This document shows, one piece after another, positions 1 through 64,000 of a DNA stretch of 64,000 nucleotides; within the stretch, counting starts at the first letter, position 1, and each line of letters begins with the position of its first letter. The translations under genes were made by a program, and so were the position numbers. Source of the DNA: an uncultured delta proteobacterium. Lineage in GTDB: Bacteria; Myxococcota_A; Polyangia; Fen-1088. Below the pieces are notes generated by a model. It ran no database searches and was not told where the DNA came from. It saw only the letters and a list, made by a program, of their open reading frames with translations. The stretch lies in contig CAWGPW010000025.1 in the NCBI GenBank assembly GCA_963824555.1, positions 30,469-94,468 of the forward strand, in the 5' to 3' direction.

Positions 1-1966
1 CGAACACCACGGTCGGCTGCGATAGCGCGGGCACCGGCTGACTGTCGCTCGCCGGCACGGCGCCCGTCGCCCGACGCAGAGAGGTCGACGTGGCCGACGA
101 TGCACGCCCATCCCCGCCGAGAAAGATCATGCGAAGATCGGAGGTCAGCGCGCCGCTCGTCTCCACGGTGGCGGCGTCCCACACTGCAAGGAACTGAGAC
201 CCGTCGTGGGCCAGCGCAAGCCCGGCGCCCATCGCGCTGAACTGCTCGCCCACGTCGTTCGGTGTCGCATCGATAGGACCGCCATCGTCACCGACGCGGA
301 TGGTGCGGGCTTGAAGCGCGTTGCTGATCGGCTTCGGAATCGTGTCGAGCCACAGAACGACCACGGTCGTGCCCATCGCGTCGGCGGCGCTGTACTGTGG
401 CTGCGTTTGGGGAGCGAAGCTCACCGCCGTGCCAAACGAGCCGTCACTGCCGAGCGGGGTGATGGACGGGCCAAACAGCCAAAGAAACGTGTTGCCGTTC
501 CACACGACGTTGCCCCGCGTGAGGGTGAATCTCGCGTCGAGCTCGTGCGGAACCAGGTCGATGGCCGACCCACTGGTGTCGAAGCGCACCAGCATGATGC
601 GCGGGTCCAGCCTGGAGCCCGACAAGGTCATACCGCCGTTCGGCCCGGTTCCGATCGCAATGGGAACCGGAAACTCGTAGGTCGCGATGCCGGCCGGGTC
701 GTGGCCGGGCACGGAACGCCCGTCTGGGCCGAGCGGTATGACCGCCATCTCGAAAACGCCTTGTCCGGCCACCGCGACGAAGCCCGAGGCTTGCGCGACC
801 ACCCGGGGATTGTACGCCTCCATCGCGACCACCGAGATCAGCGTGTCGGAGGTGGCACGGGGACGTCCTGCGCTGTTGAGCGGCAGCGAGAACACGCCAT
901 AGTCCTCGGGGGCATAGCCGTCCTTCCACTCGAGCAACATGAACCCCGAGCCCTGCCCGCTCACCGTGGGGGTCGCAGAGCTCGCTGAAATCGTCGCGGG
1001 CGATGGATCCAGCGCGCCAAGATCCGTACCAAAGCGCGCCACGTAGAGGGTGTCACCCGCACCATCGCCCTGGGCCACGAGCAGATTCGTGCCATTCCAC
1101 GCGAGTGTCGGCGCATTGCCCGACACTTGCGTCGACGCGCTCGCGGTCGGCTGGAGGTCGGGACCGAGCTTCACCAAGGTGCCGGCGCCGTAGGCGATCG
1201 CCGTCGTGTCAGCCGCGACGAGAGCGACCGGGCCATCGAAGGGCGCACCGAGGCTGACGGGGCCGACCGTGAGTTGACCGTTGTCGTCGAGGGTGAAGCC
1301 CTGCTTGGCCAGGATCACGACGAAGGTCGAGCCGGTCGCCACCACGGCGATCGGGCCGAAACCCTCCGTCGTGGTAACCAGGGCGACGGGGGAGCCGGCG
1401 GTGCCGAGATCCGCGCCCACAAGCAGCGCGGAGGTGGTGTAGCCGCTGGCGGTGCCGGCGCGAAAGACGACCAGGAGATGGGCTCCATTCCAGGCCAGCG
1501 CCAGGTCGGCGACCGGGCTGCCCACCGTCGCCGTGTGACTGTCGACGAGTGTCCCGTCGGAGGAAAGCCGCGTCAGCGTGATGTCGCCCCCGGCGTAGGT
1601 TGCCACGACGAAGTCACCACCGATGAAGGCAACGGCCTGCCGGCCAGGGAGACCGTCCAGTCGCAACGCCGCCCGACGCAGAGGTTGCCCGCTGCTGTCG
1701 ATCGGCATTGCGTAGCCGTTGCTGTAGTCGTTCCAAACCGCCAGGCAACGGCTGGGTCCACACGCGAGCGATGGAGCACCGCCCACCTTGGTCGAGCCGT
1801 AGCCGGCTGTCGAGGCTGTCATTTCTGGGCCTACGGTCGGCGCGAGCGGCGGGGTGACCGCATCCTCGGGAGCATCGACCCCCGCGTCGATTCCACCGGC
1901 ATCTGCCGCCGTCGCCCACAGGCCCAAGACCACGGCGAGCCCGAAACCGGCGAACGTGGGCTTCAC
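1..1966 (-). CDS. Secreted beta-propeller-like repeat protein, runs off the window's left edge
   Basis: Not in the ORF track (no stop in window). Manual translation from GTG at 1966 gives MKPTFAGFGLAVVLGLWATAADA (signal peptide), then >650 stop-free codons with recurring 'LAWNGxxLLV / FLAVW' strands. The GTG overlaps the TGA of the upstream WD40 gene (GTGA). Confidence 0.8.
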   Translation of the reverse strand, partial: MKPTFAGFGLAVVLGLWATAADAGGIDAGVDAPEDAVTPPLAPTVGPEMTASTAGYGSTKVGGAPSLACGPSRCLAVWNDYSNGYAMPIDSSGQPLRRAALRLDGLPGRQAVAFIGGDFVVATYAGGDITLTRLSSDGTLVDSHTATVGSPVADLALAWNGAHLLVVFRAGTASGYTTSALLVGADLGTAGSPVALVTTTEGFGPIAVVATGSTFVVILAKQGFTLDDNGQLTVGPVSLGAPFDGPVALVAADTTAIAYGAGTLVKLGPDLQPTASASTQVSGNAPTLAWNGTNLLVAQGDGAGDTLYVARFGTDLGALDPSPATISASSATPTVSGQGSGFMLLEWKDGYAPEDYGVFSLPLNSAGRPRATSDTLISVVAMEAYNPRVVAQASGFVAVAGQGVFEMAVIPLGPDGRSVPGHDPAGIATYEFPVPIAIGTGPNGGMTLSGSRLDPRIMLVRFDTSGSAIDLVPHELDARFTLTRGNVVWNGNTFLWLFGPSITPLGSDGSFGTAVSFAPQTQPQYSAADAMGTTVVVLWLDTIPKPISNALQARTIRVGDDGGPIDATPNDVGEQFSAMGAGLALAHDGSQFLAVWDAATVETSGALTSDLRMIFLGGDGRASSATSTSLRRATGAVPASDSQPVPALSQPTVVF

Positions 1967-4213
1967 TGTTTGCACCACAGCCACACGGTGCCATCGTCGT
2001 ACGCCACGGCAAGGCGACTGCCATCACCCGCGAAACGCATGCGTACGAGACCCTGGCCGTGGGCGGGAAGGCTGGGAAGAGCGGTCAGCTCCGGCGTGCT
2101 CCACAGGCGCATGACCCCGTCACTGCCGCCCGCGACGAGCACGGTTCCGTCGGGCGAGAACGCGACGGTACGGCTCGAGAACGACGCCGGGCCTTGAAAC
2201 AGATCGCGGCGGGCCGTCGCGCCCGTGGATTGCCAGACCGTCACGCGCTCGTCCCCAACGCTTGCCACCAGCTGGTTGTCCGGCGAAATCGACACGTCGA
2301 CGACAGCAGGCGAATGGGCTTCCGTGATTCGCCGGGTGGTACTCCAATCCGCGGTGCTCAAGATGTCGAGCTCGCGCCCGTCGGAGCCCGCGGCGAGCAA
2401 GGTCCCGTCGCGCGAGAACGCCACGCTGTCGACGTTGCCAGCGATGCCCATTCCGGTGACCATGCTGCCCGAAGGAACCTGGTAGACTTCGTCGGCACCT
2501 TGGTCGGCGCCGGCGGCCAACAACGTGCCGTCGGGCGAGAAGGACACCCTGTTCGCGCGAATGAGCGCTGTCGTGATTGGCTGGGTGACGGTCCACGTCG
2601 CGGTCGACCACAGGTTGACCTGGCCGCTCTCCTCCGCCGTCGCAAGCCATCCGCCGCTTGCCGAAAGCGCGACATCGTTGACGGTGCGGGCGGACTGGCC
2701 CCAGTCGGGCGCCTGCGTGATGACCGCATCGGGGACGGAACGTACGACCATGCCGAAGTCGCCGCCAATGACCAAATGACTCCCGTCGGGCAGGAAGCCG
2801 ACCGTGCGCGCGAACGGCCCTTGCTGAACCGGATCGCGTAGCGAGGCCCCGGTCGAATCCGTGAGCCACAGCGCCCACGTGCTGGCCGTGAACAGCTGGC
2901 GCCCGTCGGGCGACGCGGCCACCAGGTGCGGACCTCCGATCGGGGCGAGCAGAAGCTTCGAGGGCGAGCCGTCGACCGGGAACGAGGTCACGGCTTCGTC
3001 GATGGTGCTCACGTAAAGGTGGGTACCGTCCGGTGCATAGGAGATGCTCTTGATTCCATAAGGCGCTTTGAGCTGGCGAACGAGACTGGCGTCGGAGCCA
3101 CGCCAAAGTCGCAGATTGCCGTCGGCATCGCCCACCGCGACCTGGGTTCCATCGGCGGAGACCGCGAGGGTGTTCATCCAGGTCCCGCCCTGCAGGGGGA
3201 TTGCAATCGCCGACAGAATCGGCTCCGGACCAGACGCGGACGCTCCCGTCCTTGCTGGCGGTGAAGACGCTGGCACCCCCGGCGGCGAAGCCGATGCCGC
3301 GCACTTCGTCGACATGATCCACCGTGGTCGCGACGAGCGTCCCGGGCCCGCTCTGCCACAAGAAAACCTCGCCATCGGCAGCACCCGCCGCAATGCGCGT
3401 TCCGTCGGGCGACAGCGCGACGGCGAGCAGCTCACGTCCGTGCGCCGGCAGCGAAGCGAGCAGCGTCCCGTCGGCGATGCGCCACAGCTTCACCGTCCGG
3501 TCGTCGCTGGCTGTCACCAGCGTCGCACCGTCAGCAGAGACAGCGACGGCGTTGACGCCTCCTGCGTGCCCGATGAACGAACGCACCTCGTGCCCGTCGC
3601 TGGGATCAATCAACTTTGCCACCGCGCCGGCAAGACCTGCGGCGACGGCACTGCTATCGGGCAAGTAGGCGATGCTGCGAATTCCGGCCAGGCCCATCGC
3701 CGCGCATGGGGCAAAGGTGGTGCTCGTGCCGCCGTCCACGGCGCCCGGGCCATCCAAGCTTGTGGCACCGAGATCCCCACCTCCGCTTTCGCTGCTTGCA
3801 CCATCGAGGCCCGCCGTCGGTGCGTCGACAGCCCCGTTACCGGCTTCAATGCCGCCATCGGACGTTGTCGCGCCACCACTGCCCTTCGCGCCGGAGTCTG
3901 CGAGCACGAGAGGGCCGTCCCCCACCGCATCGCCGCGATCCGGTGCAGCATCCACACCCAGCGCCCCACCCGTGCCGCTCTTCCCGGCGTCGACCTTCGC
4001 GGTTCCGCCCGTGCCGGTGTCTCCTCCGTCGAGATGCTGTCCTCCGCTGCCGCTGGTCGTGCCACCCGCGCCACCCGCGCCCCCGTGCGACCCGCCCGAC
4101 GACGATCCACAACCCACGAGGCCCAGCGCGACGAACATCAACACCCCCGGGTGTCCGGATTTTACTAATGCCCTCGCGATGGTCGCATTCACTGCCAATG
4201 TTCCTGCTCGCAT
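1963..4213 (-). CDS. WD40-repeat lipoprotein with Gly/Ser-rich linker; one frameshift near 3218
   Basis: N-part in ORF 2120..4291 (lipobox LVGC, GGTGG linker, repeats such as GHAGGVNAVAVSADGATLVTASDDRTVKLW). C-part in ORF 1963..3435 continues the WD40 repeats. Frames switch at VRVWSGAD / ILSAIAIP. Confidence 0.85.
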
Positions 4214-4413
4214 TCCGCAAGGATAGATCGTCCTCGGAAAATGTGGACCCAAGTTAATCAGCTTCCAGATCGGGCTCTCAAATGCGAGCACGACGTCACA
4301 AAACGAGAGGACCCCTGGTCGCGGGTCCGACAGACTGCCGTAAACCGCCGGCGCCCGATCATCGGGCTAATCATGCTGTTCAAGATGCTGCGGTCCACAA
4401 AAAGGAGAAGACC

Positions 4414-6108
4414 ATGCAAATCAAGGAACTGTTTCGTGTCCACGGTCCCGCCCATCCACGCCCGCGCCTGCCCCGTTCGAAATCCAAGGCGCGGTGCCAG
4501 CCACTGCGCTTCCTTTGCGCATGCGCCCTCAGCACATCGCTGATTGGGGGTTGCGACGACGGGCCATCGGAAACCGACAACGAGGACATCGGTGCCTCTC
4601 AGCGCGCGGCGCACGTTGCCTGCCAGAAGGACAATTCAGGGACACCGAGCACGGTCACGGTGGACACGAGATCCAGCTTGGGCGTCCTCTCACCCATCGC
4701 TGTGGGTGTGAACGCCGCTGCCTGGGACGGCCACCTGACGGATGCGGAAATTCCCCGCTTGCTGGCGGACGCTGGTATCCAGATCCTTCGCTATCCAGGA
4801 GGCTCCACCTCCAACAACTATCACTGGCTGTCCAACACCCCGGACGATCCCAACCAGGGCAGCACCGTTCCCAGCGCAAACTTCGACGCGTATATGGCGG
4901 TTGTCGAAGCAGCCGGCGCCCAGTCCATGCTGACGGTCAACTACGGCTCAGGGACAGCCCAGGAGGCTGCCGACTGGGTACGGTATGCCAACCAGGGTGG
5001 CCGATCCTATAGAGGTCCCGTGCCGACCTATCCTGGCGCGAGCCCCGCCGGCCACCATTACGGCGTAAAATACTGGGAGATCGGCAATGAGGTGTACGGC
5101 GATGGCACCTATGGGGCAACCTGGGAGGTCAATCACAACGCTCACGACCCGACCACCTATGCCAACGGCGTCGTCAGCTTCAGCTCGGCCATGAAGGCAA
5201 TTGACCCTTCCATCAAGATTGGTGTCGTCCTTACGGCGCCTGGCAACTGGCCTGACGGGCAAACCAGCGCATCATCGCCGCAGCCTTGGAACGATACCAT
5301 CCTGCCTATCGTTTGTTCTGCCGTCGATTTCGTCGATGTCCACTGGTATCCGCAGGGACCGACGGGGGAATCCGACGCCGCTTTGCTGGCTTCTCCGCAA
5401 AATGGTGAGTCTACAAGTGTCAGCTACACGCCCAGCATTCCCAGCATGGTCGCCAGCTTGAAGGCAGAGCTCACGCAGTTCTGCGGCACCCGCGCCGACG
5501 CGATCCAGATGATGATCACGGAGACCAATTCGGTCTCTTACAATCCCGGCAAGCAGACCACCAGCCCCGTCAATGCACTGTTTCTGGCCGACCAGGTCAT
5601 GACCTGGCTAGAGAATGGTGTAGCAAACGTAGATTGGTGGGCTATCCACAACAGTCCATTTGACGGCAATATCGACCCATCGCTGTACGGCAACTACGAT
5701 TTCGGAGACTATGGAATCCTTTCAGCCGGACTCACCACAACCAATGGCGCTGTCGAGCCGCGAGCCAATACGCTATTCCCCGCATACTACGGGCTGCGGA
5801 TGCTCGCCTATCTCGGACATCATCCGCGGGATGCGATGCTCCAAGCAACGTCGTCGACTCCCCTTGTGTCGGCGCACGCCGTCCGTCAAGCAGACGGCGA
5901 CGTCAACCTGGTGTTGATCAACAAAGACCCCAGCGTTACCTATACCGTGACTGTCCTACTCCAAGGAGCCCGCGTCCATGGCCGGGCGCAGGTGTCTTCC
6001 TATGGTATCCGCAGCACGTCGATCAGTACGACCATCACATCCGTTGCAGGTTCATCCTTCCCGATCACGATCGGTCCCTACTCCATAACCACGGTCGCGC
6101 TGCCGTAA
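4414..6108 (+). CDS. Clan GH-A glycoside hydrolase (GH44/GH51-like), predicted lipoprotein
   Basis: RBS AAGGAG before ATG 4414; lipobox-like LIGGC; motifs LRYPGGSTSNNYHW, YWEIGNEVYG (acid/base NE) and MITETN (nucleophile); beta-sandwich-like C-terminus. Confidence 0.8.
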   Translation: MQIKELFRVHGPAHPRPRLPRSKSKARCQPLRFLCACALSTSLIGGCDDGPSETDNEDIGASQRAAHVACQKDNSGTPSTVTVDTRSSLGVLSPIAVGVNAAAWDGHLTDAEIPRLLADAGIQILRYPGGSTSNNYHWLSNTPDDPNQGSTVPSANFDAYMAVVEAAGAQSMLTVNYGSGTAQEAADWVRYANQGGRSYRGPVPTYPGASPAGHHYGVKYWEIGNEVYGDGTYGATWEVNHNAHDPTTYANGVVSFSSAMKAIDPSIKIGVVLTAPGNWPDGQTSASSPQPWNDTILPIVCSAVDFVDVHWYPQGPTGESDAALLASPQNGESTSVSYTPSIPSMVASLKAELTQFCGTRADAIQMMITETNSVSYNPGKQTTSPVNALFLADQVMTWLENGVANVDWWAIHNSPFDGNIDPSLYGNYDFGDYGILSAGLTTTNGAVEPRANTLFPAYYGLRMLAYLGHHPRDAMLQATSSTPLVSAHAVRQADGDVNLVLINKDPSVTYTVTVLLQGARVHGRAQVSSYGIRSTSISTTITSVAGSSFPITIGPYSITTVALP

Positions 6109-6138
6109 CTGAGCATAGCCTAGCTTAGACGAAACTCG

Positions 6139-6183
6139 ACGGGCAGAGGTGAACGAACCCCATCCGGGTTCCGCCTCTGCCCG
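6139..6183. terminator. Long GC-rich hairpin between convergent genes; possible bidirectional terminator
   Basis: ACGGGCAGAGGTG ... CGCCTCTGCCCGT arms enclosing GAACCC-ATCC-GGGTTC; no clear poly-T tail. Confidence 0.5.
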
Positions 6184-6195
6184 TGCCACCATCGA

Positions 6196-6738
6196 TCATC
6201 CTCGTTGAACGAAATCGGCACGTTTTCGCAGATCACGAGCAAGCAGCTCCCTGGCGATGCGTGCCATCTTTCGCAGGCGATTGAAGACAGTCCTGCGAGC
6301 GATCCCGAGAGTTTCCGCGATCTCGACCTGGGACATCCCCTCGAGGTAATGCATGATCGCCACCTGGGCTCCGCCCTCCCCGCTACGTGCCAGTACGGCG
6401 AGAACCAATTCGCGATCCGCGAAGTCGTTCCATCGGACACAGGGGGTACTCATCGCCAGCGCGGCCACGACGCACGTTTGCATCTTCTGCTTGCCCAGAA
6501 TGTTCAGACAAACGTTGGTGGAGACGCGATACAGGTAGTGAAGCGCTCCCTCCTCGAATGCCAGAACTGTGCCGCGCGCGATCACGCGCACGAAGGTCTC
6601 TTGGGTGGCGTCCCGCGCGCTGGCGGTCGAGTGCAAGAATCGACGGCAGTGTTGGTAGATGGCCGGGGAATAGTACGCGTACAGGTGGGCGAGTGTTGTC
6701 TCGCTTGCTCGGACCGCGGGAAACTCCATAGCCTGCAT
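6196..6738 (-). CDS. ECF sigma-70 factor
   Basis: ARDATQETFVRV (region 2), YLYRVSTNVCLN, and region 4 EGMSQVEIAETLGIARRTVFNRL. Start placed at MQAMEF. Confidence 0.9.
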   Translation of the reverse strand: MQAMEFPAVRASETTLAHLYAYYSPAIYQHCRRFLHSTASARDATQETFVRVIARGTVLAFEEGALHYLYRVSTNVCLNILGKQKMQTCVVAALAMSTPCVRWNDFADRELVLAVLARSGEGGAQVAIMHYLEGMSQVEIAETLGIARRTVFNRLRKMARIARELLARDLRKRADFVQRG

Positions 6739-6824
6739 TTTCCCTGCTCGGCAAAGGGCGATCTTCTCGTTTCGTGACCGGCGCTTTGCATTTCGGCCTC
6801 GCGCCGTCGGGGCGTGCTTGAACG

Positions 6825-7691
6825 CTAGGTGCGCGGAAGTTGCTGCTGCTTGAGGCGCGCCAAATAGTCGCGCGGTGAACAACCCATGGTTTCCTGAAAA
6901 ACGCGATGGCACTGCGCATAGCTGCCGAACCCCGAGCGAAAACAGGCGTCGAGCAGGGTAAGTCGTCCTTCACACGCGAGCTCGACGAAGTGTTCCAAGC
7001 GAAGCCTCTGTCGGTAGGTCACCAGATTGACGCCCAGCTGCTCCGCGAATTGGCGGCTGAGAGCTGCGGGGCTGATTCCCACGCGCTGGGAGAGTGTCTC
7101 TCTCGACATGGCCGGATCCTGGGACAGCAGGCGCATGCTTGCCCGGACTTCAGGCGAGACGATGCTATCCGACGTCCTTGCGCCTGACCCGTCGAAGGCT
7201 TCCCAGGCGTCGAGGAGTGAATAGGCAAGCCCGGCCTTGCGCAGGTCCACGGAATTCGACTGCCGAATCCTGGCCAGCTCTTGGTCTAGTCGGCGGGTGT
7301 CCTTCCAATCGATGACTCGACACTGCTCACCTCTGGGCATTCCAGAGCGCAGCGCAGCATGCGAGCCGCTGCTACAGGTGCGATCGATCAGCTCGGGTAG
7401 AAGTACCACGATCCACATTTCGAAGTCGGCAGTCCGCTCTTCTGCGTGGTGGTTCTGTTCCGGGTACAGCCACAACAAGGAGCCGACGCCCAGGGCGTAG
7501 CGTTTCCCGTCGACCTCGTAGTGGCCGCGGCCCGAGACGACGAGGTTGAACTCCAATCCTTCGTGACGGTGGCGAGGATGATAGTACCCGTTGCCACGAT
7601 GAGGCCACACGGTGCCCCCACAAGTCTCTGGAATTGCAAGCCGCTCGATGATGGACAGCCGTGGATCTACTCTGGACTGTTGGATGTCCAT
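6825..7691 (-). CDS. AraC-family transcriptional regulator (cupin + HTH)
   Basis: HHxHEGLEFNLVVSGRG-type cupin (HPRHRHEGLEFNLVVSGRG); C-terminal ACFRSGFGSYAQCHRVFQETMGCSPRDY; GGAGG RBS before ATG 7691. Confidence 0.9.
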   Translation of the reverse strand: MDIQQSRVDPRLSIIERLAIPETCGGTVWPHRGNGYYHPRHRHEGLEFNLVVSGRGHYEVDGKRYALGVGSLLWLYPEQNHHAEERTADFEMWIVVLLPELIDRTCSSGSHAALRSGMPRGEQCRVIDWKDTRRLDQELARIRQSNSVDLRKAGLAYSLLDAWEAFDGSGARTSDSIVSPEVRASMRLLSQDPAMSRETLSQRVGISPAALSRQFAEQLGVNLVTYRQRLRLEHFVELACEGRLTLLDACFRSGFGSYAQCHRVFQETMGCSPRDYLARLKQQQLPRT

Positions 7692-7769
7692 GGCGCCTCC
7701 TCCCACGAATACAACACATGGCCCGGCAAGAATGTGCAACCGAAAACTTCCTTCGTGTATCATGCCAAC

Positions 7770-8668
7770 GTGAAGCCCGGTTCGGGTCATCCAGCGAACC
7801 TCATCGTCCTCATCAGCCTCTTTCACCTGGCTTGCGGAACCACACGTTCCTCCACTGCCCCTCCGGCTTATCACTTCACGCAAGATTGGTTCGTCGGGAA
7901 GGTTTCCTGGCCTGACCTACTGCGCGAATATCGCGACAAGCCCAACGTCCGCTATCTGGAAATCGGTGTGTTCGAGGGCCGCTCGCTGTTTTGGATGCTC
8001 GACAACATCCTCACGGGTAACGGCGCGTCTGCAGTGGCTGTCGACTTGTTCGAACCGAGCTATGAGGGCACCTTTCTCGAGAATCTCCGGTTGTCGGGAA
8101 AGGCCAGTCGCGTCCGGATCCTCAAGGGGCGCTCGGACAAGGTGCTGCACACCTTGCCCGTGAATTCCTTCGACATCGTTTTCATCGACGGAAGTCACGC
8201 CGCTCGTGATGTGCTGACGGATGCCGTCCAGGGATGGCTGCTGCTGGCCGACAACGGCCTGATGATCATGGACGACTATGGAAACGAGAAGCCTCGCGAC
8301 GAGTTCCTGTCGCTGTCCCGTGTCCCCGACGACTCAAACCTCGCGTGGCCATCGACGCCTTTGTTACGGCTTTTCGCCCAGAGCTCGAGGTCGTACAGCG
8401 GGATTTTCAATTCGTCGTCAGGAAGCGTGCGCCAGCCTGCCGAGATTGGGTCTGCTCCAGCGGCCAGAATTGGTTTTACGACTGGGCGCAGCGGCGGCTC
8501 TTCAAGAGGAAGACCCGAGAGCCCATTCCGCTTACGGAAGAACAGCGGCGCGAGCTGGAGTTCATCCTGGCCACCATGCCGTTCGGTACCACGACTCCGG
8601 AACCTAGCCAAGAATGCCTGGCCAAGGCCCCCTGCAAGAGCGTGGTCGATCTCTTGACCGCGCCGTAG
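7770..8668 (+). CDS. Class I SAM-dependent methyltransferase (Methyltransf_24-like); frameshift at ~8333
   Basis: YLEIGVFEGRS, FDIVFIDGSH and IMDDY motifs in ORF 7446..8657. The tail KPRVAIDAFV lies in ORF 8234..8668; adding one C after GAC GAC (8333) joins them as VPDDLKPRVAIDAF. Start uncertain. Confidence 0.8.
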
Positions 8669-8789
8669 GCGGCGAGCCGCAGCAGGCCGGCCACGACCTT
8701 CCCTCCCCGTGGAGCACACAAGATCTGGCTTTCAGATGGCAATCGCATCAAACTGGCGGGAGCGGCCTGTGGTCGCCCAGGCAGCATCG

Positions 8790-11048
8790 ATGGCCACCGT
8801 CAACCGAGATCACGCCAAGCTCATCTGTGACATTGGGGAGCTGTCCGCCATCATCACCGACGCGTCCGATCTCGATGCCATGTTGCAGAAGATCGTCGAC
8901 ACCGCGGCCGGCCACATGGAGGCCGACGTATGCTCGGTGTACCTTTTCGACGAGGCCGGCAAAGAGCTGGTGCTGCGGGCCACGCGCGGCCTTCTGCCGA
9001 GCTCGGTAGGCACCGTACGCCTGCGTCCCGGAGAGGGACTCACCGGCCTGGCCTTCTCGGAGCGCCGCCCGATCTGCGAGGCCGATGCACCCTCGCACCC
9101 CGCCTACCGGTTCTTTCCCGGCATCGGAGAGGAGAGCTACCGCTCGTTCGTCGCGGTGCCCATCCTACGTGGCCGCCGTCCGGTGGGCGCCATGACCCTG
9201 CAAAGCAAGCAGCCCGGCCACTTCTCGGCCGAGGACGTCCAGGTCTTTCGCGCCATCACCATGCAGCTTGCCACGACCATCGAGATGGCCCGGCTGCTCC
9301 TCACCCTGGAATCCCCCGGCGCATCGATTACGCCGACGTCAGGCCCTTCCGAATTACGCCTCGTGCATGGCCAGGTTGGTGCCGAGGGCCTCGCCGTGGG
9401 CGAGGTCGTGATCATTCGGCAGCCATCGCTGGCCGAGATCCGCGCCCTCATGGGCGGTGTGGCGCTGGAGCTACCCGATTTCCGTCGGGCCGTGGTCGCC
9501 ACCGAGCAGCAGCTGGAGCACCTCGAGAAGCTGGCGGGGGAGCGACTGTCCGACGTGACCGCCGTGATCTTCTCGGCGCAGCTCATGATGTTGCGCGATC
9601 AAAGCTGGCTGGGCGCGATGGAGGAACAAATCGCCGCTGGAACGCCTCCCGCCGAAGCCGTGTACCGCGTGCTCCTCAATTACGTCGAGCTCTTCGACCG
9701 CATGGACAACGCGTATATGCGTGAAAAGCGCTACGACGTGTTGGACGTGGGCCGCCGGCTACTCGGCAACCTGTCTGGTCATCGCGCTGCCGAATCTAGC
9801 ATCGAAGGACGCATCGCCATTGCCGCCGAGCTTCTGCCCTCCGATGTGCTCAAGCTGGGATTGGAGAAAGTCGGCGGCATCGTGCTCCTGTCCGGCGGTG
9901 TGACCTCGCACGTCGCAGTGCTGGCGCGCTCTCTCGATCTGCCGCTGATCTTCGTCGACGAACCACGCCTGCTGGAGATCCCCGATGGCACGCGCGTGGT
10001 CCTCGACGCCCGTCAGGGCAACCTGTTCGTGGCGCCCGACGAGGAGGTCGAGCAGCACTTTCGCGAGCAGGAGGACTCCCGTCGCTCGGCCCCGCAGTCG
10101 GCCGAGGGTATGCGCGAGGAGACCCGCACCGCCGACGGTACCCGTGTGCGCCTCCTGGCCAACATCAATCTACTGGCGGACGTCGAGGTCGCGCGCTCGT
10201 ACAAAGCCGAGGGCATCGGACTCTATCGCACCGAATTTCCCTTCATGATCCGCAACGACCTCCCCAGCGAGGAAGAACAGTTGCGTATCTACCGCCGGCT
10301 GGTCGAGGGCATGCCCGGTCGCGAGATCACCTTCCGCACCCTCGACGTGGGCGGCGACAAGGTGCTCTCGTACTTCGACTACGCCGCCGAGGCCAACCCC
10401 TTCCTCGGTCTGCGCTCGATTCGCTTCTCGCTGCGCCACCGCGATGTCTTCCTGCAACAGGTGCGCGCCATCCTGCGCGCTGCCCATGACATCCATGTGC
10501 GCATCATGTTTCCCATGATCTCTTCGCCGGACGAGCTGGCCGCTGCAGCCGATGCGGTCGACGAGTGCCGGGCCTCCCTGCGGCAGGAGGGCACGCCCGC
10601 CTGCGAGCACGTGGAGCTGGGCATGATGCTGGAGGTCCCATCGGTGCTCGAAATGATGGACGAGCTCTCTCGACGGGCTGATTTCTTCTCCATCGGTACC
10701 AACGATTTCGTCCAGTACATGCTGGCCGTGGATCGCACCAACGTCAACGTCGCCGATCTATACATCCCACACCACCCCGCCGTTCTGCGCGGCCTCCATC
10801 GCGCCATCACGGCAGCCCTGCGCCACGGCCGCGACGTCTCGGTATGCGGCGACATGGCGCACGACCCGCGCTTCGTGCGCTTCCTGCTGGGCATCGGCGT
10901 GCGCAAGTTCAGCATGAGCGCGCGCTATCTGCCGCGCGTCCAGGAGGCCATCTTCGCCACCGTCCTCGAGGAGGCACAAGCCTTCGCCAAGCGTCTCCTC
11001 GCCGAGAGCTCGGTTTCCGGCGCCACCCGGGTTCTCGAAGCCGGGTGA
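8790..11048 (+). CDS. ptsP: Phosphoenolpyruvate-protein phosphotransferase with N-terminal GAF domain (EI-Ntr type)
   Basis: GAF domain, phospho-His motif GGVTSHVAVLAR, EGIGLYRTEF, RTLDVGGDK, FSIGTNDFVQY, VCGDMA. Start may be 8709, 8736 or 8790. Confidence 0.95.
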   Translation: MATVNRDHAKLICDIGELSAIITDASDLDAMLQKIVDTAAGHMEADVCSVYLFDEAGKELVLRATRGLLPSSVGTVRLRPGEGLTGLAFSERRPICEADAPSHPAYRFFPGIGEESYRSFVAVPILRGRRPVGAMTLQSKQPGHFSAEDVQVFRAITMQLATTIEMARLLLTLESPGASITPTSGPSELRLVHGQVGAEGLAVGEVVIIRQPSLAEIRALMGGVALELPDFRRAVVATEQQLEHLEKLAGERLSDVTAVIFSAQLMMLRDQSWLGAMEEQIAAGTPPAEAVYRVLLNYVELFDRMDNAYMREKRYDVLDVGRRLLGNLSGHRAAESSIEGRIAIAAELLPSDVLKLGLEKVGGIVLLSGGVTSHVAVLARSLDLPLIFVDEPRLLEIPDGTRVVLDARQGNLFVAPDEEVEQHFREQEDSRRSAPQSAEGMREETRTADGTRVRLLANINLLADVEVARSYKAEGIGLYRTEFPFMIRNDLPSEEEQLRIYRRLVEGMPGREITFRTLDVGGDKVLSYFDYAAEANPFLGLRSIRFSLRHRDVFLQQVRAILRAAHDIHVRIMFPMISSPDELAAAADAVDECRASLRQEGTPACEHVELGMMLEVPSVLEMMDELSRRADFFSIGTNDFVQYMLAVDRTNVNVADLYIPHHPAVLRGLHRAITAALRHGRDVSVCGDMAHDPRFVRFLLGIGVRKFSMSARYLPRVQEAIFATVLEEAQAFAKRLLAESSVSGATRVLEAG

Positions 11049-11084
11049 GGGTGACAGTCCCGACTGGGTCGCCGTGTCGACCGA

Positions 11085-12407
11085 CTACTCGGACGGATCG
11101 ACGACTCGCCCCTGGAATAGGATCGCGCCGGACGGATCGTGGCGGATGAAGAACAAGAACGGCCGATCCACGACAAGAAGATTGGTTGGGACAATCACCG
11201 CCGTGATACCCACGGTCACGCCGGTCGCGGCCGCGGCGGTCGTCCCGCTTTCATCGACCGCAATGACCGCCTTGTGAACGACGCCCCCAACCGACAGATC
11301 GCGCACGCCGTCCATCCCCGAGAAATCAGCCAGGGACGAGTCGAAGGCATCGATCATCCCCAGTGCCGAGAGCGCGTCATTCAGAAGCGAGGATGTGGAG
11401 AACTTGAAGCGCGGCATCTCGACGGTGCCCATCAGCTTCTGGGAGGGTGCCAGGATGGCGGCAAGGTCGTCGACGCCCATCCCCTGCTCGAAGGCATCGA
11501 AGGTCCCGGCATCCGGGACCACCAGAATCATCGACGTGGTGCCGCCCACATAGCCGAGGGCCGCCGCGCTCCAACCTGACCCCGACCATAGCGTGGCGTT
11601 GGTCTCGTCGCTCGACATCATCGGGACGTTCACATCGCCCGTCGGGGCATGGAAGGTCCGATTCGGGCTTCCCGACTTGAACGCCTGCGACCAGTCGCCG
11701 TGGAAGTAGACCGCATTGGCGAGAACCAGCCTGGTGGAAGACGTGATCGTGCCCTGGCCGAAGAGCTCCGGAATCATTTGCTCGGTCTGGTCTGACACCC
11801 AGTTGTTGATGTCCGCACGCGCAGTCTCGGGGGAGCTGGCGAAGCTCTCGACAAAGAGGCCAGCACCGTAATTTTCGGCCAAGAGGTCGAGATACGACGG
11901 CAGGAAGGAAAACCCCACCTGGACCCACATCGAGCTCGCGATCTGGAGCTGGAATCCGTTTGCCGTGGCGCTCGATGGCTGCGCCATCAGCGCGAGGTCC
12001 AGCGCGTTGAAGGCTGGATGGAGGCGCTCGGACGGCAGGGTGAAGTGCAATGCGGCAGCCATCTGCATCGCCGTACTGTTCGCGGCGCCCGCGTAGAGCA
12101 TGGCCAGCGCGAGCGAGATGCTGGTCTGGGAAAAGACGAAGTTGCCCGAATTCTGCCCGCGCAATTGGCCGTACAGGCCCACGCCAAACGCGAGGTTGTC
12201 CGCGGCCAATTGAGTGGCGTCGGAGGAAGCGACAATCGGACTCAAGTTCCGGGCTGTCCCGGAACGCATCTCGTTCGGTGGGGCGGCGCCGCCGTCCGCG
12301 TCGGCGGAACCCACCGCGGAAGCATCCGCCGACGAAATCGCGTTGCTCCCCCCACACGCGGCCAACATCAACCCTGCGAACACCGCAACGATAGAGCCCT
12401 TGGTCAT
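11085..12407 (-). CDS. Serpin (serine protease inhibitor), lipoprotein
   Basis: Lipobox LAAC; NFVFSQTSISLALAML, LVLANAVYFHGDW, hinge ESGTTAAAAT and signature VDRPFLFFIRHDPSGAILFQGRV. Confidence 0.95.
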   Translation of the reverse strand: MTKGSIVAVFAGLMLAACGGSNAISSADASAVGSADADGGAAPPNEMRSGTARNLSPIVASSDATQLAADNLAFGVGLYGQLRGQNSGNFVFSQTSISLALAMLYAGAANSTAMQMAAALHFTLPSERLHPAFNALDLALMAQPSSATANGFQLQIASSMWVQVGFSFLPSYLDLLAENYGAGLFVESFASSPETARADINNWVSDQTEQMIPELFGQGTITSSTRLVLANAVYFHGDWSQAFKSGSPNRTFHAPTGDVNVPMMSSDETNATLWSGSGWSAAALGYVGGTTSMILVVPDAGTFDAFEQGMGVDDLAAILAPSQKLMGTVEMPRFKFSTSSLLNDALSALGMIDAFDSSLADFSGMDGVRDLSVGGVVHKAVIAVDESGTTAAAATGVTVGITAVIVPTNLLVVDRPFLFFIRHDPSGAILFQGRVVDPSE

Positions 12408-12728
12408 GGCAGGATTTTCAAGCAATCCTGGGGCCAGCGCAACAAGCGACCGGAACCACGAGATTTCGATATCTTTCCCGAGCCTTCCCTCGAATTTCTG
12501 AGGACCTCCCCACCCAAACCACCGGGCCTGCGCAACGTCCGAACATGGTTCCGAACAGCAGCATCTGCTTGCCAGGCCTGGTCAATATCGCGCACAATAC
12601 GGCGAGCGCTCCCGCACAGGACTGGCGCAAAAGCCCGACGAAATCAAGCTGTTGCCGGTTTCTATCGATACGTGCATCGAGAAACGGCCTCCAGTCGCCG
12701 ACGGGAAGGCCACTGCTAGAGATCCTTC

Positions 12729-14312
12729 ATGAGCAAGAGCGGCGAACACAACACACCCATCGGAACGCCGATGGTCATCGCTCCGGGAAAAATCTTCCTG
12801 GTCGGCGAATACGCGGTGCTCGACGAAGGCTGCGCCGTCTTGGCCGCCATCACCAGGCACGCCAAGGCCCAATTCATCCCGCGCATGGACTCCATGCCCC
12901 CAATGGTCTCGGAGCTGGTCAGACGCGCCAAGTCCGAGCTTGGCGAAGCCGCCGCTGCGCTACCGCCCGGCGCGGTCTTGGTGAATGCGGACGACTTCCA
13001 TTCTGGCCACGCTGCCGGCGGTTTGGGATCCAGCGCCGCCATCGCAGTGGCGACGGTAGGCGCGGTGTTCGAGTCGCTTGGACTGGCCATCGAAGAACGC
13101 AAACAGCAGATCTTCGCCATCGCCGATGCCGGGCGTAGAACTGCCCAGGGCGACGTGGGTTCGGGCGCGGACACTGCGGTCGCCACCCACGGAGGTCTGA
13201 TTCAAGTCACCCGCCACAAGGACACGCTTCCCCGCATCGACTGTTTGGCAGCTCCCGCGGGCCTGCACCTGGTGTTGTTCACCGCGGGCCCCTCGATCTC
13301 GACACGTCAAATGACGGCCGGCCTGCGCGCATACGCGCAACACGAATCGACCGCCTTCGAATACGCGATGACGAGTCTGCGCGAGATCGCCCATCGCTTC
13401 GTCGCGGAAGTGACCGCAGGACACGCCACGGGCGCGGTGGTCGCCGCCGGCAAGTATGGCGAGGAGCTGGCCAGGCTGTCGCTGGCCGCGTCGGTTCCCA
13501 TCGTGACGGCCGCCTTCGAACGAGCCGCCGACCTGGCCCGCGAGCTCGGGGGTATCGCCAAGCCGATCGGCGCAGGCGGCGGAGAAATCGGCCTTGCCAT
13601 GTTCGCCACACCCGAGGCCGCCCAGTGGTTCAAGAAGGCATGCGCCGATCCGCTCGTGCCGCTTGAAGGCGATCTGGAACCCTTCGGCGTACGCTGTCGC
13701 AACCCCGAAAAGACCTCGGAAGACGCCATCGATGTCAGGGAAGCCGTGGTCGTGGAAGCCACGGTCGAGGCGTCGCCCGAGCCTACCGTCTTCGAGGTTG
13801 CACCCACGCACGCACTCGCTCGCATCGTCGTGACATCGGAAGAGCTGGAAACGGTGCCAGAGCGGAGGGCGGATGATCTCGTAACGGTGCGCATCGGCAA
13901 ACGACGTGGCCGCCGCTCCCGACGGCGCATCATTCCGGCCGTCGCCATCGTTCTTGCGGTGGCGGTGACGTGGTATGCGTTTCCCAGAACCAACGGGGTG
14001 CATGGCTACGGCACGCCGAATGCGTCCAGCACGGGTGAAGGTCCGAATCCGTTCATCGCGATGCCCGAAAAGGGAGCCCCTCCACCGTCGGAAGGCACGG
14101 CGCCCGAGGAAGCAGCGCCGGCGGATGCGAAACAGGCAACTGCCGCGCCGACAGAGCCAATGCTCATCCCCCCGGCACACGAACACGGCCCAAGGTTCGA
14201 GTCGACTCGACACCCGCACGGTGCCACGGCTCGCGAACCAACCGCCGCGTCCAGGCATCGCTCCCCTAAGCAAGTACCCCGCGCTGGCAACCTGTCTGCG
14301 GACGACTTCTAG
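12729..14312 (+). CDS. GHMP (mevalonate/phosphomevalonate kinase-like) domain fused to a TM helix and Pro/Ala-rich C-terminal tail
   Basis: APGKIFLVGEYAVL, GLGSSAA, GSGAD and GAGGG motifs; then RRGRRSRRR-IIPAVAIVLAVAVTWYAF and a low-complexity tail ending GNLSADDF. Confidence 0.8.
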   Translation: MSKSGEHNTPIGTPMVIAPGKIFLVGEYAVLDEGCAVLAAITRHAKAQFIPRMDSMPPMVSELVRRAKSELGEAAAALPPGAVLVNADDFHSGHAAGGLGSSAAIAVATVGAVFESLGLAIEERKQQIFAIADAGRRTAQGDVGSGADTAVATHGGLIQVTRHKDTLPRIDCLAAPAGLHLVLFTAGPSISTRQMTAGLRAYAQHESTAFEYAMTSLREIAHRFVAEVTAGHATGAVVAAGKYGEELARLSLAASVPIVTAAFERAADLARELGGIAKPIGAGGGEIGLAMFATPEAAQWFKKACADPLVPLEGDLEPFGVRCRNPEKTSEDAIDVREAVVVEATVEASPEPTVFEVAPTHALARIVVTSEELETVPERRADDLVTVRIGKRRGRRSRRRIIPAVAIVLAVAVTWYAFPRTNGVHGYGTPNASSTGEGPNPFIAMPEKGAPPPSEGTAPEEAAPADAKQATAAPTEPMLIPPAHEHGPRFESTRHPHGATAREPTAASRHRSPKQVPRAGNLSADDF

Positions 14313-14342
14313 CGCAATATCGCGCCGTTGGGGCGACGGGCT

Positions 14343-14813
14343 TCAGTCCGAACGGCTCGAGCTTTCCCGGATCGACTCCACCAGGACTTCCAGCAGTCGC
14401 TCGTCGGAAACCGGCTGGAGCAGATAGCGATGGGCGCCGCATTCCACGGCTGCTCGCGCGGTGGCGAAGGCAATGCCACTCGATAGCAGCACCACGGGAA
14501 GCTCCGCCCGGTGTTCGTGAAGGCTCTTCAGCGTCCGATCCTCACAATCGAGCAGCGGGTCCGCGTCGCCGATGACGACATCGAACTGCTTCTCCCTCGC
14601 AAGGCGGACCGCGCCCTCGCCCCGCGCGACTCGCACGACCGCGTACCCGTAGGACTCGAGGACACGCTGGTATCGGTGCGCCAACTCGGCGTCGTCGTCC
14701 ACAATCAAGACCGACGACCGCGGTCGCGCGGCTGCGCACTCGGCGCGCGCGGCATCGTGACCTGTGAAAGTTTTGTCCGTCGTCTCCGTGTTGCCCACTT
14801 GGTCCTTGGCCAC
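14343..14813 (-). CDS. Stand-alone response regulator receiver domain (atypical)
   Basis: VLIVDDD, FDVVIGD, VVLLSS; YLLQP where the canonical motif is K-P. Confidence 0.85.
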
Positions 14814-14948
14814 GATCTGGACATCGGCCTACGTCGAAGGTACTTGAGCCCTTTTGGGGCGTTCCCGACAAATGCCGTTTCTCTGTGCGCGTTCGGACGA
14901 CATGGAGCCGATTTCCGCATACTGGTACACTTGCTCCCTGGAATCAGG

Positions 14949-15470
14949 ATGGGCAGAGCCGCGGGAATAGACGTCGTCAAAGCCGACATCACCACCCTCG
15001 ATGTCGACGCCATCGTCAACGCCGCCAATGAATCGCTCTTGGGCGGGGGCGGGGTCGACGGCGCCATCCATCGCGCTGCGGGACCGGGGCTGCTGGCGGA
15101 ATGCCGAACGCTGGGCGGATGCGAAACCGGCAGCGCGAAGCTCACGCGTGGATACAAACTGCCCGCACGCTTCGTGATTCACGCCGTGGGCCCGGTATGG
15201 AACGGCGGCAACCGCGGCGAGGACGAGCTGCTTGCCTCCTGCTACAAGACCGCCCTTGGTCTTGCCGGGAGACAAGGCCTTGCCACCATCGCCTTCCCCG
15301 CCATCAGCTGCGGGGTGTACCGTTTTCCCGTCGAACGTGCGGCTCGGATCGCAGTCCAAACTATTCGCCGCACCCTACCCGCCTGTCCATCGCTTACCAA
15401 GGTTCTGCTGGTCGCGTTCAGCCCGGCCATCGAGTCGGAGCTCGCCCTGGCCCTGGGCGAATCCGTGTAG
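14949..15470 (+). CDS. Macrodomain O-acetyl-ADP-ribose deacetylase (YmdB-like)
   Basis: [53 protein letters not shown]. Confidence 0.93.
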
Positions 15471-15513
15471 AATCGCCGCCGGCCGATCCGGCAAGCGCAC
15501 GAGAAAGGGACGC

Positions 15514-16899
15514 ATGAAGAAAAGCACCACAAGCGGACTCACGCAATTCGGCTCCACGTCCAAGCTGCCTCTGCTGTCGTGGCGGGGGATCTTCTATCTG
15601 TGGCTGCCTCTCTTGGCCCTGCTCGCCTGTGGGATCATCATTTCGCAGAAGTTGATCCATCCGGCGCCGACCACCATTCGCTTGCTCAGCGGCCCGGAAG
15701 GCAGCAGCTATCGCCACCAGGCCGAGAAGTACAAGGCGATCATCGAGCACTTCGGCGTGAAGGTGACCGTCTTGCCTTCTCAAGGAGCGCTCGACAATCT
15801 TCGCCAACTGGCCAATCTCAAGGTGAAGGCCGATGTGGCCTTCGTCCAGGGCGGCCTGACCGATGGCGTGGATACCTCCCGTCTGTTTTCGCTTGGCAGC
15901 GTGTTCGCCCAGCCCCTCATGGTTTACTACCGACAAAGCCAGCCGGTCGAGGTGCTTTCCCAGTTGAAAGGCAAGCGCCTGGCCATCGGCCCCGAAGGCA
16001 GCGGCGCGCGCTCCTTGGCGCTCAAGCTGCTCAAGGCCAACGAAATGGATGGGCCGCCGACCGTGCTGCTCGATCTCGTGGGCGAAAAGGCAGCCGACGA
16101 GCTCATCGCCGGCAAGATCGACGCCGCGTTCATGATGGGCGATTCGGCAACCCCGGCCATCATGCGCAAGTTGCGCCAGAACGACGACATCGAGATCGCG
16201 AACTTTCGCCAAGCCGACGGTTACTTGCGCAAGTTCCGCTTCCTGTCGAAGTTGACCCTGCCGGAAGGCGCCTACGACTTGGGCAAGGACGAACCGCCCA
16301 AGACCCTGACCTTGGTGGGGCCGACGGTCGAGCTGGTGGCGCGCAACGACCTGCACCCCGCCCTTTCCGACCTGCTCATCGGCGCTGCCCGGGAAGTTGA
16401 TGGCGGGCCGGGCCTTTTCCGCAATGCCGGCGAATACCCGGCGCCGCTGGCCCGCGATTTCCCCATCAGCCCAGATGCCGAGCGCTACTACAAGTCCGGC
16501 GCGCAGTTCCTGTACAAGAAGCTGCCCTTCTGGTTGGCCAACCTGCTCGACCGTTTGGTGGTCATCCTCGTTCCACTCCTCGTGATCCTCGTCCCGGCTA
16601 CGAAGCTCGTGCCCACGGTCTACAAATGGTGGATGCGCTCGCGCATCTACAAGTGGTACGGCGCCCTGATGACCATCGAGCGCGCCATGCTGGCTCGTAC
16701 GTCAGCCGAGGAGCGCGCCATCCTCCTTCAACGCTTCGAGGCCATCGAGAAAGTAGTGAACGAGATGAAAACTCCGCCTTCTTTTGGCGACCAGCTCTAC
16801 GTGCTCCGCGATCACGTCCGCTTGGTGCATGAGCGCCTATTTGCCATGGCCCAGTCGGTGGACAGGGCGCGCCCGGTGGAACCACCATCGCTGGCGTGA
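15514..16899 (+). CDS. TAXI-family TRAP solute-binding protein with N- and C-terminal TM segments
   Basis: SGPEGSSY, GALDNL, DVAFVQGG, GKRLAIGPEGSG; TM near the N-terminus and after FWLANLLDR; cytoplasmic helical tail. Confidence 0.85.
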   Translation: MKKSTTSGLTQFGSTSKLPLLSWRGIFYLWLPLLALLACGIIISQKLIHPAPTTIRLLSGPEGSSYRHQAEKYKAIIEHFGVKVTVLPSQGALDNLRQLANLKVKADVAFVQGGLTDGVDTSRLFSLGSVFAQPLMVYYRQSQPVEVLSQLKGKRLAIGPEGSGARSLALKLLKANEMDGPPTVLLDLVGEKAADELIAGKIDAAFMMGDSATPAIMRKLRQNDDIEIANFRQADGYLRKFRFLSKLTLPEGAYDLGKDEPPKTLTLVGPTVELVARNDLHPALSDLLIGAAREVDGGPGLFRNAGEYPAPLARDFPISPDAERYYKSGAQFLYKKLPFWLANLLDRLVVILVPLLVILVPATKLVPTVYKWWMRSRIYKWYGALMTIERAMLARTSAEERAILLQRFEAIEKVVNEMKTPPSFGDQLYVLRDHVRLVHERLFAMAQSVDRARPVEPPSLA

Positions 16900-17019
16900 G
16901 CTCCTGACGGCGAACAGGCCGCGCATAAAGGCGTGGTCGTGGCCGCGGCCACGGAAAGTGGGCAGCGGCCACGACTTATGAAGACACGCCAAGCTTGTGA
17001 AGGTTGTGCAGGCGCACGC

Positions 17020-18918
17020 TCAGTAGTTGCAGCCCTCGACTTGGACAGCCGAGGGAGACGTGGAGCAGATTCGGCACTGCATGTCGAGCTGGGTGCCCAA
17101 AGGGAGCTGTTGGCCATATTGTTGAATGTCCGCGGCGCTCCGGGCAACCATGACTTTTTGACCGTTGACTGGGCACATCGTCGTGTCAGTGCCCAGAAAC
17201 CAGCACGTCTCGGGAACGACTCCCGAGACTGGCATGGAGCTGGTGTCGCACTCTGCCATCCCGACCGGGTCTAGTGCGTAGGTCACGACGGACGGGTTGT
17301 TGGGATCGATCACAGGCCTTCGATACGCCACCTGGCAAGAGGGCTTTCCGGTATCGGGATCCAACCAAAGCTTGTCGTTGATGCACAAGTTTTCCAGCTT
17401 CCTGGCGATGCTGGAGCCAACCTGGCTCATCGAGGCCGAAAAGTCGGTTTCGCAGATGCTGAACTTCTGACCATTGGCCCCGAACTGGTCGACGAAGGCC
17501 GACAGCCGCAGCCCCGGCGTGGCACCAAAGCCAGCCGCGGCCGGGTCGAAACCGGTGGTCTTGTCCGCAGTTGCGGCTTCCGGTTGGTGGTTTGGATCGT
17601 AGCAAATCGGCCAAGTATCGTAGATCGAGGGATGGGCCGTGTCCGCGGTATTGGGATTGGGAACCACGCCGATCTTGTACTGAGCGGTCGACGGATCGGT
17701 GCCACTGAGCGGCCAGCCGAAAATGCCAGCCACGAAGAGCTGGTTGTCCGGGTCGACCTTGAGGGCCTTGATTTCGTCGGCCATGACCTTGACATCCCTA
17801 AGCGGGTTACAGGTAGTCGGGCTCGACACGTCTTCGCCGTTGGTGCAGCTGTCGCCCACGCGTGCCGAACAGCTCGTCAAGGCGGTCGAGAATGCGGCCG
17901 TGGTCGGATAGCCGGGAGGTGGGTCGGCCAAATTCATGCCGTTGCAGGTGTGCGACCGGGTGTAACAGCGCAGACTCGCGGATTCGCCGTACAGCTCCGG
18001 TTTATTCCCGAACATGGCGTCGTTGGGCGCGGCCGAGCAGTCGTCCTCGTCGGTCAGGAAGACCAAACCGAGGTTGGCATTGCCGCGCAGCATCTGGTGC
18101 TGCTGGTTGTTGACGTCGCCCAGTCCGCCCACCAGAAACGCGAATTCGAAGGCCTGCAACTGGTGCTCCTCGCCGCAGCCCAAGGTGCCGAGGTTGCCGG
18201 CCAGGCAGGCGAACACGGTGTTGATATCGCCGCTGAAGTTGATCCCCGTGTTTCCCGTGGTCTCGAGATACGTGGCGTCGCTGCTGGTTACGCCACATGC
18301 GGAGGCACCGATCATCTGGAACCTGCCCATGTCGCCGTAGACAGATACAGTTCCGTCGGGCAGCGTCTTGGGGCCGCACGAGCCGCTCGAATACGCCCCG
18401 CCGGTGCCAAGATCGCTGTCGAGGATGGCGACGCGCAGGTCGGGCAGAGTCCCGTCGTTGGGATCCTTGAGCGCCGCGATCAGCCTTGGGAAATTGTCCT
18501 TCAGCTTCTGCTGCTTCGGCGCCATGGACGGCGAGTTGTCGATCATGAACACCAGGTCGACCAGACGCTGGGGTGAAACCGAGATTATGTAGTCGATGGT
18601 CGGGGCGCCAGAAGGAGCGTCCGGACTGTCGGCCCCTGCATCCGGTCCCGTTATCGTGCCCCCGGTCCCAGGCATCGCGCCGCCGGTCCCAGGCATCGTG
18701 CCGCCGGCCCCGAACATTGCACCGCCGGTCCCAAGCATCGTGCCGCCGGCCCCGGACATCGCGCCTCCAGTCCCGGTTGGTGCGCCACCAGTTCCGGTCG
18801 TCGCTCCGCCGGTCCCGGCGGATGGGCTTTCGCCGGCGTAGGGATCGGTCCCACACCCTGCCAAGGCCAACGCCGAGAACAAGACCAAGGTGAGCTCGTA
18901 GGTCGTTGTTTTTGTCAT
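17020..18918 (-). CDS. Cys-rich vWA-domain lipoprotein of myxobacterial type
   Basis: Lipobox LAGC, GTGGxMx heptad linker, MIDAS-like DLVFMIDNSPSM and LTDEDDCS; many paired Cys. Confidence 0.85.
   Translation of the reverse strand: MTKTTTYELTLVLFSALALAGCGTDPYAGESPSAGTGGATTGTGGAPTGTGGAMSGAGGTMLGTGGAMFGAGGTMPGTGGAMPGTGGTITGPDAGADSPDAPSGAPTIDYIISVSPQRLVDLVFMIDNSPSMAPKQQKLKDNFPRLIAALKDPNDGTLPDLRVAILDSDLGTGGAYSSGSCGPKTLPDGTVSVYGDMGRFQMIGASACGVTSSDATYLETTGNTGINFSGDINTVFACLAGNLGTLGCGEEHQLQAFEFAFLVGGLGDVNNQQHQMLRGNANLGLVFLTDEDDCSAAPNDAMFGNKPELYGESASLRCYTRSHTCNGMNLADPPPGYPTTAAFSTALTSCSARVGDSCTNGEDVSSPTTCNPLRDVKVMADEIKALKVDPDNQLFVAGIFGWPLSGTDPSTAQYKIGVVPNPNTADTAHPSIYDTWPICYDPNHQPEAATADKTTGFDPAAAGFGATPGLRLSAFVDQFGANGQKFSICETDFSASMSQVGSSIARKLENLCINDKLWLDPDTGKPSCQVAYRRPVIDPNNPSVVTYALDPVGMAECDTSSMPVSGVVPETCWFLGTDTTMCPVNGQKVMVARSAADIQQYGQQLPLGTQLDMQCRICSTSPSAVQVEGCNY
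18655..18820 (-). repeat. Intragenic 21-bp tandem repeat encoding GTGGAMx heptads
   Basis: About 7-8 imperfect copies of gccgccggtcccaggcatcgc on the + strand. Confidence 0.85.
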
Positions 18919-18980
18919 GCCTGAACCTGTCCCTCCAGATCGCGATGCCTTACAAAAAGATCGGCGCATTCGCCTCCGGT

Positions 18981-19922
18981 TCAAAGAATTCCCAAGGAAA
19001 ATCCCAGCGCGACACGCACCTCCCAGCCCGGTAGCGGGGCAAAGAGATTCGGACTTGCCGGCCCTTGCCGGCTGAGAACGCTACGGCCCTGCGGCCACGA
19101 GATGGTGTCCAGCCGTGCCCACATTTCGTTGCGTTTCCACGGCCGCGCCAGGGTAAGTCCAGCATCCACGCCCCACATGACCGAGGTGTCGCTCTGGTTC
19201 GTTTGGTAGTCGGTGCCATGGACCAGCAGGACCCCCAAGGCAGGTCCGACTTGCGCACGCAGCAGCCAGCGCTTGCGATAGAGCTCGAAGGTCGCCGAGA
19301 GGACGAAGGTCGGCCGCCGAATGTGGGCCGTACCCTGTCCGACCTTCATCTGCCGGGACGAGGTCACGGATGCCTCCAGCAGCCAGCCCACGTTCTCGAT
19401 CAGGCGCGGCATCCCGAGCAGCGCGAAGAGTCCCGCGCTGGCGCCGAGTCCGTCGCCCAGGCCGAAAACACCGGCGCCTAGAAACGTGCGCGTGCTGATG
19501 GAAAGCCGCTGCCTTTCCGCTTCGTCCAGCGAATCCGCATCCCCGGCGCTATTCGACTCGTAGCGAATCTCGCGCGGCGGAATGCCGGGCGCGCTGACCG
19601 TTCCGACCGGCATGGCGTCGAGCCACGCGGCGATGATGAACGCCGCCATCTCGGCACGCGACTCGCAATTGCCGGTCACCAAGACCGTGCGCTGACGGCT
19701 CTCCTCGCCCGGCGTGGAAACCTCGATGCGCATGGAATCGCCCTCGCTACGCACGCGCGCCGAAGCGCTCTCCGGGCCGCCCGCCACCAGAAGGCCGAGC
19801 AGCTTCAGGCTGACGGCATCCGAGGAAGGACAATCGGAGTTGCTGGAGATACGTGCGGCGGCAACCGATTGCGAAGGGATCGCCAGGACCGTCCCGGTCA
19901 ACGCGAGGAGAGCGGCCTTCAT
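18981..19922 (-). CDS. Secreted hypothetical protein with beta-strand-rich (probable OM barrel) C-terminus
   Basis: Signal peptide MKAALLALTGTVLAIPSQSVAAA; alternating amphipathic strands ending EVRVALGFSLGIL; ATG overlaps the upstream TGA (ATGA). Confidence 0.75.
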   Translation of the reverse strand: MKAALLALTGTVLAIPSQSVAAARISSNSDCPSSDAVSLKLLGLLVAGGPESASARVRSEGDSMRIEVSTPGEESRQRTVLVTGNCESRAEMAAFIIAAWLDAMPVGTVSAPGIPPREIRYESNSAGDADSLDEAERQRLSISTRTFLGAGVFGLGDGLGASAGLFALLGMPRLIENVGWLLEASVTSSRQMKVGQGTAHIRRPTFVLSATFELYRKRWLLRAQVGPALGVLLVHGTDYQTNQSDTSVMWGVDAGLTLARPWKRNEMWARLDTISWPQGRSVLSRQGPASPNLFAPLPGWEVRVALGFSLGIL

Positions 19923-21229
19923 TTCTTGGGAAAGAATTTCGCGGCCTCGACTGCGAAGCGACCATTGGGGAAGTTGTCCAGGTAGCGCTCGATGTCGGCC
20001 ATGCCTGCCTCGCGCTCGCCGCACCTGAGTCGGGCCACCCCACGCCCCCACAGCGCGCGTTCGTACCAGGCGGGCGAACCCGAGACGCGCGTCAGGGCGC
20101 GGTCGAAGTCGGAGCTGGCATCGAGCCAACGACGGGCCGCCGCGCGCAGCTCGCCGCGAACCACGAAGCGCTCGCCACTGCGCGGCAGCTCGTCGAGAGC
20201 CATGGTGTCCAATCTGGTCAGAGCCTCGCGGTCGCGATGGAGCGCGAGCAGGGCCTCGACTTCGAGAGCGTTGCGCTCACCCGCGAGGCCGCTACGCGGA
20301 AAGGCCCTGGCGTGTTCCCGCAAGACCGACAGAGCCGCGGCGGGATTGTTCTCCGTGCGCAGCTCGCGCATGGCCTGACCAAAGAGGGCCAGGTCGCTGA
20401 GCTGTGGAGGAGTGACGGAAACGGCCGCGGGCTTGGCGACCACGAGCGGAGGAATCACCGGGGAGGGCAACACGGCTTGCGTAGCGGGAGCCGCGAAAAA
20501 CGCCACCGCGGAAGACGCGGCTGGGCTGGTCGGGGATGGTGGAAATAGCAGGGTTTGCGCAGGCGCTGGCTGCACGGGCGCCGCGATCACCGGCGCGGAC
20601 ACCGCCCGCGCGGGCGCGACATACGCCAAGAGCCTGGCTGACCGCCGCGGCGTCTTGACCGGCGTCTCCAAGGCGGCTCCCGCCGCGCGCTCCATCTTCA
20701 CAACCGTGGTCCCTTCCCGTGCCTCGGGCAGCACGGCCGATCCCACAGCGCTCGCCTCGCCGCCGGGGAACAGCCACGGATCCGGGATCTTCGGCAACGC
20801 GATCGCGCCGGTGACTGGCACATCCGGGAATACTTCGCCGGTGGTGGCCTCGGACACGACAGGCGTTCCGTCGCGAGCGGCTGGCCGCGCCCCACCCCGC
20901 CTGCGTTTGTACGTCTCTTGTTTGATTTGGGCAGGAACTGCGCTCGGCGGCTTTGCGCCCAGATCGGGAAGCAAGCCAAACCGCTCGGCCATCGCAAAGG
21001 CGGCCCCGCCGATCACCAGCATGCCGAAGGCGGCCAGCACTGGCACCAGGCGCACGCGAAAGGTCGAGAAGCGCGTTCGGAACAGGGTACGAACAATTCG
21101 CCCGCGCACCTGCTTCCTCTGCTCGGGGGAGAGACAGTCGATGGCACCGGCGGCATCCAGCAGAGGGGCGATCGCTCCAAGATGGCGTTCGCGGACGCCT
21201 TCGGAAGATGAATTCTTCGCGGCCCTCAT
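19919..21229 (-). CDS. Putative anti-sigma factor: TM helix, Pro/Ala linker, C-terminal TPR-like helices
   Basis: Coupled (ATGA) to the ECF sigma; TM LVPVLAAFGMLVIGGAAFAMA; helical repeats LREHARAFPRSGLAGER ... RYLDNFPNGRFA. Confidence 0.7.
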   Translation of the reverse strand: MRAAKNSSSEGVRERHLGAIAPLLDAAGAIDCLSPEQRKQVRGRIVRTLFRTRFSTFRVRLVPVLAAFGMLVIGGAAFAMAERFGLLPDLGAKPPSAVPAQIKQETYKRRRGGARPAARDGTPVVSEATTGEVFPDVPVTGAIALPKIPDPWLFPGGEASAVGSAVLPEAREGTTVVKMERAAGAALETPVKTPRRSARLLAYVAPARAVSAPVIAAPVQPAPAQTLLFPPSPTSPAASSAVAFFAAPATQAVLPSPVIPPLVVAKPAAVSVTPPQLSDLALFGQAMRELRTENNPAAALSVLREHARAFPRSGLAGERNALEVEALLALHRDREALTRLDTMALDELPRSGERFVVRGELRAAARRWLDASSDFDRALTRVSGSPAWYERALWGRGVARLRCGEREAGMADIERYLDNFPNGRFAVEAAKFFPKK

Positions 21230-21816
21230 ATGTCGGCTCTCCCCTGCCTGCCTGTCAGCCGTTCGAGAAGCATCGCTCGCCCCCGATGGACGCGCACCCA
21301 GACCGCATTCGCGGTCAGCCCCAAAAGGTGTCCGACTTCCTCGGCCCCGGCGTTTTCGATGTCGCACAGGATGACGGCCGTGCGGTACTTCTCAGGTAGG
21401 CAATCCAAGGCGGCGTACAGCTTGAGAACCCGCTGCCTCTGCTCGACCACCTCGAGCGGCGTGGGGCTGGGTGGAACGACCGCGATTTCGTGCGAGCGAT
21501 GGAGCACGTCCAGGCACTGTCTGAGCTTGCGGCGAAACCTTCGCTTTCGCACCACCAACTCGGTGATTCGGAACAGCCACGTCGAAACCTTGGCCTCGCC
21601 GCGAAACTCGCCGCGCCGGCGAAGCGCGACCACGAAGACGTCGTGGACCAGGTCCTCGACCTCGGCGCTGGGCCCGGCCAACCGCCTGACCCAGCGTTCG
21701 ACCATGGGCTCGTAGTTCTCGTAGAGGTGGTCGAAGAGCAGCTCCGGGTCGGACGCATCCGACTCGGCCTTGATGGCCGGATGCTCGCCGCTGTCTTGGA
21801 GTTGCCCTTTGGACAT
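21226..21816 (-). CDS. ECF sigma-70 factor
   Basis: VEDLVHDVFVVA, STWLFRIT, LDCLPEKYRTAVILCDIEN, EVGHLLGLTANAVWVRVHRGR. Confidence 0.93.
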   Translation of the reverse strand: MSKGQLQDSGEHPAIKAESDASDPELLFDHLYENYEPMVERWVRRLAGPSAEVEDLVHDVFVVALRRRGEFRGEAKVSTWLFRITELVVRKRRFRRKLRQCLDVLHRSHEIAVVPPSPTPLEVVEQRQRVLKLYAALDCLPEKYRTAVILCDIENAGAEEVGHLLGLTANAVWVRVHRGRAMLLERLTGRQGRADI

Positions 21817-22010
21817 ACCGTCTAGTCTCGTTCCTCGACCCACGCCGACCTTACGGACTATCTCCTTCCTTTCCTTCGCAAACAGCGCCTGCCAGCGTCA
21901 CGCGTCGATGCCCTCTAAACGCAGTCCGGCATGCTATCACCTTTGTCAGGCAATTTCACACCCGACGGCGCAAGAGCCAAGAGCGGGTAGCGCAGTCCGG
22001 CTGCCCCGGC

Positions 22011-23481
22011 TCAGCCCGCGCGGGCGAAGTCGAGGAAGCCGCGCTCGAAGTCCGTCGACACGAGAGTTGCGCGAATCTTGTCACCCACTTGCAATCCGCG
22101 CATCCCCTGCACCACCCGCCCCTCGGCCGGCGGAATCGAGGATACGCACCCAGGTGCCTTTTTCGGCCGCGCCGGTGATCAGACCATCGAAGGACTCGCC
22201 CACGCGCTTTTCGAGCAGGAGCACGGCCGCCGATTTGCGCACCTGTCGCTCGACCTTGGCGATGTTGCCTTTCTGGACCGTGCAACGTCCCGCGATCAGG
22301 GTCAATTCCTCGATGCCGTAAGGTGAGGGGTGATCGGCCAGCGATGCCTTGAGCAGGCGCTGGGTGACAAGATCGGCGAATCGCCGGTTGGGCGCGGTGG
22401 CATGGGTGTAGTCCATGACCGACAGACCAAAGTGGCCTGCCCGCGAATCGCCCGGACGCTCGGCCACGTACTCGCCTTGGCCCATCAGCTTGACGACGAC
22501 CAGGGACAGATCGGGAAAGCGCAGTGGATCGGCCGCCCGCCGCTTGGCCAGAAAGGCTTCGAGGGCGCGCGCCGAGGGTTGTCCCGGCAACGACTCGCCG
22601 AGTTTGGCAGCCAAATCGACGATCCGCGTCCACCGCTCGGGCGAGCGAACAACCCTGCGCAGCGAGGGCCGCCCCTTGGCTTCCAGAAAACGCGCCGCCA
22701 CGCCATTGCCGGCGATCATGAATTCCTCGATCAACTTCTTGGCGCGATTCGGTTTTTCTGCGCGCATGCCGACCACGGCATCGTCCTTGAACACGGGGCG
22801 CGCTTCCAGCGAAACAAAATCGAGCGCGCCTTTCTGGTGGCGCGATTCGCGTAGCCTTCCCGCGACCGCATCTTGAAGGCGAAGCTGGGCATCCATGCCC
22901 GCCACCGATGCCGCTGCCTCGGGCAACGGCCCATCCCCGTCCAACCACGCGGCAACCGTGTTGTAGGTCAGCTTGGAATGGTTGCGCACCACCGCCCGGC
23001 TGATCTCGCTCTCGGCCAGGCTGCCCTCGGCGCGCACGACGTATTCGATGACGAGGCTGAGGCGATCCTCGCCCTGGCCGAGTGACGTGAGATCCGTGGA
23101 CAGCCTTTCGGGCAGCATGGGATAGACGTGCCCGGCCACATAGACCGACCCCGTGTTGTGGGCCGCATGTCCATCGAGGGGCGTGCCCTTGTCCACCAAG
23201 GTGTCAACGTCCGCGATGGCGATGAAGACCCTGACCGAGCCATCACCCAAATCGAGGGCGGCCGAAAGCTGGTCCAGATCCTTGGACTCGTCATTGTCGA
23301 TCGAGCACCACGGCAGTCCTCGCAGGTCGCGAATGTCGATCCCGTCCTCCTCGGACGGCCCGCGAATACGGTCCAGCTGTTCGAGCGCGAAGGCATCGAA
23401 TTCGCCGAGAAGACCGCGTTCCCGCAGCGCCCGCTGCGCCACTCGCTGCAGATCGTCCCTGTGATGCGCGAACGAAGTCAT
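22011..23481 (-). CDS. RNB-domain exoribonuclease (RNase II family) with S1 tail; frameshift at ~22134
   Basis: SIDNDESKDLDQ, YPMLPERLS, YTHATAPNRRFADL. Removing one A at 22134-5 restores ILDPPAEGRVVQGMRGLQVGDKIRATLVSTDFERGFLDF, with stop at 22011. Confidence 0.88.
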
Positions 23482-23515
23482 CTCCAAGTCTCCCCCCACC
23501 GGCCGCAGCGCACGC

Positions 23516-24232
23516 CTACCGCTTCGCAGCCTGAACGGGTGGAGGCGCGGGGGCAGAGCCGGGCGGCGCAGCCGCGGCTTGCTGCTGAAGTTGCTGGTTG
23601 GCCGTGATTTCGATCTGCACGCGACGGTTCTGCGCACGTCCAGCCTCGGTGGTGTTGGGGGCCACCGGCTTGTCGTCGGCAAAGCCTCGCGCGGTCAATC
23701 GAGAGCGATCCACGCTCTGGGATTCCAAGAGCGCGATGACCGCGTTGGCGCGCGCCAGAGAGAGCTTCTTGTTGAACGCCTTCTTCCCCTTGTTATCGGT
23801 GTGCCCCTCGACCACGAGGTCGGTGTCCTTGTACTCCTTGAGAACCTTGGCGAAATTGGTGAGATCCGCCTTCGACGCCGGCTTGAGCTTGGATTTTCCG
23901 GTGTCGAAGAGAATGGCCGAGTTGAACTTCACCACCAGCTTGTCGCCCTGACGTTCGACGTTGGCGCCTTTGACGTCCTTGAGCGCCTTCTCTTGCTTGT
24001 CCATGTAGTTGCCGATGAGCGCGCCCGCGCCCGCCCCCGCGGCCGCGCCGACCGCACCGCCGATGAGTGCGCCCTTGCCGCCACCTGCCAGCGCACCAAT
24101 GCCGGCGCCCGCAAGTCCGCCCGCGCCCGCCCCCACCAGGGCCCCCGACTGAGCCTTCGTAGCGCAGGCCGTGGCGAGATACGCGATCGCTCCGATGGCA
24201 ACTCCGAGTCTTGCGAGCTTCCAAGAATTCAT
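23516..24232 (-). CDS. OmpA-family lipoprotein with glycine zipper
   Basis: LATAC lipobox, GALIGGAVGAAAG zipper, FDTGKS, VEGHTD, LSLARANAV, NRRVQI. Confidence 0.95.
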   Translation of the reverse strand: MNSWKLARLGVAIGAIAYLATACATKAQSGALVGAGAGGLAGAGIGALAGGGKGALIGGAVGAAAGAGAGALIGNYMDKQEKALKDVKGANVERQGDKLVVKFNSAILFDTGKSKLKPASKADLTNFAKVLKEYKDTDLVVEGHTDNKGKKAFNKKLSLARANAVIALLESQSVDRSRLTARGFADDKPVAPNTTEAGRAQNRRVQIEITANQQLQQQAAAAPPGSAPAPPPVQAAKR

Positions 24233-24518
24233 GGTGTGGGTCTCTGGTGGATGTTTCATGACCGCTGCATCTATTAACCCAAAGCCAAATCTTTGCAATC
24301 CATGTTGTGCCCTCGTCACGGCGTGAGCCGGCGGCACATGCGCGATGTGGCAAACCGGATTCCGTACTTTCTTGTGAAGAACCCTGCGAGGGCTCCTTCG
24401 AGCTCTTGTGGCGATGCAGGCGGGCTAACCCCGCCTGTACCCACGTGTATAGTTTGGGTACGCTCGTGCAGGATTTCGCCATTCTCTCTCAAGACCAGGG
24501 GCGCGAAGATTTCCTGGC

Positions 24519-24534
24519 CGGCACGGCGGATGCA
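24519..24534 (+). promoter_or_regulatory. Candidate sigma-54 promoter for the glycine-zipper lipoprotein gene
   Basis: cGGCACGGCGGATGCa has GG-N10-GC spacing with CACG, about 30 nt before ATG 24564. Confidence 0.4.
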
Positions 24535-24563
24535 ACGCCATGATAGAAACAAGAAGGTGTCGT

Positions 24564-24998
24564 ATGAAAGCCAACCTCTCCTTCGTCTCACTGATCTTGC
24601 TCGCCACGCTGGCGCCAGCCTGTGCCACGACGGATGGCGAAACCTGGGGCCAACCGCCGCCGCAGGGAAACTGGGTGCTCTACGGTCGCGTTGAGAACGT
24701 GCGCGAAACCCTGCGCCACCAAGAGGGCGATCCCGCGGCCGGCGCGGTGGCAGGAGCAGTCATCGGTGGCTTGCTAGGCACCGCCCTGGGCGGCAGGGGA
24801 TTCGGAACTTTCGTCGGCGCCAGCGAAGGCGCGATGATCGGAGCCAACTCCAGCCAGAGTGGCTACGTGGGCCGGACCTTGGAGGTCTTCGTTCGCTTCG
24901 ACGACGGAAGCCTGCGAACCTTCGTATACCAGGACTACCTTCCGTTCCGCCCCGGCGACTACGTGGTGTGGACGCCGCAAGGTCTGTCACGGCGTTGA
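24564..24998 (+). CDS. Glycine-zipper 2TM outer-membrane lipoprotein (SlyB-like)
   Basis: Signal with LAPAC, GAVAGAVIGGLLG zipper, EVFVRFDDG and FRPGDYV. Confidence 0.85.
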   Translation: MKANLSFVSLILLATLAPACATTDGETWGQPPPQGNWVLYGRVENVRETLRHQEGDPAAGAVAGAVIGGLLGTALGGRGFGTFVGASEGAMIGANSSQSGYVGRTLEVFVRFDDGSLRTFVYQDYLPFRPGDYVVWTPQGLSRR

Positions 24999-24999
24999 A

Positions 25000-25023
25000 A
25001 TGGGAACCCTGGGAGGGTTTCCC
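25000..25023 (+). repeat. Collapsed mini-copy of the TIR-bounded element (two ends 3 bp apart)
   Basis: ATGGGAACCCT-GGG-AGGGTTTCCC; gcgttgaaatgggaaccctg is repeated at 24992 and 25094. Confidence 0.55.
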
Positions 25024-25101
25024 TCCCGCGCACATCACCCGCTTCCCTACGTTGCGCCCAGGGCTCCGCCGGGCAAAGCCCGGCTTCGCCTACGCGTTGA
25101 A

Positions 25102-25300
25102 ATGGGAACCCTGACCTGAAACACCAGCGGAGCGAAGCGGGCGAGGGCGCGGCGAAGCCGCGGGGGCAGGTGTTGGGCGTGTAGGACCCGAAGTGCCCGT
25201 AGGGCGGAGAGGTCGCCGAGCGCAGCGAGGCGGGGCTGCCCGTTTCACGCCTGAAGGATCCGGGCCATCGGCCCGGCGGCGGTATTAGGAGGGTTCCCAT
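25102..25300 (+). mobile_element. MITE/REP-mosaic element, copy 1 (199 bp, 11-bp TIRs)
   Basis: Ends ATGGGAACCCT ... AGGGTTCCCAT; non-coding; closely similar to 62579-62781 and to the reverse complement of 55925-56047. Confidence 0.7.
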
Positions 25301-25339
25301 ACCCTCCCGGGCGGGACGCAATTCCCCGACACGTTCCAG

Positions 25340-26821
25340 TTAGGACTGCGTCGGATCGGGTGGGTCGCTGGCCAGAACGTGAATGCCCTCTTCCGCCGGC
25401 GCGAGCACCCGCGGCCTCTGCTCGATGCCGTCGATCTCGCCGACGGGCTTCTCGCTGGCCGCGCCGAGCTCTTCCAGCTTTCGGATGGCGGGGCGAACGC
25501 GCCCATCGAACGAAGCCACCGCCTTGTTGAAGTTTTCGGTCGCGCTCTTGATGGACGAACCAACCTTGGCCCAGTGATCGACCATGGTCGCCATGCGCGC
25601 GTGCAGTTCCTTGCCTTGCGCGCTGATGGCTTGGGCGTTTTCCGCCAACAGTTCTTGGCGCCAGCCGAAGTGCACGGCCTGCAGCAGCGCGATGAGCGTG
25701 GTGGGCGTCGCGATGAGCACCTTCTTGCCCACGCCCTCCTCGATGAGCGATGGCGATTCCTGCAAGGCCGCGCTGTACATGGCCTCGCTGGGCAGGAACA
25801 TGACCACGAACTCGGGCGTGGAATCGAGCTCGGACCAGTAGTGCTTGGCCGACAGCTTGAGCACGTGGGCGCGAATCTGCGCCGCGTGCCGACCCATGTG
25901 CGCCCGGCGCGCATCCTCGTCGCTGGCGTCGAGCGCGTCGAGATAGCCTTCGAGCGGCACCTTGGCATCGACCACCACGTTGCGCCCGCCCGGCAGTCTC
26001 ACAATCATGTCGGGCCGTAGGCGGCCGTCCTCGCCAGCGAGGGTTTCTTGCTGGAAGAAGTCGCAGTGTTCGACCATGCCGGCGAGCTCGACCACGCGCG
26101 CAAGCTGGATCTCGCCCCAGCGCCCGCGCACGGCCGGCGCGCGCAACGCCCGCACGAGGTTCCCGGTTTCCGACGAAAGCTTGCTGTGGGTCTCGGACAG
26201 GTTGCGGACAAGCTCGGTCAGGCGGCCATAGGCTTGGCCGCGCTCGCGTTCGAGCTCTTGGATCTTGCCGTCCACGCGGTCGAGGGATTCCTTGACCGGC
26301 TTGAGCAAACCGTCGATGGCGGACTCGCGCGCTGCCAACGAGTCGTCGGTCTCCTTGCGGGCCGCGGTCAGCTTCTGGGCAGCCAAGGTCAAAAAGCCTT
26401 CGTTGTTGGCAGCCAGGGCTTGCGCGGCCAGGGCACGGAAGGTGTCGCCCAGCTTCTCTTCGGCGTGGTCCAGCAGCGCCTTTTGCTCGTCGAGGTTCCG
26501 GCGCAGCTCGTCCACTTGGGTTTCGGCCACCACCCTCGCCTTCTGCGTGTCGCCCAGGTCTTGCTCCAACCGGTGGGCCCGATCTTCGGCCACCCCCAGC
26601 GAGCGTCGCAGCTCTTCCGCCGTGGCTTGCGCCGCCCGCGCCGCTCCGTCGGCCGCGCGCAGCTTGGGTTCGACCTCGCGCAACTGCGCCTCGAGCTCGC
26701 GCGGCCTGACCTCGCCGCGCGACCGCTCGCGCGCTGCCGCCCACAGCCAACCGACAGCCAACCCCAAAGCCAGCACAACCAGCGCGGTCAGCACAACGAG
26801 AACGGCTTCTCCTCCCGACAT
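25340..26821 (-). CDS. rmuC: DNA recombination protein RmuC
   Basis: N-terminal TM, coiled coil, RGRWGEIQL, RPDMIVRLPGGRNVVVDAKVP, FVVMFLPSEAMY, VLIATPTTLIALL. Confidence 0.95.
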   Translation of the reverse strand: MSGGEAVLVVLTALVVLALGLAVGWLWAAARERSRGEVRPRELEAQLREVEPKLRAADGAARAAQATAEELRRSLGVAEDRAHRLEQDLGDTQKARVVAETQVDELRRNLDEQKALLDHAEEKLGDTFRALAAQALAANNEGFLTLAAQKLTAARKETDDSLAARESAIDGLLKPVKESLDRVDGKIQELERERGQAYGRLTELVRNLSETHSKLSSETGNLVRALRAPAVRGRWGEIQLARVVELAGMVEHCDFFQQETLAGEDGRLRPDMIVRLPGGRNVVVDAKVPLEGYLDALDASDEDARRAHMGRHAAQIRAHVLKLSAKHYWSELDSTPEFVVMFLPSEAMYSAALQESPSLIEEGVGKKVLIATPTTLIALLQAVHFGWRQELLAENAQAISAQGKELHARMATMVDHWAKVGSSIKSATENFNKAVASFDGRVRPAIRKLEELGAASEKPVGEIDGIEQRPRVLAPAEEGIHVLASDPPDPTQS

Positions 26822-26878
26822 CGGGCCGATACTATCCGAATGTTCAGGTGCGCCGCAAGTGGGGACGCTTCCCCCGAA

Positions 26879-28729
26879 TCAGTACGTGAGCCCGAATCCG
26901 TACGGGAACAGCGGATCGTACTTGGCGTCGCCCTGGTTGATGGGGATCTGGCTCATCGAGCGCGGCCACGTGTGGGGCAGCTTGCCCGTCGGCTTGTAGT
27001 CCCCGAAGAGCACGTCCGCCACGCCCTCACCCTCGGTGCCGGGCAGCCACGCCACCACCAGGGCGTCGGTCAGGGGCAGCCAGTCCTCGATGATGAGGGG
27101 TCGACCGGTCAGAAGGACGGTCACCACCGGTTTGCCGGACTTGCGAGCGTCGGCGATAGCACCGCGATCGGCGGAAGAAAGGGTCAGGTCGTTGCTGTCT
27201 CCCGCGCCCTCGGCGTACGGGGTCTCGCCAACCACGACCACGACCACATCGGCTTGCCCTGCGCCGGACGCCAGCGCGTGCGAGGCAACCGCTCTTTCGA
27301 TGGCGCGCTGGATAGTCGTTCCCGGTGTCACGGGACCAAGCCGGCCTTGCCAGCCCACGGTCCAACCTCCACACTGGGCGCCCATATCGTTGGCCTTGGA
27401 CCCGGCCACATCCACTTTGGCGTTCTTGTTCAAGGGCAGCACGTTCTTGTCGTTCTTGAGCAGCACCACGCTCTGCCGAACGGCGTCGCGGGCCACGGCC
27501 CGATGCTCGGGCGAGCCGATTTGGGACGCGAGCCGCCGGTCCGCCATCGGGTGCTCCCACAGCCCCGCCGCCGCCTTCACGCGCAGGATGCGGCGAACGG
27601 CATCGTCGATGCGCGACATGGGGATACGGCCCGCGCTGACCAGCGACTTCACGGCGCGGATGAACTTGTTGTACCCGCCTGCCGCCATGGCCATGTCGAT
27701 GCCCGCGTTGATGGCGTTCTCGACGTTCTCCTTGTAGCTGGTGCTCATGTAGTCGATGCCTTCCCAGTCGGAAACTACGAAGCCCTGGAAGCCCAGCTCG
27801 CCCTTGAGAACGTCGGTAAGCAGGTATTTCTGCCCGTGTAGGTGCTCGCCGTTCCAACTGCTATACGAGGCCATGATGCTGCCCACGCCGGCCTTGACAG
27901 CCGCCGCATAGCCGGGAAGGTGAATCGCGCGCAGCTCTTGCTCGGAGATCTTGGCGTCGCCCCGATCCTCGCCCTTGTTGGTGGCGCCATCGGCGACGTA
28001 GTGCTTGGCGCAAGCGATGACCGATTCGGGTGCGCCCAGCTTCTCACCCTGCAAGCCCCGCACGACCGCGGGAGCGAACATGCTCGCCAACTCCGGGGTC
28101 TCGCCAAAGCCCTCGTAGGTTCGTCCCCAACGCTCGTCGCGCGGCACGGCGATACAAGGAGCGAAGGTCCACTTGACGCCCGTGGCGGACACTTCCTCGG
28201 CCGTGACCTTGCCTGCCTTCTCGGCGATTTCCGCGTTGCGGGTGGCGCCGAACCCGATGTTGTGCGGAAAGACCGTGGCGCCTCGCAATTCACCGTCGCC
28301 GTGCACGGCATCGAGGCCATACACCAGCGGAATCCCGAGGTGCGTTCCCAGCGCCTGCATCTGCAAACGATCGATGGTGTCGGCCCAAGCCTCGGCGGTG
28401 TTGGGCTTCACGAGGTCGTCGGCGCCGTTGAGCACCGAGCCCAAGAAGTACTCGCGCACCTCCGCCCCTTGCAAGGCCGCGCGGGAAGCCTGGGTCATCT
28501 GCCCGATCTTTTCCGCCAGGCTCATCTGACCCAGCAACGCTTCGATGTCGGGGGCGGAAACCCCGGCGGCGCGGACGTTCGCGGGAACCAGCGGCACGGT
28601 CGAAACCGGTCCCAGGTTCTTCGTGCCCACGCAGCCCGCGACGGCACTGACGGCACCGATGGCCAGAAGCATAGCCGGGGCGAGTCGGCGGTAGGTGGCT
28701 CGGAAGACGGATCTCGATGTGTTTGTCAT
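26879..28729 (-). CDS. GH3 beta-glucosidase/exo-glucanase, lipoprotein
   Basis: VAGC lipobox, EKIGQMTQ, DAVHG, RDERWGRTYEGFGE, CAKHYVADG, GFVVSDWEG (nucleophile D), WLPGTEG. Confidence 0.95.
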   Translation of the reverse strand: MTNTSRSVFRATYRRLAPAMLLAIGAVSAVAGCVGTKNLGPVSTVPLVPANVRAAGVSAPDIEALLGQMSLAEKIGQMTQASRAALQGAEVREYFLGSVLNGADDLVKPNTAEAWADTIDRLQMQALGTHLGIPLVYGLDAVHGDGELRGATVFPHNIGFGATRNAEIAEKAGKVTAEEVSATGVKWTFAPCIAVPRDERWGRTYEGFGETPELASMFAPAVVRGLQGEKLGAPESVIACAKHYVADGATNKGEDRGDAKISEQELRAIHLPGYAAAVKAGVGSIMASYSSWNGEHLHGQKYLLTDVLKGELGFQGFVVSDWEGIDYMSTSYKENVENAINAGIDMAMAAGGYNKFIRAVKSLVSAGRIPMSRIDDAVRRILRVKAAAGLWEHPMADRRLASQIGSPEHRAVARDAVRQSVVLLKNDKNVLPLNKNAKVDVAGSKANDMGAQCGGWTVGWQGRLGPVTPGTTIQRAIERAVASHALASGAGQADVVVVVVGETPYAEGAGDSNDLTLSSADRGAIADARKSGKPVVTVLLTGRPLIIEDWLPLTDALVVAWLPGTEGEGVADVLFGDYKPTGKLPHTWPRSMSQIPINQGDAKYDPLFPYGFGLTY

Positions 28730-28851
28730 GTTGTTGCCTGTACGAGCGCGAGATACTAAGGGAAACAGGCTTCGAGAGGAAGTTGGGAACAGGCAAGGCA
28801 AGATTCCAGGAGTTGTCGACGGGGCTTGCGCGCGCTAGGACTTCTACGCCT

Positions 28852-29733
28852 ATGAAAATCACGAATCTCTTTGCTTCGGGCAAGCGCCTGTTCTCGTTCG
28901 AGTTTTTCCCGCCCAAGACCGAGGTCGGGGCGGCCAATCTCGCGCGTACCATCCACGATCTGAAAGACCTGTCCCCGGATTTCGTCTCCGTCACCTACGG
29001 TGCGGGGGGCTCGACACGTGACCGCACCGTCGAGCTTGTCACGCGCATTCAGCGCGAAGAGGGCATGCGCGCCATGGCCCACTTGACCGCCGTGTCGGCG
29101 TCGCGCGAGCAGATCGCGAAGATCGTCGATCGCCTGGTCGAAAGCGGCATCGAGAACATGATTCCCCTGCGTGGGGATCCACCGGCGGATGCCAAGGATT
29201 TCGTTCAGCCCGCGGATGGCTTCCTCCACGCTTCCGACATGGTGGCGTTCATCCGGCAACGCCATGGAAACCGGCTGTGCCTGGCCGGGGCCGGCTATCC
29301 CGAGGGCCACCCGCAGTGCCGCGACCTCGACCGCGACATGGGAAACCTCTTGACCAAGGTGCGGGCCGGCATCGACTTCATCATCACGCAGCTCTTTTTC
29401 GACAACCGCTACTACTTCAACTTCGTCGAGCGCGCGCGCAAAGCCGGCATCACCGTCCCCATCCTCCCCGGCATCATGCCCATCACCGACGCCGTCCAAA
29501 TCGAGCGCATCACGCGCATGTGCGGGGCCACCGTGCCGCCCCTGCTGCGCACGGAGCTGGATCGGTGCCGCAACGACCCGGCGGCCACCATGCAGCTCGG
29601 CCTTGCCCAGGCCACCGCCCAGTGCATCGGCCTGCTCGCCGGTGGCGCGCCCGGCGTCCACTTTTACACGCTCAACCAGTCGCCCGCGACACGCATGATC
29701 CTGACCGCCCTCCGCATCGCGAGCTTCGGGTAG
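28852..29733 (+). CDS. metF: 5,10-methylenetetrahydrofolate reductase
   Basis: FSFEFFPPKT, FVSVTYGAGG, AHLT, LRGDPP, AGYPEGHP, ITQLFFDN, HFYTLN. Confidence 0.96.
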   Translation: MKITNLFASGKRLFSFEFFPPKTEVGAANLARTIHDLKDLSPDFVSVTYGAGGSTRDRTVELVTRIQREEGMRAMAHLTAVSASREQIAKIVDRLVESGIENMIPLRGDPPADAKDFVQPADGFLHASDMVAFIRQRHGNRLCLAGAGYPEGHPQCRDLDRDMGNLLTKVRAGIDFIITQLFFDNRYYFNFVERARKAGITVPILPGIMPITDAVQIERITRMCGATVPPLLRTELDRCRNDPAATMQLGLAQATAQCIGLLAGGAPGVHFYTLNQSPATRMILTALRIASFG

Positions 29734-29746
29734 CCGACTCGACGCC

Positions 29747-30214
29747 CTACTTGGGCGTCAGCTCTTCCTCGACGATGCGCTTGACCATGGTCGGGTCGAA
29801 CTTGCCCTTGTGGGCCTTCATGATGTCGCCCAGGACCTTGCCGGCCTGCTTGGCATCGGTGACGGCCATGCGAGCGATGGTTTCCTTGGCCACCGCGCGC
29901 ACCTCGTCCTCGCCAGCCAGCTTGGGCAGAAAGCGTCCGCACAGCTCGATCTCGAAATCGAGCTGCGGCAGGTTCTCCACCCCGCGCGGCCCGAGCCCCG
30001 CATACTCCTCGCGCGCTTTGCGCAGCTGCTTCTGGTAGGCCGTGATGACGTCCAGCCAGAGCGCGTCGTCGAGCTGGCCCTTGAAACCGGCCGCTGTCCG
30101 CCGCTCCATGTGCTTGGTCTTGATCATCCGAACACAGTCCGCGGTGCGGGCGTCCTTGCTGCGCATGGCCTCCTTGAGCAGTTCCTGAAGCTGGCTTTCG
30201 ATCGACATCGACAT
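29747..30214 (-). CDS. GatB/YqeY-domain protein
   Basis: LKEAMRSKD, FLPKLAGEDEV, KQAGKVLGDIMKAHKGKFDPTMVKRIV; GGAG RBS. Confidence 0.9.
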   Translation of the reverse strand: MSMSIESQLQELLKEAMRSKDARTADCVRMIKTKHMERRTAAGFKGQLDDALWLDVITAYQKQLRKAREEYAGLGPRGVENLPQLDFEIELCGRFLPKLAGEDEVRAVAKETIARMAVTDAKQAGKVLGDIMKAHKGKFDPTMVKRIVEEELTPK

Positions 30215-30230
30215 CGTTTTCTCCTACTTG

Positions 30231-30393
30231 AGTAAGAACCCTCGAAGGGTTCTTACCAACTCCCGCGTTGAGCTCCGCCGGGCCTAGCCCGTCGGGAGCT
30301 CACGCGACTTCTCAAGTAAGAACCCTCGAAGGGTTCTTACCAACTCCCGCGCTGCAGCTCCGCCGGGCCTAGCCCGTCGGGAGCTCACGCGAT
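30231..30393. repeat. Two tandem 84-bp units, each with two hairpins (REP/BIME-like)
   Basis: Units start at 30231 and 30315: GTAAGAACCC-TCGAA-GGGTTCTTAC, then an imperfect gcgttgagctcc...ggagctcacgc hairpin. Confidence 0.85.
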
Positions 30394-30580
30394 TCTTCCT
30401 CGCATAACTTCGCACGGACGGGGCGGACCCGTGAAGCATATTCACACCCAGGTCAGGTCTTTGCGCCACATCCATCTTGATAGACGAAGGCGAAGGCTAG
30501 CAAAATCCAAGGGTTAAGCTTGTCTTGTGTTGGCTCCGGTCTTGCTGTCGGTCTGGTAGAGCACAACCTTTCAGATCCCA

Positions 30581-31354
30581 ATGTTGCGCACGACTGCATC
30601 GATAGCGATCCTGTTCTCCACCTTCCTGGCGGCCAATGGAGCCCGCGCTCAAGAGGATGCCCCAGCGCCGCCCATCCCGCCCTTCGTCGACAGCCCGCCG
30701 GTTCCAACCCCGGGCGGCGGCTACTGCTTCGAGGGCCCCCATCCGGTCGACAGCAGGGTCGACCCCGGCGTCACCTGGGACAACACGCAAGGAAGGCACG
30801 TACACAGCTATCCGCCCTTCGACCTGCGCCTGTTCAACTTCGAGAACGGCTGCTACTACTTCGTCGGCGACCCGACCGACTTCGGCTACGTCGGCGACAC
30901 CTACAGCTACTATGGCGCGCACCCCATCCTGGGCATTTATGGTGGCGGCTGGTGCTTCATGATCGGCCCACACCACCACATCTGGCGCCCCTGGTCTCCG
31001 CTCTTCGTCACCGTCGGGCCGTGGTTCTACTGGGAAGGCCCCTACGATCCGTTCTTCTGGACCTACTGGCCGTTCTATCACTACTACTACCGCACCCACT
31101 ATTCTCGCTACTATGCGCGCGGGGCTTTCTTCCGCGGACATACAGTCGCGCCTAGAATCACCTCTGTTCCGCGGCCGCAACGCTATGAAAACGCTTGGCA
31201 CGGCGCAGGCGGCGCCATGCGAGCCCGACCGGCGCCCGCAGTGCCGCGCGGAGGGACACCGGCACCAGGCAGCGGATTCACCCCGCGCAATTTCTCGGCG
31301 CCACGCTCGGGCAGTGGCGCGCACTTCGGTGGCGGCGGACGGGTCCGCCACTAG
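30581..31354 (+). CDS. Secreted hypothetical protein, Tyr/Trp/His-rich with low-complexity tail
   Basis: Signal peptide ending ARA-QE; two GGGxCFxxGPH motifs; strong codon bias. Confidence 0.75.
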   Translation: MLRTTASIAILFSTFLAANGARAQEDAPAPPIPPFVDSPPVPTPGGGYCFEGPHPVDSRVDPGVTWDNTQGRHVHSYPPFDLRLFNFENGCYYFVGDPTDFGYVGDTYSYYGAHPILGIYGGGWCFMIGPHHHIWRPWSPLFVTVGPWFYWEGPYDPFFWTYWPFYHYYYRTHYSRYYARGAFFRGHTVAPRITSVPRPQRYENAWHGAGGAMRARPAPAVPRGGTPAPGSGFTPRNFSAPRSGSGAHFGGGGRVRH

Positions 31355-31568
31355 GCCAGAGGATGAGCCATGAGCCGCCCCATGCGGCTACGTAAACTGC
31401 CTGGTTGACGGAAGGCCAACGTGATAGTACAAGAATGATAGGCCGTGTACGTACACGGGCCATGACTAGCGCCAGCGACAGCTGGAGGAACGCACCGGCC
31501 CACGGGCGTTTCCATCGGCACCTAGATCAGGTGCTTTCGTCTATCCCGCCCACGGAGGTATGCTCTCG

Positions 31569-33049
31569 ATGAAAACAAGAAGTCTTTCGAAGGAGGCTCG
31601 CCCTGGTGGCGATCTTCGGCATTTACTCCGCGGGTTGCACCTACACATCCGCTGGCGCGGCAGGCTCGGGAGGGGCAACTGACTCAGGTGGCGCCGCGGG
31701 CACGGGAGGGGTGATGGGTTCAGGCGGAGCGAGCAGCGCAGGCGGCCAGCCGGGTTCGGGTGGCAGCGGCGGTGCGAACGCGGGGGGCTCGAATGGGGCG
31801 ACTGACGCAGGCGGCGCGATGGGCCCGGGTGGGGTGATGGGTTCAGGCGGTGTGACTGGCCAAGGCGGCCAGTCAGGCTCAGGTGGAAGCGCGAGCCTCT
31901 ACCGCGGGGCGCACCGGCTCAGGTGGCGCCACAAGCTCTGGTGGGGCGATAGGTCCGGATGCTGCGATGAGCTCTGGCGGTGCAACGAGCAAAGGTGGCA
32001 CGACGAGTTCGGGTGGCACGCCGGCTTCAGGCGGTGCGACGGGTTCCGGTGGCGCAACGGGTACGGGCGGCTCGACGACCATCAAAGGGCCTTGCGATAT
32101 CTACCAACAAATGGACAACGCCCCATGTGTAGCGGCCCACAGCACGGCTCGGCTGCTCTTGAGCACGTACACCGGCCCCCTCTATCAGGTCAGGAAAGGG
32201 GGCTCGGCGAGTGGCACAGGTGGAACAACCACGGACATCGGGTTTACCGCGGATGGCTACGCCGATGGGGCCGCCCAGGACGCGGCCTGCGGCAGCTCTG
32301 CATGCACCATCTCGAAGATCTATGACCAGTCCGGCAAGGGTAACCATCTTACCGTGGCCCCCGCGGGCGGTGCCAAGTCAACACCCGACAACGAAGCAGA
32401 CGCGAAAGCGCGCACGATCACGCTCAATGGCCACAAGGTCTACGGGGAAGATGGCAAGGTTGGGGTTGGCTATCGCAACAACAAGCCCACGGGCACCGCA
32501 ACCGGCGACAACGCAGAGACCGAGTACGCGATCTTCGACGCCACCGTCTTCAACGGCGGGTGCTGTTTCGACTACGGGAACATGGAGACCAACAGTAGGG
32601 ACAACGGCGAAGGCACCATGGAGGCAATCTACTGGGGAAATTGCACCATTTGGGGCAAGGGGTCTGGCAACGGTCCATGGGTCATGGGGGATCTCGAGAA
32701 CGGTCTTTGGGCCGGAAGCTCAACCCCCTACACTGGCAATACGTCGATAACCGGTTACAAGTACGTCACGGCCTTCGTGAAGGGCGATGCGGCCGGCAAG
32801 AACCACTGGGCCATCAAAGCTGGCAATGCACAGTCCGGCGGCCTGAGCCAGATGTTCGACGGGGCACGCCCCAGCTCAAGATACAATCCCATGCGGAAGG
32901 AGGGCGCTATCGGCCTGAATACCGGCGGTGACAACAGCAACAGCGCCATGGGGGTCTTTTTCGAGGGTGTCATGACTGCCCACTTCTCGTCCGATGCGGC
33001 CGACGACGCTGTACAGGCCAACATCGTCGCCGCGGGCTATGGGAAGTAG
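31569..33049 (+). CDS. GH54 alpha-L-arabinofuranosidase B catalytic domain, lipoprotein with Gly/Ser/Thr linker; frameshifts near 31573 (probable) and 31897
   Basis: GPCDIY, PCVAAHST, FDYGNMETNS, MEAIYWG, GDLENGL, GGDNS. Removing one C at ~31897 joins ORFs 31606.. and 31883..; removing one A at ~31573 gives the signal MKQEVFRRRLALVAIFGIYSAGC. Confidence 0.88.
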
Positions 33050-33066
33050 CAGTCGCCGCCGATTCT

Positions 33067-34983
<1,917 letters not shown>

Positions 34984-34984
34984 C

Positions 34985-37411
<2,427 letters not shown>

Positions 37412-37643
37412 GATGCTTGGCAAGGCCTGGGCCTGCCCGCCCCAAGCTACGGGAGCCGAGCCAAGAGATCAAGAAAGGAGGGCAAGACGCCCTCCGCGCT
37501 CGGTCTCTCCGCGGCCGGAGTAGCGAGTGCTGCCCAGCTTTGCTGGGCGCAACGGTTGGAGGACCGACATAGGATCCGAACCCCTTCTTTCTCCACAGCC
37601 GCTCTGCTCTCCGTGTCTCTGCGGTGAAAACCAGCCGGGCAGC

Positions 37644-38375
37644 CTAGCTTTCCGGATTCTTGCGCTTGAAGCCGCGCGGAGGCAGCCGGTCGCGGGCGTC
37701 CGGATTCGATCGCGAGTAGTCGATCCAGCGGTAGCTCGGCGGCTGGCGCACGTCCACGTGGACGAAGCCGACCTTGGGATACCAGCCCACGCCCATGCCG
37801 CCGGCGTCGAGAGTCTCGACATAGCTTCGGACCTTGCGCGGGTCGATGCCGGGAATGCGGATATCCGCCGCTGCCCCGCGAAAGTGGTTGCTGGTGGTGC
37901 GGCGCTGGAATCGGTAACCGGAGAGCAGCTCGATGCGCTTGCCTCCGAAGTGATCGTAGACGTGCGACAGGATGGTGATCAGGCGCGTGTCGATGTCGTG
38001 CTCAAGCCCGCTGCGGCGGCACTTGAAGACGTGGCTGATCTCGGCCAATGCCTTCACGCTGAACGAGCCGTCCTCGTTGTAGATGTTGACGTCGGCTTCT
38101 TCCTTGTAGTTGAGCGAGTAGATGCGCAGGTGGCCCGAGGGTTGGGCGGGCGTCTCCGTCAGCAACTCTTTTTCCGGCACCGGCCAACCGATCATCTTGC
38201 CCGAGCGCTTGCCCCGATGTTTGGTCGAGCACCTTCCCGATCGACTGTGAAAGGACACGCGCGACGCACGTATGGCACAGGTTGCGGACGCGTTGGACTC
38301 CGGGGCGCCTTCAACAGCCCCCGCGGTCCGAGTGCCAGCCGTGACGACCAGCAGCATCAACGAAAACCGCAGCAT
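37644..38375 (-). CDS. DUF882/YcbK (MepK-like) peptidase M15 family
   Basis: IELLSGYR, SNHFRGAAAD, GVGWYPKVGFVHVDVR; N-terminal signal. Confidence 0.88.
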   Translation of the reverse strand: MLRFSLMLLVVTAGTRTAGAVEGAPESNASATCAIRASRVSFHSRSGRCSTKHRGKRSGKMIGWPVPEKELLTETPAQPSGHLRIYSLNYKEEADVNIYNEDGSFSVKALAEISHVFKCRRSGLEHDIDTRLITILSHVYDHFGGKRIELLSGYRFQRRTTSNHFRGAAADIRIPGIDPRKVRSYVETLDAGGMGVGWYPKVGFVHVDVRQPPSYRWIDYSRSNPDARDRLPPRGFKRKNPES

Positions 38376-38408
38376 GTCTATCTAGAGTTAGCCGGGAACC
38401 GGCATCTG

Positions 38409-38873
38409 TCAACCTTCGATCGAGTTTTTGTTGGGCTGGCTTACAGGCGCTAACTGTAGGTGTACCAGCTCGATGCTGAGTGTTTGGGCCACCTGGAAGA
38501 TGCGATCGTCCCGGTAGAACTCGCCGTAAACGATACGGCGCAAGCCCGAATTGGCGATCTGCTTGAAGCAGCTCCAGCAGGGGCTGGCCGTTACGTACAC
38601 GGTGCCCCCGTCGATCATCACGCCGTTCTTGGCCGCCTGAAGGATGGCGTTGCTCTCGGCGTGGATGGTGGCCACGCAATGGTCGTTCTCCATCATGTGG
38701 CCCACCTCGGAACAGTGGGGCATGCCGCGAATCGATCCGTTGTAGCCGGTCGACAAGATGGTCTTCTCGCGCACGATGACCGCGCCGACGAATTTGCGAG
38801 GACAGGTCGACCGCGACGCCACCACGCTGGCGATGTTCATGAAGTACTCGTCCCAGGAAGCTCGCTTGGGCAT
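38409..38873 (-). CDS. dCMP deaminase (ComEB-like) family
   Basis: SWDEYFM, STGYNG, HAESNA, TASPCWSC. Confidence 0.92.
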   Translation of the reverse strand: MPKRASWDEYFMNIASVVASRSTCPRKFVGAVIVREKTILSTGYNGSIRGMPHCSEVGHMMENDHCVATIHAESNAILQAAKNGVMIDGGTVYVTASPCWSCFKQIANSGLRRIVYGEFYRDDRIFQVAQTLSIELVHLQLAPVSQPNKNSIEG

Positions 38874-38921
38874 GGGGATTTCTACCAAGAAACAGGCCCA
38901 AACGCCCAGCCATCCTGCCCA

Positions 38922-39094
38922 TCCATAATCCCGCGATAGCCGCAGAAGGTCGTGGCCGTGGCCGGTTGTAATTGCCCACGGCCACGGCCACGGCCACGGT
39001 AAGCCGTCTACGTCCACCCGTTATCGCTCCGACTGGGTGCGTGCATCCCTCGTGGAAAGGTGTCTCTTTCTGGTACCGCGCTGTCGCTCTTCTT
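38922..39094. repeat. Dispersed non-coding repeat family 2, copy A (with GGCCAC hexamer hairpin)
   Basis: Aligns with 45277-45410; contains GTGGCCGTGGCC ... (GGCCAC)n inverted arms. Confidence 0.75.
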
Positions 39095-39099
39095 GGCCC

Positions 39100-39278
39100 G
39101 AGATTAGGGCCCATCGTGGGGGAAGGTCGGCTCGTCATCGCACGGCGCCTTGAATACGCTACGGGCGAGACCCGCGTGTCCGACTGGGCCAGGCAACATG
39201 CTGAGTCCCTCGGCCGAACCTACGCGAGCGAGCTGCGCCGGAGACGAAAGCGCAACCTCCCCTACGCATCCGCATCTC
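39100..39278 (-). ncRNA. Rod-like structured RNA of ~180 nt, 6S RNA (ssrS) candidate
   Basis: Nested helices on the - strand: GAGAU/AUCUC, GGGGAGGUUG/CGACCUUCCCC, UUCGUC/GACGAG, CGGCGC/GCGCCG, an asymmetric internal bubble, CUCGCGU/ACGCGGG, GUUCGGC/GUCGGAC. Several G-U pairs favour the - strand; contains UUCAAG. Confidence 0.5.
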
Positions 39279-39291
39279 TTTGGTAGAGGCG

Positions 39292-41187
39292 CTATCGCTT
39301 CCGCCGCTTGCCGTGCGGCGCGGGCGGCGAAGCCCCGAGGGCGGTGAGGGCGGTGTCGATATCCTTTCTGACACACGCGTTGCCCGAGCCACCGAGAAGA
39401 CCACCGAGAAGACTACGCCGCTCGGAGCGCGCCCGGAGCAGCGGCTCGACGGCGCGCTTGTCGCCGGTCTCGCCCAGCTTCTGCACGGCCTCGCGCTTTT
39501 CCTCGCAGGTCTTGCCCTGCGCCAGGTCCAGAGCGTAGCTGTTCACCAGGTTGACCTTCTTGCCGCAGTCGAGCGTCTCGCACGCCTCGCGCGCGGCCTT
39601 GCGGAACTCGGGGCGACGATCGTCGGAAGCCAAATCAGCAAGAAGATCGATCGCGGGTTTGCCAATCTGCTGGGTCAGCATCTCCAGGGCGACGAGGCCG
39701 AGCTTCCGGTCGTTGAGCTCGCCGCGCACATTCACCAACAGGGCCGCATCGGCGCGCAGGCCAGGATCCATGCGAAGTGCTTCCTCGTAGGCTTGCAGGC
39801 CGGCGCTGGGGTTCTTGTCGGCGAATTCCAAATTGCCGAGCAGGAAGCGTACGTGTCCGTCGGTGGGATGGGCCGAGATCTGCTGCATGATGAGCACGCG
39901 CGCCTCGGTCAGAAGCCCCTTGGCCATGGTCTCTTCGATGTGCTTGATGGGCGACTCCATTTCGGCGGCAACCGGTTGGGGTTTGGGCGGCTCCAATTTG
40001 GGCGACGCCCCTTTGCGCCCGCCTCCGCCGCGCGCGAAAAGCAGCACGAGCAACAGAAGAACGACCACGCCCGGCACCGCAAAGCGCCGCGTCTTCTCGG
40101 GCAAGTGCTTGAGCACGGGGTGCGCGAGCTCGTCGATCTTGCGTTTGACGACGCCCACCCGGGCCCACACCCACCGGCCGGCCGCGATGACCACCGGACG
40201 CTTGGACCAGATCTTCGCGCCGATGGAGAACCCCATGCGCACCGACGACGCGGCAAAGCGCGCGCCCAGCTCCGCGGCGTCGGTGGACGCGTTCTCGATG
40301 GCCGTGCGAAATTCGATCGCGCTGGCGTAGCGCTTGTCGCGCTCTTTTTCCAGCACGCGCATCACCACCGCTTCGAGTACCGGCGGAATGCGCGCGTCAG
40401 GGGCGACCTCGGCGAAACGGGGCGGTGGCGCCGTGATCTGCATGCCGAGCAGCTTGACCAGGTCGGAATCCTCGAACGGCTTCCGACCGACGAGCATCTC
40501 GTACAGGATGATGCCGCACGAATAGAGGTCGGCTCGGCTGTCCGCCTCTTGCCCCGCAGCTTGTTCGGGTGACATGTAGGCGGGCGTTCCGAAGATCATC
40601 ATCCCGCGCGTCAACGGTTCGTCGCTGCCCTGGGCCTGGGTCATCTTGGCGATGCCGAAGTCCAGGATCTTCACCGACTCGGGTTTGCGCGGATCGGGAT
40701 CCCTGACCAGCATGACGTTGGCGGGCTTGAGGTCGCGGTGAACGACGCCCTCGGCGTGCGCGTGCTCGAGGGCGACCAGGATCTGTTCTGCGATATGGCA
40801 TGCGCGGGTTGGGTCCAGGCGCCCTTCGCGAGCGAGGACCTCCGCCAGTGGCTCCCCGGCCACGAATTCCATGACCAGGAACAGCTCGCCACCCGCGCCG
40901 TGGCCAAAATCGGTTACCGAAATGATATTGGGGTGGTTCAGTCGACTGGCCGACTGCGCCTCGCGCTCGAAGCGCCGCGCCGCGTCCGGCACATTGCTGA
41001 ACTCGGCGCGCAGGAGCTTGAGCGCCAACACCTTCTTCATCAAAGTGTGCTCGACGCGAAAGACCGTCCCCATGCCACCTTCGCCGATGCGGCCAAGGAT
41101 GCGATAGCGCTCGCCGATGATGGTGTCGACGAGGGGATCCCTTGCGACATTCAACATTTGCGTGGGTGCGATTTCCGAATCGGACAT
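39292..41187 (-). CDS. Hanks-type Ser/Thr protein kinase with TM helix and TPR/HEAT-like C-terminus
   Basis: IGEGGMG, LALKLL, HRDLKPAN, VKILDFG, GTPAYMSPEQ, DLYSCG; TM FAVPGVVVLLLLVLLF. Start placed at MSDSEIAP. Confidence 0.93.
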   Translation of the reverse strand: MSDSEIAPTQMLNVARDPLVDTIIGERYRILGRIGEGGMGTVFRVEHTLMKKVLALKLLRAEFSNVPDAARRFEREAQSASRLNHPNIISVTDFGHGAGGELFLVMEFVAGEPLAEVLAREGRLDPTRACHIAEQILVALEHAHAEGVVHRDLKPANVMLVRDPDPRKPESVKILDFGIAKMTQAQGSDEPLTRGMMIFGTPAYMSPEQAAGQEADSRADLYSCGIILYEMLVGRKPFEDSDLVKLLGMQITAPPPRFAEVAPDARIPPVLEAVVMRVLEKERDKRYASAIEFRTAIENASTDAAELGARFAASSVRMGFSIGAKIWSKRPVVIAAGRWVWARVGVVKRKIDELAHPVLKHLPEKTRRFAVPGVVVLLLLVLLFARGGGGRKGASPKLEPPKPQPVAAEMESPIKHIEETMAKGLLTEARVLIMQQISAHPTDGHVRFLLGNLEFADKNPSAGLQAYEEALRMDPGLRADAALLVNVRGELNDRKLGLVALEMLTQQIGKPAIDLLADLASDDRRPEFRKAAREACETLDCGKKVNLVNSYALDLAQGKTCEEKREAVQKLGETGDKRAVEPLLRARSERRSLLGGLLGGSGNACVRKDIDTALTALGASPPAPHGKRRKR

Positions 41188-41299
41188 ACCTTGGTCGGTC
41201 AGACTACCACCGCCAGCGCCGCCTGTGCGAGGTTCGCCGCTCGGAGACGAAGACACAAGGGCGACAAGGTTGTCGCGTTTTCGACCAGGCGCGCGGGTC

Positions 41300-41482
41300 C
41301 TACGTCGGGCGGCGCGCGACGTCGCGGTCATCGTTCTCGACTTGCGCGACTTCCAGGTAGCAAATGCGGAAGGTGTCGCCGCCGTAGGTGTGAAGTCCCC
41401 AGTCGACGGCGTCTTCAAGCTCGGTGAAGATCGCGGATGGAGCGTTCTGTCCATCGGGAATGATGGCGTAGCCGGAGATCAT
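41300..41482 (-). CDS. Small hypothetical protein (60 aa)
   Basis: AAGGAGG RBS 6 nt before ATG; MISGYAIIPDGQNAPSAIFTELEDAVDWGLHTYGGDTF reads like a globular protein. Confidence 0.7.
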   Translation of the reverse strand: MISGYAIIPDGQNAPSAIFTELEDAVDWGLHTYGGDTFRICYLEVAQVENDDRDVARRPT

Positions 41483-41653
41483 GGATGACCTCCTTGTGCA
41501 CAAGCGCCGTGACCGATTTCGGCTCTGCCTGACGAGAATCGGACAGCGGTGATGAAGAGCGGACGAACTTGCACGGCGAATCGTTGCACGGTGGGCTCCT
41601 TGACGGCGCATCCAGCAGTCAAAGCAATTCGCGGACCAAAGCTGCTTCGCACG

Positions 41654-42190
41654 CTACTTCTTCTTCTCGGGAGGCAGCTTCTCGTCCTTGCGCTTGTAGC
41701 CAAGGAGTCCTGGCGCTTCTTCGACGCGATAGAGACGGACGCCAACCTTGTCGCTGCGGTCCGCGTACAGCCGCGTGTGATACGGCATGTAGCCTTCGGC
41801 CTTGATCTCCAGATCGACCGGCCCGCTGCCGCGCGGTCGACTGAGCTCGGCATCCATGCTGCCTGGTGATAGCCGCGCGATCTGTTTGGCGCCCCACGTG
41901 ACCAGGGCTTTCACCGGTGGGCTCACACTGAGCTTCAGCGTCACGGTTTGAGAATACGGGTTGGACTCGCGTTCCTCGGTCTTGAGATCGTCGTCCTCGG
42001 CCTTGGGCGGCGCCTGGTTGGCCTCGGGCATGGCGCGCACGTGAGCGACCGCCAACGTACCTGGCTTGGCCGGCGTAGCGGTTGGCGTAGGTTCGACGGC
42101 GGAAGGGGCGGCCGGCGCGACTGGCTGGGGGAAACGCGAGCAGCCGCACGACAAGACTACAGCGACTGTCCACCCGTGATGCAACCTCAC
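41654..42190 (-). CDS. Hypothetical exported/lipoprotein with PEGA-like beta domain
   Basis: GTG overlaps the TGA of the upstream L,D-transpeptidase gene; VAVVLSCGC, Pro/Ala linker, VDLEIKAEGYMPYHTRL. Confidence 0.7.
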   Translation of the reverse strand: MRLHHGWTVAVVLSCGCSRFPQPVAPAAPSAVEPTPTATPAKPGTLAVAHVRAMPEANQAPPKAEDDDLKTEERESNPYSQTVTLKLSVSPPVKALVTWGAKQIARLSPGSMDAELSRPRGSGPVDLEIKAEGYMPYHTRLYADRSDKVGVRLYRVEEAPGLLGYKRKDEKLPPEKKK

Positions 42191-44307
42191 GGAGCGCCTC
42201 CGGCCTTGCTGTCGGGTCCGCCGGATGCCGCCGGCGGTTTGGCGTCGCTGTACTTCACGCCAGGCTTGGGCACGTAGCCGGTGATGGGCTGTTTGAGCTT
42301 GCCCTGGATTTTCCCCTTCAGGGTTTCGATAGGCAGCGGCGGTTCGAGCTCGAAGTAGAAGCCGCGCGTGGGCAGGCGCATGTCGTAGACTTCGCCTTCC
42401 CAATAGAAGGTGCGCCGAAAACCAAGCGCCATGGGCCCCAGCACTTTGGCCTTGCGGTGGCCTAGCACGAAGGAAAACAAGCGTACGGCGAGGTTGTTGT
42501 AGAGGCGATGGCAACCGTGCGAGAAGCGTCCTCGCAAGGATAGGTAGTCGAACGACCCGTGGGTCCGGATGCCGTTGTCGAAATAGGCGAGGCCCGCCCC
42601 GTGCCGCCGGAGCTGCTCGTGAATCCCGGCCACGAGACCATAGGCCGACAGGTAACCGGGGCCGGTCTCGTCGTAGTTCACCACGTGCGGATAGGCGCCG
42701 GCGACCCACTTGGTCTTGACCATCGAGCCGAGCGGCGAGGAGGTCGGCGGCAACCACACCGGCGCGGCCACGATGTGGCGCCACACGCGCGCACCCACGT
42801 CGGATTCCTTGTAGCGATAGTACTCCTCGCCGTCGGAGGCGACCTCGGTTCGCCAGCCACCGATGGTGGTGCGCCAATGGACGAGCGGTACCTTTTCTCC
42901 GCGCCACCTCACGAACAGCGTGAAGGACGGAAAGCTCTCGCGGGCTTGGCCCATACGCACGCCCTTGTCGTTGAAGGGAAAGTCGTACCACACGTCGCCG
43001 CGATCGATCTCGGCCACCAGGTCCATGTGCGGGCCGTAGTATTCGGGCAAGGCGGGAAAGCGCACGGCCGCGCGCAACGAGCGAAAGTCGCTTTCGGGGT
43101 GGCGACGGAAGAACGCCAGCGCGTCCTCGGGCGTGCTCAGCCCCAGGCGCGCCATGGTTGCATCGGTGGCCTGCCCCACCAGGTCGGGAACTGGCACATT
43201 CTCGCCGGCCTCGTTCTTGTACGTGGGTTGCTTGCGCGGGCGATTCCGCTTCGCGGGCGGCATGGCCTCGATGGCGCTGCCGTCCTCGAGGATGCGGCCG
43301 GCGTGCGTCGCCCGCTCGGCCAGCACCCGGCGCAGGGCCAGAAAGTCGTTTTGCAAGAGCGGGCGGGCCATGGCCTCCAGCGTTCCGCGCGTGAGATCGG
43401 CTTGCGCGAACACGGCGTTCTTCTGCTGGAAATTCAGGGCCGCGCTACGCATGGGACCATCGTAGGAGCCGGCCTTGTGCTTGCCAGGATCGAGCAGCCC
43501 TTCGCAGATGAGGCGCTTCTCGGCCTCGGCAAAGGCAGCGTGCTCGGACTCGGTGCGCAGATGATCCTTCACGTCGCGGCCGTAGCGGGGATCCTTGGTG
43601 GCGAGTTCCCCCAGCGTGGACGCGCCCATCTTCTTCTGCGCGGCTTCGAGGCGCATGCCGCGAAAATGGTGTTTGGCGCCTTCCTTCTTCTCGGTGGTCT
43701 TGCCCCAGGTTTCGATGCTGTCCACGGCCAAGAGCTTGGCCGTGTCCACCGTGTTCTCGCAGGTGCGCGCACTGTCTTCGAGAAAGCGCTTGCGCATGAC
43801 CGACAGCGAGGGTGGCACGCCGTAGAGCTCGAGGTAGTTGCGCTCGCCGGGTGGCAGCGGTTCGCCGTCACCGTCGGTGCGATCGTTGGCCAGTCCCACG
43901 AACACCGCCCGGTAGCGGTTGGGCAAGGGAGCACCGTCCGCGGCCTTGCCGTCGTGAAAGATGAAGGGTGCGAAGTCATCCGACAAATCGACGATGGTCA
44001 GTCCCTTGTCGCGCGCCAGGTCCGCGTCGACCACACGTTCCTTCCCCTCCACCACCTGAATCGCCCGGCGCTCGGGCGCGAGCTTGCCAGCGGCCTCGAG
44101 CAGGGCATCCTGGTCGGGCTTGGACGGCTCGGGTGCGCGTGCGGGCCGCTCAGGCGCAGCGGGATGGGTGACGGGCGAAGGCGGCTCGGACGGCGGTACC
44201 GGTTTCACGAAGGGCGTCGCCCTGCCCTGGCAGGCGAGCCCGGCCGCCACGACGGGAATGGCGGCGGCGATGACAAGCAGCATGCGCTGAAAATGGATTC
44301 GGGCCAC
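42187..44307 (-). CDS. Large L,D-transpeptidase (YkuD-like) lipoprotein
   Basis: GLAC lipobox; catalytic IRTHGS...FSHGCHRL; VWRHIVAAPVWLPP. Confidence 0.82.
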   Translation of the reverse strand: MARIHFQRMLLVIAAAIPVVAAGLACQGRATPFVKPVPPSEPPSPVTHPAAPERPARAPEPSKPDQDALLEAAGKLAPERRAIQVVEGKERVVDADLARDKGLTIVDLSDDFAPFIFHDGKAADGAPLPNRYRAVFVGLANDRTDGDGEPLPPGERNYLELYGVPPSLSVMRKRFLEDSARTCENTVDTAKLLAVDSIETWGKTTEKKEGAKHHFRGMRLEAAQKKMGASTLGELATKDPRYGRDVKDHLRTESEHAAFAEAEKRLICEGLLDPGKHKAGSYDGPMRSAALNFQQKNAVFAQADLTRGTLEAMARPLLQNDFLALRRVLAERATHAGRILEDGSAIEAMPPAKRNRPRKQPTYKNEAGENVPVPDLVGQATDATMARLGLSTPEDALAFFRRHPESDFRSLRAAVRFPALPEYYGPHMDLVAEIDRGDVWYDFPFNDKGVRMGQARESFPSFTLFVRWRGEKVPLVHWRTTIGGWRTEVASDGEEYYRYKESDVGARVWRHIVAAPVWLPPTSSPLGSMVKTKWVAGAYPHVVNYDETGPGYLSAYGLVAGIHEQLRRHGAGLAYFDNGIRTHGSFDYLSLRGRFSHGCHRLYNNLAVRLFSFVLGHRKAKVLGPMALGFRRTFYWEGEVYDMRLPTRGFYFELEPPLPIETLKGKIQGKLKQPITGYVPKPGVKYSDAKPPAASGGPDSKAGGAP

Positions 44308-44381
44308 GGTGTCGGCCGTGGATCTACCAGTGGAGGAGCACGGATGGCGAGATTTGTCTGAATCGAATAGTATGCGCATCC

Positions 44382-44921
44382 ATGAAACGCGTCATCCTCG
44401 CGCTAGCACTCATCCTTGCCGCCATGGGCATCAGCCCACACACGGCCCGAGCCACCGAAGTTGGAACGTCGCGCACCTTCGGTCTAGGTGTTCAGCTACT
44501 CGATCCGACCGCCATCATCGGCAAAGTCTTCCTCGACAGAAACGATGCGCTGGATTTCGGCGTCGGCTTCTGGGGCTACGGCACCTGCTACGACGCCAAC
44601 GGCCATCCCTACTACTGCAACAACAACCGCCATGACTTCAGTCTGCACTTCGACTACCTCTACGAAGAGCCCATCGTGGACTCGGTGGTCAGGCTCGACT
44701 GGCACGCGGGCGTGGGTGGACGCATGGTCGTCTGGGGCTATACCTACAACAACAGCGATCACGGAGTCGTCTTCCTGGCCAGGGTGCCACTCGGCCTGGA
44801 TCTGAGTTTTCGCCGCCCGCGCTGGTTGGAGGTCTACCTCGAGATCGCGCCGGCCCTGGTCGTCATCCCGCCGCTCGACTTCACTTTCGATGTTGGACTG
44901 GGAGTAAGGGCATACTTCTAG
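44382..44921 (+). CDS. Small outer-membrane beta-barrel protein
   Basis: Signal peptide ending ARA-TE; amphipathic strands (FGLGVQL, ARVPLGLDL, EVYLEIAP); C-terminal GVRAYF. Confidence 0.8.
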   Translation: MKRVILALALILAAMGISPHTARATEVGTSRTFGLGVQLLDPTAIIGKVFLDRNDALDFGVGFWGYGTCYDANGHPYYCNNNRHDFSLHFDYLYEEPIVDSVVRLDWHAGVGGRMVVWGYTYNNSDHGVVFLARVPLGLDLSFRRPRWLEVYLEIAPALVVIPPLDFTFDVGLGVRAYF

Positions 44922-44972
44922 CTGCGATCGAAGCCGGGGATCGTTTTCGCCCCCCCGGCCATCGCCCAGAAG

Positions 44973-45233
44973 CTACTGGGGCTCGGACTCGGGACTCGGC
45001 GTTTCCAAGGCGTCGCTGAGTAGGACGTTGCCCGAGACCGGCGTCACCGCGCGGCCCGTGACGATGCCGGACTCCTGACTAACCGACTCGGCGGGATCTT
45101 CTTCCGGCGCGGTCGCGACCGGCACCTCGGCTGCCACGGTGCCCGAGGCAACGGGCGCCGCCGGTTGCGGCACGCCCGCAGCGCGAGACTTCCATCGTGC
45201 GATTGCGAACTCGAAATCGGCGTACGAGATCAT
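44973..45233 (-). CDS. Small hypothetical protein (N-terminal helix + acidic Pro/Ala tail)
   Basis: MISYADFEFAIARWK followed by a low-complexity tail; alternative start at 45281 (GGGAG RBS). Confidence 0.6.
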   Translation of the reverse strand: MISYADFEFAIARWKSRAAGVPQPAAPVASGTVAAEVPVATAPEEDPAESVSQESGIVTGRAVTPVSGNVLLSDALETPSPESEPQ

Positions 45234-45276
45234 GGCCAAACCAGCGTACCGGTTTCTCCGTTGCGCCGCAAATGCT

Positions 45277-45410
45277 TCCATACTCCCGCGATAGCCGCAG
45301 GAGGTCGTGGCTGTGGTCGTGGCCAGCACCCGTCATCGCTCCGATTGGGTGCGTGCGTCCGTCGTGGAAAGGTGTCCATTTCTGGTACGTTCCGCGCTGT
45401 CGCCCTTCTT
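45277..45410. repeat. Dispersed non-coding repeat family 2, copy B
   Basis: Shares cccgcgatagccgcagRaggtcgtggc, cacccgtYatcgctccgaYtgggtgcgtgc, tcgtggaaaggtgtc and tttctggtac with 38922-39094. Confidence 0.75.
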
Positions 45411-45444
45411 GTCGCCGGATTGCGGAGCTCGGCTGACTGGTTGC

Positions 45445-47121
<1,677 letters not shown>

Positions 47122-47193
47122 GGGCCGCGCAGTTTACCCGATGATCCGCGTTCGTCACGTCTGGCTTTGGGCGTGCGAACCTGTCCGAAAGAA

Positions 47194-47682
47194 TTACTTG
47201 GACTCTTCCTTGGACTCTTCCTTGGGCTCCTTCTTGGCCGCCTTCTTGTCTTCCTTTTTCTTGTCTTCCTTCTTGCTCTTGGTCTTCTTGACCTTGTCCT
47301 TGGGGCCGGCCGGCGTGGTCTCGTCGGCGGCCGTGGTGTCTTCGCCCTCCGAATCGTCGGCGGCTTGCTCCGCGGCCTTGGCCTTGGCGGCCTCTTCCTC
47401 ACGCCGCTTTTTGTCAGCCTCTTCCGCCTTCTTGGTCTCGGCTTGGATTTCCTTGTCCAGCTCTTTCTGCCGCTTTTCCTCGCAGCCCTTGGGCTCGCAT
47501 TCTCCCGGACAGCCGCACTTGCTGGGTCTCGTGCAGGTGCACGCGCCGGCGGTGCTCTGATAGCACCCGCAGGCGTTGATCTTGCGGTCGTCCGCGCGCG
47601 CGGACGACCGAGCGCCCCCCAGCACGAATGCCGCTGCCGTCAGCGACGCGACGACCCATAGTCTCTTCCAATTATTTTGCAT
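47194..47682 (-). CDS. Exported protein with an 8-Cys module and Lys/Glu-rich tail
   Basis: AGAGGA RBS; signal ending ARA-DD; CGCYQSTAGACTCTRPSKCGCPGECEPKGC; KEE-rich tail. Confidence 0.75.
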   Translation of the reverse strand: MQNNWKRLWVVASLTAAAFVLGGARSSARADDRKINACGCYQSTAGACTCTRPSKCGCPGECEPKGCEEKRQKELDKEIQAETKKAEEADKKRREEEAAKAKAAEQAADDSEGEDTTAADETTPAGPKDKVKKTKSKKEDKKKEDKKAAKKEPKEESKEESK

Positions 47683-48082
47683 GGTTTCCGTTCCTCTTTG
47701 CCCCAGACCATAGTGATAAGTGTGCCCGGATTCAACAGGACAAATGTGGAAGGCACGACGGTCATCAGTCACCCAGTCTTTCGCGGTCGAGGTGCCTGCG
47801 CACCGAGGTCGAAATGGGCACCCCCAGCTCGGGGAAGATGCGATAGGCATCGTAGCGATCGTCGGGAGAGGCCAGATCGGGTGCTTCGCCTTCGATCGAT
47901 TCGGCGACACGGGTGTCGGCATTGATCTGAAGATTCGTGTATCTGCGCCAGGGGGCATCTCTTTCCGCCCGAACCCAATCGTGCCCGAAGGGGAGGTGGG
48001 TCAGCAGCCAATAGTTTCCCACGATGTGCTGGCTAGGCCCGCCAGGCGCCCCGGTTTTCCTCATGTGCTATTTTGCCGTGCC

Positions 48083-49001
48083 GTGGACAAACCGGTCGTC
48101 ATCGTCAACCCGCGCTCTGGTGGTGGGCTCAGCGAAAAGCGCTGGGCAGCCGTGGTCGGCGCGATCTCGGATGGGTTGGGCGTCTTCGACACCCGCTTCA
48201 CCGAGGCCCCGGGGCACGCTCGCACCCTGGCGCACGAAGAAGCCAAGCAGGGGCGCAAGTTGGTCGTCGCCTTGGGTGGCGACGGCACGATTTCCGAAGT
48301 GGCCGACGGCTTGGTGGCAGCGGGAGGCGGCGCCGAGATGGGCATTATTCCCCGCGGAACCGGGGGTGACTTTCGCCGCAGCCTGGGCATCGAGAACGAG
48401 CTCTTCAGCGCCGCGGAGCACGTGCGCAAGAGCAAGGCCCGCAGCGTGGATGTGGGCAAGGTCACCTTTCTTGCCCATGACGGTACGGAAGCTTCCCGCC
48501 ACTTCGTGAACGTGACCTCGGTAGGATTTTCCAGCGTGGTGGCCGAGCGGGCCAATCGGAGCTTCCAAACGGCTGGGCGGCCGGGTATCGTTCCTCTCCG
48601 CAGTGGTGAGCTCGCTTCTGACCTACGACAATACCGAAGTCACGGTTTCGGTCGACGATGGCGATGCGCGTCGCATGACCCTGTTGCTGGCGGCAGTCGG
48701 CAACGGCCGGTTCTTCGGCGGAGGCATGAAGATTTGCCCCGAAGCCCTCCTCGACGATGGCTGCTTCGATCTCGTCACCGTCGGAGACCTCGGGCGATTG
48801 GAAGTCCTCGCCAAGATCCATCGCATCTATTCGGGCAATCACCTATCCATGAAAGAGGTCAGATCGGTGCGTTGCCGTCGCTTGCGACTGGCCCCGGCAG
48901 ATCCCAAAGACCAGATTCCCCTGGAGATCGACGGGGAGACTCCTGGGCGCCTACCCGCCAAGCTCGAAATCTTGAAAGGCGCACTGCGTCTGCGTGGATA
49001 G
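48083..49001 (+). CDS. Diacylglycerol/lipid kinase (YegS/DAGK family); frameshift at ~48563
   Basis: IVNPRSG, GGDGT, PRGTGGDF, FVNV; C-part NGRFFGGGM, DGE. Removing one T at 48563-4 gives ANRSSKRLGGRVSFL. Confidence 0.9.
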
Positions 49002-49155
49002 TGGGAGCGCGCCGCTCGTGTTAGCGCTGGCGGACCGCCACATTGGGGGAGCACTGGGACGACAGACACGCTTCCGACACCAGACTGCCCCTTGAAGGTC
49101 GCCCGAGCTTGGTGCTACGGTGGCCCGGCCGTCCGGTGGGACGGCCTCTAGACCT

Positions 49156-49659
49156 ATGCAAATTCACCTCGCGAAGTCCGACATTACCGAGATGGCTGTC
49201 GATGCCGTGGTCAGTCCCGCGAATTCGCTCGGCATCATGGGGGGAGGTGTAGCCGCGGCTCTCTCGCGTAAGGGCGGCCCACTCATTCAGCGCGAGGCCA
49301 TGTCCCTGGCACCCATCGCGGTCGGCGCCGCTGTCGTGACCAACGCCGGCACGCTATGGGCGAAACACATCATCCACGCCCCCACCATGGAGGAGCCGGG
49401 CCTCAAGGTCGCCGTCGAAAGCGTCCGCCGCGCCACCCGCGCTGCCCTCCTCGCCGCCAGCCAGCGCGGCTTCGACGTCATCGCCATCCCTGGGCTGGGC
49501 ACCGGTCTGGGTGGCGCCGATCCCGCAGATGCCGCGCGCGCCATGGTCAACGAGCTTCGCGCGCATAGGCAGCCGCATCCGTCCACCGTGTGGCTGGTCG
49601 ACATCAACGACCAAATCCTCGCCCACCTGGAAGAGGCGCTGCAGACGACCGCACCGTAA
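49156..49659 (+). CDS. Macrodomain (Appr-1-p processing) protein
   Basis: SDITEMAVDAVVSPANSLGIMGGGVA, IIHAPTM, IAIPGLGTG. Confidence 0.88.
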   Translation: MQIHLAKSDITEMAVDAVVSPANSLGIMGGGVAAALSRKGGPLIQREAMSLAPIAVGAAVVTNAGTLWAKHIIHAPTMEEPGLKVAVESVRRATRAALLAASQRGFDVIAIPGLGTGLGGADPADAARAMVNELRAHRQPHPSTVWLVDINDQILAHLEEALQTTAP

Positions 49660-49699
49660 CTTCGAGTCCGACAGAGAACCAACCCCGAAGGAGATTTGC

Positions 49700-50521
49700 G
49701 TGAAGATCCTTGTACCCTGTAAGCGCGTTCCCAATCCCGAGCTCAAACTGAAGATCGCCGGCGGCGCGGTCGCGCTGGGCGATACCACCTGGCAGGTCAA
49801 TCCATTCGACGAGTACGCGGTGGAAACGGCGCTGCGCCTGACCGAAAAGAACAAGGGCGGCGAGCGCTCGGGCGAGGTGGTCGTGATCAGCATCGGGCCC
49901 AAGGACACGTCGACGCAGCTTCGGCAGCTCTTGGCCATGGGCGCGGATCGCGCCATTCTCGTCGCTGGCGACGACGCGGCCCTGGACGCGGACAGGGTGG
50001 CGCGGACCCTGAAGGCGGTGGTGGAATCCGAGAAGCCCGACCTGGTGGTCATGGGCAAGCAGGCGGTCGACGGCGACGACAACCAAGTCGGACAGCTGCT
50101 CGCCGGCTACCTGGGCTGGCCGCAGGCCACCTTTCTGTCGACCCTCACCCTCGCTGCCGACGGCAAGTCAGCCACGGTGTCGCGCGAAGTGGACACCGGC
50201 GTGGAAGAGCGCCGCGTGCGCTTGCCCGCCGTGACCACCGTCGACCTGCGCATCATCGGCAGGAAAGCCGTGCGCAACGAGGCGCTCTCGGGTTCCGAGG
50301 TCGAATGGGAAGACACGCAGCGCCTGGCCTCGCTCAAGGGAATCATGGCCGCGAAGAAGAAGGAATTGAAGGAAGTCACCGCCGAATCGCTCGGCGTGGC
50401 GGACGGCATCCTGGTCAAGACCCTGCGCCACGAGAACCCGCCCGCGCGCAAGGCCGGCATCAAGGTGGCCTCGGTCGAGGAATTGGTTTCCAAGTTGCAC
50501 ACGGAAGCGAAGGTGATCTGA
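49700..50521 (+). CDS. etfB: Electron transfer flavoprotein beta subunit
   Basis: GAAGGAG RBS then GTG; KILVPCKRVP, NPFDEYAVE, LAMGADRA, GKQAVDGD. Confidence 0.95.
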   Translation: MKILVPCKRVPNPELKLKIAGGAVALGDTTWQVNPFDEYAVETALRLTEKNKGGERSGEVVVISIGPKDTSTQLRQLLAMGADRAILVAGDDAALDADRVARTLKAVVESEKPDLVVMGKQAVDGDDNQVGQLLAGYLGWPQATFLSTLTLAADGKSATVSREVDTGVEERRVRLPAVTTVDLRIIGRKAVRNEALSGSEVEWEDTQRLASLKGIMAAKKKELKEVTAESLGVADGILVKTLRHENPPARKAGIKVASVEELVSKLHTEAKVI

Positions 50522-51489
50522 TGTCCGCAACGCTCGTCCTGCTCGAAACCACTTCGTCCAACTTGCGCTCGTCGTCGCTGCCCGCCGTGACCGCCGCGCG
50601 CGACTTGGCCAAGCACCACGGCGGCCCCGTCGTCGGCGTCGTCATCGGCGCCGGCGTGGCCGCCGCCGCCTCGGACGCGGCCCGCTTCGTCGACAAGGTG
50701 CTGTGCTACGACAACCCAGCCCTTTCGGCGGCCTTGGCCGAGACTTGGGCGCCGCTCGTCGCAAGCGCGGTCAAGGAAACCGGCGCCACCGCCTTGGTCG
50801 CCTCGGCGACCTCGACGGGCAAGGACATTCTGCCCCGCGCAGCCGCCCTGCTGGGCGCGGGCATGGCCAGCGACGTGGTGGCCGTGCTCGGCGGCAGGTC
50901 CTTCCGGCGGCCGACCTATGCCGGCAACGCCCTCACCGACGTCGAGGTCACGACAGCCGTCGTGGTGTGCACCTCACGCCAGACCGAATTCGCCCCGGCG
51001 GCCCCGGCCGCGAGCACCGGCCCAGTGGAAAACAAGGCCGTGGCTGCCGTCGATGCCTTGGGCAGCGAATTCGTGGCCCTGCACGCCACCAAGAGCGCGC
51101 GCCCCGATCTAGCCGAGGCCAAGGTCGTAGTGGCCGGCGGACGCGGTATGAAGGAAGCCGCCAACTTCAAGGTGCTGGAAGAGCTGACCGACCTGCTCGG
51201 CGGCGCGCTCGGCGCCAGCCGCGCGGCCTGCGACGCGGGCATGGTGCCCAACGACCTGCAAGTCGGTCAAACCGGCAAGGTCGTCGCCCCCGAGCTCTAC
51301 ATCGCGGTGGCGCTTTCGGGCGCCATCCAACACCTGGCCGGCATGAAGAGCTCGAAGGTCATCGTGGCCATCAACAAGGATCCCGAAGCTCCCATCTTCC
51401 AGGTCGCGGACTACGGCTTGGTGGGCACGTGGGAATCCACGGTCCCGCAGCTCATCGCCGAGATCAAGAAGGTCAAGGCGGCCCAGTAG
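50521..51489 (+). CDS. etfA: Electron transfer flavoprotein alpha subunit
   Basis: [53 protein letters not shown]. Confidence 0.96.
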
Positions 51490-51572
51490 AGTCCGGCCAG
51501 AGCCGGGGTTGCGGCCACACATTCCGTCACCTTGTCCGTCACGTCGGCCTTGGCCGTTGTATGATTAGGCGG

Positions 51573-52544
51573 ATGAGCCGACTTATGGCGGCCGAGCAGG
51601 CGAAGAGCGTGGCTGAGTCCATCGACCGGCTGGAACGCAACGTTGCGCGCGTCATCCGAGGCAAGCCAGAGGCCATTCGCAACTGCGTGCTTGCGCTCTT
51701 GGCCCGCGGTCACCTGCTGGTCGAAGACGTCCCCGGCGTGGGCAAGACGACGCTCGCGCGCGCTCTCGCCGCCTCCATCGGCGGCACCTTCCACCGCATC
51801 CAATTCACCAGCGATCTTCTGCCATCGGACATCATCGGGGTCTCGGTCCTGGTGGGCGCCAAGTTCGAATTCAAGCCCGGACCGCTGTTCGCCAACGTCG
51901 TTCTGGCCGACGAGATCAACCGAACCACGCCGCGCACGCAGAGTGCCTTGCTGGAAGCGATGAACGACAACCAGGTGACCGTCGACGGCGTCGGCCATCC
52001 GCTGGAGCAACCGTTCCTGGTCGTGGCCACGCAAAATCCCGAGGAGCACTACGGTACCTACCCGCTGCCCGAATCGCAGATGGATCGCTTCGCCTTGCGC
52101 ATCCGGCTCGACTATCCGTCGGCCGAGGTCGAACAGTCGCTGCTGCTCGAAGCGCCGGCGCTGACCGAGGAAGCCCTGGCCCAGATCCAGGCCGTGGTCT
52201 CGCTGGGCGAGATCGTCGCGCTTCAGGAAGCCGCCGCGCGCGTCCACCTTTCCCCCGAGCTGGCCGGCTACATCGTCGAGGTCGCGCGCGAAACCCGCCG
52301 CTCGCCCTTCCTCTCCCTCGGCCTCTCGCCGCGCGGGGAGCTGGCCTGGCGCAACCTGGCCCGGGCCGCGGCCCTGGTCGCCGGACGCGGCTTCGTGTTG
52401 CCCGACGACCTCAAGGCACTGGCCCTGCCCGCCCTGGCCCACCGCTTGGTCTTGGCCAACCAACTCGAGTCGACCGGCCGCGCGCGCGACGAGGCCGAGC
52501 GCATCGTCACCGACGTGCTCGGTCGCGTGCCGATCCCGGCGTAG
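51573..52544 (+). CDS. MoxR-family AAA+ ATPase
   Basis: LLVEDVPGVGKT, RIQFTSDLLPSD, LADEINR, ATQNP, PLPESQMDRF. Start could be 51561, 51573 or 51585. Confidence 0.95.
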   Translation: MSRLMAAEQAKSVAESIDRLERNVARVIRGKPEAIRNCVLALLARGHLLVEDVPGVGKTTLARALAASIGGTFHRIQFTSDLLPSDIIGVSVLVGAKFEFKPGPLFANVVLADEINRTTPRTQSALLEAMNDNQVTVDGVGHPLEQPFLVVATQNPEEHYGTYPLPESQMDRFALRIRLDYPSAEVEQSLLLEAPALTEEALAQIQAVVSLGEIVALQEAAARVHLSPELAGYIVEVARETRRSPFLSLGLSPRGELAWRNLARAAALVAGRGFVLPDDLKALALPALAHRLVLANQLESTGRARDEAERIVTDVLGRVPIPA

Positions 52545-52561
52545 GTGAGGCCGGCATCGAC

Positions 52562-53641
52562 ATGGCTGGCCTTCGTTCGCGTCTTGGGCGTTGGTTTCGG
52601 CCCCCGCGCAAGTTCAGGCTGACCCGCGAGGGCAAGTGGTTCATCGGCGCGACGCTGGTGCTGGGATTCGCCGCCGTCAACGGCGGCATCAACTTGCTCT
52701 TCCTCGTCTTCGGTATGCTGCTTTGCTTGCTCGTGGCCAACGGCATCCTGGCCGAGGCCTCCATGCGCCACCTGGAGGCGCAGCGACAATTGCCCCACGC
52801 CATCTATGCCGACAGCCCCTTCCTCATGGGCATCGCCGTGCGCAACCGAAAGAGCCGAATCGCCACCTTCTCCCTCGAGGTCGAGGATCTCTCCGCCGAT
52901 CGCACCCCCGTCGATCGACGCTGTTTCTTCCTCAAAATCCCGGCCCACCGCCGGCAAGAGACATCCTATCGGCGGACGCTGGGGCGTCGAGGGATCCATC
53001 GCCTGACCGGCTTGCGCCTGTCCACGCGGTTTCCCTTCGGTCTTCTGCGCCGATCGATCGACGTGGAATCGCCGGCCGAGCTGCTGGTGTACCCCGCCCT
53101 GATTCCCATCGACGACCTGACCTTGCGCACCGGCCTTTCGCGCCTGGGGGAGAGACAGACCGCGGCCCGGGCGCGCAGCGGTGAATTTCACGGCCTGCGC
53201 GAGCTGCGGCCCGGCGACGACCCCAGCAGCATCCATTGGCGCACCTCCGCGCGCCGTGGCCGCCCCTTCGTGCGCGAGTTCGAGGAAGAGGCCGGACGCA
53301 CGGTCGTCATCGTGCTCGAGACCGCCGTCGAGCCCGACGCCAGCGACGCCTTCGAAACCGCGGTCTCCTATGCCGCCTCGCTGGCGCTGGTTCTTATTCG
53401 TCGCGGACTTCGCGTGGGGCTCGTGGCCGGCGCCTTCGGCATCGCGCCCGAGACCGGCGGCTCGCAAGGGGGCCGGATCCTGCGCGCGCTGGCCCTGATC
53501 GAGCCGGCCGCCAACAGCCAGAGCGTGGGCGACCGGCCGGCCTGGGCCGGGCCCGGAGCGACCACCTTGACCGTCGTGCCGGCGCCCGATCGTCCGCGCA
53601 TGGAGGTGGGTGCCGGCGGCGCGATGCGGAGGATGGCGTGA
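52562..53641 (+). CDS. DUF58-domain protein
   Basis: TREGKWF plus two TMs, RGIHRLTG, STRFPFGL, LLVYP, LRELRPGDDPSSIHWRTSAR. Confidence 0.9.
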   Translation: MAGLRSRLGRWFRPPRKFRLTREGKWFIGATLVLGFAAVNGGINLLFLVFGMLLCLLVANGILAEASMRHLEAQRQLPHAIYADSPFLMGIAVRNRKSRIATFSLEVEDLSADRTPVDRRCFFLKIPAHRRQETSYRRTLGRRGIHRLTGLRLSTRFPFGLLRRSIDVESPAELLVYPALIPIDDLTLRTGLSRLGERQTAARARSGEFHGLRELRPGDDPSSIHWRTSARRGRPFVREFEEEAGRTVVIVLETAVEPDASDAFETAVSYAASLALVLIRRGLRVGLVAGAFGIAPETGGSQGGRILRALALIEPAANSQSVGDRPAWAGPGATTLTVVPAPDRPRMEVGAGGAMRRMA

Positions 53642-55914
53642 GATTTCGTCTGGTCCACAAGCTGGCCACCTACCTGCTGGCCGCCACCGCCGTGTTCACG
53701 CTCGCCACCTCCAGCATCCTGTCTTCTTTCACCTTGGTTCTGGTGGTTCTCTTCTCGGCGCTGTCCTGGTACGCGGATCCGGAAACCCGCCTCGGCCAAA
53801 ACATCGGCCGGGCGACGGTCCTGTTCAACGTGATGACCCTGATCCTACTGGCCGGCGCGGTCTTTCAAGTCGCGCGCAGCTTTCCCGACGTCGATCTCTT
53901 GCCCTTCCTCGACTTCGTGCTCTTCCTGCTCGTGCTCAAGCTGTGCCAGCGCCGCTCCAACCGCGACTACCTGCAGGTCTACATTCTGTCCTTCCTGGTG
54001 ATACTGGCCGCCGCCTGGTTGGCCACCAGCGTGGTCTTCATCGTGGGGTTCGGTTTCTATGTCCTGCTCGCCACCTGGACCCTGGTGCTCTTCCACCTCC
54101 GCCGCGAGATCGAAGAAAACTATATCGTCCGCCACGCCAGCGAATCGAAGACCGAGCAGGTGACCGCCACCCGCGTCCTCAACTCGCGCCGGGTAGTGGG
54201 TCCGGCCTTCTTCACCGCCACCGGCGTGGTGGCTTTACTCGTGCTCTTGGGCTCGTCGCTGGTCTTTGCCATGGTTCCGCGCGTGGGCCTGGGCTTCATC
54301 CTGGGCGGCGTGCGCCGTCCCGTCGGCGTGGCCGGCTTCACCGACGAGGTCAAGCTCGGCATGTACGGCGCGATCTCCACCGATAACGAAACCGTCGTGC
54401 TTCGCTCGCAGGTACCGGCCATCGCGGCCATCGCCGACGACGGCGCCCGCGATCGGGTCATCTCGTCCCTGTACTGGCGTGGCACCGTCTACGACACCTA
54501 CGACAAGGGCCAATGGCTACGTTCGCGCGATGAGAAGGCGCGCACCCAACTGGCCTCGTTCCAGTCGCCCATCGAGCTCAGTCGGGGCTACCTTCTCACC
54601 GACCCATTCGAGGTCAATCCCCCGCGCGGTTGGAGAGCCTCCATCAGCGGCGCCATCGAACAGACCATCGAGATCGTCGCCCTGTCGCACCCTGTGGCCT
54701 TCGCGCTCGACCGCCCCGTGCTCTTCGAGATCCCTCCACCGCCGGCGGGGTCGTTCACGGCGGTCGACATGGAGGCGCGTTGGTCCGACGAAGTATCGCT
54801 GCGCATGTTCCGCGTCAATCCGGCCAATCCCTACGACCGCCATCAAGCCATGACCGAATTCCTCGGCGCTCGCTACCGCGTCTACTCCCGCACGACCGAC
54901 CGCACGCACCCCGGACGCGTCAACCTGACCCCGGAACAACTGGCGCCAAAGGTGCTCGACAACTACTTGCGGGTTCCAACCTCGCTGACAGCGCGCGTGT
55001 CGGCCTTGGCCAGAGAAATCACGGCCGGACAGCCAACGCCCGCCGCCAAGGTGCAAGCCGTGGTGGCGTGGTTGCAGCGAACCCACGGCTACACCACGAA
55101 TCTGAAACGCGACGAGCGCATTGTCGATCCCCTGGAAGACTTCCTCTTCGCCGAGAAGGACGGCCATTGCGAGTACTTCGCCTCCGCGGCGGCCATCCTC
55201 TTGCGTGCGGGTGGCGTGCCCACGCGCTACGTGAATGGTTTTCTCGGCGGGGAATGGAACAACCTGCGCCAGGCCATCACGGTCAGGGAGAACCGCGCGC
55301 ACGCGTGGATCGAGGCCTATCTGGGCCGCGAAGGCTGGGTGCGTGTCGACGCGACGCCGGCCCTCAGCCGCACTTCGCGCATGGGCACGTTCCGACAACT
55401 GCTCGACTCTGCCGAGCTGTTCTGGAGTCGCTGGATCGTGGAATACAACGCCAGCCAGCAGCTCCTGCTTGCCCAACGACTGGGGCGGCGGCTTGGATTC
55501 TCGGGTCGAGCCTTCGACGGTGGACATCGTGCCGCCGGACTTACCCGGAGGCAGGCGCTTGTCGTAGCTGGCATCCTGGTGCTCGCCATCGCCGTCATCG
55601 GTCAACGCAAGCGCCTGTTCGGCTGGCACAGGAGGCGGTCGACCGAGGACAGGGGCCAGCCCGGCGAAGTCCCCATCGCCCGCGTCTACCACGCAACGGT
55701 CAGGCGACTGGCCGCCGCCGGCCTCCCGCGCCGCCCGTGGGAAACCCCACACGAGTACCTGGCCCGCCTGGAAGACACCAATCTGGAAGGCGCCGCCGTG
55801 CTCGCGCGCCTGACCGAGCTTTACGCGTCAGCCTGCTATGGCGAGGTGGAAATTCCTGCCGAGGTCGTGATGCGCATCAGGAGTGAATGCGGCCAGATCG
55901 GCATTTCGGAGTAA
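53638..55914 (+). CDS. DUF3488/transglutaminase-like membrane protein (TgpA-like)
   Basis: GTG overlaps the DUF58 TGA; 5-6 TMs; YWRG, GHCEYFA (Cys), AHAWIE (His), RVDATP (Asp); DUF4129-like tail. Confidence 0.92.
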   Translation: MRFRLVHKLATYLLAATAVFTLATSSILSSFTLVLVVLFSALSWYADPETRLGQNIGRATVLFNVMTLILLAGAVFQVARSFPDVDLLPFLDFVLFLLVLKLCQRRSNRDYLQVYILSFLVILAAAWLATSVVFIVGFGFYVLLATWTLVLFHLRREIEENYIVRHASESKTEQVTATRVLNSRRVVGPAFFTATGVVALLVLLGSSLVFAMVPRVGLGFILGGVRRPVGVAGFTDEVKLGMYGAISTDNETVVLRSQVPAIAAIADDGARDRVISSLYWRGTVYDTYDKGQWLRSRDEKARTQLASFQSPIELSRGYLLTDPFEVNPPRGWRASISGAIEQTIEIVALSHPVAFALDRPVLFEIPPPPAGSFTAVDMEARWSDEVSLRMFRVNPANPYDRHQAMTEFLGARYRVYSRTTDRTHPGRVNLTPEQLAPKVLDNYLRVPTSLTARVSALAREITAGQPTPAAKVQAVVAWLQRTHGYTTNLKRDERIVDPLEDFLFAEKDGHCEYFASAAAILLRAGGVPTRYVNGFLGGEWNNLRQAITVRENRAHAWIEAYLGREGWVRVDATPALSRTSRMGTFRQLLDSAELFWSRWIVEYNASQQLLLAQRLGRRLGFSGRAFDGGHRAAGLTRRQALVVAGILVLAIAVIGQRKRLFGWHRRRSTEDRGQPGEVPIARVYHATVRRLAAAGLPRRPWETPHEYLARLEDTNLEGAAVLARLTELYASACYGEVEIPAEVVMRIRSECGQIGISE

Positions 55915-55924
55915 TCCAGGCGGC

Positions 55925-56047
55925 CTCAATCTCGCCGCCGGGCCGAAAGCCCGGATTCTTCAGGCATGAAACGTGACAGCTCACCCGCCTCGCTGCGCTC
56001 GGCGACTTCTCCCCGCTACGCGGGGCGAGGTGTTTCAGGTCAGGGTT
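55925..56047 (-). mobile_element. MITE/REP-mosaic element, copy 3 (short form lacking the ~65-bp internal module)
   Basis: Reverse complement reads aaccctgacctgaaacacctcgccccgcgtagcggggagaagtcgccgagcgcagcgaggcgggtgag...tttcatgcctgaagaatccgggctttcggcccggcggcg. Confidence 0.7.
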
Positions 56048-56240
56048 GCAGCCAGCCCGTGACCGGCTTCGCCAGGAATTCGTCGACCGGAACGCCATCG
56101 CCGCCCACGAGCAAGCCGCGCTTCACCTTGAACGCCTCGGAAAACGCTGCCAGGCCGGGCAGCGCGGACGGAGCCCGCCCACTCTTCACTTCGATCGCCA
56201 CAGCGCGCCCCGAACGTACGACGAAGTCCAGTAGAACAAC
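56040..56240 (-). pseudogene. 3-prime remnant of an AAA ATPase/DUF4143-type protein
   Basis: DFVVRSGRAVAIEVKSG...LLVGGDGVPVDEFL resembles the C-terminal nuclease-like segment of that family; no upstream ATPase part; stop codon lies inside repeat copy 3. Confidence 0.6.
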
Positions 56241-56455
56241 TCGCAATGACCGCCCGCCGCCGCGTTGGCTAGATGCGCTCGGGCAGCTAGAATGGCAAGG
56301 TGCTTTGCCAACTTGGCGAAAGCTTAGGACTCTCCATGCCAGCCGATCAGAGATCCCCCCAGAACCGCGCCAATCGTGGAACTTTCCATCACGATATCAA
56401 AGAGATAGAAGCAAGCCCTAAACGGCATCCGCATTGCAGTATCCTGTTTTGGTAC

Positions 56456-58560
56456 ATGCGCTCAGCACCTCTCGTCCTCAGATCGGCACTCGTCGGCCTC
56501 GTCGCTACTTTTGCGCTCTTCGCCCCCGGCAGCGCCTCGGCGCAGTATGGCACCGGTGGCACCATCGGATACGGCACCGGCGGTATCACGGGTTCCACGA
56601 CGCTCGCCGCCACGGACTTCACCATTCTCTTCGAGGGCTACTTCAACGGGCAGTGGGTGCAGATGAACTCGACCACCCAGCAGTACTATTTTAACCAGGC
56701 GCGCTGCCTGTGTGACACGGACCCCAACGGCGAGTTCCAAGTGATTGTCCAGCCAGCTTCCGGCGCCGGAGCGAAAATTCAGACTGCAGCTCGAAAGCAG
56801 CCTGACGGGAGGGGGGCAAGGCGCATCGTACCTATTCGCGAGCGCCCAGGGTTTCGACTGTCTTAATCCAAACGCTGTTATCGGTTACGGCCTCGCAAGC
56901 GTATGCACCAATCTCATCGACCCGGGCAGCGGCTACAAGGGAGCACTCTTCTCGAGCATGGCGGCCTTCGGGAACGTGAATTACATTCCAAGTGGTCCGA
57001 TTCCCGTTGCCTACCTCTTCAACTCCCTGAGCAACCCCACATGTGGTTACAATGGCACTTGTCATTCGGCCGCCCAGTGCAGGACGACGAGCACGCAGAC
57101 GAATCTTCAATTCTGGGTGCAAACCAACTCTGGCGTCGCTCCGGACTTCGACCCCGGTCCATCGGCCACCGTGAGCCTGGTGGGTTATGTTCCGGTCGAC
57201 ACCCGCCGACGTCGTAGCCGAGGGCGGCAACGAGGCGCTGAAGGTGAGTTGGGACTGGGGTGGGGTGAACATCGCCACCGACACGACGCTGAGCGGGGTT
57301 CAGATTTTTTGTCAACGCGGCGCCACCGATCAGGTTTTCCCTACCGGCTCGTTTGGTGCGGCCTACCAGACCCCCGCGACGCTGTGCCCGAACAATGCTG
57401 CCGCCGTAGCCGCCGCCACCAGCACCGGCGGTCCGTTCTCGAATCTCGATCCCAGGTATCTGTGCTCGGGACTCATCCCCGCCGTCTCGAACAGCTACCG
57501 CATCACTGGGTTGCAGAATGGAATCCAGTACGGCGTCGGCGTCGCGGCGGTAGACAGGTACGGCAACATCGGAGCCATCGCCAACGTCATCTACGGCATA
57601 CCGATCCCGACTGTGGATTTCTATTCGGAGTACAAGACCGCCGGCGGGTCCGCCCAAGGTGGCTTCTGCGCGCTCGAGCGCTGGCATTCTCGGCGAAGCG
57701 CGGCGGTCGGGATCGGCTTGGCGGGATTGGCTCTCATGCTCGTGGTAAGACGGCGATCGAAAAAGGGCCCTCCTGGCATCGGACCGGTCGTCCTGGTGCT
57801 TGCGACGGGCACGCTTCTGACTGGCCAGGCGCGCGCCCAGGAGGTGTACCACGACAGTTCCTTCCTCGAAGACGACGCCACCGAGGCATGGGGGGGAAGC
57901 CCGCGGCAGTACGCCATCGAGGCGCGCTTCGGGCTGTACACGCCGGACGTCGATTCGGAATTCAGCGGATCGGGAAAGCAGCCGCAGGCGTTTGTCTTCG
58001 GCAGCAAACGACGGCCCATGTGGCAGATGGAATTCGACTGGGAATTTCTGCAGGACTTCGGCACCCTCTCTTTGGGCGGCGTGGTTGGCTACTACAAGGA
58101 AAACGCACTGGCCTGCAAGCAGTCCGGGCTCCAGGCCAACGGCAGCTGCGACGATCGCTCGGGGGACAACACCAGCCTGCGCTTGATTCCATTGGCCGCG
58201 CTGCTGGTCTACCGTATGGATGAAGGCGCCACGCACTGGAAGATCCCCCTCGTGCCCTATGCGAAGATCGGGGTCAACTACACCCTTTGGACCATCACCA
58301 ACGGAAACGGCGACGTGGCGGACGCCGGTGGCGGCCACGGCCAGGGCGCCACCATGGGCTGGCAAGCGGCGGCGGGGCTTTCCGTGCAACTCGACTTCAT
58401 CGATCCGAGCTCCGCACGTGGGTTCGATGCCGATTCCGGCGTGAATCATACCTATGTCTTCTTCGAGGTCGACCACGTGGATGGCTCGGGCCTCTACCGC
58501 AAGGACGTCCTGCACGTCGGCGACAACACCTGGTTCGCCGGGTTGATGTTCGAGTTTTGA
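56456..58560 (+). CDS. Secreted Cys-rich/FN3 protein + internal MYXO-CTERM-like anchor + second signal peptide + outer-membrane beta-barrel (fusion); frameshifts at ~56780 and ~57197
   Basis: Three collinear ORFs (56300.., 56745.., 57187..). Signal MRSAPL...ASA-QY; FN3-like EGGNEALKVSW...YRITGLQNGIQYGVGVAAVDRYGN; GGSAQGGFC-TM-RRRSKK; PVVLVLATGTLLTGQARA-QE; barrel ending FAGLMFEF. Confidence 0.8.
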
Positions 58561-58561
58561 A

Positions 58562-59323
58562 ATGGCGTCAGCGGACGCGCCCCCTGCCCTGCGCACGCTG
58601 AAGCTGGTCGTCGAGTACGACGGCACCGACTTCGCCGGCTGGCAACGCCAGGACGGACAACGCACGGTGCAGGGTTGTTTGGAAGATGCCTTCCGCGCCA
58701 TGACCGGCCAGCCCGTCGTCGTGCGCGGCGCCGGCCGTACCGACGCCGGCGTGCATGCCGAAGGTCAGGTGGCCAGCGTCGAGGTCGCGTCGCGCATTCC
58801 AACGCTGGGGTTTCTGCGCGGAATCAACACCCACGTGCCACCCGCGATCGCGGTCCTCGAGGTGACCGACATGCCCGCGGCTTTCAATGCGCGGCACGAT
58901 GCGCGCGGCAAGATCTACCGCTACCGGGTGTGGAACCATCCCATCCGCTCGCCCGGGCTGGCGCGCTCGTCATGGCACGTCTACGATGCACTCGATACCC
59001 ACGGCATGCGCGAGGCCGCCCGGCGCCTTCTGGGCGAGCACGACTTCCGCTCTTTTCGATCGTCGGATTGCGATCGCCTGAACACGGTTCGCATCATCCG
59101 GCGCTTTGACGTGCGACGAGAGGGCGCGCTGCTATCGTTCGAGGTGGAGGGCACGGCCTTCCTGCGCAACATGGTGCGCATCCTGGCCGGCACCTTGGTC
59201 GCGGTCGGCAAGGGCAAGATGACCCCCGACGAGGTCGCGGCCCTGCTTACCACCTTCGACCGCACCCGAGCCGGCGTCACCGCGCCCGCCTGCGGCCTGA
59301 CGTTGGTGCGGGTGATCTACTAG
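58562..59323 (+). CDS. truA: tRNA pseudouridine(38-40) synthase
   Basis: EYDGTDFAGWQRQ, GAGRTDAGVHA, FNARHDA, GTAFLRNMVR, TAPACGL. Confidence 0.96.
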   Translation: MASADAPPALRTLKLVVEYDGTDFAGWQRQDGQRTVQGCLEDAFRAMTGQPVVVRGAGRTDAGVHAEGQVASVEVASRIPTLGFLRGINTHVPPAIAVLEVTDMPAAFNARHDARGKIYRYRVWNHPIRSPGLARSSWHVYDALDTHGMREAARRLLGEHDFRSFRSSDCDRLNTVRIIRRFDVRREGALLSFEVEGTAFLRNMVRILAGTLVAVGKGKMTPDEVAALLTTFDRTRAGVTAPACGLTLVRVIY

Positions 59324-59355
59324 ACAAAATAACACTGACATACCCGACGCGAACC

Positions 59356-59375
59356 AAGCCAGTCACGGCTGGCTT
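59356..59375. terminator. Hairpin between convergent truA and plsC
   Basis: AAGCCAG-TCACGG-CTGGCTT. Confidence 0.35.
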
Positions 59376-59423
59376 ACGTTCGGAATCCGGGGCGCGTTCA
59401 CAATCTAGGCGTTCCTGCTCACG

Positions 59424-60170
59424 CTAGGTGCTCTTGCTGCCGAGCGATTGGGGGGCTTTCGATTTCTCCGTAAGGAGCTCTTCCACCGCGCTGCGCACGC
59501 GCTCGTTCAGGGTCGTGCGCTCCTCGTCCGAGAGCCCTTGCGTGGCGATGGGCTCGCCGATGATGACGGTCATCGTGCCACTGCGCAAAAGAAGGCTGCC
59601 GGCCGGCATCAGCTCGCGCGTTCCCCGCAGTGCCACCGGCACGATGGGAACCCCGGCCTTGATGGCGAGGTGAAAGCCCCCTTTCTTGAACGGGCCCAGC
59701 GTGCCGTCGCGGGTTCGCGTGCCCTCGGGAAACAGCAAGACCGAATCGCCGTCATGGATGCGCCGGCCGGCCTCGTCGATGCTGCGCCGAGCGGCGACGC
59801 CGTTCTGGCGATCGATGAGGATGAAGCGCCCGGCCCACATGACCCACCCGAACAGCGGGATGCGCGCGAGCTGCTTCTTGGCGATCAAGCGAATGCGGCG
59901 CGGAATCGCCACGAAGACCGCCCAGATGTCGAGCGAGGAGGCATGGTTGGCCATGAACACGTAGGGCGTGTCGGGGACCAGGCTGGCGCGGTTCTCGACC
60001 ACGATCTTCACGCCCGCGAAAGACGTTACCCAGCGCGACCAGGCGCGCGCCAGATCCAGGATGAGATCCCCGCTCTTGTCCACAAGGCGTAGCGCCAAGC
60101 CCACGAGGCTGCCCAGGACGGTGACCACGGCGATGAACAAAACAGTCAAAGCGGCTCTGAGGAACGACAC
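59424..60170 (-). CDS. plsC: 1-acyl-sn-glycerol-3-phosphate acyltransferase
   Basis: NHASSLD (HX4D), FILIDR, FPEGTRT, VPIVPV. Confidence 0.92.
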   Translation of the reverse strand: MSFLRAALTVLFIAVVTVLGSLVGLALRLVDKSGDLILDLARAWSRWVTSFAGVKIVVENRASLVPDTPYVFMANHASSLDIWAVFVAIPRRIRLIAKKQLARIPLFGWVMWAGRFILIDRQNGVAARRSIDEAGRRIHDGDSVLLFPEGTRTRDGTLGPFKKGGFHLAIKAGVPIVPVALRGTRELMPAGSLLLRSGTMTVIIGEPIATQGLSDEERTTLNERVRSAVEELLTEKSKAPQSLGSKST

Positions 60171-60192
60171 GCCAGCATGCTATCCTCTCGCC

Positions 60193-61128
60193 GTGGATTT
60201 CCGGAAGACCTACTACGTCCTCCCCAACCTTTTCACACTGTCGTCCGTACTGTGTGGGTTCGCGTCGCTCGCCCTCTGCGCCTCTGGCCGCAGCGAGGCG
60301 GACCTCTATTTCGCTGCGCTCGCCATCTGCTTCGGTCTGGCTTTCGATACCTTCGACGGCCGCGTGGCACGCCTGACCAAGACGCAGACCGACCTCGGCC
60401 GCGATCTCGATTCGCTGGCCGACGTCATCACCTTCGGCGCCGCGCCGGCGTTGCTGGTGTACAAGTGGGGACTGACCGACTTCGGCTACACCGGAATCTT
60501 CGTCGCGGGCCTCTTCGTCTGCGCTGGCGCCATGCGCCTGGCCCGCTTCAACGTGCTGTCCCGGCGCGACGAAAGCTCGGGACACAAGAAGCCGGGCAAA
60601 TTCACGCTGGGGCTGCCCATTCCTCCCGCCGCCAGCTTGCTGGTGTTCATGGTCATCGTCAGCCACAACAGCGGCGAGTACAAGCTGGTCAGCGAGAGCT
60701 CCACCGCGGTGATCGTGCTGATCTTGTCCTTCTTGATGGTCTCGCGGGTCCGTTTTCGTTCTTTCAAGGAGCTGCGCCTGAGCTTGAAGACGGTGGGCGT
60801 GGTTCTGCTCATCTGCGGCGCGTGCGCGACGTGGGTGATGGGAGGGTTCGCCAAGGCCTTCATCTTCCTATTCCTGGTGCTGGCCTATATCGTTCTTGGA
60901 CTGGCCGAGGAAGTGTTGTTCTACCGCCGTCGGCGCGCGCAAGAGCGCAACGCCAAGCAGCCGGCCATTCAGGAACCGCCCACGGTCCCCGACGAAGAGG
61001 TGCTGCGCGAGCTCGGTGCCTTCGACGACGAAGAGCCCCAGGACCAGCAGCCGTCCGCCAAGGGGAACGGCACCGGCGGCGCAGCCGGCGGACCGACCGA
61101 TGATCCCCTGGTCAACCCGGGCCGCTAG
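60193..61128 (+). CDS. pssA: CDP-diacylglycerol--serine O-phosphatidyltransferase
   Basis: LPNLFT, DTFDGRVARLT...GRDLDSLADVITFG, RLARFN, GLPIP. Confidence 0.9.
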   Translation: MDFRKTYYVLPNLFTLSSVLCGFASLALCASGRSEADLYFAALAICFGLAFDTFDGRVARLTKTQTDLGRDLDSLADVITFGAAPALLVYKWGLTDFGYTGIFVAGLFVCAGAMRLARFNVLSRRDESSGHKKPGKFTLGLPIPPAASLLVFMVIVSHNSGEYKLVSESSTAVIVLILSFLMVSRVRFRSFKELRLSLKTVGVVLLICGACATWVMGGFAKAFIFLFLVLAYIVLGLAEEVLFYRRRRAQERNAKQPAIQEPPTVPDEEVLRELGAFDDEEPQDQQPSAKGNGTGGAAGGPTDDPLVNPGR

Positions 61129-61145
61129 AGCGCGCTATTCAGGTT

Positions 61146-62537
61146 CTAGTTCTTCGCCACCACCGGTGGCAGCGATTTGAGGATCGCGACGCGAGAACGG
61201 ATGGCCTCGAGGTAGGCCACGCGATTGGATGGGCCGGGTTCGCGCTGGACCGAGAGCTTGGCCGGATCGATGTAGTGACCGTTCTTGACCACGCTGAAGT
61301 GGAGGTGCGGCCCCGTGGACAGGCCCGTCGTGCCGACGAAACCGATGACCTCCTTTTGCGCCACCTGCTTGCCCGGCTTGAGTCCTTTGGCGAAACGCGA
61401 GAGGTGGAAGTAGCGGGTCTGCAGGCCGTTCGCGTGCTGAAGCACGATGGTGTTGCCCGAGCCCCTCATCATTTCAGCTTGCAGCACCTTGCCGCTGGCC
61501 GGTGCCCATACCGGCGTCCCGACCGGCGCTGCATAGTCGATGCCGAGATGCGCCTTTATCGTATGCAGGATGGGGTGGAAACGCTTGAGGTCGAATTTCG
61601 AGCTGATGCGCACGTAGCGCAGCGGCGTCTTGAGCATGCTCTTGGCGAGCGCCTGGCCCTTCTCGTCGTAGTAGCGGCCGCGGCCGCGCTCGCCCGTCGG
61701 GTTCCAGTAGAAACCGCGAAAGGTGCCGGTCTTACCGCCGTACTCGGCAGCCAACAGCTTGCCGTATTTGTAGAACTGACCGCCCAGATACTGCTTCTCG
61801 ATCACGACCTTCCAGCGATCGCCGGGATGCGTGTCGGTGTAGAAGTTGATGTCCCAGGCGAACATGTCGACGATCAAGCTGACCAGGGCGCCGGACTCGC
61901 CGGCCTTGGCGACCGACTCGTACAGCGACGACTCGATGGTACCGTAAGCCTGCCCGGTCTTGATCTCGACCGGCTTTTCCTGCTTCTTGGCCCGCCAGCT
62001 TCCATCCTCCTGGCGCGTGACCAGGTAGCGCAGCACCGGCGATGGCACGTACTCGAAGCTCTCCGGCGTGCCCTCGTCGTCGCGGTCGACCTGGTACCGT
62101 TCGCCGGCCCGGATCAATTTGGGATCGATCAGCTTGCCCAGCGCGGCGCTGACGTTGGGCATGGAGCTACCGAAGCCTTCGCGGGCCAGCACCGTGCTGA
62201 GCGTGTCCGACGGCCCGAACTGCCCAGTCAAGGTATTGTCGTCGAAGCTGCCCCCCGGCCCGGTCCCGCTGGTCGCCTTCTGCGCCTTCTTCCCGTCATA
62301 GGCCGCGCCCAGCAGCGAGGGAGGAATCGATTCCGCAAGGGCCTCGTGCTGTCCATCGGACAAGGTCTTGCTGGTCGACACCGGCTTCATGAGACTGCCC
62401 ACCGAGGTATCGTGGCGCAGGAAGAAGTAGTAGACGTTGACCGCCGTCAGCGCGACCAAAAGCGCGCCTAGCCCTAGCGAGCTGCGCAATTGCTGGGGTC
62501 GGCGCCTCTTGCGCCTGGGAACGAGCGGACGGGCCAC
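61146..62537 (-). CDS. M23-family peptidoglycan DD-metalloendopeptidase (MepM-like)
   Basis: N-terminal TM; RISSKF, HLGIDYAAP (HxxxD), TRYFHL, STGPHLHF (HxH). Confidence 0.93.
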   Translation of the reverse strand: MARPLVPRRKRRRPQQLRSSLGLGALLVALTAVNVYYFFLRHDTSVGSLMKPVSTSKTLSDGQHEALAESIPPSLLGAAYDGKKAQKATSGTGPGGSFDDNTLTGQFGPSDTLSTVLAREGFGSSMPNVSAALGKLIDPKLIRAGERYQVDRDDEGTPESFEYVPSPVLRYLVTRQEDGSWRAKKQEKPVEIKTGQAYGTIESSLYESVAKAGESGALVSLIVDMFAWDINFYTDTHPGDRWKVVIEKQYLGGQFYKYGKLLAAEYGGKTGTFRGFYWNPTGERGRGRYYDEKGQALAKSMLKTPLRYVRISSKFDLKRFHPILHTIKAHLGIDYAAPVGTPVWAPASGKVLQAEMMRGSGNTIVLQHANGLQTRYFHLSRFAKGLKPGKQVAQKEVIGFVGTTGLSTGPHLHFSVVKNGHYIDPAKLSVQREPGPSNRVAYLEAIRSRVAILKSLPPVVAKN

Positions 62538-62578
62538 CCCCTATAACCACCACAGCGACGGCGATACGTCAACTTGAG

Positions 62579-62781
62579 ATGGGAACCCTGACCTGAAACC
62601 ACCTCGCCCCGCGAAGCGGGCGAGGGCGCGGCGAAGCCGCGGGGGCAGGTGTAGGGCGTGTAGGACCCGAAGTGCCCCCAGGGCGGAGAGGTCGCCGAGC
62701 GCAGCGAGGCGGGTGAGGGGCCGCCCGTTTCACGCCTGAAGGATCCGGGCCTTCGGCCTGGCGGCGGCACTGGGAGGGTTC
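62579..62781 (+). mobile_element. MITE/REP-mosaic element, copy 2 (right TIR degenerate)
   Basis: Starts ATGGGAACCCTGACCTGAAAC, highly similar to 25102-25300, ends GGGAGGGTTC. Confidence 0.7.
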
Positions 62782-62831
62782 GCTTCGCACTCGGCACCTG
62801 CCACACACCCTGCCTGCCCCACTCCTCCGAC

Positions 62832-63116
62832 CTACACACGTCCTTCGCGCTCGATGAACTGGAGAAGGGCGCGGCCCTTGTCGCGGACGCGCTTCTTGAG
62901 CTCGGCGTGAAGCCGGCGCTCTTTCCAGAGCTCCTCGGTGATTTGCAGGGCGGTCAAGATGGCCAGAGATTGGGTGTCCGCAGCGCGCGTCTGTTTCTGC
63001 AGATCGCGCAGATGCTTGTCGACGTGGGCGGCCATCTCGCGCACCACGCGCTCGTCCTCGTCGCTGCGCAGGGTGAAACGGTGGCCGGCAATGCTGACGC
63101 TGACTGGGGTCTTCAT
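62832..63116 (-). CDS. zapA: Cell division protein ZapA
   Basis: VSVSIAGHRFTL, MAAHVD, LAILTALQITEEL; 94 aa. Confidence 0.88.
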   Translation of the reverse strand: MKTPVSVSIAGHRFTLRSDEDERVVREMAAHVDKHLRDLQKQTRAADTQSLAILTALQITEELWKERRLHAELKKRVRDKGRALLQFIEREGRV

Positions 63117-63196
63117 GCAATCCCTCGGGCGCCGACTTTACCCTCTGCCCGGCCCTGCGTCTCGCCCGTTCCGCGAGCGAACGTGCTAGCGCCGGG

Positions 63197-63571
63197 CTAG
63201 GCTTCGCCGCCCGGATTGGCATAGGCGCCGCCCGCCAATGCGGACAGCCCCAGCGAAGACAGGACCATCCGGTCCTCGAGACTGACATCGATGAACTTGA
63301 TCCCCATGCCGCCGACGTTGGGGGTGTCGCTGACCCAGCGAACTTCTCCCCGCAGCTCCAGCGGATGGTTCCGCCAAGGAATATCGAGCCAGACGCGTAC
63401 GGTTTCGCCCGTGCCATCGAGGTAGTCCGAGCAGAAGAAGAGACCATCCGCGCTCACGTCGGTCACCACCCCCTCGGCGACCAGGCTGTCGCTGACGTAC
63501 CTGGCCGCGATTTCCACCTTCGTCCGCGCGGAGCGCCTCAACTCTTTCGGTTTCTCGAGATATGGCAGCAT
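63197..63571 (-). CDS. PilZ-domain protein
   Basis: RRSAR (RxxxR) and DVSADG (DxSxxG); LRGEVRW, GMGIKF. Confidence 0.88.
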   Translation of the reverse strand: MLPYLEKPKELRRSARTKVEIAARYVSDSLVAEGVVTDVSADGLFFCSDYLDGTGETVRVWLDIPWRNHPLELRGEVRWVSDTPNVGGMGIKFIDVSLEDRMVLSSLGLSALAGGAYANPGGEA

Positions 63572-63823
63572 GGGTGGAAATCTCCAGGGATCGAGCGGAC
63601 ATTCAACTGTATCGGCCGTCGTGTCAACTTCTGTAAAATCAACCCTACCTTGTTCTCCTACGATGGCTAGTTCCTTCACAGCGCGAAGCGCCACACGGAA
63701 TCCAGATGGCGCACACGTTGGAGGCAGTGGGGGACGGATTTTTTCCTTCTGAAAGTCGCGACCCGTGCTACAACAACCCGCCCGGTCATCCGGCCGGGCG
63801 TTTCCTAGCATTTCCGCCCATCC

Positions 63824-63896
63824 GGGCCCATAGCTCAATTGGCAGAGCTGCGGACTTTTAATCCGTAGGTCGCAGGTTCAATTCCTGCTGGGCCCA
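63824..63896 (+). tRNA. tRNA-Lys(TTT)
   Basis: GGGCCCA/TGGGCCC acceptor, GCGGA-CTTTTAA-TCCGT anticodon arm, GGTTCAATTCC T arm. Confidence 0.96.
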
Positions 63897-63925
63897 CAGC
63901 CCCGAGCCTACGAAAAACCGAATAA

Positions 63926-64000
63926 GACCCTATCGTCTAGTCCGGCCCAGGACAATGGCCCTTCAAGCCATGAACACGGGTTCGAATCCCGTTGGGGTCG
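63926..64000 (+). tRNA. tRNA-Glu(TTC), with C33 as sequenced
   Basis: GACCCTA/TGGGGTC acceptor, ATGGC-CCTTCAA-GCCAT anticodon arm, GGGTTCGAATCCC T arm; ends at the window edge. Confidence 0.9.

Follow-up and report, generated by a model that had tools for sequence, protein, structure and literature searches.

The window that we analyzed, a stretch of 64,000 nucleotides from an uncultured member of the Polyangia, encodes at 12729..14312 (+) a membrane protein similar to phosphomevalonate kinase (PMK) that descends from the lineage's own PMK as a paralog and does not serve as the housekeeping enzyme. Its fold has probably been co-opted for envelope signaling, because the protein shares its tail with Ser/Thr kinases and because the decapeptide at the end of this tail co-occurs with a TPR-like protein. 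On balance, we lean towards viewing it as a PMK-derived regulatory (pseudo)kinase that is docked into an envelope-signaling module of kinases and this TPR-like protein.

Architecture of the 527-residue protein

The open reading frame begins with ATG and comprises 527 codons plus stop, and its extent is supported by more than 50 full-length homologs with 43-78% identity at 99% coverage. These homologs are today automatically annotated as "mevalonate kinase" or "phosphomevalonate kinase". As the original prediction had described, the protein consists of a GHMP fold, an acidic linker, an Arg-rich stretch, one transmembrane (TM) helix, and a Pro/Ala-rich tail ending in RAGNLSADDF. The PMK-derived GHMP-kinase fold on the cytoplasmic side (aa 11-327; 12759..13709, +) is evident from Pfam and NCBIfam matches, model confidence, Foldseek, and dN/dS. 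PF00288 (GHMP_kinases_N) was matched with an E-value of 2e-7 and 31.5 bits (cutoff 22.3), and this N-terminal domain contains the phosphate-binding loop of motif II (GGLGSSAAIA, aa 97-106). AlphaFold2 with an alignment of 34 sequences yielded a confident two-domain GHMP fold for aa 11-327 (pLDDT >90), for which the best Foldseek match was the PMK-type structure 3k17, followed by mevalonate kinases (MKs) and the PMK structures 1k47/3gon (probability 1.00). The top NCBIfam matches were PMK (TIGR01220, 79.4 bits) and MK (TIGR00549, 73 bits), both below cutoff. We do not count this cutoff against a PMK identity, because the PMK from the mevalonate operon of the same genome, which served as a control, also fails to reach it (117.7 against the required 165.7 bits), so that a sub-threshold TIGR01220 score is not diagnostic in this lineage.

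Beyond the GHMP domain, the model is disordered at aa 328-397 and 419-527, with a helix at 401-417. The acidic cytoplasmic linker (13710..13889, +; pLDDT <50) contains 2 conserved islands in the alignment, PSPEP and an acidic-x-x-Thr375-Val-Pro motif, and Thr375 (13851-13853), which is near-invariant in homologs of this long form (at least 90% conserved), is a candidate phospho-acceptor. An Arg-rich stop-transfer patch on the cytoplasmic side (RIGKRRGRRSRRR, aa 388-400; 13890..13928, +) then leads into the single TM helix (IIPAVAIVLAVAVTWYAFP, aa 401-419), which had been rightly recognized but placed at 13923-13980 and is now assigned to 13929..13985 (+). With 9 Lys/Arg in the 18 residues preceding the helix and 1 in the 8 residues following it, the charge bias supports an N-in/C-out topology and agrees with the earlier placement of the GHMP domain inside and the tail outside. 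The periplasmic tail (13986..14279, +) is disordered, consists to about 48% of Pro, Ala, Ser, and Thr, and becomes basic towards its end. It closes with the decapeptide RAGNLSADDF-COOH (14280..14309, +), which stands out by its conservation and dN/dS. The protein thus carries all parts of what we call the tail module, that is, an N-in single TM helix, a disordered periplasmic tail, and the terminal decapeptide. The original prediction had likened this layout to that of a Hanks kinase at 39.3-41.2 kb of the window, but this comparison failed: The kinase (39292-41454, -) lacks the tail and has, beyond its TM helix, a folded domain in the periplasm.

Kinship with the operon enzyme and remodeling of the active site

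Besides our protein, the genome encodes a PMK in a full mevalonate cluster on contig C21 with the order IDI2-MK-MDD-PMK-HMGR, whose MK, MDD, and IDI2 are above their NCBIfam cutoffs. The PMK of this cluster, located between MDD and HMGR, has 337 aa and shares 56% identity with our protein over 329 aa without gaps. Compared with this enzyme, the motif deviations suspected at the outset are real (KKIGLGSSS to AAGGLGSSA and KPSGAGGGD to KPIGAGGGE). The original prediction had further recommended looking for separate canonical mevalonate kinases, which the C21 cluster provides, and had named homologs that stop after the GHMP domain, or a genome with no other PMK, as findings that would speak against repurposing; the homologs that do stop there, at 337 aa, are the paralogous operon PMK and not shortened counterparts of our protein, so that neither finding applies. 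The gene itself lies on contig C25, outside the mevalonate cluster and among unrelated neighbors, and the window was correctly predicted to hold no further mevalonate-pathway gene (neither another GHMP gene nor one for HMG-CoA reductase was found in it). Across the surveyed genomes, PMK-like copies are never alone but accompanied by at least one further PMK-type match each, which was identified as the operon form of around 337 aa where the assembly permits reading. In the phylogeny, the long forms are a single clade (SH-aLRT 100, stem 0.36) that is nested among short PMKs. When catalytically dead copies are added, all tail-bearers form one group inside the Polyangia PMKs (support 85), which consists of subclade A with our protein (support 99) and the dead subclade B (support 100, stem 0.85).

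At the active site, parts of the ancestral machinery are kept and others are replaced. Motif I (APGKIFLVGEYA; 12780..12815, +) retains Lys21, which corresponds to Lys9 of Streptococcus pneumoniae (Sp) PMK. Position 96, which is Lys in 68/68 short forms and Ala, Thr, Val, Arg, or Leu in long forms, is Ala here and followed by the intact P-loop (13014..13046, +). The segment from position 136, Arg instead of the His of all true PMKs, to SGAD145-148 (13134..13172, +) keeps the catalytic-base Asp148, while Thr185-Ala186 (13281..13286, +) stand in place of the PMK-invariant Trp-Thr. In motif III (AKPIGAGGGEIGL; 13557..13595, +), Ser280 (Sp Ser291) is changed to Ile and Asp286 (Sp Asp297) to Glu, and further downstream Cys305 and Cys323 (13641..13697, +) are a clade-specific pair at positions where true PMKs carry Leu/Arg. 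All of Lys96, His136, Ser280, and Asp286 are invariant in the 68 short PMKs, as are Trp185/Thr186 among short forms, and the Lys, Ser, and Asp (Sp K101, S291, and D297, which we take to have catalytic roles in S. pneumoniae PMK) are also present in 3k17 and 1k47/3gon. Our protein therefore lacks the residue set of a functional PMK, having Ala96, Arg136, Ile280, and Glu286, but neither has it lost both P-loop and catalytic base like a pseudokinase, given that the P-loop, Lys21, and Asp148 are retained.

Such a pattern might be expected of an enzyme that is still a kinase but acts at the membrane on a new small-molecule substrate, possibly lipid-linked or isoprenoid-related, with the tail serving for localization only. 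Subclade A conserves the core motifs at 90% or more (P-loop GGLGSSAAIA, Lys21, Glu27, Ser145/Asp148, and GAGGG), and the GHMP domain of long forms is under purifying selection, with a dN/dS of 0.12-0.18 that is as low as that of the true enzyme (0.09-0.20 for the operon PMK). That Lys21, the P-loop, Asp148, and a Gly-rich motif III persist under strong selection in this subclade would also fit a small-molecule kinase that is still active. The changes themselves (H136R, W185/T186, S280x, D286E, and the Cys pair) cluster at positions that in GHMP kinases are close to the substrate, and the fixation of Arg136 in 98% of the long clade and of Cys305 and Cys323 in 96% each resembles a shift in specificity and not decay. 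However, subclade B bears the same tail and is conserved yet catalytically dead, being devoid of Lys21, P-loop, SGAD, and motif III. Several branches of subclade A are missing Asp148 or parts of the P-loop, most members have no basic residue at position 96, and no metabolic genes were found consistently beside homologs of our protein at the loci of relatives. We therefore regard a new-substrate kinase as a plausible but rather unlikely explanation.

It is considerably more doubtful that the protein is a second true PMK isozyme, tethered to the membrane in order to channel mevalonate flux to membrane isoprenoids. While the best family matches are PMK and MK, the operon PMK is likewise under the TIGR01220 cutoff, and the core catalytic motifs are kept, such an isozyme would have lost 4 residues (K96, H136, S280, and D286) that do not vary among the PMKs of Firmicutes and Polyangia, and the surveyed genomes with a PMK-like copy all encode a further PMK-type copy. 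The long stem branch, the dead sister subclade, and a tail that is common to protein kinases and not to metabolic enzymes also argue against it. Membrane-tethered isoprenoid metabolism, which had been proposed alongside signaling, is the less likely branch of the original prediction, although the subclade in question does keep its P-loop.

The tail module and its putative periplasmic partner

The terminal decapeptide has the consensus R-A-G-x-[LI]-x-x-[DE]-D-F, with variants such as LSxDDF, ISIDDF, and ITIDDF at its end, is found at the very C-terminus of 50/51 long forms, and is clade-restricted (a control with the reversed motif gave 0-2 matches). Its dN/dS of 0-0.26, with synonymous variation, stands against 0.46-0.86 for the linker and 0.36-0.68 for the periplasmic tail. 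That the gene is decaying or that a lost stop, frameshift, or assembly error has extended a 337-aa PMK might be suspected from the low complexity and disorder of the tail, but is ruled out by conservation: The same architecture, TM helix, and decapeptide recur in more than 50 independent sequences from more than 20 genomes, the decapeptide is under selection, and the identical type of tail is found on unrelated kinases.

Carriers of the motif belong to 2 classes only, PMK-like proteins and Hanks Ser/Thr kinases, of which the genome itself encodes 3 with this tail (on contigs C6, C15, and C16). The back half of these PknB-like receptor kinases follows the same N-in/C-out plan, with a basic patch, a TM helix ending in W-x-A-F-P as in our protein, around 100-165 disordered residues rich in Pro, Ala, Ser, and Thr, and RAGx[LI]xx[DE]DF-COOH. 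A literature search for decapeptide strings returned no relevant match, and a tail-only search (region 478-527, an insensitive query) of a collection of 5.8 billion proteins returned 8 candidates, none of them new. We consider RAGx[LI]xx[DE]DF an undescribed short C-terminal motif.

The motif co-occurs with an uncharacterized membrane protein, encoded in the same genome at C6:75419-76468, that combines a signal peptide with a TPR-like helical domain, in which 5 Arg residues (R69, R79, R82, R92, and R117) are invariant, and a β-sandwich. By its signal peptide and domain composition, it shares the compartment of the acidic tail peptide. The TPR assignment of the helical domain is based on weak matches (Pfam TPR_2 below cutoff; Foldseek E-values of 0.08-0.8). 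For 37/41 strong homologs of this partner, a gene that ends in the motif lies no more than 2.3 kb upstream, and this gene is a Ser/Thr kinase wherever it was classified. In raw counts that ignore kinship, 34 genomes have both motif and partner, 1 has the motif only, none has the partner only, and 54 have neither, so the partner is present in 34/35 genomes with the motif compared to 0/54 without it. Within genus g2, co-occurrence of the two is 4/4 versus 0/23.

In the sister genus g16, a tail-bearing kinase and a tail-bearing dead PMK-like gene are arranged divergently, head-to-head, at 8/8 loci. No kinase or partner gene was found adjoining the PMK-like gene in the window's own genus, where the link of our protein to the kinases and the partner is therefore the shared tail. 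A convergent gene for a single-domain response regulator (14343..14813, -), given here for context, is a neighbor of subclade-A genes in several relatives but is missing there in others. As obligate operon partners we rejected this REC-only response regulator, GAF-PtsP, a macro protein, and an NMT1_3 membrane protein; the neighbors of our gene recur only among closer relatives and are missing in P0023 and P0032, so they look like residual synteny. Beside the tail-bearing kinases of the own genome, we found no PDZ protease or similar gene. Taken together, the ideas of repurposing and of signaling in the original prediction have gained support from the loss of PMK-invariant residues, the dead sister subclade, a tail shared with Hanks kinases only, and the pairing with a kinase in a sister genus. 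The common tail module and its TPR-like partner go beyond what that prediction had anticipated.

Proposed role in envelope signaling and comparison with known systems

In the reading that we favor, the gene for this regulatory (pseudo)kinase arose by duplication of the lineage's PMK, with one copy staying in the mevalonate operon for housekeeping and the other being neofunctionalized. This second copy kept the GHMP fold and, in subclade A, the P-loop, Lys21, and Asp148, while residues for substrate and transition-state binding were remodeled. Fusion to the membrane module of a Hanks kinase (basic patch, TM helix, disordered tether of around 100 residues, and RAGx[LI]xx[DE]DF) would have placed the GHMP domain at the inner membrane, facing the cytoplasm. 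In the periplasm, the tail peptide may dock onto the TPR-like domain of the partner, which tail-bearing kinases would use as well, and thereby bring these kinases and the PMK-like domain into one complex. There, the PMK-like domain might act as a regulatory subunit that binds a nucleotide or metabolite, or might itself be phosphorylated by a kinase (with Thr375 as candidate site), and would not be a pathway enzyme. We infer the peptide-TPR binding, the formation of a complex, and the preference for a regulatory over a catalytic role from the features described above. A more specific and quite speculative version, which we hold to be unlikely, is that the periplasmic TPR/β-sandwich protein is a hub capturing the decapeptides of 2-3 Hanks kinases and of a PMK-derived sensor of ATP and/or a mevalonate intermediate that reports the supply of isoprenoid precursors to these kinases. 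Such precursors are needed for envelope synthesis that depends on undecaprenyl phosphate.

The nearest relatives of our protein in sequence and structure are MvaK2/ERG8-type PMKs (TIGR01220; S. pneumoniae 1K47/3GON and Listeria innocua 3K17), with which it shares the fold, the motif I Lys, the GLGSS P-loop, the SGxD Asp, and GAGGG. Unlike them, it has no equivalents of Lys101/Ser291/Asp297, no His136, and no Trp-Thr at 185/186, is encoded outside a mevalonate operon, and has around 200 extra residues of linker, TM helix, and periplasmic tail. From Hanks receptor kinases it differs by a cytoplasmic domain of GHMP and not protein-kinase fold, and its outer part consists of tether and terminal peptide without a folded sensor such as PASTA or TPR. 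Acidic C-terminal peptides with a free carboxylate are bound by TPR clamps (Hop/STI1, SGT, PP5, and Sec72 on EEVD-COOH), to which PEX5 on SKL-COOH may be added, and the Foldseek matches of the partner's helical domain fall mostly into this peptide-clamping class, though not significantly (E-values of 0.08-0.8). These clamps are eukaryotic and cytosolic, whereas the partner is periplasmic, and by this analogy it could bind the decapeptide.

GHMP kinases are known from textbooks as soluble metabolic enzymes. Among duplicates of GHMP kinases that have lost catalysis and become signaling proteins are Caenorhabditis elegans XOL-1 and yeast Gal3p, both of them soluble and eukaryotic; Gal3p is paralogous to galactokinase, senses galactose and ATP, and binds Gal80. 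By analogy to Gal3p, the retained P-loop of our protein might allow ATP binding; unlike both, it has a membrane anchor, a tail peptide, and another parent enzyme, and its role as a sensor would be a matter of inference.

If our favored reading is true, the protein would show clearly for bacteria that receptor-type signaling can take over the fold of a metabolic enzyme, whereas the known GHMP examples, Gal3p and XOL-1, come from eukaryotes and are soluble. Automatic annotation of PMK-like copies as "mevalonate kinase" or "phosphomevalonate kinase" would inflate pathway reconstructions. The co-occurrence and adjacency of decapeptide and partner lead to the hypothesis of a peptide receptor that would provide periplasmic input to Hanks kinases without a folded sensor of their own. 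Should the hub version be true as well, it would represent a bacterial, membrane-bound counterpart to enzymes turned sensors of the Gal3p type and a previously undescribed envelope-signaling system of uncultured Polyangia.

A spare PMK-type gene in a genome with a complete mevalonate cluster

The gene at 12729-14312 (+) is a real ORF of 527 amino acids. Its predicted GHMP fold was confirmed by a Pfam GHMP_kinases_N domain, by an AlphaFold2 model built from 34 homologs (pLDDT >90 for residues 11-327), and by Foldseek, which ranks the PMK-type Listeria protein 3k17 first among PDB structures, ahead of mevalonate kinases and S. pneumoniae PMK (1k47/3gon). Residues 328-397 are modeled as disordered, 401-417 as a helix, and 419-527 again as disordered. 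An Arg-rich patch (residues 388-400), a transmembrane helix (401-419), and the C-terminus RAGNLSADDF are all present as originally described, and the charge distribution around the helix supports a cytoplasmic GHMP domain with an external tail.

Only four GHMP genes were found in this genome using GHMP_kinases_N (MK, MDD, PMK, and the PMK-like target), and three of them are consecutive on contig C21, adjoining HMG-CoA reductase in a full cluster of canonical mevalonate genes (IDI-2, MK, MDD, a 337-residue PMK-type protein, and HMGR). MK, MDD, and IDI-2 of this cluster pass their NCBIfam equivalog cutoffs, and the 337-residue protein carries the canonical motifs KKIGLGSSS and KPSGAGGGD. The target, which is 56% identical to this operon PMK over 329 residues without gaps, is a spare copy and not the pathway enzyme. 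Its best NCBIfam matches, PMK (TIGR01220, 79 bits) and MK (TIGR00549, 73 bits), are both under cutoff, but because the operon PMK also falls short of the TIGR01220 cutoff (118 versus 166 bits), the target's low score carries no diagnostic weight, and its identity has to be judged residue by residue. Since there are only these four GHMP genes and no match to IspE, ThrB, or GalK in this 85% complete MAG, the mevalonate route is suggested to be its sole isoprenoid pathway.

The 591 relatives retrieved from a large protein collection are either short forms of about 337 residues or long forms of 490-580 residues, the latter covered over their full length down to 43% identity; such conservation excludes a read-through artefact. 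Maximum-likelihood analysis places the long forms in a single clade (SH-aLRT 100) with a long stem (0.36), inside the short Polyangia PMKs. Across 61 related genomes, the PMK-like copy is never alone: every carrier has a further PMK-type match, which is the operon form of about 337 residues wherever the assembly is readable, and genera without the long form have a single PMK copy only.

Remodeled residues and a degraded sister branch

Each alignment column was compared between 51 long and 68 short sequences, and the positions were mapped onto solved PMKs. No short form deviates at Lys96, His136, Ser280, or Asp286, and Firmicutes PMKs share these residues, but in the long clade they have been substituted or vary; Lys96, Ser280, and Asp286 correspond to S. 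pneumoniae Lys101, Ser291, and Asp297, which we take to have catalytic roles. Trp185-Thr186 of the short forms is Ser/Thr-Ala in the long clade, where Arg136 (98%), Asp133, and Cys305 and Cys323 (96% each) are newly fixed. The target's own branch, subclade A, keeps Lys21 (S. pneumoniae Lys9), Glu27, the GLGSS loop, Ser145/Asp148, and GAGGG. With dN/dS values of 0.12-0.18 in four ortholog pairs, the GHMP domain is close to the operon PMK (0.09-0.20) and is therefore functional, not decaying. Cys305 (13641-13643) and Cys323 (13695-13697), which true PMKs lack, are part of the cytoplasmic GHMP domain, and position 94 is Cys in most subclade A relatives and His in the target; judging from sequence, these clade-specific cysteines could have a redox function or bind a metal.

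Genus g16 (8/8 loci examined) has PMK-like proteins with the common tail but degraded motifs, and such proteins also occur in the target's genus as second copies. In a combined tree, all tail-bearers form one group (support 85) that divides into subclade A (99) and a dead subclade B (100, stem 0.85); in subclade B, Ala or Ser replaces the motif I Lys, and the P-loop, SGAD, and motif III have disappeared. Because subclade B is dead yet tail-bearing, what is conserved family-wide is the fold and the tail, not catalysis. At one g16 locus (L044), a 1,582-residue ORF without Pfam match (13381-18126, -) is convergent to the dead gene; homologs occur at L062, L065, L066, and L068, and it is kept in 4/7 loci reaching far enough.

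A C-terminal module shared with Ser/Thr kinases

Nearly all long forms (50/51) end in RAGxLSxxDF, and the remainder of the tail is unalignable. The motif codons vary synonymously, with a dN/dS of 0-0.26 versus 0.36-0.68 in the surrounding tail. A six-frame scan of the target's genome found this ending in the target and in three Hanks Ser/Thr kinases outside the window (C6:71757-73424, +; C15:82628-84175, +; C16:366680-368260, -), with zero matches for the reversed motif. These kinases have HRDLKP, DFG, and SPE motifs and are apparently active. They have no folded sensor domain, only a basic patch, one transmembrane helix (often ending W-x-A-F-P), and a disordered Pro/Ala/Ser/Thr-rich tail of about 100-140 residues that ends in RAGxLxxxDF-COOH. 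The Hanks kinase within the window (39292-41454, -; 720 residues), to which the target had been likened, shares the general layout but not this tail: its transmembrane helix is followed by a helical-repeat (TPR/HEAT-like) periplasmic domain.

The proposed search for the C-terminus in relatives was run as a degenerate DNA pattern of motif plus stop codon over 89 genomes of the taxonomic family. Matches were confined to certain genera, with 0-2 for the reversed control, and every carrier that could be classified is a PMK-like protein or belongs to one of two kinase subfamilies. This tail is a portable module. At locus L068 (G085:C1), an orphan second 33-nt copy (2613-2645, -; RAGKLSPDDF plus stop) lies about 330 nt past the stop codon of the PMK-like gene, with an open frame of just 10 codons behind it, and has the appearance of a leftover from duplication or exchange of the tail.

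Directly upstream of the target, as in several relatives (L036, L042, and L046), is a gene for a GAF-domain PTS enzyme I (PtsP-like; 8709-11048, +). Between the two lies a serpin gene (11085-12425, -; Pfam Serpin, E 2e-93) whose product has a lipoprotein-like signal at the N-terminus. The closest relative in synteny (L036, G008) lacks it, with only about 250 bp separating the two flanking genes, so the serpin gene appears to have been inserted recently. The tail-bearing C15 kinase has a second PEP-utilising enzyme I gene (C15:87433-89205, -) at a distance of about 3 kb; such proximity may reflect a PTS-Ntr link or chance. The longest macro-domain ORF (14511-15470, +) overlaps a convergent response-regulator gene (14343-14813, -) by about 300 nt; because residue 169 is the first one covered by its Pfam Macro match, the true start is probably near 14.95-15.0 kb.

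A candidate periplasmic partner and the role of the target

In g16, each dead PMK-like gene is head-to-head with a tail-bearing C6-type kinase, and directly downstream of this kinase is a conserved ORF, the partner. Homologs include C6:75419-76468 (+), which follows the C6 kinase at a distance of 2 kb, and L044:8457-9488 (-). Most strong homologs in the family (37/41) are at most 2.3 kb downstream of a motif-ending gene, a Ser/Thr kinase in every classified case; the upstream kinases in genera g8 and g15 end RAGKISIDDF or RAGRITIDDF. Motif and partner occur together in 34 genomes, the motif alone in 1, the partner alone in 0, and neither in 54 (Fisher p 8e-24, family-wide and ignoring kinship), and the split holds inside genus g2 (4/4 versus 0/23).

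The partner, 'hypothetical' or 'TPR repeat protein' in public sources, carries a signal peptide. Five Arg are invariant in its four TPR-like helices, and Foldseek assigns its β-sandwich to the carboxypeptidase-regulatory/PEGA type (E 1e-4). A disordered spacer leads to a two-helix membrane hairpin with an invariant Cys pair in the connecting loop, and to a conserved C-x8-C-x3-F-COOH end. We consider it a candidate receptor for the tail. Kinase and partner are paired in five genera versus two with PMK-like proteins; therefore, the tail module is older in kinases and was captured by a PMK duplicate.

The target is best explained as a PMK-derived regulatory (pseudo)kinase. The original prediction of a repurposed or pseudo-GHMP kinase in signaling gains from the residue losses, the dead sister subclade, the kinase-shared tail, and the head-to-head kinase pairing in g16, but subclade A keeps its ATP-binding elements. 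As these are under strong selection, a small-molecule kinase of altered specificity is a serious rival, and the target may also have residual PMK activity. A candidate phospho-acceptor on sequence grounds is the near-invariant Thr375, which sits among acidic residues of the disordered cytoplasmic linker. Our literature search found nothing on membrane-anchored GHMP kinases or on the tail motif. The nearest conceptual precedents are the GHMP-fold regulators Gal3p and XOL-1, which are soluble and eukaryotic, whereas the target is membrane-anchored and bacterial. The borrowed TM-tail module would place the target into a periplasmic docking system common to the tail-bearing Hanks kinases, and this putative peptide-TPR module is potentially more novel than the GHMP-derived protein itself.

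Follow-up and report, generated by a model that had tools for sequence, protein, structure and literature searches.

In Myxococcus xanthus, the genes sgmI (MXAN_2561) and MXAN_2562 appear to be co-transcribed and have similar fitness profiles (bioRxiv 10.64898/2026.08.28.747804). A second described case from this species is MXAN_5598, an 'atypical' protein with an internal MYXO-CTERM tag which, in the accessible text of its report, is interpreted as a fused TraA/TraB-like pair; the authors propose that its internal tag is functional and that its N-terminal portion undergoes processing and is anchored at the surface (Guo, Haft and Wall, mBio 2025, PMC11980579). The same portions of that report call internal-tag cases rare, contain no mention of an internal signal peptide or of a signal peptidase I step, and indicate that TraA with a C-terminal FLAG placed after the tag is apparently still processed by MrtX, as the FLAG signal was barely detectable unless mrtX was deleted (PMC11980579). 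A comparable precursor topology is found in bunyavirus Gn-Gc, where an ectodomain, an anchor and a short cytosolic tail are followed by an internal signal peptide that is cut by signal peptidase, which frees the ectodomain downstream (PMC7926653).

Here we have analysed a 64,000-nucleotide stretch of DNA (the window) and compared one of its loci, at positions 56456 to 58560, with these systems. The host is an uncultured soil myxobacterium. We consider it likely, on balance, that this locus is the SgmI/MXAN_2562 two-protein module of myxobacteria carried as a single gene, the precursor of which is cut in two. The window gene and the sgmI/MXAN_2562 pair share a barrel family and a passenger-then-barrel order, the passenger contains FN3, and its last ~85 residues, with the tag among them, can be aligned to the closing part of the SgmI model. 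Unlike the pair, the window locus is one ORF in which the tag and a signal peptide are internal, and it has a different Cys-rich N-terminal domain. The design of MXAN_5598 (adhesin, internal MYXO-CTERM, outer-membrane barrel) is also that of the window protein, which combines a surface passenger, an internal tag and an outer-membrane barrel in one ORF; however, the passenger and barrel families differ, and the C-terminal OmpA cell-wall-binding domain of MXAN_5598 is absent. No OmpA-family domain was matched in Pfam or NCBIfam on the window protein, which ends with the barrel. Thus, an internal-tag adhesin-barrel fusion is already known, if lightly described, and the window gene adds another. 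TraA/TraB, as described in the same source, belong to other families and are two genes, with the MYXO-CTERM receptor gene upstream of and overlapping that of its outer-membrane barrel/OmpA partner, an arrangement seen in separate-gene versions of the present module. The viral glycoprotein polyproteins rely on eukaryotic ER machinery and are an analogy only, with no homology. In the literature on MXAN_2561/2562, CFI-box and bacterial internal-signal-peptide polyproteins, we did not find this particular fusion described.

Layout of the fused gene

All features lie on the + strand. The ATG at 56456 opens a Sec signal peptide, MRSAPLVLRSALVGLVATFALFAPGSASA followed by Q (56456..56542), at the true N-terminus, as the earlier note had proposed, and the intact orthologue (P0009, genome G008) has the same start and signal. 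The gene crosses three frames, running from 56456, 56745 and 57187, such that its start and the frame at 57187 differ in frame. This last frame (57187-58560) encodes 457 aa and, as read from the window sequence, is stop-free until 58558-58560. It contains, in order, an FN3-like domain, GGSAQGGFC, a 17-residue helix, RRRSKK, a signal-like segment ending in ARA before a Q, and an MXAN_2562-family barrel; the coordinates previously given for the fused frame all hold on re-reading.

The N-terminal Cys-containing domain is read in two parts, one in frame A (56543..56785), collinear with the intact G008 and P0002 orthologues, and one in frame B (56787..57196), the translation of which (LENSLTGGGQGASYLF...VSLVGYVPV) matches G008 and for which GC3 is only ~0.69. 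The FN3-like domain of the passenger follows in frame C (57198..57642). Positions 220-303 of the 304 in NF045522 (MXAN_2561_fam) align with aa 101-189 of the 457-aa frame, through the tag, and in the AF2 model of a homologue the passenger forms beta-sandwich domains whose Foldseek matches are tandem FN3 structures, giving the order of FN3 domains and then the family tag region that is found in MXAN_2561/SgmI. Pfam fn3 alone scored a sub-threshold 12.6 bits on the window protein. The MXAN_2561 family named in the earlier note is the right one and does align, but its equivalog cut-off of 150 bits was missed by the window fragment (49.9), by P0009 (50.6) and by P0002 (57.5). These scores make the passenger a distant relative of SgmI, SgmI-like but outside equivalog membership.

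The tag begins with the signature GGSAQGGFC (57643..57669). All 92 fused homologues have its Cys (57667-57669), and 90 to 92 of them also have the GG before it. The tag transmembrane helix, SAAVGIGLAGLALMLVV (57697..57747), is an uncharged 17-residue run and a predicted stop-transfer segment; in homologues its length has a median of 18 (range 14-21), and the AF2 model of P0002 is helical over the tag segment (402-421). The basic cluster RRRSKK (57748..57765), in which R423 is conserved at 90% or more, would give the tag its cytoplasmic tail and at the same time supply the n-region for the internal signal, an idea already put forward from the sequence and one which the short charged loops at the junction of homologues (median 8 residues) fit. 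Although the tripartite MYXO-CTERM architecture is present (GGFC, 17-residue helix, RRRSKK), the generic TIGR03901 (MYXO-CTERM) model, which had been suggested as a check, fails on the window tag, scoring 8.1 bits against a cut-off of 20 and covering the helix part only; moreover, the tag is not C-terminal, as 264 residues follow it in the same frame. Elsewhere in the host genome there are 14 canonical MYXO-CTERM tags above the TIGR03901 cut-off and one myxosortase core (NF040914, 135.1 bits against a cut-off of 100; G000:C16:519712-520020).

The h- and c-regions of the internal signal peptide, GPPGIGPVVLVLATGTLLTGQARA (57766..57837), precede a predicted signal peptidase I cut after 57837. The segment reads RRRSKK, then GIGPVVLVLATGTLL, then TGQARA before the Q at 57838, just as the earlier note had described its second signal-like segment. 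Among the 92 fused homologues, position -3 of the predicted site is occupied by A (86), V (5) or T (1), position -1 by A (90) or G (2), and position +1 by Q in 80. The n-, h- and c-regions expected of a Sec signal cut by signal peptidase I are thus accompanied by small residues at -3/-1 in 92/92. AF2 confidence in this segment is low.

The remainder of the frame (57838..58557) encodes a mature outer-membrane beta-barrel of 240 aa that ends in ...GLMFEF, with a C-terminal Phe. NF040596 (MXAN_2562_fam), the model for the second family named in the earlier note, matches aa 242-457 over profile positions 2-208 of 208 at 212.7 bits against a cut-off of 100, and scores 214.4 bits on the piece from 57736. 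P0002, the closest full-length homologue, was modelled in place of the window protein, the barrel regions being 84% identical. Its AF2 model (pLDDT 82.4) has 8 long strands at 473-690 with high pLDDT, and the Foldseek matches of this barrel are Ail 3qrc, OmpX 1qj9, OmpA 1bxw, OmpW 2f1t and OprF 4rlc. The C-terminal part of the closest homologue thus models as an 8-stranded barrel, in line with the fold that had been proposed from the window sequence.

Fused and separate forms of the module

We examined whether homologues elsewhere are also fused, as the earlier note had advised. In each same-genus genome for which the junction was read (G001-G005 and G007-G012), a single frame runs from signal to barrel, and the host genome itself carries two intact fused paralogues, on C38 and C26. 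Close homologues have neither a stop nor a shift of frame from the Arg cluster to the barrel, either of which would, by the earlier note, have refuted its idea. Of the 120 closest protein clusters, nearly all are fused, with lengths of 640-757 aa; the short members that were read among them start mid-sequence or sit on 1-4 kb contigs, which is consistent with partial genes at contig ends. Overall, about 100 protein clusters from metagenomes of several origins carry the fusion, which spans at least 11 myxobacterial families.

Open-frame length is a poor proxy for fusion in this GC-rich phylum, where several frames 500-680 aa long merely shadowed a separate gene upstream, and junctions were therefore read one by one. 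Of 60 junctions read in a sample of 301 genomes from the phylum, 33 showed a fusion with a Cys-tag and a further 11 had the barrel fused after a CFI-box-CTERM domain. In the 150 best clusters (50% identity), the barrel stood alone in 75 and was fused in at least 52. About a third of the MXAN_2562 family, if not more, is thus in the fused state. Where the genes are separate, the modules form abutting ORFs with a genuinely C-terminal tag, the upstream ORF ending in ...GGFC, the helix and RRRR followed by a stop exactly where the barrel signal peptide begins; at least two of these two-gene versions have a start/stop overlap of the ATGA/GTGA type.

MYXO-CTERM-like tags are defined as C-terminal and cleavable signal peptides as N-terminal, whereas here both lie mid-chain and are conserved across many myxobacterial lineages. 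The design is widespread in myxobacteria, and in the literature a similar case has been noted once (MXAN_5598). Gene callers and family models label the fused proteins only as 'outer membrane beta-barrel protein', so that the passenger is hidden. The occurrence of the same module as one gene or two in related genomes provides natural test cases for the action of myxosortase and signal peptidase I on internal sites, and these would also bear on the role of the uncharacterised MXAN_2562 barrel for SgmI-like adhesins.

Proposed processing of the precursor

Judged from its sequence, the window precursor is probably cleaved into two proteins. It would run from a Sec signal through the Cys-rich N-terminal domain and FN3-like domains to a MYXO-CTERM-type tag, a retained barrel signal peptide and the 8-stranded barrel. 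The N-terminal signal would start export, the tag helix would act as a stop-transfer segment that leaves the Arg cluster in the cytoplasm, and the next hydrophobic segment, using this same cluster as its n-region, would re-start export. This topology is that of E. coli leader peptidase (Lep), in which an N-out/C-in helix is connected by a basic cytoplasmic loop to an N-in/C-out helix and a large exported domain follows. Lep shows that Sec is able to form the hairpin required of the fused precursor, although its own second helix is uncleaved. Signal peptidase I would then cut after ARA, freeing the barrel for BAM insertion and leaving the passenger as an ordinary inner-membrane-anchored MYXO-CTERM substrate, which could receive a lipid at the Cys, undergo cleavage by the myxosortase of this genome and be transferred to the surface. 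The hairpin of two helices, ~55 residues long, would be discarded. Fusion means that the partners are synthesised 1:1 and stands in for the start/stop overlap found in at least two of the two-gene versions; it points to a simple, barely studied bacterial route for producing two envelope partners from one precursor. The barrel may be the outer-membrane receptor or anchor of the passenger.

Internal initiation, with the barrel precursor made from an in-frame ATG at 57736, a GTG at 57742 or their equivalents in relatives and the read-through fusion a tolerated by-product, appears improbable as the general explanation. These two candidate starts (57736..57744) lie 4 and 2 codons upstream of RRRSKK and would give a plausible signal, MLVVRRRSKKGPPGIGPVVLVLATGTLLTGQARA, so some independent barrel synthesis is possible in the window copy; moreover, some ATG, GTG or TTG is present in the equivalent region of 34/45 fused junctions. 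However, these codons are Val, Leu and Met residues of a Val/Leu-rich helix and their positions are unconserved, none occurs in 11/45 junctions (those of the same-genus genomes G002, G004, G007, G009 and G011 among them), and a Met near the basic cluster is found in only 9/92 fused homologues. The reading frame is also kept in every fused homologue despite variation in the lengths of the junction loop and helix, a constraint that independent cistrons would not need. The conserved A-x-A followed by Q, the common basic cluster and the finding that no internal start is conserved thus favour a polyprotein over an internal ATG and, together with the invariant tag Cys and adherence to the -3/-1 rule in 92/92, favour one cut by signal peptidase I and myxosortase. 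A still more doubtful reading, and one we consider very improbable, is that the chain stays uncleaved, autotransporter-like or tethered to the inner membrane, with the hydrophobic segments as a structural linker. The order of passenger and then C-terminal barrel is superficially like that of type Va autotransporters, but these have a 12-stranded barrel and a linker helix through the pore, whereas the present barrel is modelled with 8 strands and its join to the passenger corresponds by homology to the C-terminal tag and signal peptide of separate-gene genomes. The A-x-A motif is conserved, and the ~25 residues from the site to the first strand are too short to span the periplasm from an inner-membrane anchor.

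The proposal in the earlier note that one translation product is cut into a lipid-anchored protein and a barrel thus gains support for its single product from the Cys, the A-x-A motif with its Q and the absence of a conserved start, while cleavage and lipidation stand as predicted steps. A broader generalization, to which we give about even weight, is that Cys/myxosortase-class 'C-terminal' tags (MYXO-CTERM here and CFI-box-CTERM in other myxobacterial families) can work mid-chain, and that the cassette of tag helix, Arg loop and internal signal peptide may mark a widespread class of envelope polyproteins, from each of which two proteases of the inner membrane would produce a surface protein with a lipid anchor and a dedicated 8-stranded barrel.

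Single-base insertions in the window copy

Comparison with the intact G008 orthologue (84% nt identity) gave gaps that were all multiples of 3 save for two single extra bases in the window, both in the half of the gene that encodes the N-terminus. In the MAFFT alignment each is a 1-nt gap in G008 and produces a +1 shift, the first at ~56786 inside CAGACTGCAG (56783..56786) and the second at 57197 inside GGTCGACACC (57197..57197). Both fall within 6-bp palindromes (CTGCAG, GTCGAC). A link between the insertions and methylation motifs was considered and set aside, as there was no convincing palindrome enrichment at frameshift candidates genome-wide.

Two indels in the same gene, in an assembly that carries indel errors, raise the question of whether the fusion is itself an artefact, a stop lost or an indel gained between two genes of a draft assembly. 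The same in-frame join is present in the same-genus genomes read, in two paralogues, in ~100 independent clusters and in many families, and this recurrence effectively refutes such a reading, which we regard as barely credible. Decay of the window copy into a pseudogene, with real insertions, loss of the passenger product and expression of the barrel at most, is unlikely but deserves greater weight. The two frame-breaking insertions lie within 415 nt, closer together than is usual even in this assembly, which makes pseudogenization possible; neither is in a homopolymer, and the two intact paralogues could compensate. On the other hand, the other 1374 nt form an open frame with a full-score family match, the corrected frames are stop-free with no further non-triplet gaps against G008, an excess of +1 shifts is found genome-wide, and the close relatives are long-read MAGs. 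We therefore return to assembly errors as the probable source of both insertions, because +1 shifts are many in this assembly. By a rough estimate, the host genome has 130-210 stop-free same-strand frame switches, counted with a filter stricter than the absence of a stop within 60 nt, a criterion that also picked up true gene boundaries. These switches have a +1:-1 ratio of 2:1, whereas that of true gene boundaries is 1:1.8, and another gene of this window, DAGK_cat/YegS_C, is likewise split by a +1 shift.

Layout and family membership of the fused gene

The gene at positions 56456–58560 of the window is a single-gene form of a known two-gene module, and this form is real, old and widespread. 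In it a hairpin of sorting tag and signal peptide joins a surface protein resembling SgmI (the passenger) to an outer membrane barrel. SgmI (MXAN_2561) and MXAN_2562 have been reported as two separate genes whose fitness profiles resemble each other, and the barrel gene, MXAN_2562, is apparently co-transcribed with that of SgmI (bioRxiv 10.64898/2026.08.28.747804). An earlier note, made from sequence alone, had observed the fusion; this observation was confirmed, its first reading is supported, and its coordinates all hold in the ORF listing and raw sequence. From the ATG at 56456 the raw sequence encodes an N-terminal Sec-type signal, MRSAPLVLRSALVGLVATFALFAPGSASA followed by Q. An uninterrupted frame of 457 aa (57187–58560) then contains GGSAQGGFC (57643–57669), an uncharged helix of 17 residues (SAAVGIGLAGLALMLVV, 57697–57747), RRRSKK (57748–57765), an internal signal-like segment (GPPGIGPVVLVLATGTLLTGQARA, 57766–57837) with Q next, at 57838, and a C-terminal domain of 240 residues ending in GLMFEF before the stop codon at 58558–58560.

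Both families named in the earlier note, MXAN_2561 and MXAN_2562, were matched by NCBIfam profiles, but only the latter above its cut-off. The barrel clearly belongs to the MXAN_2562 family (NF040596, 212.7 bits on aa 242–457; cut-off 100), and relatives are annotated at NCBI as ‘MXAN_2562 family outer membrane beta-barrel protein [Polyangia bacterium]’. The passenger resembles SgmI but falls short of the equivalog cut-off (50–57 bits against 150); positions 220–303 of the 304 in the MXAN_2561_fam profile (NF045522) align to aa 101–189, through the SgmI family's own tag. The tag of the fused gene is tripartite in architecture and aligns with that of SgmI, is internal by position and not C-terminal, and does not pass the generic MYXO-CTERM model TIGR03901 (8.1 bits against a cut-off of 20).

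AlphaFold2 was applied to the closest full-length homologue (P0002, which shares 84% identity over the barrel region), taking 92 aligned fused homologues as input. The model (mean pLDDT 82.4, pTM 0.72) places the tag helix at residues 402–421, has low confidence at 426–462 and forms eight long strands with pLDDT around 90 at 473–690. Foldseek against the PDB matched this last region to Ail, OmpX, OmpA, OmpW and OprF and the passenger to tandem FN3 domains; the C-terminal part thus models as a beta-barrel, as the earlier reading required. GC3 of the N-terminal domain (56456–57200) is low, at ~0.69–0.78 versus ~0.87 in training genes. The low value belongs to the gene and does not reflect decay, because an intact orthologue in a same-genus genome (G008) is similarly low in its N-terminal part (0.66–0.74).

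Frame shifts in the N-terminal half

Three frames are used in succession along the gene. When 56456–58560 was aligned to the intact G008 orthologue (84% nucleotide identity), all gaps were multiples of three except where the window carries one additional base, at ~56786 (CAGACTGCAG versus CAGGGT-CAG in G008) and at 57197 (GGTCGACACC versus GGT-GACACC). Two insertions inside 415 nt are many, which would fit a local copy that is genuinely pseudogenised; we consider this less likely, and the insertions are most simply read as probable assembly errors because there is a genome-wide excess of +1 shifts, a second gene in the window is broken in the same way and the near relatives are long-read MAGs. 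A frame-tracking HMM run across the whole source assembly (6.48 Mb, 44 contigs) detected 130–210 same-strand frame switches without a nearby stop codon, at which the +1:-1 ratio is 2:1, whereas at true gene boundaries it is reversed (1:1.8). The second gene, at ~48573 (G000:C25:79041), is diacylglycerol-kinase/YegS-like and is broken by a +1 shift, which leaves a complete DAGK_cat in the first frame and puts YegS_C (profile positions 19–115) in the following one. These data suggest residual single-base insertions in perhaps 2–3% of this MAG's genes.

Both insertions in the fused gene sit within 6-bp palindromes, CTGCAG (56783–56788) and GTCGAC (57194–57199); across the assembly there was no convincing link between palindromes and frameshifts, these two motifs not being enriched at other frameshift candidates. 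On the minus strand at ~3225 (G000:C25:33693), a WD40-repeat gene apparently switches frame mid-repeat; neither frame has a stop within 45 nt of the junction, and the change is likely to be another +1 indel.

Distribution of the fusion and origin of the join

The fusion is genuine and has been conserved. A fusion created by an indel, which would have refuted the reading in the earlier note, is not borne out: same-genus orthologues run from signal peptide to barrel in a single frame of roughly 690–740 aa in all genomes with a junction read. Homologues are also fused elsewhere, which that note had proposed to check, in two paralogues of the source genome, metagenomic clusters and other myxobacterial families. 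The source genome holds three barrel-family copies, each in a long open frame, and the copies on contigs C38 and C26 are intact and fused, each with an N-terminal signal of its own. When the barrel region was searched against 5.8 billion predicted proteins there were 349 matches at E <= 1e-10; of the 120 best clusters, nearly all are fused and 640–757 aa long, and the short clusters that were read start mid-sequence or sit on 1–4 kb contigs, which fits contig-end partials. With phmmer over 1.84 billion cluster representatives there were 1173 matches, and among the best 150 clusters the barrel is alone in 75 and fused in at least 52.

In a phylum sample of 301 genomes, 186 carry the family above cut-off, and 60 junctions with long open frames were read. 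The fusion lies behind a Cys-tag in 33 (19/19 junctions read in family f28 and 8/8 in f25, with further cases in f41, f23, f29, f57 and f71) and behind a different sorting domain, CFI-box-CTERM, in 11; the remaining 16 are separate genes, the long open frame being merely a shadow frame. In the CFI-box cases (families f59, f19, f60, f22 and f68; loci L072–L076, L078, L091 and L102–L105; proteins P0191, P0251, P0182 and P0167) the SgmI-like passenger closes with CFI-box-CTERM (NF041770, 79–94 bits; cut-off 40) in place of the MYXO-CTERM tag, and the frame continues through an Arg cluster and signal-like segment to an MXAN_2562-family barrel. Thus CFI-box-CTERM is a second ‘C-terminal’ sorting domain with an internal use.

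In genomes that keep the two genes apart, the upstream ORF, in another frame, ends in GGFC, a helix, RRRR(x)R and a stop, and this end coincides exactly with the start of the barrel's own signal peptide. The stop codon overlaps the start codon, as ATGA or GTGA, in at least two such loci (L016 and L006), which suggests that translation is coupled and that a single indel could lead to the fused form. The join consists of a C-terminal tag and an N-terminal signal peptide, and the fused form is the two-gene module minus the stop, with frames merged. Family f11 (L029 in G034, L086 in G290) has a third architecture, with the barrel as a separate gene whose own signal peptide is followed by a long Pro/Ala-rich linker ahead of the barrel.

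Predicted processing and relation to known systems

All 92 of the aligned fused homologues keep the tag Cys, and the predicted internal cleavage site has A 86, V 5 and T 1 at -3, A 90 and G 2 at -1, and Q in 80/92 at +1. An uncharged run forms the tag helix (median 18 residues, range 14–21), followed by a charged loop of variable length (median 8, range 4–14) and a second uncharged run to -1 (median 21), with the frame unbroken throughout. There is no conserved internal start: Met occurs near the basic cluster in only 9/92 homologues, and 11 of the 45 fused junctions with DNA, including those of same-genus genomes G002, G004, G007, G009 and G011, have no ATG, GTG or TTG in the stretch that opens 10 codons ahead of the basic cluster and closes with its last basic residue. 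Start-like codons, if present, encode Val, Leu or Met in the helix and vary in position. One myxosortase core domain (135 bits; cut-off 100) and 14 canonical MYXO-CTERM tags occur in the source genome. In TraA, MrtX cleaves the tag and the tag Cys is required (PMC11980579); TraA with FLAG beyond the tag still appears to be processed, because the C-terminal FLAG is hardly detectable unless mrtX is deleted.

Taken together, the conserved Cys and -3/-1 residues, kept frame, absence of a conserved start, myxosortase and TraA precedent favour a single precursor that is predicted to be processed. The tag helix may act as a stop-transfer segment, after which the next hydrophobic segment, with the same Arg cluster as its n-region, would re-start export; signal peptidase I would free the barrel, leaving the passenger to be treated like any MYXO-CTERM substrate. 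We infer each of these steps.

The concept is already published, in one paragraph and for another family: the Discussion of Guo, Haft and Wall (mBio 2025, PMC11980579) presents MXAN_5598 as an adhesin whose MYXO-CTERM is internal and precedes an OM barrel and OmpA domain, suggests its origin from a fused TraA/TraB-like pair and proposes that its N-terminal part is processed. The words ‘fusion’, ‘fused’ and ‘internal’ do not occur in Haft's myxosortase preprint, and in the literature searched we found no description of the SgmI/MXAN_2562 fusion, account of its abundance or mention of its conserved internal signal-peptidase site. Given MXAN_5598, the fused gene adds to a kind that has been described only lightly so far. 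An N-terminal Gln would be exposed at both predicted signal-peptidase sites of the precursor (ASA before Q, 56543; ARA before Q, 57838), which recalls the Bacteroidetes ‘Q-rule’ (PMC5837995).
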